This document shows positions 1-4,485 of a stretch of DNA of 4,485 nt, in pieces. The notes beneath the pieces were generated by a model. That model made no database searches. It was not told the DNA's origin and saw nothing but the letters and a program-made list of their open reading frames with translations. Numbering within the stretch: the stretch's first letter is position 1; every line of letters starts with the position of its first letter. The position numbers were made by a program, and so were the translations under genes. The stretch comes from a virus (lineage: Duplodnaviria > Heunggongvirae > Uroviricota > Caudoviricetes), in the IMG/VR virus record IMGVR_UViG_2565956603_000007. The stretch is one strand, 5' to 3'.

Positions 1-624
1 CACATCGATGATTTCGGTGTATGACGACCACAGCGTCTTATTCTGCAGCTGGTCCGTGGTGCTGTCCGCCGTCTCCCTGACCATCCGGATGTTAAAGGGC
101 CGGGGAGGCAGATTATCCAGAATCACCGAGGCCAGGAACTGTGAGGTGGTCTTGCCGTTAATGGTGACGTCCTTTTCTGTCACCCAGTTACCGTTACGCT
201 GTAACTGAATCAGCAGGCGGACGGATGTCGGGTTACGGTCACCCTTTGACGTGGTCTGCACCAGTGACTGCACCCCGAAGGTAACCCGCAGGCGGTCAAT
301 GTTCGCGGACGTAATGGTGCGCGTCACCGGTTTTGCCTTCGTCACTTCCACGCCCAGTCCGGTTTCAGCTCCGGAGGACTCAAAGCCTTCCGGTGGTGTC
401 TGCTCCTGCTCCCCGGCACGCCAGACCGCGGTCACACCGTGTATCACGGGATTACCGTCCGTGTCCGTCAGCGGGGTTTTGTTCACCAGGATACTCTGCA
501 GTCCCTTCACCGGACCTTCTATCGGTCCCTCACCAATCGCATCAATCACACTCATCATCTGCGTGGATTTGAGATTATCCTTCGCCTCGCGCGGTGTGTG
601 CGCCTTACCGCCACCTTTACCCAC
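1..624 (-). CDS. J: Tail tip/host-specificity protein J, N-terminal 208 codons (partial; continues beyond window start). GTG start at 624..622.
   Basis: Hand translation of the minus strand from 624 gives MGKGGGKAHTPREAKDNLKSTQMMSVIDAIGEGPIEGPVKGLQSILVNKTPLTDTDGNPVIHGVTAVWRAGEQEQTPPEGFESSG..., closely matching my recollection of the lambda gpJ N-terminus (MGKGSSKGHTPREAKDNLKSTQLLSVID...). The frame is open with no stop from 624 to position 1 (all plus triplets in phase checked). A purine-rich Shine-Dalgarno (AGGAGAGGGGGAG, plus 628..640) lies immediately upstream. Position directly downstream of I matches lambda order. Confidence 0.88.
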   Translation of the reverse strand, partial: MGKGGGKAHTPREAKDNLKSTQMMSVIDAIGEGPIEGPVKGLQSILVNKTPLTDTDGNPVIHGVTAVWRAGEQEQTPPEGFESSGAETGLGVEVTKAKPVTRTITSANIDRLRVTFGVQSLVQTTSKGDRNPTSVRLLIQLQRNGNWVTEKDVTINGKTTSQFLASVILDNLPPRPFNIRMVRETADSTTDQLQNKTLWSSYTEIIDV

Positions 625-667
625 TCGCTCCCCCTCTCCTGTCTGATGTCTGAATCTGTTTATGCCC

Positions 668-699
668 AAAAAACAACAGGCACCCCGGAGGATGCCTGT
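668..699 (-). terminator. Predicted rho-independent terminator on the minus (tail-gene coding) strand, between I and J
   Basis: Minus-strand read: ACAGGCATCC-TCCG-GGGTGCCTGT (about 10-bp stem including one G-U pair, 4-nt loop) followed by TGTTTTTT. It ends about 44 nt upstream of the J GTG start. Confidence 0.55.
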
Positions 700-736
700 A
701 TCATGACTGAATAAAAATTCTGAATATCTTCACATT

Positions 737-764
737 TTCACAAACTGACTGTGGCGCGTATAAT
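737..764 (+). promoter_or_regulatory. Sigma70-like promoter on the plus strand: -35 TTCACA (737..742), 16-nt spacer, -10 TATAAT (759..764)
   Basis: Perfect consensus -10 hexamer TATAAT and a 5/6 match to TTGACA at 16-nt spacing, inside an AT-rich intergenic island. A second TTCACA copy sits 8 nt upstream (729..734). Predicted transcription start near 771. Confidence 0.45.
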
Positions 765-770
765 TTCTCT

Positions 771-868
771 GCGTTAATTTTTTTGTCGTGACATAAGAAT
801 AATTCCTTACACTTAATCTTCGTAACTCTCCCGCAGTTCCTGTCCGCGATCACTGCGGGATTTTTTTA
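771..868 (+). ncRNA. Candidate small non-coding RNA (about 95 nt) transcribed convergently to the tail genes, from predicted promoter to intrinsic terminator
   Basis: The promoter at 737..764 is followed by an approximately 95-nt segment with no ATG on the plus strand, ending in a strong intrinsic terminator (829..868). No ORF of meaningful size on either strand across 625..874. Confidence 0.3.
829..868 (+). terminator. Predicted rho-independent terminator on the plus strand
   Basis: TCCCGCAGT (829..837) pairs perfectly with ACTGCGGGA (852..860), a 9-bp GC-rich stem with a 14-nt loop, followed by TTTTTTT (861..867) then ATTCTTTTT. The T-tract is on the plus strand only, so it acts for rightward transcription. 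Confidence 0.6.
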
Positions 869-874
869 TTCTTT

Positions 875-1555
875 TTACCCCTGCCGCCCGATAACCACGA
901 CCTTTCCGCCCCCGCCTTCATCACGGGTGCTGATGTCCTGGGATATACGGCGGGAGCCAACCAGCATTTCCCCGTAAGGCACCGGCATCGGGTTCCCCTG
1001 GGCAATCATGTTATCCAGCGAGGAAAAGTACGTGTTCTGTCTGCCGTTATCCGTTGCGCGGTAATCCGGTGTTTTTGCCTTCGGGGCCAGCATCTGGGCC
1101 ACACCGCCCAGTATCATGCTGGCCCCCAGTGAAAACAGCATCGTGGTGGCAGAAAAACCGCCGGCACTCAGGGCTGTACCCCATAACGCCATCGAGGCAC
1201 CGGCAGTGAAGAAAGAGCCCACGATGGCTGCCGCCCCCAGCACAATCTGCAGTCCACCCTTTCCGGCCCCGGCCAGTCGCGGCACAATATGGATGACCGT
1301 TCCCTCACCCAGCTGTTCGTGAAGACGGGCGTACACCGCCTCCGGTGCCGTGTCATCACCGGCAATACGTATCTGGTACCAGCCTTCGTTCATCTGACGG
1401 CGAAAGCCCGGCATCTGCATCGACAGGGCGCGAATGGCTTCCGCTGCCGTGTTCACATACAGGCTGAGGCGGCGGCCAAATCGTTGTAAATCCCCGTAAA
1501 GGCGGATGCGTGCCAGTGGCGGTGACGCCAGACTGAATGCGTTCGTCGTTGCCAT
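875..1555 (-). CDS. I: Tail tip assembly protein I (gpI-like), 226 aa
   Basis: ORF-track protein MATTNAFSLASPPLARIRLYGDLQRFGRRL...; recognisable similarity to lambda gpI as I recall it (RICLYGDLQRFGRR, IHIVPR, LGAAAI.GSFFTAGA, NTYFSSLDNM.AQGN). TAA stop at 877..875. Shine-Dalgarno GGGAGAGG upstream of the ATG at 1555. Overlaps the 3' end of K by 103 nt, as in lambda. Confidence 0.92.
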   Translation of the reverse strand: MATTNAFSLASPPLARIRLYGDLQRFGRRLSLYVNTAAEAIRALSMQMPGFRRQMNEGWYQIRIAGDDTAPEAVYARLHEQLGEGTVIHIVPRLAGAGKGGLQIVLGAAAIVGSFFTAGASMALWGTALSAGGFSATTMLFSLGASMILGGVAQMLAPKAKTPDYRATDNGRQNTYFSSLDNMIAQGNPMPVPYGEMLVGSRRISQDISTRDEGGGGKVVVIGRQG

Positions 1556-2196
1556 TTTTCGGAATACCTCTCCCGTTTACTCAGTTGTTCAGGAATATGG
1601 TGCAGCAGCTCGCCGTCACCACAGTAAACGGCGGCATGATTCGGCACCGATGATCCAAAGCAGCACAGCAGCACATCGCCTGCCTGTGCAGAGGACGGAG
1701 ACACCCGGCAAAAGCCGTTTTCCGCCAGGTTGTCCAGGTACAGGTTCTGGCCGTTGCGCCACCAGTCATCCTCGCGATGAAAATCCGGCATCTCAATCCC
1801 CGCCAGATGGTAAGCATCCCGGAACAGCGTGTAACAGTCCGTCACCCCGTGCTCAAAGCGCCGTCCCGTCAGATGTGGCACACAGCGGAATTTGTGAATG
1901 TCACCCCGGCAGACCAGCCACCAGGGCAGTGCGCTTTTTATCTGCAGCCGCCGGTCAGCCTCGCTCAGCCAGGGCAGCCCACCGGGATGACTGTGGACCA
2001 GTGCCACAATCTCCCCCTGCATCTCTGCCCGCAGCCAGTCTTCCGGTGCGATACGAAAATACGCCTCCGGCTCCGCGGAAATATTCACACAAGGGATATA
2101 CCGCTCCCCCTCCGGCGTGCTTATCACGAAGCCGCACGACTCCGCAGGCGCACACCGCCGGGCATGTGCCAGAATCGCTGATTCAGTCTGTGTCAT
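1453..2196 (-). CDS. K: Tail tip assembly protein K (gpK-like), JAB/MPN + NlpC/P60 two-domain protein; proposed 247-aa form starting at ATG 2196
   Basis: In-frame part of ORF 1453..2457 beginning MTQTESAILAHARRCAPAESCGFVISTPEGERY... JAMM-type motif HSHPGGLPWLSEAD (HxHx7Sx2D) at residues 68-81 (plus 1954..1995). NlpC/P60-like Cys in DCYTLF (C121, plus 1834..1836) with downstream His residues (NHAAVY, ELLHH). The ATG at 2196 is 10 nt after the L stop; no strong Shine-Dalgarno, so the start is less certain than the gene call. Confidence 0.85.
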   Translation of the reverse strand: MTQTESAILAHARRCAPAESCGFVISTPEGERYIPCVNISAEPEAYFRIAPEDWLRAEMQGEIVALVHSHPGGLPWLSEADRRLQIKSALPWWLVCRGDIHKFRCVPHLTGRRFEHGVTDCYTLFRDAYHLAGIEMPDFHREDDWWRNGQNLYLDNLAENGFCRVSPSSAQAGDVLLCCFGSSVPNHAAVYCGDGELLHHIPEQLSKRERYSEKWQRRTHSVWRHRHWHASAFTGIYNDLAAASACM

Positions 2197-2206
2197 AAAC
2201 CGGGAT

Positions 2207-2905
2207 TTACTGCGAAAGTTTATTAATGGAAAGGAAACCGCCAAAATTGCCGACATTCCTGCGCAGTTCACACCCGCGCATGCACTTGCTGCATCTGTCC
2301 TTACGGATATCCGTGGTGGGTTTATCGAACTCATCCGCCACAGCCCCGCCCGTGTAACCACACTCATCAGAGCGGTAGGTCCACATACAGGTGTTCGCCA
2401 GCATGATACGACCGGGAAACAGCGCCCCGTCCGTCTCGGTCGGTGTGGCCAGCACAAACGAGGCCGTCATGGCTGTCAGCTGCGACATCTGCTCCACCAC
2501 CCAGCGGTCACTCAGCTCCTGCTCCGGGTCCGCCTCCGGATTGCCCGCAACGAAATTCACCGCATCCAGAAAACGGGCATACACCCGGCGGCGGACCACC
2601 GTGGCCCCCACCAGACTCTGCAGGTCTTCTGCCATCCCGGTGACCAGACCGAACAGATTGGACACCGTCAGTGACGGGCGGGCACTGCTGCCCTTTCCGT
2701 TCATCTCAAAGTCACTGCCGTCAATCGGGTATGCCTGATACTTACGCCCCTGCCAGGTCACCGGCTCCCCTTTTTCATTCAGCTCATTACAGAAAAAATA
2801 CCGCTCACCGCCCTGTACCGTCAGGTCGATTTCCCAGAGTACCACCCGCGGTGACGGCTCTGATTTAACCGACTCGTTCAGACTTTCTTCGTGAATATCC
2901 TGCAT
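2207..2905 (-). CDS. L: Tail tip protein L (gpL-like), 232 aa
   Basis: ORF-track protein MQDIHEESLNESVKSEPSPRVVLWEIDLTVQGGERYFFCNELNEKGEPVTWQGR... ending ...NVGNFGGFLSINKLSQ, matching lambda gpL as I recall it. TAA stop at 2209..2207. Start ATG 2905..2903 overlaps the M stop by 1 nt (TGATG). Confidence 0.93.
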   Translation of the reverse strand: MQDIHEESLNESVKSEPSPRVVLWEIDLTVQGGERYFFCNELNEKGEPVTWQGRKYQAYPIDGSDFEMNGKGSSARPSLTVSNLFGLVTGMAEDLQSLVGATVVRRRVYARFLDAVNFVAGNPEADPEQELSDRWVVEQMSQLTAMTASFVLATPTETDGALFPGRIMLANTCMWTYRSDECGYTGGAVADEFDKPTTDIRKDRCSKCMRGCELRRNVGNFGGFLSINKLSQ

Positions 2906-3234
2906 CAGTTCACCACCTGCTTAAACTCCGCGCTGAACTCAACGCGCAACATCCCGACCCGCGCAGACCACCCGGCACAGGTCACCTTTATCTGCCGGTA
3001 TGCATAGGGTGGCTTCCACAAAAATGCCTTCCAGCCCCCGTGCTCTGCCAGGAACGCTTCCAGATGCCGGGCCTCCTCCCAGGTCACGGAAAGCGTCACC
3101 CTGTATGTTTTCAGGTCAGCATTCAGCCCTGCCGCCATACGCTGTGAGTACCCGTCACCAAAACGCACTTCACGCACCGATGGCTGCGAGTTCACCTCCA
3201 TATCCGGCTTCACTTTCCAGCGAAAGGTTTTCAT
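2905..3234 (-). CDS. M: Tail tip protein M (gpM-like), 109 aa
   Basis: ORF-track protein MKTFRWKVKPDMEVNSQPSVREVRFGDGYSQRMAAGLNADLKTYRVTLSV...RVGMLRVEFSAEFKQVVN, matching lambda gpM as I recall it. Start ATG overlaps the H stop as ATGA (plus 3231..3234 = tcat). Confidence 0.93.
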   Translation of the reverse strand: MKTFRWKVKPDMEVNSQPSVREVRFGDGYSQRMAAGLNADLKTYRVTLSVTWEEARHLEAFLAEHGGWKAFLWKPPYAYRQIKVTCAGWSARVGMLRVEFSAEFKQVVN

Positions 3235-4485
3235 CGACCGCTCCCTGATAACAGACCGCCATCACGCAACTGCAGCCGGAGTTCATCCTGTGCCCCCTTG
3301 CGGGCCATGTCATACACCGCCTTCATCAGCTGCGACCCCGCCTGTCCGTTGATACCGTCGTTCTGAATCACCACGTGATTGTTCTGATTAAAATTAATGC
3401 CTTCGGCCCGCCGCATCTGCGCCGGACTTCCGGCAGCACCCACATACCCCCCTTCCGCATAGCCCCGCATCAGGCGGTACAGGTTCCCGACACCAATCCG
3501 GCTGGTTGCCTCCTTCGTGAAGACAAACTCCCCGCGGTGGACAATCCCCGCTGGCTCATATTTGCCACCGGTTCCCGTAAATCCCCCGGTCGCGAAATGG
3601 AAGTTCGCCGCCGCAGCCTGAATGGCCGTCCCCGTGGAGGCAGACGCACCACCACCGAAAGCACCGCCAATGGCGCTGCCGATACGCCCGACTATCCCCA
3701 CCATCGCCTGCTTCAGAAAAATCTCTGTCAGCATGGACAGCACGGAACGGGTGAAGCTGCGCCAGTTCTGCTCACTGCCGGTCAGCATCGCCGCCATATT
3801 CTGTGCAATACCATCAAAGGTCTGCGTGGCAGCACTTTTAACCTGCGACATACTGTCCGTGGCACTCTCTTTCCACTCGCTCCAGCCGGACCTGAGGCCT
3901 GCCATCCAGTTCCCGCGAAGCAGGTCTTCAGCCGCCCAGGTCTTTTTCTGCTCTGACATGACGTTATTCAGCGCCAGCGGATTATCGCCATACTGTTCCT
4001 TCAGGCGCTGTTCTGTGGCTTCCCGTTCTGCCTGCCGGTCAGTCAGCCCCCGGCTTTTCGCATCAATGGCGGCCCGTTTTGCCCGTTGCTGCTGTGCGAA
4101 TTTATCCGCCTGCTGCGCCAGCGCGTTCAGGCGCTCCTGATACGTAACCTTGTCGCCAAGTGCAGCCAGCTGGCGTTTGTACTCCAGCGTCTCGTCTTTA
4201 TGCGCCAGCAGGGATTTCTCCTGTGCGGACAGCTGGCGACGTTGTGCCGCCTCCTCCAGTACCGCGAACTGACTTTCCGCCTTCCACAAATCCCGGCGCT
4301 GCTGGCTGATTTTCTCATTTGCTCCGGCATGCTTCTCCAACGTCCGGAGTTCAGCCTGAAGCGTCAGCAGGGCAGCATGAGCACTGTCTTCCTGACGATC
4401 GCCCGCAGACACCTTCACGCCGGACTGTTTCGGCTTTTTCAGCGTCGCTTCATAATCCTTTTTCGCCGCCGCCATCAGCGTGTTG
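3231..4485 (-). CDS. H: Tail tape measure protein H (gpH-like), C-terminal portion of at least 414 codons; 5' end lies beyond the window
   Basis: Long minus-strand ORF open to the window edge (track lists it from an internal Met at 4475). Sits immediately upstream of M with ATGA coupling, as lambda H does. Composition is typical of tape measure proteins: Ala/Gln/Arg/Glu-rich helical region followed by a Gly-rich hydrophobic segment (GSAIGGAFGGGASASTGTAIQAAAANFHFATGGFTGTGG). Confidence 0.85.
   Translation of the reverse strand, partial: NTLMAAAKKDYEATLKKPKQSGVKVSAGDRQEDSAHAALLTLQAELRTLEKHAGANEKISQQRRDLWKAESQFAVLEEAAQRRQLSAQEKSLLAHKDETLEYKRQLAALGDKVTYQERLNALAQQADKFAQQQRAKRAAIDAKSRGLTDRQAEREATEQRLKEQYGDNPLALNNVMSEQKKTWAAEDLLRGNWMAGLRSGWSEWKESATDSMSQVKSAATQTFDGIAQNMAAMLTGSEQNWRSFTRSVLSMLTEIFLKQAMVGIVGRIGSAIGGAFGGGASASTGTAIQAAAANFHFATGGFTGTGGKYEPAGIVHRGEFVFTKEATSRIGVGNLYRLMRGYAEGGYVGAAGSPAQMRRAEGINFNQNNHVVIQNDGINGQAGSQLMKAVYDMARKGAQDELRLQLRDGGLLSGSGR

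Follow-up and report, generated by a model that had tools for sequence, protein, structure and literature searches.

The I–J gap in the lambda-type tail operon of a lambdoid E. coli prophage most probably carries an autonomous small RNA (sRNA) gene, located at 737–867 on the + strand, that is an allele of the PasB/EcOnc22–24 family and forms a non-coding 'moron' antisense to the tail genes. The analysed DNA, referred to here as the window, is the whole stretch of 4,485 nucleotides from the IMG/VR virus record IMGVR_UViG_2565956603_000007. The sRNA element as such is not new, as its first detection dates back to 2014 and the name to 2021. The window allele is an unannotated, common and diverged member of this known and experimentally supported sRNA family. 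Its position, orientation, promoter, terminator and homology were established here and are described first, followed by the published relatives, the conservation of the family, its genomic site, its proposed mode of action and its distribution.

A non-coding gap between tail genes I and J

The protein-coding frame of the window was established from the ORF list and from Pfam searches, which identified Phage_min_tail, Phage_tail_L, Prok-JAB+NLPC_P60, Lambda_tail_I and FNIII-A_GpJ across the tail genes. All tail genes in the window are lambda-type and all are encoded on the minus strand:

1–624, minus strand: 5' part of J (tail-tip / host-specificity), 208 codons, GTG start at 622–624 (Pfam FNIII-A_GpJ, E 8e-43)
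875–1555, minus strand: tail assembly gene I (ORF list; Pfam Lambda_tail_I, E 3e-16)
1453–2196, minus strand: tail gene K (ORF list, Pfam)
2207–2905, minus strand: tail gene L (ORF list, Pfam)
2905–3234, minus strand: tail gene M (ORF list, Pfam)
3231–4475, minus strand: C-terminus of tail gene H (ORF list, Pfam)

The translation of J, VGKGGGKAHTPREAKDNLKS, aligned colinearly with lambda J. Junctions between the tail genes are overlapping or tight: H and M overlap by 4 nt and M and L by 1 nt, the spacing between L and K is 10 nt, and K and I overlap by 103 nt, as they do in lambda. Since the stop codon of I occupies 875–877 and the GTG of J occupies 622–624, the non-coding gap is exactly 625–874 (250 bp). 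The homologous gap in lambda, between the end of I at 15444 and the start of J at 15505, is 60 bp. The GC content was 0.32 over 701–800, 0.38–0.41 in the adjacent 100-nt windows and 0.55–0.67 in the flanks; over the whole I–J gap it is 0.41.

A first-pass annotation of the window, made from the sequence alone, had described an AT-rich non-coding island of 250 bp between I (stop 875) and J (start 624), and both the GC and the ORF data agree with that description. It had also pictured the flanking tail genes as GC-rich and tightly packed, as the overlaps, the short spacings and the flank GC of 0.55–0.67 confirm, and the lambda gap of about 60 bp that it gave matches the measured 60 bp. Its larger proposal, an acquired regulatory or small-RNA insertion inside the late operon, is borne out by the homology to PasB and EcOnc22–24 that is presented below and by the absence of the island from lambda. 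The annotation had named a GC plot, a BLASTN comparison and an Rfam search as ways to check this. The first revealed the drop in GC inside the gap; the outcome of the other two is given with the covariance model and the distribution.

That the gap encodes a small protein is highly improbable. A 50-aa ORF with a GTG start is present at 701–853 on the minus strand and a 22-aa ORF begins at 646 on the + strand, and a 'hypothetical protein' has been annotated in the gap of phages 1720a-02 and PhiR12_1. However, the minus-strand ORF measures 26, 39, 31, 32, 21 or 0 aa in the other lineages, with unrelated sequences (seven lineages compared), and the lineages are separated by indels of 1, 2, 4, 5 and 8 nt, which are not multiples of three. 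The 22-aa ORF fares no better, as its frame shifts with the length of an A-run and it is not preceded by a Shine-Dalgarno sequence. No ORF that is conserved in length, frame and sequence was found in the gap among the seven lineages, and the earlier statement that the gap holds no ORF of note therefore stands: its ORFs are short and none is conserved in relatives.

Anatomy of the sRNA unit

The features of the gap, from the J side to the I side, are as follows:

625–640, minus strand: J ribosome-binding tract, purine-rich AGGAGAGGGGGAGCGA, immediately 5' of the GTG (read from the sequence)
666–699, minus strand: tail-sense, GC-rich, terminator-like hairpin, 10 pairs over 699–676, then TGTTTTTTGG (scanner)
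702–736, + strand: A/T-rich block TCATGACTGAATAAAAATTCTGAATATCTTCACAT 5' of the promoter, a possible UP element or regulator site
737–764, + strand: sigma-70-type promoter TTCACA-16-TATAAT, 11/12 (consensus scan)
771–867, + strand: predicted primary transcript of 97 nt (promoter position, covariance model)
795–803, + strand: (A-R-N)x3 tract AAGAAUAAU, candidate Hfq distal-face site
803–821, + strand: candidate target-pairing region, UUCCUU (anti-Shine-Dalgarno-like) plus UUAAUCUUC, a putative seed
830–867, + strand: intrinsic terminator CCCGCAG(U)…(A)CUGCGGG, then A and U7 (scanner, folding)

The consensus-like promoter that the first-pass annotation had noticed is the one at 737–764. When the whole window was scanned, it was the sole strong promoter call in 4.5 kb, and it was called in two overlapping registers of one promoter site, against 1.3 expected from shuffles. 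Because the -10 hexamer ends at 764, transcription is expected to start near G771, 7 nt past the hexamer. The segment that matches the published 83-nt PasB is 784–867, and comparison of the RNA-seq coverage in the EPEC paper with the promoter position found here leaves the 5' end uncertain by ~13 nt. Of all parts of the gap, the A/T-rich block 5' of the promoter is conserved most strongly over seven lineages, more so than the sRNA body itself. The J ribosome-binding block, at the other side of the gap, is almost invariant in six of the seven gap lineages.

Within the predicted transcript, the candidate Hfq site consists of repeats of A-R-N, the Hfq-binding motif as defined by Tree et al. 2014 (PMC4104026). 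The candidate pairing region that follows includes a UCC box, UUCCUU, at 803–808 and UUAAUCUUC at 813–821. At the 3' end, the scanner called a + strand terminator at 843–859, followed by ATTTTTTT.

The window unit is an allele of PasB

PasB (pathogenicity-associated sRNA B) is an sRNA of EPEC O127:H6 E2348/69 (PMC8550237). It is 83 nt long, maps to the minus strand of NC_011601.1 at 1466343–1466261 within prophage PP6 (Pearl Mizrahi et al. 2021, PMC8550237, Table S6) and was placed between E2348C_1436 and _1437 in a '(> <) >' layout (PMC8550237). In NC_011601.1, PasB is flanked by the gene for tail assembly protein I, which ends at 1466255, and by gpJ, which starts at 1466496, both on the plus strand. 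As these flanking genes are I and gpJ, PasB lies in the I–J gap and is antisense to the tail genes, like the + strand unit of the window.

The I–J gap of E2348/69 is 240 bp, and the gaps of E2348/69 and the window align end to end. The reverse complement of the Northern probe for PasB, AATCCCGCAGTGATCGCGGAGCT (PMC8550237), matched the window at 840–862 with 3 mismatches, and no match was obtained in 200 shuffles. The two units are alike in their position between I and J, their antisense orientation, the TTCACA-16-TATAAT call, the terminator stem with its U7 tail, their similar length and the conserved blocks. They differ in sequence, as the window allele is 72% identical to PasB over the sRNA (64/89 aligned positions), with a longest common exact word of 25 nt. 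Most of the differences are 5' and central, and the terminator loop is 5 nt longer in the window allele.

The properties of PasB are those of an Hfq-dependent sRNA. A Northern band of ~83 nt was reported, the RNA falls in Δhfq with log2 fold changes of -6.8 and -2.4, and 37 RIL-seq interactions with both core and accessory transcripts were recorded (PMC8550237). Expression was higher in 'non-activating' conditions (PMC8550237). The RNA-seq base mean of PasB was 482–1082, whereas that of the neighbouring I and J genes was 5–15 (PMC8550237), and this large excess over I and J indicates that the RNA is made independently in the lysogen.

EcOnc22, EcOnc23 and EcOnc24 belong to the same family

Three sRNAs that had been described earlier in EHEC O157:H7 Sakai also belong to this family. 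EcOnc22, EcOnc23 and EcOnc24 are encoded on the + strand in prophages Sp15, Sp14 and Sp11, respectively (Tree et al. 2014, PMC4104026, Table S2). On Northern blots they measured ~85 nt and were 'destabilised' in Δhfq, and crosslinking to Hfq was reported for the Sakai allele (PMC4104026). The coordinates printed by Tree et al. are ~139 nt below those of NC_002695.2, as calibrated on AgvB1. In NC_002695.2 all three EcOnc ranges fall inside I–J gaps with minus-strand tail genes. The core of the EcOnc22/23/24 probe (reverse complement GTTAATCTTCATCGTTCTCTCCC) was found exactly in the sRNA body of the Sp15, Sp14 and Sp11 gaps, and its only other matches were at three further loci that carry the same allele. 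Taken at face value, the printed coordinates would identify EcOnc22 with the J-proximal hairpin; this identity was ruled out by the ~139-nt offset and by the match of the probe to the sRNA body.

Like EcOnc22–24, the window unit lies in the I–J gap on the strand opposite to the tail genes and includes the terminator and the AAUCUUC block. Unlike in those alleles, the probe core has no match in the window even when 3 mismatches are allowed. The promoters differ as well: the window has a consensus sigma-70 call and the Sakai lineage has none, yet EcOnc22 is expressed. The scanner returned no consensus promoter call in the BP-4795 lineage either.

The identity of EcOnc22–24 with PasB is not drawn in the PasB and Pas-distribution literature (PMC8550237, 2026 preprint). 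The table of the PasB paper gives EHEC homologues for PasA and PasD and none for PasB (PMC8550237), and the Pas-distribution preprint (Zhu, Shabalina & Storz 2026, bioRxiv 10.64898/2026.05.13.724894) does not mention EcOnc. Our analysis thus unites EcOnc22–24 (2014) and PasB (2021), which were named independently by two laboratories, with the window allele. The alleles for which expression evidence has been published differ from the window allele by ~28% or more.

A fixed scaffold with variable segments

In order to describe the family, 23 distinct alleles of the sRNA unit were gathered from 87 loci. The terminator stem CCCGCAG/CUGCGGG is identical in 22 of them, with a mismatch in the remaining one, and the terminator loop varies in both sequence and length (11–16 nt). 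The terminator that characterises the family, this stem and then A and U6–8, is present in the window at 830–867. All 23 alleles include 2–5 A-R-N repeats at the equivalent position. AAUCUUC and the UCC box are the sole conserved internal blocks over the 23 alleles, and both are unpaired in the consensus fold. The conserved blocks occur in a set order, i.e. a 5' GCGUUA, a U-run, the A-R-N repeats, the UCC box, UUAAUCUUC and the terminator with its U7 tail, and the sequence between them differs freely among lineages. Several alleles resemble recombinants of other alleles.

As the sole conserved helix is invariant, covariation neither supports nor opposes the structure. A conserved 5' hairpin, in which the U-run would pair with the A-R-N tract, was considered and rejected, since single-sequence folds differ by lineage and RNAalifold keeps the terminator alone.

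A covariance model (R1) was built from seven alleles of the E2348/69, Sakai and BP-4795 types and included no window-like allele. Its full length (model positions 1–96 of 96) matched 771–867 on the + strand of the window, with 62.5 bits and an E value of 1.5e-10 (filters off), and the second-best match in the window scored 13 bits. Other members of the sRNA family scored 46–104 bits, and a search of lambda with the model gave no match. When the whole window was compared by cmscan to 4,227 families of Rfam 15, the search named by the first-pass annotation came back empty, with no match at E <= 1; this sRNA family is absent from Rfam. We also scanned species-representative genomes with the pattern CCCGCAG-N9–17-CTGCGGGATTTTT, which proved to be a generic terminator that matched unrelated taxa; the best pattern-scan loci among the matches listed scored 31–37 bits with R1.

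The J-proximal hairpin and the size of the added DNA

The first-pass annotation had reported two intrinsic terminators in the island, one on each strand. Both structures are present, and the one on the + strand belongs to the sRNA unit. The minus-strand hairpin at 666–699, for its part, lies outside the acquired element. It was called by the scanner in all four lineages examined (window, Sakai, BP-4795 and E2348/69), and the changes in it between lineages are one-sided only and leave the base pairs intact (C-G to U·G, A-U to G·U). Direct folding of the 60-bp spacer of lambda yielded a GC-rich hairpin, AAACCGCC-UGCG-GGCGGUUU, with a U-run after it, located at the same relative position, just 5' of the J ribosome-binding site. 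The scanner did not flag this hairpin in the lambda spacer, probably because greedy extension of the stem by G–U pairs consumed the U-run.

Given the analogous hairpin in lambda, we assign 666–699 to the backbone of the I–J spacer, outside the sRNA insert. The added DNA is accordingly ~190 bp (roughly 700–870), and the insert size of 250 bp that was first assumed has to be reduced. Relative to lambda, this ~190-bp addition consists of the A/T-rich upstream block, the promoter, the sRNA and its terminator.

A second, convergent sRNA on the minus strand was also considered and was rejected, as there is no minus-strand promoter call in the four lineages; the complete RIL-seq RNA table includes no sense-strand I–J entry. 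The hairpin may act within the late operon, where unmodified RNA polymerase would be halted ahead of J and Q-modified polymerase would pass.

Other occupants of the I–J junction

To see what else occupies this site, the I–J gap was classified in 80 IMG/VR loci whose gpI is at least 96% identical to that of the window. The arrangement of the window corresponds to a gap class of about 234–259 bp among these loci. A second class, with a gap of about 343 bp (52 loci), has its J-proximal part swapped for a segment with its own stem-loop. Six loci have larger gaps, of about 850 and 903 bp, in which a gene for a Cu,Zn superoxide dismutase is located directly 5' of the sRNA on the same strand; the copy at locus L078 matches Pfam Sod_Cu with E 8e-32. 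This gene is presumably the prophage sodC-F of D'Orazio et al. 2008 (PMC2569942). Four of the sodC loci lack the sRNA promoter but keep the sRNA from ~6–7 nt 5' of its predicted start (~764/765 in the window). The I–J junction is thus a recurrent site for lysogen-expressed cargo, the sRNA and sodC-F, that is set against the late operon.

These data bear on the possibility that the gap is an inert spacer, or what is left of a larger, decayed moron such as sodC, in which a promoter and terminators occur by chance. The presence of sodC at the same junction in related prophages makes the I–J site a swap point where remnants could stay, and terminator-like matches are indeed frequent in the window (13 by the scanner, 3.8 expected). 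We nevertheless regard this as very unlikely. Lineages whose intervening sequence has diverged have retained the hexamers of the promoter, the block 5' of it, the stem of the terminator and the internal blocks. Two alleles are abundant Hfq-dependent RNAs, and the window allele has been kept at ≥90% identity in ~1,240 E. coli records.

The unit resembles the morons of lambdoid phages (Juhala et al. 2000, cited in PMC4104026). It is additional DNA lodged between two genes that adjoin each other in lambda, it brings a promoter and a terminator of its own, and its base composition is atypical. Expression of its relatives, moreover, takes place from a repressed prophage. sodC-F1/F2 are an example of such a moron (PMC2569942), and it is sodC-F that occupies this same I–J junction in relatives of the window. 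Unlike the usual moron, which encodes a protein and is oriented with the late operon, the window unit is non-coding and is oriented against it. As it contains no conserved ORF and is antisense to the operon, we describe it as an sRNA moron in reverse orientation.

A further comparison is with the anti-sRNAs AgvB and AsxR (RF02702, RF02703). The window RNA is predicted to be of the same type, a short Hfq-binding RNA encoded by a prophage, and in AgvB and AsxR the terminator at the 3' end is conserved and the 5' region, which contains A-R-N motifs, is variable, as in the window family. They differ from it in being located downstream of PR', in their length of 51–60 nt and in showing no sequence similarity to the window sRNA. 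Identity of the window unit with AgvB or AsxR was ruled out by their site downstream of PR', which is not in the tail region, and by the lack of an Rfam model match. In contrast to these anti-sRNAs, no evidence supported the sponging of another sRNA by the window RNA.

Proposed mode of action

Other alleles of the family are known to be expressed, sized and Hfq-dependent, and by analogy with them we infer expression of the window allele, its seed and its mode of action. The near-consensus sigma-70 promoter would fire in the lysogen while the late operon is silent, and its product would be an RNA of ~85–97 nt that ends at the intrinsic terminator with a U7 tail. Hfq would most likely be bound through the U-tail of the terminator together with the internal A-R-N tract. 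The most likely action is in trans, by pairing of the unstructured centre (UUCCUU … UUAAUCUUC) with mRNAs of the host or of prophages. An Hfq-dependent, trans-acting lysogen sRNA with its pairing region at 803–821 is the best supported reading, because the promoter is common to the window and E2348/69 and the terminator and blocks are common to the window and both published types. Since the scaffold is fixed and the sequence between its blocks is divergent, different prophages probably have different sets of targets.

The location of the unit brings up a role in cis, which on the available evidence is unlikely. The sRNA would then pair with the I–J spacer of the late transcript and so alter its processing, its stability or the I:J ratio; alternatively, and covered by the same estimate, transcription that runs antisense into I, K and L might keep leaky expression of the late genes low in the lysogen. 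The late tail transcript is matched at its I–J spacer by a perfect complement in the sRNA, and in all lineages the sRNA gene is located so that it is antisense to the tail operon and lies at the I–J junction. Its terminator ends 8 nt from the stop codon of I, a placement that is also compatible with a role in trans. However, the RNA of 771–867 overlaps neither the J ribosome-binding site (625–640) nor coding sequence, and a direct block of translation by the sRNA is therefore impossible. PasB, moreover, was recovered in 37 RIL-seq chimeras with other transcripts, the complete list of interacting RNAs contains neither I nor J, and expression of the tail genes is near-silent where PasB is abundant.

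Beyond the trans-acting sRNA that we favour, a broader reading may be put forward, although as a whole it is rather doubtful. The I–J sRNA would be a diversifying cassette, in which the pairing segments are swapped on a fixed scaffold by recombination between co-resident prophages. The scaffold could comprise the upstream block, the A-R-N Hfq site, AAUCUUC and the terminator. In the promoter-less relatives the sRNA would derive from the sodC-F mRNA, namely from its 3' end, and the antisense RNA could be titrated or cleaved when the late operon fires, coupling the reprogramming of the host to the lysis–lysogeny state. If this were true, each lambdoid prophage would reprogram a different set of host mRNAs. 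The allelic series on a fixed scaffold offers a direct experimental handle on the function of the sRNA.

Distribution of the island and of the window-type allele

A comparison with relatives, as named by the first-pass annotation, located the island in phages and in E. coli genomes; lambda lacks it. The gap was found at 77–95% identity in 149 phage records, mostly those of Stx-converting phages, BP-4795 and VT1-Sakai. Among 5,426 complete E. coli genomes, 1,816 (about one third) include the island, the median copy number being 2 and the maximum 11, the latter in EHEC strains. It is never annotated in the matching complete E. coli genomes. The island is thus common in E. coli, yet it is unannotated both in RefSeq and in the records of phages, absent from Rfam and sometimes misannotated as a 'hypothetical protein'.

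When the sRNA alone was used as a query, the window type (771–867) was found in 1,395 of the 5,426 complete E. coli genomes, with ~1,240 records at ≥90% identity, and the E2348/69 type was found in 1,203 genomes, with 963 records at ≥90%. In E. coli ML35, identity to the window type across the sRNA is 99%. For the published bacterial survey, the 83-nt E2348/69 sequence served as query in blastn at a word size of 28 nt (bioRxiv 10.64898/2026.05.13.724894). As the longest word common to that query and the window allele is 25 nt, shorter than the 28-nt word, the window allele was probably not counted in the survey, and the reported distribution and pathotype bias of the family may be understated. 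Isolates with the window type include some from humans, dogs, poultry and swine and from wastewater, and the gap is 100% identical to that of the window in E. coli CFSAN061770 and EC931.

Conserved block upstream of the sRNA promoter

Upstream of the promoter of the PasB-like sRNA lies a short block that varies less between lineages than the sRNA does and that includes a second TTCACA hexamer.

702–736, plus strand: block TCATGAC(T/G)GAATAAAA(A/T)TTCTGAA..TCTTCACAT, upstream of the sRNA promoter
729–734, plus strand: second TTCACA, inside the block

The Sakai and BP-4795 allele lineages retain this block and have lost the -35 hexamer that was called in the window. Since the Sakai allele is expressed despite this loss, the retention of the block suggests that it is a UP element or a regulator site. 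Expression of PasB, the EPEC E2348/69 allele, has been reported to be condition-dependent (PMC8550237).

Gene cargo and other segments in longer I–J gaps

Six of the compared loci have long I–J gaps, in which a Cu,Zn superoxide dismutase gene is found on the sRNA-sense strand, with the PasB-like module directly downstream of it.

I–J gap of ~903 bp, starting at about locus position 2184: L077 and L078
I–J gap of ~850 bp, starting at about locus position 2184: L063, L064, L067 and L076

The L078 copy matches the Pfam family Sod_Cu (E 8e-32), and the gene is presumably the sodC-F of O157 prophages. In the four loci with the ~850-bp gap, the sRNA's own promoter has been replaced and the sRNA sequence is kept from the transcription start on; in these loci the sodC 3′ UTR might be the source of the sRNA.

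The most frequent gap class among the close relatives is ~343 bp long and is represented by L051 together with some 50 further IMG/VR loci. Here the J-proximal ~190 bp are a different segment that includes a stem-loop, AAACCCCGGTATCAGCAGATACCGGGGTTTTCTTTC, with U-rich tails on both strands. Because a weak TTGCCA-18-TATCCT promoter-like sequence is located upstream of this stem-loop on the sRNA-sense strand, the segment may include a second small transcription unit.

Terminator-like hairpins

The 60-bp I–J spacer of lambda (1246–1305 in the compared locus) encodes a tail-sense GC-rich hairpin followed by a U-run, in the same relative position as the minus-strand "terminator" at 666–699 of the window. 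These tail operons therefore seem, in general, to have a terminator-like hairpin a short distance upstream of J. Over the whole window, the scanner identified 13 terminator-like sites, compared to 3.8 ± 1.8 expected from shuffled sequences; all but the two in the gap are weak stems of 5–6 pairs within coding sequence, on both strands.

Annotation and coordinates in public records

Two public records annotate open reading frames in the gap that cover the sRNA promoter and the 5′ part of the sRNA.

L089 (phage 1720a-02), 529–681, tail-sense strand: "hypothetical protein"
L090 (PhiR12_1), 506–604, tail-sense strand: "hypothetical protein"

The ORFs annotated in these two gaps lack conservation, and both entries are probably annotation artefacts. 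The sRNA peak coordinates in Table S2 of Tree et al. 2014 (PMC4104026) are ~139 nt below those of the current RefSeq record of the Sakai chromosome, NC_002695.2 (L084–L087), an offset that holds at least around 1.94 Mb (AgvB1); any mapping without this correction misplaces the EcOnc RNAs on NC_002695.2.

Follow-up and report, generated by a model that had tools for sequence, protein, structure and literature searches.

Organization of the I-J junction

The DNA analysed here, a stretch of 4,485 nucleotides to which we refer as the window, carries on its minus strand the end of a lambda-type tail operon in which H, M, L, K, I and J were all confirmed by Pfam. The genes I and J are separated by a gap of 250 nt. 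The region is AT-rich (34-44% GC over positions 640-880 as compared with 51-66% in the flanks) and holds features on both strands. Following the direction of tail gene transcription, the window contains:

3231-4475, minus strand: tape-measure gene H, C-terminal part (Pfam Tape_meas_lam_C)
2905-3234, minus strand: M (Pfam Phage_min_tail)
2207-2905, minus strand: L (Pfam Phage_tail_L)
overlapping I as in lambda, minus strand: K (Pfam JAB plus NlpC/P60)
875..1555, minus strand: tail assembly gene I, the nearest same-strand gene upstream of the putative terminator (PF06805 Lambda_tail_I, E = 3e-16)
843-868, plus strand: predicted terminator of the PasB-like sRNA (terminator scan)
771..868, plus strand: predicted PasB-like, Hfq-dependent sRNA gene, antisense to the tail operon (homology and predicted 5' end)
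737..764, plus strand: predicted sigma-70 promoter, TTCACA-16-TATAAT, 11 of 12 (consensus scan)
734..742, minus strand: weak extended -10-like element TGtGAAAAT, overlapping the pasB -35 (looser promoter scan)
676..699, minus strand: putative terminator stem-loop ACAGGCAUCC-UCCG-GGGUGCCUGU, 10 bp with one U.G wobble (folding and conservation)
668..675, minus strand: U-tract UGUUUUUU, directly 3' of the stem (read from the sequence; U-rich in all variants)
625..667, minus strand: J leader with a Shine-Dalgarno-like GGAG/GGGGGAG at 628-639 (read directly from the sequence)
1..624, minus strand: tail-tip gene J, 5' part, with its GTG at 624..622 and leaving the window at the left edge (PF24801 FNIII-A_GpJ, E = 8e-43)

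K and I share about 100 nt, read in two frames (1453-1555, minus strand), and the same arrangement is seen in lambda (14773-14875). The start of the annotated gpJ of E2348/69 aligns with the GTG of the window J; the homologous codon is ATG in E2348/69, in lambda and in the L141 type of locus described below.

A hairpin followed by a U-rich tract precedes J

Read on the minus strand, the DNA between 699 and 676 is ACAGGCATCC-TCCG-GGGTGCCTGT and continues with TGTTTTTTGG from position 675. The stem is made of 10 pairs, six of which are G-C and one a U.G wobble, closed by a loop of 4 nt, and folding of the hairpin alone gave -18.2 kcal/mol. In a context of 51 nt the energy was -20.9 kcal/mol (z = -3.6) and none of 200 shuffles folded equally well; the hairpin was also present when the whole intergenic region was folded. 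The locus thus holds what is expected of an intrinsic terminator, a GC-rich stem-loop with a U-rich tract immediately 3' of it on the same strand. A preliminary description of this DNA had placed such a canonical motif at 668-699 of the coding strand between I and J, with the loop TCCG and a T-run, and our analysis supports it in these details, the identity of I, K, L, M, H and J being confirmed by Pfam. The distance of about 44 nt to the J start codon given there is also right, as 43 nt lie between the T-run and the GTG and 51 nt between the end of the stem and the same codon.

The element would act in one direction only. Past the stem the plus strand reads ATCATGAC and has no T-run, so that the element is unidirectional and belongs to the strand of the tail genes; a bidirectional terminator does not fit, since CAGTCATGAT precedes the stem on the tail strand and the plus strand is left without a T-tract. 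The U-tract itself is broken by a G or a C (UUGUUUUUU in the window, UUGUUUUCUGG in Sakai Sp15), and termination may therefore be partial.

To what extent such a motif arises by chance was estimated with dinucleotide shuffles of the whole 4,485-nt window, in which a comparable motif, defined as a hairpin of at least 9 bp with at least 5 G-C pairs plus a T-run, was found on either strand in 39 of 500 cases. A chance occurrence is thus moderately unlikely, at about 8% window-wide and far less for the 250-nt gap on the tail strand. The window sequence by itself is suggestive but not conclusive, and conservation is the stronger argument.

The hairpin is conserved next to mosaic flanks

Using a 24-nt anchor just outside the hairpin, we gathered 128 copies of the I-J region from IMG/VR and from retrieved genomes. 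The hairpin and the U-rich tract were kept in all 128 copies, which represent 14 sequence variants (variant U-tracts include UUGUUUUUG, UCGUUUUUGG and UUGUUUUCUGG), and 98.6% of the stem cells were paired over these 14 variants. One stem pair was compensatory, being C-G in 8 variants, U-A in 3, U.G in 1 (the window type) and C.A in 1. Six one-sided changes at three stem positions, carried by 5 of the 14 variants, result in G.U or U.G and preserve pairing only in the tail-strand RNA; a change that pairs only on the opposite strand was seen in 1 variant. Covariation is thin, as compensatory change was limited to a single pair in the window class and was not seen in the HK97 class, and the shuffle control was unremarkable, 22 of 500 shuffles reaching the observed pairing value. 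Selection on the stem at the level of RNA would be in keeping with these substitutions, which lend it modest support and fall short of proof. Between the hairpin and the start of J, at least four unrelated versions of the sequence were found, a mosaic beside which the hairpin stays constant.

We then surveyed IMG/VR loci retrieved with three J queries for a coding-strand hairpin plus T-run in the 130 nt preceding the J start. Identical upstream sequences were counted once, and 130 nt of J coding sequence served as a control:

Window-like J: coding strand 19/21; opposite strand 0; J-coding control 0
HK97-like J: coding strand 62/64; opposite strand 7; J-coding control 0
Lambda-like J: coding strand 41/42; opposite strand 0; J-coding control 0

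Altogether, 122 of 127 distinct lambdoid J-upstream regions (about 96%) have the hairpin, in at least five different hairpin sequences. Pre-J hairpins recur across the three J lineages independently of the adjoining inserts, on the coding strand between an I-like gene and J and no more than about 130 nt from the start of J. Of the stem cells in the HK97-like class, 98.9% were paired and two were unpaired, and all 9 one-sided changes gave G.U on the coding strand. A group of loci with a J 41-44% identical to that of Klebsiella phage KLB24 had the hairpin in 1 of 14 cases and lacked it in the other 13, which indicates that the pre-J element is not universal among siphophages.

Comparable hairpins are found in phages without the island

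Lambda, N15, HK542, mEp390 and the more distant Klebsiella phage KLB24 and Serratia phage Bonzee have a GC hairpin and a T-run before their J homologue and no island. In N15 the sequence AGCCACC-TCCG-GGTGGCT followed by TTTTTTT lies between genes 20 and 21, and GenBank AF064539 labels this hairpin a 'putative rho-indep. transcription terminator' (stem_loop 15307-15330); an experimental test of it was not found in the literature. The N15 stem-loop resembles that of the window in being located between I-like and J-like genes on the coding strand and in consisting of a GC hairpin with a tetraloop and then a T-run, and the core CACC-TCCG-GGTG is common to the N15/HK542 hairpin and the window hairpin. 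It differs by its 7-bp stem of about -13 kcal/mol, its uninterrupted T7, its position 11 nt before the start codon and the lack of an adjoining sRNA island.

The I-J gap of lambda contains AAACCGCC-TGCG-GGCGGTTT and then TGTCATTT about 20 nt before the J ATG. This hairpin (about 15461-15484) shares with that of the window its place in the operon, its strand and the succession of hairpin and U-rich tail, whereas its stem AAACCGCC/GGCGGTTT is unrelated, its U-tract UGUCAUUU is weaker and the gap measures 60 nt as compared with 250 nt. In lambda all gaps of 40 nt or more on the late strand as far as orf-401 have a GC hairpin with a U-rich tail (D-E, E-FI, I-J, J-lom and lom-orf401), suggesting a late operon that is built for a terminator-resistant polymerase. 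None of these hairpins is annotated in NC_001416 over bases 1-23000, and literature searches for a described lambda I-J terminator returned nothing specific.

The AT-rich island is a variant of the PasB insert

PasB of EPEC E2348/69 is an Hfq-dependent RNA of 83 nt encoded at 1466343..1466261 of NC_011601 (Pearl Mizrahi et al. 2021, PMC8550237, Table S6). It sits between E2348C_1436 and E2348C_1437 and is convergent with E2348C_1436 (PMC8550237). We found that the E2348/69 pasB locus is the I-J gap of prophage PP6, syntenic with the window gap and 85% identical to it. PasB aligns to window positions 788-867, with its last ~25 nt identical and its 5' part diverged, and the PasB northern probe matches the window at 843-862 in 20 of 23 bases. 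The two copies share the same gap, the antisense orientation and a near-identical terminator and promoter; they differ in the 5' (seed) part, and the targets of the window sRNA may therefore differ from those of E2348/69 PasB. From the -10 element the 5' end of the window sRNA is predicted at 771, and homology with the PasB of 83 nt as annotated would put it at about 785-788. Under a stricter promoter criterion, such a promoter was present at the equivalent position in 32 of 74 distinct islands. Judged by this homology, the AT-rich island is a known antisense sRNA insert, a variant of PasB.

Probably related RNAs have been detected in EHEC Sakai, where EcOnc22, EcOnc23 and EcOnc24 were described as Hfq-CRAC peaks of '~85nt' that are destabilised without hfq (Tree et al. 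2014, PMC4104026). They fall in the I-J gaps of Sp15, Sp14 and Sp11, on the strand opposite the tail genes. The coordinates of Tree et al. are those of NC_002695.1, and when placed on NC_002695.2 the peaks seemed to hit the hairpin; we rejected this placement, as a version shift of ~128-140 nt, determined with AgvB, moves the peaks onto the PasB-like body. This shift was calibrated at 1.94 Mb and was assumed to be valid at 2.2-2.9 Mb. We infer that the PasB-like island of the window is probably the homologue of EcOnc22-24. Table S6 of PMC8550237 notes EHEC homologues for PasA and PasD and none for PasB. The portions of PMC8550237 and PMC4104026 that we consulted make no mention of a tail-strand terminator.

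The island is widespread. It matched 150 phage records, mostly of Stx-converting phages, and was present in 1816 of 5426 complete E. coli genomes (about a third), at up to 11 places per genome. An Rfam scan of the whole window at E <= 1 gave zero matches, the sRNA included. AgvB and AsxR were considered as identities of the island sRNA and rejected, both being located at the pR' insertion site, and so was HnrS (EcOnc10-12), which had been suspected because it is multicopy and whose Sakai Sp9 copy lies between an Rz-like gene and terminase. In a one-genome-per-species collection the island anchor was found only in contigs of 546 and 460 nt (Asaia platycodi, Parendozoicomonas haliclonae), which are probably contamination by E. 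coli or phage DNA.

Hairpin and island are exchanged independently

The preliminary description had also seen the island as flanked by terminators that face outward in both directions. The geometry is as described, and the plus-strand terminator at 843-868 is the PasB-like sRNA's own, but the 668-699 hairpin does not hold up as a component of the island, since pre-J hairpins are found in island-free phages. Nor do hairpin and pasB behave as a cassette with its insulator: the hairpin class occurs without pasB, and pasB occurs with a different hairpin or with none.

Among 80 loci with a J 97-100% identical to that of the window, the commonest type (L141, 42 of 80) retains pasB and its promoter and has, to the left of about position 712, a different J-proximal module with its own hairpin CCCCGGTATC-TGCT-GATACCGGGG plus TTTCTCTT. 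In the L141 locus itself (J 99% identical) this module is 190 nt long and carries the strong hairpin AAACCCCGGTATC-TGCT-GATACCGGGGTTT, and the exchange point at ~712 lies beside the hairpin. Locus L137 has an apparent insertion-sequence transposase gene, recognised by eye, immediately upstream of an L141-type pre-J hairpin. In the rarer L180 type a pasB-like gene and an antisense sodC are stacked between I and J and the pre-J hairpin is absent; the only basis for naming the Cu/Zn superoxide dismutase (sodC)-like gene was visual inspection of the N-terminal part of its translation. The I-J junction has the appearance of an insertion hot spot for antisense genes.

Search for a tail-strand promoter within the island

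A consensus scan of the window found no minus-strand promoter. The looser scan gave the TGtGAAAAT at 734..742, which is the only candidate promoter for an RNA of about 60 nt ending at 668; the corresponding TGnGAAAAT was present in only 26 of the 74 distinct islands, and Sakai Sp15 is among those that lack it. The two scans thus gave no conserved promoter for an independent tail-strand sRNA upstream on the same strand within the island. The part of the EPEC RIL-seq table that was examined has no I-J entry under the name E2348C_1437. The alternative offered in the preliminary description, a short minus-strand RNA made within the island, accordingly found little support, given the lack of a consensus promoter and the location of the Hfq-CRAC peaks on the other strand.

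A minus-strand open reading frame of 50 aa with a GTG start (701-853) runs antisense to pasB and stops 1 nt before the hairpin, and some island variants have an ATG version of about 40 aa (MKINVKELF...). It is probably not a gene, as 11 of the 25 commonest variants retain only 18-19 aa of the frame.

Discussion

Our comparison points to the 668-699 element as an old intrinsic terminator in front of J, beside which pasB was later inserted in antisense orientation, and which would stop RNA polymerase that is not modified by Q and let the Q-modified polymerase pass. We consider this joint reading probable. The pasB-like gene would have entered between the stop codon of I and the terminator. On this reading, the PasB locus runs from the I stop codon through three antisense features (terminator, body and promoter of PasB) to the ancestral pre-J terminator and then to the leader and coding sequence of J.

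During lytic growth, Q-modified polymerase would make the late transcript from pR' and pass the hairpin, so that J is made, and polymerase without Q would come to a halt at 668-675. The latter might have read through into the prophage from outside, have started spuriously within the tail genes, or have set out from the AT-rich sRNA island of a lysogen. Stopping it at the element would keep J and the genes behind it dependent on Q and would cut short the transcription antisense to pasB. Intrinsic terminators do not stop Q-modified polymerase, and the element should accordingly have no effect on it in lytic growth; the Q gene lies outside the window. The preliminary description had suggested read-through by a Q-antiterminated late transcript, and by analogy with lambda, which has an equivalent hairpin in the same spot, this would be the natural explanation and a reasonable one. 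In a secondary role compatible with this, the hairpin may shield upstream tail mRNAs, once processed or terminated, at their 3' ends. Among lambda late genes, differences in expression are reportedly due mainly to translation initiation, and this makes strong attenuation by the element less likely in lytic growth. In lysogens of EPEC both I and J are expressed near background (baseMean 4.8 and 15.0), and no drop is visible between them at counts that are too low to decide.

Two known systems are useful for comparison. In lambdoid phages, as documented for Stx phages, Q-modified polymerase starting from pR' passes intrinsic terminators (PMC7547250), and tR' resembles the window element as an intrinsic terminator of the late unit at which ordinary polymerase should stop and the Q-modified form should continue (PMC7547250). 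It differs in being placed directly after pR' as a regulated decision point whose product in Stx phages is the sRNA StxS, whereas the window element lies deep in the late operon. In Tn916 the terminator T1 and the antiterminator canT insulate an integrated mobile element, as was shown experimentally (PMC11658703). The concept is alike, with a terminator that blocks outside transcription and a processive antiterminator encoded by the element that overrides it when the element is active, but Tn916 is another element in another host, its antitermination works through a cis-acting RNA and not through a Q protein, and insulation by the window element is only inferred. We also considered promoter-terminator coupling (bioRxiv 10.64898/2026.08.19.745784) and set it aside: from the part of that preprint consulted we took it to concern adjacent same-strand units, and by eye there is no convincing J promoter in the U-tract.

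If the hairpin had arrived together with PasB, as one of a pair of outward-facing insulators of the inserted cassette, its place at the edge of the AT-rich stretch (34-44% GC) would be accounted for, as would the fact that it stays with the pasB promoter side in window-, Sp9-, Sp15- and E2348-type islands despite their differing J leaders. This origin is very improbable: phages free of the island have the hairpin in the equivalent place, that of N15/HK542 contains the CACC-TCCG-GGTG core of the window hairpin, the pasB of L141 stands beside another hairpin that travels with the J side, and the pasB-like gene of L180 has no hairpin beside it. Sequence comparison thus places the 668-699 element as an ordinary predicted pre-J terminator of lambda-like E. 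coli phages which is not brought by the PasB island. AT-rich islands often start transcription in both directions, and it could be argued that the hairpin ends a short island-born tail-strand RNA with an Hfq-binding 3' end, either of ~60 nt starting from the element at 742..734 or a longer anti-PasB RNA. The extended -10-like element is about 34 nt upstream of the hairpin and the predicted RNA, an AU-rich 5' part plus a terminator, has the usual shape of an sRNA. We give this little chance of being correct, since the consensus scan yields no minus-strand promoter, the weak element is present in 26 of 74 islands and the terminator in all of them, lambda, N15 and HK97-type phages have the terminator without any island, the published Hfq-CRAC peaks in I-J gaps are on the opposite strand and the I-J region is unnamed in the examined part of the EPEC RIL-seq table. 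A palindrome that arose by chance or acts in the DNA, for example by binding a protein, and has no function at the RNA level could draw on the ~8% of shuffled windows with a comparable motif and on the weak covariation statistics. It is hardly credible in view of the conservation of the hairpin in all 128 copies with both flanks mosaic, and of the one-sided changes, which counted per variant are G.U on the coding strand by 6 to 1 in the window class and 9 to 0 in the HK97 class; that unrelated sequences adopt the same hairpin-plus-T-run shape at the same position argues against a sequence-specific DNA site.

The main effect of the hairpin could be post-transcriptional, that of an intercistronic stem-loop blocking 3'-to-5' exonucleases, marking a processing boundary and setting the half-lives of the upstream and J mRNAs separately, with termination incidental. 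A late transcript that is expected to be terminator-resistant would leave a post-transcriptional role in lytic growth, in lambda the major capsid gene E and gene J each lie between two similar hairpins in the manner of polycistronic stabilisers, and conservation applies to the stem and not to the loop and flanks. We nevertheless regard this as unlikely to be the principal function, because a T-run follows the stem in every lineage, even behind unrelated hairpins, where a pure stabiliser needs none, and because the motif is almost never on the opposite strand. The presence of the T-run in all lineages favours real termination, and the roles of stabiliser and terminator are not exclusive. A more elaborate proposal, which we hold to be decidedly unlikely, takes the element as a checkpoint before J that makes J, lom, the side tail fibres and the effector cargo strictly dependent on Q, with non-Q transcripts ending as an Hfq-binding anti-PasB RNA (the 3' UTR of I) that would titrate PasB. 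Were this the case, the RNA made in prophages with pasB would be complementary to the whole of PasB, and a host-directed sRNA would be titrated whenever late transcription is leaky or induced.

Taken as a terminator that Q-modified polymerase would pass, the element is routine in itself, a terminator-like hairpin within the late operon of a phage, for which the N15 record already has a putative example. The occurrence of a pre-J terminator in ~96% of distinct lambdoid I-J junctions, in no fewer than five hairpin sequences, suggests that selection maintains terminators inside an operon which only antiterminated polymerase reads productively. Terminators retained in this way would fit the idea that the structural genes of the prophage are kept silent and that antisense inserts are insulated.

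Follow-up and report, generated by a model that had tools for sequence, protein, structure and literature searches.

The segment at positions 701-867 (plus strand) of the 4,485-nucleotide stretch of phage DNA that was analyzed here (the window) is in all likelihood a divergent allele of the PasB/EcOnc22-24 family that makes an Hfq-dependent, trans-acting sRNA in the lysogen. A preliminary description of this DNA had read the promoter, short noncoding body and terminator found here as a prophage sRNA gene. The call is correct, and the unit is an uncatalogued allele of a known family. That reading is supported by PasB and the Hfq-bound EcOnc22, EcOnc23, and EcOnc24 RNAs, which lie in the same gap between the tail genes I and J, and by a covariance-model match. 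The anatomy of the unit, its full-length homology, its position and orientation, and the promoter hexamers that it shares with an expressed homologue are all observed in the window allele itself.

The flanks in the window are the lambdoid tail genes H-M-L-K-I-J, encoded on the opposite strand, with a chromosome match at 100% identity. The gap that holds the unit is bounded by the stop codon of I (875-877, minus strand) and by the GTG start of J (624, minus strand), which is preceded by a Shine-Dalgarno sequence, and the predicted sRNA (771-867) overlaps no coding sequence. The preliminary description had proposed a promoter with a 16-nt spacer, an ATG-free body, a 9-bp GC-rich hairpin followed by a 7-T tract, and an orientation convergent with the tail operon, ending 7 nt from the I stop codon. 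All of these features were confirmed base for base, at the coordinates given below.

An A/T-rich block (TCATGACTGAATAAAAATTCTGAATATCTTCACATT, 701-736, plus strand) lies directly 5′ of the −35 hexamer and marks the 5′ edge of the cassette. Positions 726-736 are the best-conserved segment of the locus (mean majority fraction of 0.96 across 45 alleles) and the block might function as an UP-element or as a binding site for a regulator. The −35 hexamer TTCACA (737-742, plus strand; conservation of 0.70 across 45 alleles) and the −10 hexamer TATAAT (759-764, plus strand; conservation of 0.86) are separated by 16 nt (743-758), score 11 out of 12 to the consensus, and constitute the sole promoter-like site that a promoter scan identified in the window. 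Other alleles carry TAnnnT-like −10 hexamers (AATAAT, TATCAT, and GATAAT). Based on the promoter position, the sRNA is predicted to start at approximately 771, giving a predicted primary transcript of 97 nt (771-867, plus strand) that consists of a conserved 5′ GCGUUA, a U-run (778-784), a variable segment (785-802), a conserved core (UUCCUUACACUUAAUCUUCG, 803-822) that is predicted to be unpaired and therefore accessible, the terminator, and a U7 tail. No ATG is present in 765-868, and the GTG and TTG starts there yield merely 2-3-codon frames. The intrinsic terminator hairpin pairs TCCCGCAGT (829-837) with ACTGCGGGA (852-860) in nine perfect base pairs, six of them G-C, around a loop of 14 nt within which the minimum free energy (MFE) fold forms two extra inner pairs. 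The U7 tail (861-867, plus strand; conservation of 0.95) is a likely Hfq proximal-face site and, with the I stop codon at 875-877, 7 nt remain between the T-tract and the stop. The MFE of 771-868 is −19.4 kcal/mol (z = −2.1 relative to shuffles), a low fold energy that is mostly due to the terminator. The preliminary description had put the transcript at ~95 nt, whereas the mature RNAs of the homologues measure ~83-85 nt. The 5′ end annotated for EPEC PasB from RNA-seq coverage corresponds to approximately window position 785-786 (83 nt vs. 97 nt), ~14 nt downstream of the promoter-predicted start, and by analogy with that annotation the mature 5′ end of the window RNA may sit near 785.

Membership in the family was assessed with a covariance model (R1) that was trained solely on alleles of the EPEC PasB group and the EHEC EcOnc22-24 group, with the window allele left out. 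The model matches 771-867 (plus strand) over its full length (model positions 1-92 of 92) with 62.9 bits and an E-value of 4.4e-11, and the next-best match scores 11.5 bits. The outer stem of the terminator is invariant in most alleles and the fold therefore receives little covariation support. The features that define the family are all found in the window unit: it is placed in the I-J gap on the strand opposite the tail operon, its 3′ end is a few nucleotides from the I stop codon, it is homologous over its full length to the detected members, and it has its own sigma-70 promoter and a Rho-independent terminator with at least six U residues. Furthermore, the window RNA carries the sequence hallmarks of Hfq binding (an accessible U/A-rich stretch in front of a terminator hairpin with its U7 tail), and we infer from the homology that the window allele is transcribed and bound by Hfq. 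The Rfam scan for known prophage sRNA families that the preliminary description had suggested came back empty: a cmscan search of the entire window on both strands (E ≤ 1, permissive filters) returned zero matches to the Rfam 15 families, including AgvB (RF02702), AsxR (RF02703), Esr41 (RF02676), STnc100 (RF02076), DicF, and IpeX. This outcome reflects the apparent absence of the family from Rfam rather than the absence of the element.

PasB (E2348CN_0006) is encoded in prophage PP6 of EPEC O127:H6 E2348/69 and is an 83-nt, northern-verified RNA that depends on Hfq (log2FC of −6.8 and −2.4 in Δhfq) and is engaged in 37 RIL-seq interactions, including ler, bfpB, bfpI, perB, ftsZ, and galE (Pearl Mizrahi et al. 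2021, PMC8550237). PasB levels are higher under non-activating conditions. The gene is located at 1466343..1466261 on the minus strand of NC_011601, where I ends at 1466255 and J starts at 1466496, and its 3′ end is the last T of a T7 tract, 6 nt from the I stop codon. PasB and the window allele share the I-J gap, the antisense orientation, identical −35 and −10 hexamers, the terminator CCCGCAG/CUGCGGG-U7, the 5′ GCGUUA, the U-run, and core motifs, and the PasB northern probe is complementary to window positions 840-862 with three mismatches. In contrast, global identity is ~75% with several indels, the core reads CUCCUUCACAUUGAUCUUCA in PasB, the stretch between the U-run and the core also diverges, and the window allele has a longer terminator loop. 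At this level of identity, and with a presumed pairing region that differs at several positions, the targets of the window allele may differ from those of PasB. The catalogued PasB variants differ by a few nucleotides and the census was conducted by word-28 BLAST (Zhu, Shabalina and Storz 2026, preprint). A megablast search with PasB at a word size of 28 yields no match to the window allele and a blastn search reaches a coverage of only 30%, plain BLAST finding the 25-nt terminator alone; the window allele is therefore outside the published catalogue of PasB variants.

The second group of homologues comes from EHEC O157:H7 Sakai, where EcOnc22, EcOnc23, and EcOnc24 were identified as Hfq-CRAC sRNA candidates and EcOnc22 gave a northern band of ~85 nt and was destabilized in Δhfq (Tree et al. 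2014, PMC4104026, Table S2). After calibration of the coordinate shift between genome versions, the three candidates were located in the I-J gaps of prophages Sp15 (Stx1), Sp14, and Sp11, respectively, each inside a homologous predicted sRNA of which the CRAC peaks cover nucleotides ~5-70. They resemble the window allele in locus, orientation, terminator outer stem, U7, 5′ GC(G/A)UUA, and the UUAAUCUUC core, but form a third allele group, in which the promoter is weaker (an AATAAT −10 and a poor −35), the body is 6 nt shorter, and the variable segment differs. A 2021 review listed their targets as unknown. PasB and EcOnc22-24 appear to be one family, a link that was not found in the PasB or EHEC papers as far as these were searched, and no further study was retrieved when the literature was searched for the terminator and core sequences. 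EcOnc54 (Sp6) was considered as a further copy and rejected, as its location is another insertion, one that separates L from K.

The cassette is kept as a whole unit in at least 120 viral contigs (at least 120 IMG/VR contigs were matched with the 701-736 block as an allele-neutral anchor) and in 1427 E. coli genomes. Strains with exactly this allele include ExPEC XM (NZ_CP025328, locus 592984-593087) and FDAARGOS_448. A total of 638 complete E. coli records carry the window allele with an identity of ≥99%, none of the E. coli matches listed carries a RefSeq/PGAP annotation at the locus, and relatives of the window allele occur in ~26% of complete E. coli genomes, with canonical PasB in ~18%. 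The window allele is among the commonest and is widespread in ExPEC and commensal-type genomes. A scan of species-representative genomes with the anchor gave two contigs of <600 bp from unrelated taxa, which are probably contaminants. A comparison of 45 alleles shows conservation of the promoter-proximal block, the 5′ GCGUUA, the core, and the terminator with its U-tail, and variation in the segment between them. The outer 7 bp of the terminator (CCCGCAG/CUGCGGG) are the same in most alleles, and divergent alleles have another stem that is still paired (CUCCCG/CGGGAG). Overall, the family is a mosaic, multi-allelic cassette that sometimes forms tandem arrays; in the array of L079, an upstream block of the 701-736 type is repeated before each cassette. 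A tentative extension, which we regard as possible rather than probable, is that the sRNA family of the I-J gap is larger and more diverse than the literature recognizes. PasB and EcOnc22-24 would then be two of at least 6-8 mosaic groups that share the promoter block, 5′ end, core, and terminator, differ in the presumed pairing region, and sometimes form arrays of up to three genes; the targets of the window allele would be a set of their own, separate from the PasB targets, and the cassette together with a terminator on the tail strand might also gate J in cis.

Positions 701-867 are best explained as a complete and self-contained “moron”, an sRNA gene cassette that sits in the enlarged I-J gap within the tail module of a lambda-like prophage. 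In a lysogen, host sigma-70 RNA polymerase would initiate at ~771 and stop at the 9-bp hairpin and U7 (829-867), releasing a noncoding RNA of ~97 nt that is possibly trimmed to ~83-85 nt like its homologues and whose orientation would be antisense to the late tail operon, which is silent in this state. A typical Hfq-binding module would be made up of the 3′ hairpin, the U-tail and the single-stranded, U/A-rich stretch before them, and the Hfq-bound RNA would pair in trans through the accessible, partly anti-Shine-Dalgarno-like core AAUUCCUUACACUUAAUCUUC with mRNAs of the host and of mobile elements, altering their translation or stability. The outcome would be lysogenic conversion at the RNA level. 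For the window allele, we infer expression, the exact 5′ end, Hfq dependence, the seed and the targets from its homologues. RNAduplex comparisons of the PasB, EHEC and window alleles with four RIL-seq partner fragments (ler, perB, ftsZ, and galE) performed no better than shuffled sRNAs; the output consisted of long unspecific duplexes (z between −1.7 and +1.3 relative to shuffled sRNAs) from which no seed was assignable.

The strict antisense placement of the unit in the late operon, which was counted against the trans reading, also fits a role in cis. The RNA would then mainly regulate the late tail transcript by antisense pairing: during lytic growth, the Q-antiterminated late mRNA that runs through the I-J gap would be fully complementary to the whole sRNA, and pairing, followed for example by RNase III cleavage, would damp or uncouple the expression of J (tail tip). 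Such an RNA could also hit the late mRNA of a related superinfecting phage, with the tail-strand terminator as part of the gate. This element, a G+C-rich hairpin (699..676, minus strand) followed by a U-tract (675..666), was identified by a terminator scan. It precedes the Shine-Dalgarno sequence of J by ~40 nt and resembles an intrinsic terminator that would separate I from J. The element is conserved among ~120 related loci, in which its stem shows a compensatory change from C-G to U-A, and there it always accompanies the cassette in an enlarged I-J gap, just upstream of J. Phage lambda lacks the cassette, gives no match to the covariance model and has an I-J gap of only 60 nt. A regulatory role in cis is consistent with these observations, as it is with the location of all family members found, which lie in the I-J gap and are always antisense to the tail genes. 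However, an antisense RNA that worked purely in cis could do without a conserved internal motif, whereas here both the core and the 5′ end are conserved and other parts vary. Furthermore, EPEC PasB was recovered in Hfq-dependent chimeras with mRNAs from unlinked loci (such as ler, bfp, perB, ftsZ, and galE), the EPEC homologue is expressed in lysogens when the late genes are off, and tandem arrays of different alleles are better explained by a diversification of trans targets. A mainly cis-acting RNA is thus considered unlikely, although roles in cis and in trans are not mutually exclusive.

A chance juxtaposition, with the hairpin serving as terminator or stabilizer of the I message and the hexamers being fortuitous A/T-rich sequence, can draw on the base rates in the window: the promoter matches alone are unremarkable, as one promoter-like site per 4.5 kb is within expectation (two registers of one site vs. 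1.3 expected), and weak terminator-like matches are numerous (13 vs. 3.8 expected). The combined layout, defined as a promoter with at least 10 out of 12 matches that is followed within 40-300 nt by a perfect hairpin of at least 7 bp and T6, was nevertheless absent from all 1000 shuffles of the window, which preserved its dinucleotides. Nor is the hairpin an intrinsic terminator for I, since the tail strand has an A-run before it and no U-run after it. The conservation of the whole cassette among viral contigs and E. coli genomes and the detection of its homologues as discrete Hfq-bound RNAs also speak against coincidence, and this very remote explanation is effectively refuted by the covariance-model match, the shuffles, and the published northern blots of homologues. 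A small protein from the tail-gene strand (the product of a 50-aa ORF with a GTG start, 853..701, that is present in the mechanical ORF list and where a few phage records annotate a hypothetical protein) is hardly credible and was rejected for lack of conservation: the longest tail-strand ORF ranges from 0 to 55 aa across 54 unique gap versions that differ in starts, frames, and sequences and contain premature stops, the indels between alleles are not multiples of three, and RefSeq/PGAP annotates no such protein among the genomes listed.

With the PasB/EcOnc22-24 assignment, a reading of the raw sequence recovers a genuine regulatory RNA gene that was missed by genome annotation, a lysogenic-conversion RNA that a large proportion of E. 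coli prophages carry and whose homologues contact the virulence regulators ler, per, and bfp in EPEC. The published word-28 census of PasB would miss whole allele groups, including that of the window. As the cassette is modular, mosaic, and occasionally present in tandem, it constitutes a natural system in which to study the diversification of sRNA seeds on mobile elements. The new points are modest and leave the basic picture of prophage-encoded Hfq sRNAs unchanged.

Among the other prophage sRNAs, HnrS (EcOnc10-12) of EHEC, and probably also PasC of EPEC, is likewise a short Hfq-associated sRNA that is present in multiple copies on lambdoid prophages, in the late region, and has a motif of the AAUCUUC type in front of an intrinsic terminator. 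It differs in being 66 nt long, in its location between the Rz/endopeptidase lysis gene and the terminase genes (Sakai) rather than between I and J, and in a 15-nt complement to the mazF 3′ end (CCCAAUCAGUACAUU), which is present in L002 and absent from the window; HnrS was rejected as the identity of the window unit on the basis of this location and the missing mazF complement. The conserved UUAAUCUUC had also prompted the idea of a seed shared with HnrS against the hha ribosome binding site, and this idea was dropped because hha-ybaJ and chpA/mazF pair with PasC, not with PasB, in the EPEC RIL-seq table. AgvB and AsxR are Hfq-binding prophage “moron” sRNAs that are convergent with phage late transcription on EHEC Stx/lambdoid prophages, but they are 51-60 nt long, are located 3′ of PR′, close to stx and the lysis genes, and act as sponges of the core sRNAs GcvB and FnrS. 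Both were rejected by position and length, as was svsR, which is located at the 3′ end of cI. DicF (Qin), IpeX (DLP12), and svsR (NC-SV prophage) are, like the window unit, prophage-encoded regulatory RNAs of E. coli, although the loci of the first two are the dicB operon and the region 3′ of nmpC, and all three are without sequence similarity to it. DicF, IpeX, and svsR act on host mRNAs, and DicF contacts ftsZ, as PasB does in RIL-seq.

The tail module of the window is lambda-like and lies on the minus strand, where it comprises the C-terminal part of the tape-measure protein H (3231-4475), M (2905-3234), L (2207-2905), K (about 1453-2196), I (875-1456/1555, stop codon 875-877) and the N-terminus of J, which begins with a GTG at 624 and continues past the left edge of the window. 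A gap of 250 nt separates I and J; the I-J gap of phage lambda is only 60 nt. Segment 640-880 of the gap is 100% identical to the chromosome of E. coli ExPEC XM (NZ_CP025328), in which the PGAP-annotated flanks encode, in order, tape measure, tail protein, minor tail protein L, C40 peptidase, tail assembly protein and gpJ, and in which PGAP annotates nothing between I and J.

The preliminary description had placed a small RNA gene, from promoter to terminator, on the plus strand of this gap, and all of its features were found. The promoter (TTCACA at 737-742, a 16-nt spacer and TATAAT at 759-764) scores 11/12 and is the sole promoter-like site within the window, 765-868 contains no ATG, and TCCCGCAGT (829-837) forms a perfect stem with ACTGCGGGA (852-860) ahead of a T7 tract (861-867) that ends 7 nt from the I stop codon. 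On the tail strand the 829-860 hairpin has an A-run before it and no U-run after it, and the terminator therefore works one way, for the plus strand. A primary transcript of 97 nt is predicted. By itself the promoter-like hit is within chance expectation for the window, but its combination with the hairpin (promoter of at least 10/12 with a perfect hairpin of at least 7 bp and T6 40-300 nt downstream) occurred in 0 out of 1000 dinucleotide-preserving shuffles. TTCACA is present twice, 8 nt apart: the copy at 729-734 is invariant across all alleles yet lies 24 nt from the -10 hexamer, and several allele groups have another sequence in place of the functional-looking -35 at 737-742. An UP-element or a protein-binding site may include the invariant copy.

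Family membership was assessed with a covariance model built from 12 unique sequences, solely of the PasB group of EPEC and the EcOnc22-24 group of EHEC. Among all window positions on both strands the model matched 771-867(+) over its full length (positions 1-92 of 92, 62.9 bits, E 4.4e-11), and the next-best score was 11.5 bits. The model recovers the Sakai, EPEC and ExPEC XM copies and finds no match in phage lambda. Position, orientation, promoter, terminator and full-length homology together assign the window element to the PasB/EcOnc22-24 family. The small RNA call was correct, for a family that is already described and experimentally supported; the Rfam scan of the window that had been proposed with it returned no match to any known family. 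Other prophage small RNAs were ruled out because they map elsewhere: 3′ of PR′ for AgvB and AsxR, the 3′ end of cI for svsR, and the interval from the lysis genes to terminase for HnrS (EcOnc10-12). In the EPEC RIL-seq data (Table S3, PMC8550237) the chimeras of PasC include chpA (=mazF) and the hha-ybaJ intergenic region, the same two targets that are reported for EHEC HnrS (PMC13502914; Sakai HnrS locus L002, 2171-2237), and since both targets are shared PasC and HnrS are probably homologues.

PasB was discovered by RIL-seq in EPEC E2348/69 and is annotated as an 83-nt RNA of prophage PP6 (NC_011601 1466343..1466261, minus strand; northern probe AATCCCGCAGTGATCGCGGAGCT) (PMC8550237). The EPEC tail genes are on the plus strand, with the end of I at 1466255 and the start of J at 1466496, which places PasB antisense to the tail genes within the I-J gap, with 6 nt between its 3′ end and the I stop. 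The EPEC locus has an identical TTCACA-N16-TATAAT promoter, and the complement of the PasB probe matches window 840-862 with 3 mismatches, a match found in none of the shuffles. PasB depends strongly on Hfq, with log2 fold changes in Δhfq of -6.8 (activating conditions) and -2.4 (non-activating conditions, in which PasB is the more abundant). It takes part in 37 RIL-seq interactions, and the activating-condition sheet lists bfpB, bfpI, ftsZ, galE, ler, perB and rplX as its partners (PMC8550237).

EcOnc22, EcOnc23 and EcOnc24 are plus-strand Hfq-CRAC peaks in Sp15, Sp14 and Sp11 of EHEC Sakai, and EcOnc22 gives a northern band of ~85 nt and is listed in the table as destabilised in Δhfq (PMC4104026). 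All three coordinates lie between J and I, on the strand opposite to that of the tail genes. The 2014 coordinates belong to an earlier version of the genome, and the shift was therefore calibrated with HnrS, located via the described mazF-complementary stretch; the two calibrators required +131 to +144, and with this shift all three peaks fall at nt ~5-70 of the 91-nt RNA that is predicted. It appears that PasB and EcOnc22-24 form a single family, although the accessible text of the PasB papers does not mention EcOnc22-24, whose targets were given as unknown in a 2021 review.

An allele-neutral anchor, the conserved A/T-rich block upstream of the promoter (701-736), retrieved at least 120 IMG/VR contigs. 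A total of 118 loci contained 45 unique promoter-to-terminator sequences that form at least 6-8 allele groups by eye, many of them clearly mosaic. Conservation (mean majority fraction per segment) is highest in the upstream block and the 5′ GCGUUA (0.96 each) and in the terminator 3′ arm with its U-tail (0.95-0.96), followed by the -10 hexamer (0.86), the core UUCCUUACACUUAAUCUUCG at 803-822 (0.84), the -35 hexamer and spacer (0.70-0.74), segment 785-802 (0.69) and the linker preceding the terminator (0.63). The predicted fold of the window RNA leaves one part of the core, UUAAUCUUC, unpaired. Divergent alleles have another terminator stem that is still paired (CUCCCG/CGGGAG). At least two cassettes are present in about 5 out of 128 fetched loci (L009, L031, L042, L054 and L079); the I-J gap of L079 (IMGVR_UViG_3300029741_000087, 8173-8790, minus) contains three in tandem, which represent three different alleles, each with its own TTCTGAAnnTCTTCACATTT-type upstream block, promoter and terminator. 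That the cassette is mosaic and sometimes arrayed is a new point. In one locus (L035, IMGVR_UViG_2534681940_000025) an IS3-family (IS629-like) element splits the promoter between -35 and -10, ~48 nt past the anchor, and presumably silences the small RNA of that prophage. Among species-representative genomes the anchor was found in two tiny contigs of unrelated taxa only, Asaia platycodi JCM 25414 (L128, 546 bp) and Parendozoicomonas haliclonae (L129, 460 bp), the latter with an EHEC-type allele (114 bits with the covariance model). Both are probably contamination of the assemblies by E. coli or phage DNA; with no sign of it in the representative genomes of other species, the element appears limited to E. 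coli-type lambdoid phages.

The evidence best supports a lysogen-expressed, Hfq-bound small RNA that acts in trans, properties shown for the homologues of EPEC and EHEC and inferred for the window allele. The self-contained gene would be transcribed by sigma-70 polymerase in the lysogen up to its own terminator, Hfq would contact the hairpin, the U-tail and the U/A-rich stretch upstream, and the RNA would act on mRNAs in trans. The conserved core, accessible and in part anti-Shine-Dalgarno-like, is the obvious candidate for the seed; when duplexes with four RIL-seq partner fragments were predicted without constraints, they scored no better than shuffled controls. Cis-antisense action on a read-through late I-J transcript is geometrically possible and agrees with the invariant placement of the cassette and with a conserved hairpin that resembles a terminator, directly upstream of J on the tail strand, but the conserved internal motifs, the trans chimeras in EPEC and the tandem arrays argue against cis as the only role, and it is unlikely to be the main function. 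This tail-strand hairpin (ACAGGCATCCTCCGGGGTGCCTGT and a U-tract, 699..666) is located inside the late operon between the small RNA promoter and the J ribosome-binding site, is conserved, with a C-G to U-A compensation in the stem, across about 120 related loci, and may stop non-antiterminated transcription ahead of J. Directly upstream of the J ribosome-binding site some loci carry 2 to 4 copies of the 7-nt unit CAGACAT (~640-655 equivalent, minus). A small protein encoded on the tail strand is excluded by an open reading frame of 0 to 55 aa with shifting starts, frames and sequences, and a chance juxtaposition of promoter and hairpin by the covariance-model match and the shuffles.

The predicted 97 nt compare with 83-85 nt in the homologues, and the coverage-based 5′ end of EPEC PasB (PMC8550237) is ~14 nt downstream of the promoter-predicted start, so the RNA may be 5′-processed or the start imprecise. 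From predicted start to end the window element shares 75% global identity with PasB, with several indels, and has no word in common with the 83-nt PasB that is longer than the 25-nt terminator. Megablast with PasB at word size 28, the setting of the 2026 PasB census (Zhu, Shabalina & Storz preprint), gave no hit in the window, and ordinary blastn covered 30% of the query, under the census threshold of 75%; the census describes its PasB variants as a few nucleotides apart. By megablast canonical PasB is present in 956 out of 5426 complete E. coli genomes. The window allele is found over 104 nt at ≥99% identity in 638 complete E. coli records and at ≥95% in about 845, with sources that include wastewater and isolates from humans, dogs, cats and ducks, and its site carries no annotation in any of the records listed. 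The window allele group is common and apparently uncatalogued. Overall, the gap DNA matches 1807 of the 5426 genomes and 149 phage records, among which Stx-converting phages are numerous, compared with the 24 phage genomes that the 2026 PasB census reports.

Follow-up and report, generated by a model that had tools for sequence, protein, structure and literature searches.

The gene for the tail-tip assembly protein K (TAPK) raises the following question in the stretch of DNA analysed here (4,485 nt at its full length, referred to as the window): at which codon does the protein start, and is the 199-aa form annotated for phage lambda a complete protein? A first-pass annotation had given lambda K as 199 aa, starting about 148 nt after the L stop, which agrees with the reference record, where L ends at 14127 and K occupies 14276..14875, leaving a gap of 148 nt. 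According to the data described below, positions 1453..2196 very probably (probability of about 0.9) encode a complete two-domain K translated from the ATG at 2196, the 199-aa K of lambda being an artefact.

The minus strand of the window corresponds to part of a lambdoid tail-tip module, in which Pfam matches give the gene order H, M, L, K, I. Of H, the tape-measure gene, the C-terminal part is present (3231..4475, minus), followed by M (2905..3234, minus) and by L (2207..2905, minus; PF05100, E 4e-92), which encodes the minor tail protein L and adjoins K on its upstream side. K itself covers 1453..2196 (minus; 247 aa plus the stop), as defined by its ORF, Pfam and homology, and I (875..1555, minus) encodes the tail assembly protein I, which holds an N-terminal ubiquitin-like domain (PF06805, residues 15-97). 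A prophage of E. coli CFSAN061770 is 99.8% identical to the window and presents the same gene order, followed by J. Two antisense ORFs, 1506..2198 (+) and 1777..2181 (+), show no Pfam match and were rejected as genes. The window gave no matches in an Rfam search and no promoter-like sites were found in it, while its single terminator-like hairpin (2081..2064) was discarded, as its frequency is no higher than in shuffled sequence.

The L stop is a TAA at 2209..2207 (minus), and the ATG of K at 2196..2194 opens a frame of 744 nt, or 247 aa, that runs to a TGA at 1455..1453. It had been claimed earlier that the K frame is open from the L stop and yields 247 aa from the ATG at 2196, and all of these coordinates were verified on the minus strand. 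Two Pfam domains (E 4e-16 and 3e-13) place this ORF far beyond chance. As read from the sequence, the L-K junction (2197..2209, minus) consists of the TAA and a 10-nt spacer devoid of a Shine-Dalgarno sequence, after which comes the K ATG. In the absence of that sequence, initiation at 2196 most likely proceeds by termination-reinitiation, so that the translation of K would likely be coupled to that of L. Such coupling would keep expression low, which suits a catalytic, non-structural factor. The arrangement is general among relatives, since a 247-aa K from an ATG located 4-10 nt past the L stop is found in 86/86 related loci (80 IMG/VR contigs plus phage records, with the reference-type lambda records left out). 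In these loci the spacer measures 4, 5 or 10 nt and the ATG is kept throughout. PGAP also calls a 744-nt CDS, with the same ATG as in the window, in the 99.8%-identical prophage. On this comparative evidence, the ATG at 2196 is very probably the true start of K.

The N-terminal half of the 247-aa protein matches the Prok-JAB profile (PF14464) with 59.2 bits (cut-off 25), residues 3-105 being aligned with profile positions 3-113 of 114. The 199-aa lambda K, in contrast, scores 23.3 bits over profile positions 63-112, under the 25-bit cut-off. The residues E19...H68-S69-H70-x7-S78-E-A-D81 of K agree with the definition of the JAMM motif in PMC300881, E-x(n)-H-[ST]-H-x7-S-x2-D. Taken with the Foldseek matches, the profile and the motif delimit a JAB/MPN+ (JAMM) metalloprotease domain at 1882..2190 (minus), and residues 3-105 are, with the high confidence given to the explanation as a whole, predicted to form a zinc isopeptidase-type domain.

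The contribution of codons 1-48 (2053..2196, minus), which are missing from the 199-aa lambda annotation, is apparent from substitution rates, residue conservation, an AlphaFold2 model and the comparison with PDB 2KKS. In the model (pLDDT 96.6, pTM 0.91), residues 1-48 contribute to the MPN fold its helix 3-15 and the strands 21-27 and 30-36. They also hold a near-invariant P17-x-E19-x-C21-G22 motif, in which E19 is the JAMM glutamate. The first-pass annotation had expected the long form to supply the upstream part of the JAB/MPN fold, including a Glu ahead of the histidine motif, and E19 indeed falls within residues 1-48, before H68-S-H70-x7-S78-x2-D81. It had also anticipated that the short form would leave this motif about 20 residues from the N-terminus; HSHPGG begins at residue 20 of the 199-aa lambda K. 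Under the explanation favoured here, and with the same confidence as the whole of it, the JAB domain needs residues 1-48, which would provide helix 1, strands 1-2 and the predicted catalytic Glu19.

Foldseek searches with the JAB half retrieved PfJAMM1 (5ld9/5lda), Rpn11 and CSN5. The match to PfJAMM1 5ld9, obtained with a predicted structure as the query, has a TM-score of 0.61 normalised to the target over 114 columns. PDB 2KKS aligns with K residues 7-108, and its sequence PnEaCG is paired with PaEsCG of K. The NCBIfam desampylase model gives a weak match, with 30 bits vs a 130-bit cut-off, which fits a JAMM relative that is not an equivalog. PfJAMM1 has also been solved with the ubiquitin-like SAMP2.

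The pattern of change in codons 1-48 is similar to that of the remainder of the gene. Across 76 distinct alleles, dN/dS (Nei-Gojobori) amounts to 0.16 for codons 1-48 and, in the other parts lying outside the overlap, to 0.13 for codons 49-105 and 0.15 for codons 106-213, and variable sites fall mostly in the third codon position (9/7/25). Homologs from Salmonella, Citrobacter and Edwardsiella, 67-81% identical to K, start at most a few residues from MTQTES and hold an invariant A16-P17-x-E19-S-C-G22. Among 38 distant homologs at 32-58% identity, G22, N38, H68, S69, H70 and D81 are invariant, while P17, E19, C21, F47 and S78 are conserved in at least 90% at these identities. E19 is present in 14/14 close and 38/39 distant homologs, and the N-termini of the distant ones lie 10-34 residues ahead of it. 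A HMMER scan yielded 1,827 clusters (50% identity) at E <= 1e-10; among the best 150 of these, the full-length distant clusters measure ~220-280 aa, and their alignments begin at their own N-termini.

Two of the checks proposed along with the original claim were carried out. Pfam on the 247-aa sequence returned Prok-JAB at 3-105 and NlpC/P60 at 111-224, and the comparison of synonymous and non-synonymous change over residues 1-48 across homologs gave the dN/dS of 0.16, together with at least 90% conservation of P17, E19, C21 and G22 down to ~33% identity. As judged from these substitutions, protein-level conservation extends to codons 1-48 as to the other codons of K. The same comparisons support a functional K that is long, with two domains and a start at 2196, the short annotations being truncations of it.

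The second domain of K is an NlpC/P60 (C40) cysteine-peptidase domain (residues 111-224; 1525..1866, minus), recognised by PF00877 and Foldseek. The Pfam match scores 50 bits (cut-off 23) and aligns residues 111-224 with profile positions 1-105 of 105, whereas MepS/Spr and LytE are the Foldseek matches of this half. K shows D120-C121 and N186-H187, as well as a conserved H199. Across the distant homologs H187 and H199 never vary and C121 is kept in at least 90%, and H187 is aligned with the His of QHVAIY in PDB 8auc. From these alignments, C121, H187 and H199 may be proposed as a putative catalytic triad.

If K is a long protein, the 199-aa lambda form requires an explanation, and the first-pass annotation was correct only in part on this point. 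Its statement that the functional K is long and the short annotations are truncated is supported by the domains and the conservation, but the cause in lambda is a missing G and not a mis-chosen start. It had tacitly assumed that the lambda reference is open upstream of the annotated ATG, which does not hold, as codons 1-45 belong to a different frame. In NC_001416/J02459, an ATG 5 nt past the L stop encodes MTQTESAILAHARRCAPAESCGFV..., the same N-terminus as in the window K. This frame diverges after codon 45 and then stops, producing a phantom 76-aa ORF. When the records are aligned, J02459/NC_001416 reads GAGGC^TATTTCCG, vs GAGGCGTATTTCCG in five other genomes: PV340536 (lambda, MG1655 lysogen), KT232076, DE3 (EU078592), lambda imm21 and LC730321. 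The absence of one G after 14266 therefore splits K into the phantom 76-aa ORF and a 199-aa ORF that starts from Met49.

In LC730321, the extra G maps after reference position 14266 when whole genomes are compared. A 138delG is present there too, as is a +C at 20833 that restores stf, which points to an Ur-lambda-like lineage, distinct from lambda PaPa. A +G at 14,266 of lambda is presumably also the variant familiar from variant-calling tutorials. For the MutaMouse lambda-gt10 transgene, the deletion and the extra G appear again, listed as '137 AG>A' and '14266 C>CG' (PMC6760142). The G, and with it a frame for a 247-aa K, is thus found in the five re-sequenced lambda derivatives and in lambda-gt10, whereas OR474059 and OR974322, which may be reference-guided assemblies, share the reference reading. 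Because the reference is an outlier across independent lineages, its reading is taken as an error, and the G missing from the 1982 lambda sequence was in all likelihood lost in sequencing or compilation.

Codon 49 of the window (2050..2052, minus), the site of the annotated Met1 of lambda, reads ATC (Ile). The first-pass annotation had already noted an ATC at 2052..2050, and the reading was verified; initiation is not possible at this codon. Among 87 related CDS, codon 49 is ATC in 51, ATT in 31 and ATG in 5, and residue 49 is Ile in 30/39 distant homologs. The codon being mostly Ile, the family does not conserve an internal start at this position.

Where the Met does occur, gene finders are attracted to it. 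Met49 of lambda-type sequences has a GGAGG 11 nt before it, built from the codons of the conserved Pro43-Glu44-Ala45, while the true start has no Shine-Dalgarno sequence, and this difference accounts for the preference of gene finders for Met49. The same GGAGG-driven preference explains why DE3 and imm21 keep the 199-aa annotation on an intact frame. Ten public contigs encode the exact lambda 199-aa product, and the reference reading GAGGCTAT appears in none of them (0/10): nine read GAGGCGTAT at the site (one of the nine being GAGCCTGAGGCGTAT) and the tenth reads GAGGGTTAT. In two of the ten (L095 and L099), the gene finder chose Met49 on an intact frame, as it also did in L092, a contig with a related 199-aa protein. 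The short calls in six others originate from homopolymer-length assembly errors elsewhere in codons 1-48, and the remaining two, L094 and L097 (masked with N), were left unclassified. It therefore appears, with the confidence attached to the explanation as a whole, that the 199-aa call spreads by annotation transfer combined with the preference of gene finders for Met49.

Other readings of the locus have to be weighed against a single long K. One is that two nested products are made, the 247-aa K and an NlpC/P60-only isoform of 199 aa initiated at codon 49, in the manner of the nested C/Nu3 of lambda. The position of the lambda-type Met49, 11 nt downstream of GGAGG, and its choice by gene finders on the intact frames of L092, L095 and L099 would agree with such an isoform, and so would the TAPK variants with only the NlpC/P60 domain described in some prophages (Iyer et al., PMC1779556). 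In the window, however, this isoform is impossible on account of the ATC. The counts of ATG (5/87 related CDS) and Ile (30/39 distant homologs) at this position argue against it elsewhere, the GGAGG is accounted for by the P43-E44-A45 codons, and a spacing of 11 nt is suboptimal. The other in-frame candidates (GTG24, GTG37, ATG59 and GTG64) fall within conserved secondary-structure elements. A nested isoform is accordingly considered unlikely. If it did exist, phages with Met49 (lambda and the 5/87 CDS) would make two forms of K and those with Ile49 the full-length form alone, and the 199-aa 'K' would exist as a minor product instead of being wholly an artefact.

Somewhat less likely still is that the reference is faithful to the lambda stock sequenced, with a real 1-nt deletion and a K produced by programmed -1 frameshifting or in split form, a reading that concerns lambda only and leaves that of the window unchanged. 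The shift needed is indeed -1, lambda G/GT is made with -1 frameshifting, and OR474059 and OR974322 agree with the reference. The sequence GAG-GCT-ATT, though, contains no slippery heptamer, and the G is present in the Ur-lambda-like LC730321, in the PaPa-derived DE3, in imm21, in gt10 and in K-12 lysogens, which makes the reference an outlier on any tree. The 138delG common to the same re-sequenced genomes points in turn to errors in the old sequence, and 0/10 of the contigs with the 199-aa product reproduce the deletion. The absence of a slippery site and the presence of the G in real genomes led to the rejection of programmed -1 frameshifting for lambda K. As for a start further upstream, the K frame does continue 5' into L as far as 2457 (a 334-aa ORF, 1453..2457), with in-frame ATGs inside L, one of them 20 codons before 2196. 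However, the L-K spacer differs by 5-6 nt among relatives, so this upstream frame is not conserved; homologs from other genera have N-termini that match MTQTES within a few residues; the Pfam JAB profile begins at residue 3; and PGAP uses the equivalent of the ATG at 2196. Such a start is very improbable, the least probable of the readings considered. The 247-aa K initiated at 2196 is thus retained as the preferred reading in what follows.

Compared with known systems, the closest relative is lambda gpK itself (TIPK_LAMBD/P03729, AAA96551) in its corrected 247-aa form, to which the window K is 89% identical (217/245 residues, vs the K of PV340536). Both share the L-K-I-J synteny, the two domains, a start just past the L stop and the overlap with I. 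They differ in that the lambda database entry has 199 aa, in codon 49 (Met in lambda, Ile in the window) and in the L-K spacer (5 nt in lambda, 10 nt in the window). With the TAPK family, K shares the JAB plus NlpC/P60 architecture, the position beside the ubiquitin-like TAPI and TAPJ, and the predicted processing of TAPI at a C-terminal glycine; nothing substantive separates it from this family, of which it is an ordinary member.

The JAMM/MPN+ isopeptidases (PfJAMM1, the HvJAMM1 desampylase, Rpn11, CSN5 and AMSH) have in common with K the fold and the zinc motif E...HxH-x7-S-x2-D, and the archaeal and eukaryotic enzymes of this type act on ubiquitin-like beta-grasp domains. In contrast to them, K carries its JAB domain fused to a C40 peptidase, and its presumed substrate is a linear fusion of a ubiquitin-like domain to a protein (gpI), not an isopeptide conjugate. 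The C40 peptidases MepS/Spr from E. coli and LytE from B. subtilis exhibit the same papain-like fold and conserved Cys-His-His. Unlike them, K lacks a signal peptide and a cell-wall-binding module, and would be cytoplasmic, with a role in assembly and, like lambda gpK, no place in the virion.

The long start and the two-domain reading of K are not new, since RefSeq already holds the exact 247-aa protein (WP_023148772.1, 'C40 family peptidase') and the architecture has been in print since 2006. At least 1,000 contigs carry the lambda K sequence in its corrected form. For the window itself there is little consequence, as RefSeq uses the long start. The explicit diagnosis of the error in the lambda reference is a useful by-product: a literature search for a published correction of lambda K returned only an uncommented variant table (14266 C>CG), and no paper stating the correction was found. 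UniProt TIPK_LAMBD still has 199 aa, and a 2020 review that analysed the '199-residue' gpK found the peptidase domain only. The truncated K of NC_001416/J02459 and UniProt is devoid of the catalytic half of a deubiquitinase-like domain, and has been copied onto re-sequenced genomes with an intact frame, DE3 and lambda imm21 among them. Models, clones or mutants of gpK designed from the reference would lack Glu19, the first helix and two MPN strands.

Regarding function, lambda K is needed for tail assembly and absent from the virion (PMC10721106, PMC12617516, PMC10695390); it was essential for plating in a CRISPRi screen (PMC10695390), and gpK was not detected in lambda virions (PMC10721106). 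Iyer, Burroughs and Aravind (2006) described TAPK as a JAB+NlpC/P60 protein and put forward that it frees TAPI of its ubiquitin-like domain, with the cut at the last glycine of that domain (PMC1779556). [quoted passage not shown]

In the mechanism proposed for the window, K would be translated from the ATG at 2196, 10 nt past the L stop, by reinitiation after L, and the 247-residue product would act as an assembly factor with two predicted peptidase domains. The protein I, its presumed substrate, would dock into the tail tip, after which the JAB domain of K would cut off the N-terminal ubiquitin-like domain of I at the Gly-Gly linker, this being the most likely job of that domain. K itself would stay out of the virion. 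[quoted passage not shown]

The long form of I shares 103 nt with the 3' end of K, read in a different frame. Its ATG is kept in 87/87 loci, and synonymous change is lowered in the K-I overlap. Automatic pipelines call I 33 residues short, dropping the first strand of the ubiquitin-like domain. The window I has a linker ...GAGKGG-LQIV, and in lambda gpI the ubiquitin-like domain ends in G100-G101. In cryo-EM structures, the resolved part of gpI begins at residue 101 (PMC11101478) or at residue 135 (PMC10721106), the first of these starts coming right after G100-G101.

An internal GGAGG is spelled by the conserved K codons Pro43-Glu44-Ala45, 11 nt upstream of codon 49 (window 2053..2079, minus strand; 1180..1203 in L092, a contig encoding a related 199-aa protein). 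The same motif is found in L095 and L099, two of the ten public contigs with the exact lambda 199-aa K call. On the intact frames of these three contigs, gene finders choose the internal Met49 site, which yields 199-aa "NlpC/P60-only" proteins. Proteins of 199 aa also represent several clusters at 90% identity whose members number in the thousands. In six of the ten contigs (L093, L096, L098 and L100-L102, from public E. coli assemblies), comparison of the first 48 codons of K revealed homopolymer-length differences (G5 to G4, C4 to C5 or C3, A3 to A2 or A4, and one small deletion) that disrupt the frame upstream of the 199-aa call. These differences look like long-read assembly errors, not biology.

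Because of the missing G, the lambda reference holds an unannotated phantom ORF of 76 aa (1134..1364 in the reference stretch L001, corresponding to NC_001416 14133..14363), which consists of K residues 1-45 followed by 31 out-of-frame residues. The profile of the PHROG family phrog_7305 ("unknown function") is 76 positions long and matches residues 1-76 of K, and therefore it was probably built from fragments such as this ORF. Among the database proteins matching K, five (P0024, P0026, P0030, P0035 and P0040; 313-431 aa) are L-K or K-I fusions, combining the K domains with PF05100 or PF06805. They could represent frameshifted or mis-assembled junctions, or else natural fusions such as those mentioned by Iyer et al. 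(PMC1779556).

The start-call problem of gene I (875..1555, minus strand) is the mirror image of that of K. PGAP, Prodigal and pharokka-style annotations use a short start, the GTG at 1456..1454, which overlaps the K stop and gives a product of 190-193 aa. The long lambda-style start (ATG at 1555, 226 aa) is kept in all 87 loci, and the 33 codons of I in the K/I overlap (1453..1555, minus strand) are free of stops in these loci. Synonymous divergence is lower in the overlap (0.05-0.06) than elsewhere (0.14-0.23), and the Pfam Lambda_tail_I match starts at residue 15 of the long product. In the short calls, the ubiquitin-like domain would lack its first strand.

This domain of the window I terminates, as ubiquitin does, in a Gly-Gly (residues about 91-99, ...VPRLAGAGKGG; window 1258..1284, minus strand). 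The cryo-EM model of lambda virion gpI begins at residue 101 (PMC11101478), and the equivalent G100-G101 of lambda gpI lies exactly at this first modelled residue. This fits with cleavage by the JAB domain of K.

Lambda_AGU (LC730321) differs from J02459 at other sites. Laboratory lambda carries a known stf frameshift, which would be mended by a +C at reference position 20833 in Lambda_AGU, and this phage would therefore be Ur-lambda-like. Lambda_AGU also shows 138delG, a difference common to lambda-gt10 (PMC6760142), and therefore reference position 138 is probably a second error in the lambda reference.

What the first reader, a model, noticed from the sequence alone, without database searches (positions are those of the whole stretch)
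875..1555. I protein has a ubiquitin-like N-terminal domain with a Gly-Gly site, then a hydrophobic Gly/Ala-rich tail; it pairs with the JAB/NlpC protein K
The I sequence shows a compact N-terminal region (about residues 15-93, RIRLYGDLQRF...TVIHIVPR) followed by LAGAGKGG, then a long hydrophobic Gly/Ala-rich stretch (LQIVLGAAAIVGSFFTAGASMALWGTALSAGGFSATTMLFSLGASMILGGVAQMLAP). As I recall, comparative-genomics work (Iyer, Burroughs and Aravind) proposed that lambda-type I proteins carry a ubiquitin-like beta-grasp domain processed or conjugated by the JAB and NlpC/P60 domains of the neighbouring K protein. The sequence here fits that architecture. The biochemical role of this ubiquitin-like pair in tail-tip assembly remains poorly characterised.
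Basis: partly seen in the sequence, partly recalled or inferred. Interest (0 to 1): 0.45.

Follow-up and report, generated by a model that had tools for sequence, protein, structure and literature searches.

The report
Lambda-type tail protein I ubiquitin-like domain
This is the ordinary tail-tip protein I of a lambda-like E. coli prophage, made with a removable ubiquitin-like N-terminal domain next to its JAB/NlpC peptidase partner K; this arrangement was predicted in 2006 and is now reported to be confirmed by experiment, so the finding is correct but not new.

Summary

Iyer, Burroughs and Aravind predicted it in 2006. [quoted passage not shown] Lambda and F-pyocin structures show only the C-terminal part in mature particles.

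Two points need correcting:
- The "Gly-Gly" at 100-101 is not the conserved feature. G100 is Gly in only 28-40% of distant relatives. P92 and G96 are 95-100% conserved and position 97 is mostly Ala/Ser. G96-A97 aligns with the terminal Gly-Gly of MoaD, so cleavage is more likely there.
- The hydrophobic stretch is not the tail of the protein. It is a predicted helical hairpin followed by a conserved 69-residue plug domain.

In passing: the I-J spacer carries a homolog of the validated sRNA PasB, which is not annotated. RefSeq also annotates I too short, which removes two strands of the ubiquitin-like domain.

The parts
875..1555 (-). Gene I, tail tip assembly / plug protein, 226 aa plus stop codon (TAA 875-877). 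ATG at 1553-1555 with the RBS GGGAGAGG upstream.
   Evidence: Pfam PF06805 at E=3e-16. About 74% identical to lambda gpI over its full length, E=1.9e-94.
1517..1555 (-). I residues 1-13, a poorly conserved and disordered N-terminal leader.
   Evidence: Gapped in 82-87% of distant homologs. Mean pLDDT 55-60 for the first ten residues.
1268..1516 (-). I residues 14-96, a ubiquitin-like beta-grasp domain of the MoaD/ThiS/SAMP type, ending at the invariant G96.
1265..1270 (-). G96-A97, the conserved small-residue pair at the end of the beta-grasp. This is my inferred site, or immediate neighbour, of the JAB cleavage.
   Evidence: G96 is 95% (77 representatives) and 79/79 (viral loci). Position 97 is Ala 74% / Ser 10% and Ala 61 / Ser 18 of 79. 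P92 is 97% and 79/79. hhalign places G96 on MoaD G80, so A97 falls on G81 (weak, E=0.003). pLDDT drops below 50 from residue 97.
1253..1258 (-).
   Evidence: G101 is 82% and 74/79. G100 is only 40% (31% gaps) and 22/79. Lambda gpI is reported as resolved from residue 101 onward in the closed tail (PMC11101478).
1244..1279 (-). I residues 93-104 (RLAGAGKGGLQI), the flexible linker between the ubiquitin-like domain and the first hydrophobic helix.
   Evidence: No secondary structure in either model. pLDDT is below 50 for residues 97-103 in the domain model and 97-99 in the full-length model.
1085..1252 (-). I residues 102-157, a hydrophobic Gly/Ala-rich segment predicted to form two helices (105-130 and 137-156). 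It corresponds to helices H1/H2 of lambda gpI.
   Evidence: Hydropathy and composition. AF2 helices at low confidence. G107, G144 and G151 are invariant. The lambda structural description is in PMC11101478.
878..1084 (-). I residues 158-226, the conserved C-terminal domain (TAPI-C). In lambda this forms the trimeric plug inside the tail tip and binds gpJ and the C-terminus of gpH.
   Evidence: Matches the 90-residue gpI chain of PDB 9e7m at E=9e-39. Conserved F177, N182, Q186, G187, P191, Y194, G195, G200, S205. Lambda structures.
1453..2196 (-). Gene K, 247 aa plus stop codon, a two-domain peptidase (JAB + NlpC/P60).
   Evidence: Pfam PF14464 and PF00877. Coordinates verified.
1873..2196 (-). 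K residues 1-108, the JAB/JAMM metalloprotease domain. Catalytic E19 is at 2140-2142; H68-S-H70-x7-S78-x2-D81 is at 1954-1995.
   Evidence: Motif found. All five residues are invariant wherever aligned in 75 distant homologs. The profile matches prokaryotic MPN proteins 2kks and 2kcq and Pyrococcus JAMM1 5lda/5ld9.
1456..1872 (-). K residues 109-247, the NlpC/P60 (C40) cysteine peptidase domain, with C121 (1834-1836), H187 (1636-1638) and H199 (1600-1602).
   Evidence: Pfam. C121, H187, H199 and H200 are 75/75. The profile matches MepS/Spr, CwlO and LytE.
1453..1555 (-). The 103-nt overlap between the 3' end of K and the 5' end of I, in different reading frames. It encodes strands beta1-beta2 of the ubiquitin-like domain.

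Best explanation
Gene I encodes the tail-tip plug protein of a lambda-like siphophage, made as a precursor with three parts: (1) an N-terminal MoaD/SAMP-type ubiquitin-like beta-grasp domain (residues 14-96); (2) a hydrophobic two-helix segment (102-157); and (3) a C-terminal plug domain (158-226). Parts 2 and 3 stay in the virion. In lambda they form a trimer that closes the tail-tip lumen and holds the C-terminus of the tape-measure protein, and the helices are proposed to insert into the host outer membrane at infection. The ubiquitin-like domain is a temporary assembly module. The JAB (JAMM zinc protease) domain of K, encoded immediately upstream, cuts it off once I has joined the tip complex, so that assembly proceeds in the right order. 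K itself is not part of the virion.

Shown here: the fold, the domain order, intact and invariant catalytic residues in K, the strict pairing of the two genes in a distant clade, and the conserved boundary motif P92-x3-G96-[A/S]97. Taken from the literature: that cleavage happens, that it depends on K, and its timing. Inferred by me: the scissile bond lies at or next to G96-A97, the positional equivalent of the C-terminal Gly-Gly of MoaD, SAMP and ubiquitin, rather than after G100-G101.
For: Identity: Pfam and PDB sequence matches.

Enzyme: the JAMM motif E19/H68/H70/S78/D81 and the NlpC triad C121/H187/H199 are present and invariant in 75 homologs whose overall identity falls to 32%. The JAB profile matches the archaeal JAMM1 entries.

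Pairing: in 80 IMG/VR loci of a distant clade, 79/79 complete I genes have Ubl and TAPI-C in one ORF, and 75/75 loci with enough upstream DNA have JAB and NlpC in one upstream ORF.

[quoted passage not shown] Lambda virion structures show gpI only from residue 101 or 134/135 onward. The N-terminus of the F-pyocin homolog PA0640 is absent from mature particles but present in stalled tips.

Site: G96 is 95-100% conserved and position 97 is mostly Ala/Ser, against 28-40% for G100. hhalign puts G96 on MoaD G80. The model becomes disordered from residue 97.
Against: No experiment was done on this protein, so cleavage is inferred from lambda (about 74% identical) and from a conference summary rather than a full paper. 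The cleavage site is not published in anything I could read. The hhalign match that sets the register is weak (E=0.003, probability 10%). G101 is itself well conserved (82-94%), so cleavage there is not excluded. PA0640 expressed alone in E. coli lost its N-terminus to unknown host proteases, so the linker is cleavable without K.
Confidence: 0.85

Rival explanations
1. The overall mechanism is the same, but the JAB domain cuts after G100-G101 (LAGAGKGG|L), as the first reader proposed by analogy with the ubiquitin diglycine.
For: A literal Gly-Gly is present here and in lambda. G101 is conserved in 82% and 74/79 of distant homologs. The whole of 97-103 is disordered and accessible.
Against: G100 is Gly in only 40% and 22/79, and is replaced by Ala, Val, Thr, Asn or Phe. 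The invariant glycine is G96, four residues after the invariant P92, which is the position where MoaD, SAMP and ubiquitin carry their terminal Gly-Gly (compare ubiquitin HLVLRLRGG, from my own knowledge, with HIVPRLAGA here). Lambda gpI is reported as modelled from residue 101, which would place G101 in the mature protein.
Confidence: 0.3
2. The NlpC/P60 cysteine peptidase domain of K, not the JAB domain, removes the ubiquitin-like domain, or the two domains cut at two different sites in the I linker.
For: The NlpC/P60 triad is as strictly invariant as the JAMM site (75/75), yet K is not found in virions, so it needs an intracellular substrate. Iyer et al. left open processing by either peptidase domain. 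Different lambda reconstructions see gpI from residue 101 or from 134/135.
Against: The conference report attributes cleavage to the 'deubiquitinating domain' of gpK. From general knowledge of the family, JAMM enzymes are the ones that pair with MoaD/SAMP-type domains, and the K profile does match the Pyrococcus JAMM1 entries. The closest solved relatives of the NlpC domain are peptidoglycan endopeptidases. The difference between 101 and 134 is more simply explained by disorder.
Confidence: 0.1
3. The ubiquitin-like domain acts as a true modifier or sulfur carrier: once released, it is activated and conjugated to a target, or thiocarboxylated, like SAMP, Urm1, MoaD or ThiS.
For: The nearest folds are exactly these carriers and modifiers. 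Cleavage would expose a small-residue C-terminus.
Against: The window contains no E1-like, E2-like or rhodanese gene; it holds only H, M, L, K, I and J. The terminal pair is G-[A/S] rather than G-G. Neither the literature I read nor the loci I examined point to conjugation.
Confidence: 0.03
4. The N-terminal domain is only a solubility tag or chaperone for the hydrophobic helices and is trimmed non-specifically by host proteases. The adjacency of K is unrelated to it.
For: PA0640 expressed alone in E. coli lost its N-terminal region to unknown host proteases. The linker is disordered.
Against: Strict co-occurrence and gene order (75/75), together with invariant JAMM residues across distant clades. 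An invariant P92/G96 motif would not be needed for non-specific trimming. K-dependent cleavage has been reported.
Confidence: 0.04

Closest known systems
Bacteriophage lambda gpI (tail tip assembly protein I, TAPI; PDB 8iyk, 8iyl, 8k35, 8xcg, 9e7m) with gpK
   Same: About 74% identical over the full length, with the same residue numbering up to 102. The three-part architecture, the gene order H-M-L-K-I-J and the K domains are the same. From memory, lambda also has a 103-nt K/I overlap; I did not check this.
   Different: There are ordinary sequence differences, such as AGKGG here against AKSGG in lambda. The I-J spacer is about 250 nt and carries a PasB-like sRNA, whereas I recall lambda having only about 60 nt there.
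F-type pyocin PA0640 (plug protein) with PA0639 (gpK homolog), Pseudomonas aeruginosa
   Same: It has the same family architecture and belongs to the same family (PDB 25vf_9, a putative phage tail assembly protein that I take to be the F-pyocin plug, and 9l9p_A match the I profile at about 1e-50). Its N-terminal region is removed in mature particles but present in stalled tips. Mutants lacking the K homolog make no tips.
   Different: It is a tailocin rather than a phage, and the sequences are distant. The protease responsible has not been identified there.
Archaeal SAMP1/SAMP2 with JAMM1 desampylase, and bacterial MoaD/ThiS/CysO with JAB partners (Mec+, QbsD)
   Different: Those proteins are free-standing modifiers or sulfur carriers that work with an E1-like enzyme and end in Gly-Gly. 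Here the domain is an N-terminal pro-domain of a structural protein, ends in Gly-Ala/Ser, and has no E1.
Eukaryotic ubiquitin-ribosomal protein fusions (Ub-eL40, Ub-eS31)
   Same: This is a working analogy from my own knowledge, not a claim of membership. In both, an N-terminal ubiquitin-fold domain is made as part of a structural protein and removed by a deubiquitinase as the protein enters a large assembly.
   Different: There is no specific evolutionary link. The proteases belong to different families and the cleavage motif is a canonical Gly-Gly.
Phage T5 baseplate hub protein pb3 plug domain
   Same: According to PMC10721106, a trimeric plug occupies the same position as the gpI tripod and closes the tube.
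   Different: In T5 the plug is an insertion inside the hub protein. No ubiquitin-like pro-domain or K-type peptidase is described for it in the text I read.

Membership tests
Lambda tail assembly protein I (TAPI; Pfam PF06805 plus the TAPI-C domain) | Sequence match to the family model above its curated threshold | tested here: met
   PF06805 scores 60.1 bits against a cut-off of 23.8, E=3e-16, covering residues 15-97.
Lambda tail assembly protein I (TAPI; Pfam PF06805 plus the TAPI-C domain) | Full-length similarity to lambda gpI, including the C-terminal plug domain | tested here: met
   E=1.9e-94 over residues 1-224 against 8iyk_I. The C-terminal 87 residues match 9e7m at E=9e-39.
Lambda tail assembly protein I (TAPI; Pfam PF06805 plus the TAPI-C domain) | Position between the K (JAB/NlpC) gene and the J (central fibre) gene in a tail-tip operon | tested here: met
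   The order H-M-L-K-I-J on the minus strand is confirmed by Pfam for all six genes.
Ubiquitin-like beta-grasp fold, ThiS/MoaD/SAMP/Urm1 clade | Beta-grasp fold | tested here: met
Ubiquitin-like beta-grasp fold, ThiS/MoaD/SAMP/Urm1 clade | Conserved glycine at the C-terminal end of the domain | tested here: met
   G96 is 95% and 79/79 conserved, four residues after the invariant P92. It aligns with MoaD G80.
Ubiquitin-like beta-grasp fold, ThiS/MoaD/SAMP/Urm1 clade | Free C-terminal Gly-Gly and a cognate E1-like activating enzyme (the defining features of a modifier or sulfur carrier) | tested here: not met
   The domain is internal to a 226-aa protein, and the equivalent pair is G-[A/S]. No E1-like gene is present in the window. 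It therefore shares the fold but is not a modifier or carrier.
JAMM/MPN+ metalloprotease (K, N-terminal domain) | Catalytic signature E...H-x-H-x7-S-x2-D | tested here: met
   E19 and H68-S-H70-PGGLPWL-S78-EA-D81 are present and invariant in the distant homologs. Pfam PF14464 matches at E=5e-16.
JAMM/MPN+ metalloprotease (K, N-terminal domain) | Zinc-dependent cleavage after the C-terminal small residues of a ubiquitin-like domain | not testable with these tools
   Reported for lambda gpK in a conference summary. Modelling the complex was not possible.
NlpC/P60 (C40) cysteine peptidase (K, C-terminal domain) | Cys-His-His/polar catalytic triad in a papain-like fold | tested here: met
   C121, H187 and H199 (and H200) are 75/75 conserved. 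Pfam PF00877 matches at E=1.5e-10. The profile matches MepS/Spr. The fold itself was not modelled.
NlpC/P60 (C40) cysteine peptidase (K, C-terminal domain) | A known substrate | not tested
   The substrate is unknown. K is absent from virions.

The most novel reading that the evidence does not exclude
The NlpC/P60 domain of K, whose catalytic triad is as invariant as the JAMM site although K never enters the virion, is a second assembly protease with its own substrate. The obvious candidate is the tape-measure protein H, whose cleavage to H* in a C-terminal Gly-rich region has no known protease (PMC12617516). K would then be a dual maturation protease that processes both partners of the I-H plug complex. 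A smaller novel point is that the JAB cleavage motif is P-x3-G-[A/S] at residues 92-97 rather than a Gly-Gly.
Probability: 0.12. Interest if true: 0.55.

Novelty: already known. Interest (0 to 1): 0.15.

Why it matters
It adds little as a discovery. The I/K ubiquitin-like-domain and JAB pair of lambdoid phages has been in the literature since 2006, and by several recent accounts its function (K-dependent removal of the domain as an assembly checkpoint) has now been worked out.

The useful outputs here are practical:
- The fold prediction is now verified for this protein with current methods.
- The conserved processing motif is G96-[A/S]97 after P92, not the eye-catching Gly-Gly. This matters for anyone designing cleavage-site mutants or annotating the mature protein.
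- RefSeq's 193-aa annotation of this gene cuts two strands off the domain.
- The I-J spacer carries an unannotated homolog of the validated sRNA PasB.

Tried and rejected
1. Sequence-only searches of the PDB with the N-terminal domain and with a family profile found no MoaD, ThiS or ubiquitin. The relationship is visible only at the fold level or with weak profile-profile scores.

2. The search for related loci with a 33-sequence alignment of the C-terminal domain failed because the alignment was too divergent. A tighter 8-sequence subset worked.

3. The co-occurrence test was meant to ask whether I proteins lacking the ubiquitin-like domain go with K proteins lacking JAB. No such variants occurred in the 80 loci: every complete locus had both. 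The result shows strict pairing but has no discriminating contrast.

5. The 'natural K-I fusions' among the homologs (P0003, P0014, P0075, P0086, P0091, P0119) turned out to be deletion or rearrangement products of decayed prophages. They lack the JAB Glu and part of strand beta1, so they are unusable.

6. A Foldseek search of the full-length model against the PDB did not retrieve the lambda gpI chains, so I could not check independently which residues are modelled in the deposits.

7. Rfam found nothing in the window. The spacer sRNA was identified only through a Northern probe sequence in a supplementary table.

8. AgvB/AsxR-type anti-sRNAs were considered for the spacer and dropped. Rfam, which according to the Pas preprint holds AgvB and AsxR families, reported no match in the window, and the spacer RNA turned out to be PasB.

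Full report
**What the window is.** The 4485-base window is the tail-tip part of a lambda-like siphophage or prophage of Escherichia coli, read on the minus strand. It holds the C-terminal part of the tape-measure gene H (3231-4485), M (2905-3234), L (2207-2905), K (1453-2196), I (875-1555) and the start of J (GTG at 622-624, running off the window). All six products match the expected Pfam families. Over the whole window the closest phage records listed are 89-92% identical, including PhiR5_1 and many Stx-converting phages. A 401-base piece around the I-J junction is 100% identical in many E. coli chromosomes.

**Checking the observation.** The compact N-terminal region is residues 14-93, LAGAGKGG is 94-101, and the hydrophobic Gly/Ala-rich stretch is 102-157 (12 Ala, 9 Gly and 8 Leu in 56 residues). 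The protein is about 74% identical to lambda gpI over its whole length (E=1.9e-94), with the same numbering up to residue 102. Pfam's Lambda_tail_I model covers residues 15-97 (E=3e-16). One thing is missing from the finding: the hydrophobic stretch is not the end of the protein. A conserved 69-residue C-terminal domain follows (158-226, the 'TAPI-C' of Iyer et al.). It matches the gpI chain of PDB 9e7m (E=9e-39) and contains most of the invariant residues of the family.

I collected relatives from the 5.8-billion-protein set and from an exhaustive search of 1.84 billion cluster representatives, which gave 3,261 representatives at E<=0.001. I aligned 81 of them with residues 1-103 and predicted the structure. 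The model is confident: mean pLDDT is 84.6, and 87-96 over residues 11-95. The order of elements is strand 14-19, short helix 21-26, strand 29-33, helix 37-47, helix 51-57, strand 60-64, helix 71-78, strand 87-92, and residues 97-103 are disordered. A second, full-length run reproduced the domain at pLDDT 90-97.

**The partner K.** K (247 aa) has a Prok-JAB domain and an NlpC/P60 domain. The complete JAMM signature is present: E19 in ESCG, then H68-S-H70-x7-S78-x2-D81. So is the NlpC/P60 catalytic Cys121 in TDCY. A profile containing K matches prokaryotic MPN proteins (2kks, 2kcq) and Pyrococcus JAMM1 (5lda/5ld9). From my own knowledge, JAMM1 is the enzyme that trims SAMP-type ubiquitin-like proteins. 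The NlpC half of K matches MepS/Spr, CwlO and LytE.

To test the pairing beyond E. coli, I fetched 80 IMG/VR loci using only the C-terminal plug domain of a distant clade as the query. I then classified their ORFs with locally built HMMs. Every complete I-like ORF (79/79) carried the ubiquitin-like domain and the plug domain together. Every locus with enough upstream DNA (75/75) had JAB and NlpC/P60 in one ORF directly upstream. In those 75 K homologs, which are 32-84% identical to this K, E19, H68, H70, S78, D81, C121, H187 and H199 are invariant wherever aligned. Both active sites are therefore under strong selection. Because no clade lacking either domain turned up, this shows strict coupling but not a presence/absence correlation.

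**What is already known about the mechanism.** Iyer et al. (2006) predicted that the JAB domain releases the ubiquitin-like domain by cutting at its C-terminal glycine. Lambda cryo-EM studies find gpI in the virion as a trimer inside the tip. There it acts as a plug under the C-terminal coiled coil of gpH and binds gpJ by strand addition. Only residues 101-223, 134-222 or 135-223 are seen, the N-terminal domain never is, and gpK is absent from virions (PMC11101478, PMC12617516, PMC10721106). The two hydrophobic helices are proposed to enter the host outer membrane when the tip opens.

[quoted passage not shown] A 2026 preprint on F-type pyocin shows the same for the homolog PA0640. Its N-terminal region is missing from mature particles but present in assembly-stalled tips, and deleting the gpK homolog PA0639 gives tubes without tips. 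I found no full paper giving the lambda cleavage site.

**Where I differ: the Gly-Gly.** Two independent samples agree. The first is 77 full-length cluster representatives, 32-60% identical to this protein. The second is 79 I-like ORFs from viral contigs, 32-64% identical.

| Position | 77 representatives | 79 viral ORFs |
|---|---|---|
| P92 | 97% | 79/79 |
| G96 | 95% | 79/79 |
| 97 | Ala 74%, Ser 10% | Ala 61, Ser 18 |
| G100 | 40%, with 31% gaps | 22/79 |
| G101 | 82% | 74/79 |

Where position 100 is not Gly, it is Ala, Val, Thr, Asn or Phe. The conserved motif is therefore P-x3-G-[A/S], with a second, less conserved glycine four or five residues later, and not a diglycine.

G96 sits four residues after the last strand of the beta-grasp. 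A profile-profile alignment against E. coli MoaD (sequence verified against 1fm0_D) and P. furiosus MoaD places HIVPRLAG96 on AFFPPVTG80, so G96-A97 corresponds to the terminal G80-G81. That alignment is weak on its own (E=0.003), but it is consistent with the fold match and the strand register. The same register holds by eye against ubiquitin (HLVLRLRGG, from my own knowledge). In both models, order ends at about residue 96. The statement that lambda gpI is resolved 'from position 101 onward' would put G101 inside the mature protein. I therefore think the JAB domain cuts at or next to G96-A97, with roughly 55% confidence. Cleavage after G101 gets about 30%. Only an N-terminal determination will settle it. 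The apparent natural K-I fusions are deletion artefacts.

**The rest of the protein.** The full-length model predicts helices at 105-130 and 137-156 with low confidence, and leaves 158-226 unfolded. This is as expected for a segment that folds only against gpJ and gpH in the assembled tip. G107, G144 and G151 are invariant, which suits tightly packed helices.

**Open point.** The NlpC/P60 domain is as conserved as the JAB domain, yet K is not carried into the virion and no substrate is known. One speculative reading is that it is the unidentified protease that converts gpH to gpH*, or that it makes a second cut in I. I give this about 12%; nothing here tests it.

**Side observations.** The I-J spacer is about 250 nt. 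On the strand opposite the tail genes it has a near-consensus promoter (TTCACA-16-TATAAT, 737-764) and an intrinsic terminator (843-859 plus a T-run). This unit is homologous to PasB, an 83-nt Hfq-dependent sRNA validated by Northern blot and RIL-seq in prophage PP6 of EPEC E2348/69. The published probe matches the terminator stem, and the mapped gene lies in the homologous I-J spacer (PMC8550237 Table S6). Rfam returned no match for it, and RefSeq does not annotate it. The spacer recurs in about 150 Stx-converting and lambdoid phage records. Separately, RefSeq annotates I as 193 aa starting at GTG 1454-1456. That start would remove strands beta1-beta2. The 226-aa form is supported by the conservation of G21, L23 and G27 in distant relatives and by the confident model of that region.

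**Verdict.** Interest is low. The only additions are a corrected processing motif, the missing third domain, and two annotation notes.

Noticed in passing
window 737-868, + strand (promoter 737-764; RNA about 786-867; terminator 843-859 plus T-run): The roughly 250-nt I-J spacer carries, antisense to the tail operon, a homolog of PasB. PasB is an 83-nt Hfq-dependent sRNA validated by Northern blot and RIL-seq in prophage PP6 of EPEC E2348/69, where it also lies between I and J. The promoter hexamers and the terminator stem are conserved. It has no Rfam match and is not annotated in RefSeq.
   Followed up: yes
window 676-699, - strand: A strong terminator-like hairpin (10 pairs, then TGTTTTTTGG) lies in the operon direction between I and J, upstream of the J ribosome-binding site. 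The stem sequence is largely the same in E2348/69, while the loop differs. What it does inside a late operon is unclear. It may be read through under Q antitermination, insulate the PasB promoter, or end a separate transcript.
   Followed up: partly
window 1454-1456 versus 1553-1555, - strand: RefSeq/PGAP annotates gene I as 193 aa starting at a GTG that overlaps the K stop codon by 4 nt. That start removes residues 1-33, including strands beta1 and beta2 of the ubiquitin-like domain. The 226-aa form from the ATG at 1553-1555 is supported by conservation of G21, L23 and G27 and by a pLDDT of about 95. Many database homologs of 190-210 aa probably share this start-site error.
   Followed up: partly
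window 1453-1555, - strand: K and I overlap by 103 nt in different reading frames. The last 33 codons of K (which include a conserved 'NDL' tail motif) and the first 34 codons of I (leader plus beta1-beta2) share the same DNA. In the distant clade examined, the K stop and the first codon of the ubiquitin-like domain typically abut, with a median distance of -1 nt.
   Followed up: partly
proteins P0003, P0014, P0075, P0086, P0091, P0119 (homologs, not in the window): Several database 'fusion' proteins combine NlpC/P60 and I domains. Their junctions show that they are in-frame deletions or rearrangements of decayed E. coli prophages, not designed K-I fusions.
   Followed up: yes
window 3231-4485, - strand (H, C-terminal part; Gly-rich region about residues 270-315 of the 414-aa ORF): The C-terminal part of the tape-measure protein contains a Gly/Ala-rich stretch (GSAIGGAFGGGASASTGT...TGGFTGTGG). 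According to the literature, lambda gpH is cut to gpH* in a region of this kind by an unidentified protease. The strictly conserved NlpC/P60 domain of K is a candidate, but this was not tested.
   Followed up: no
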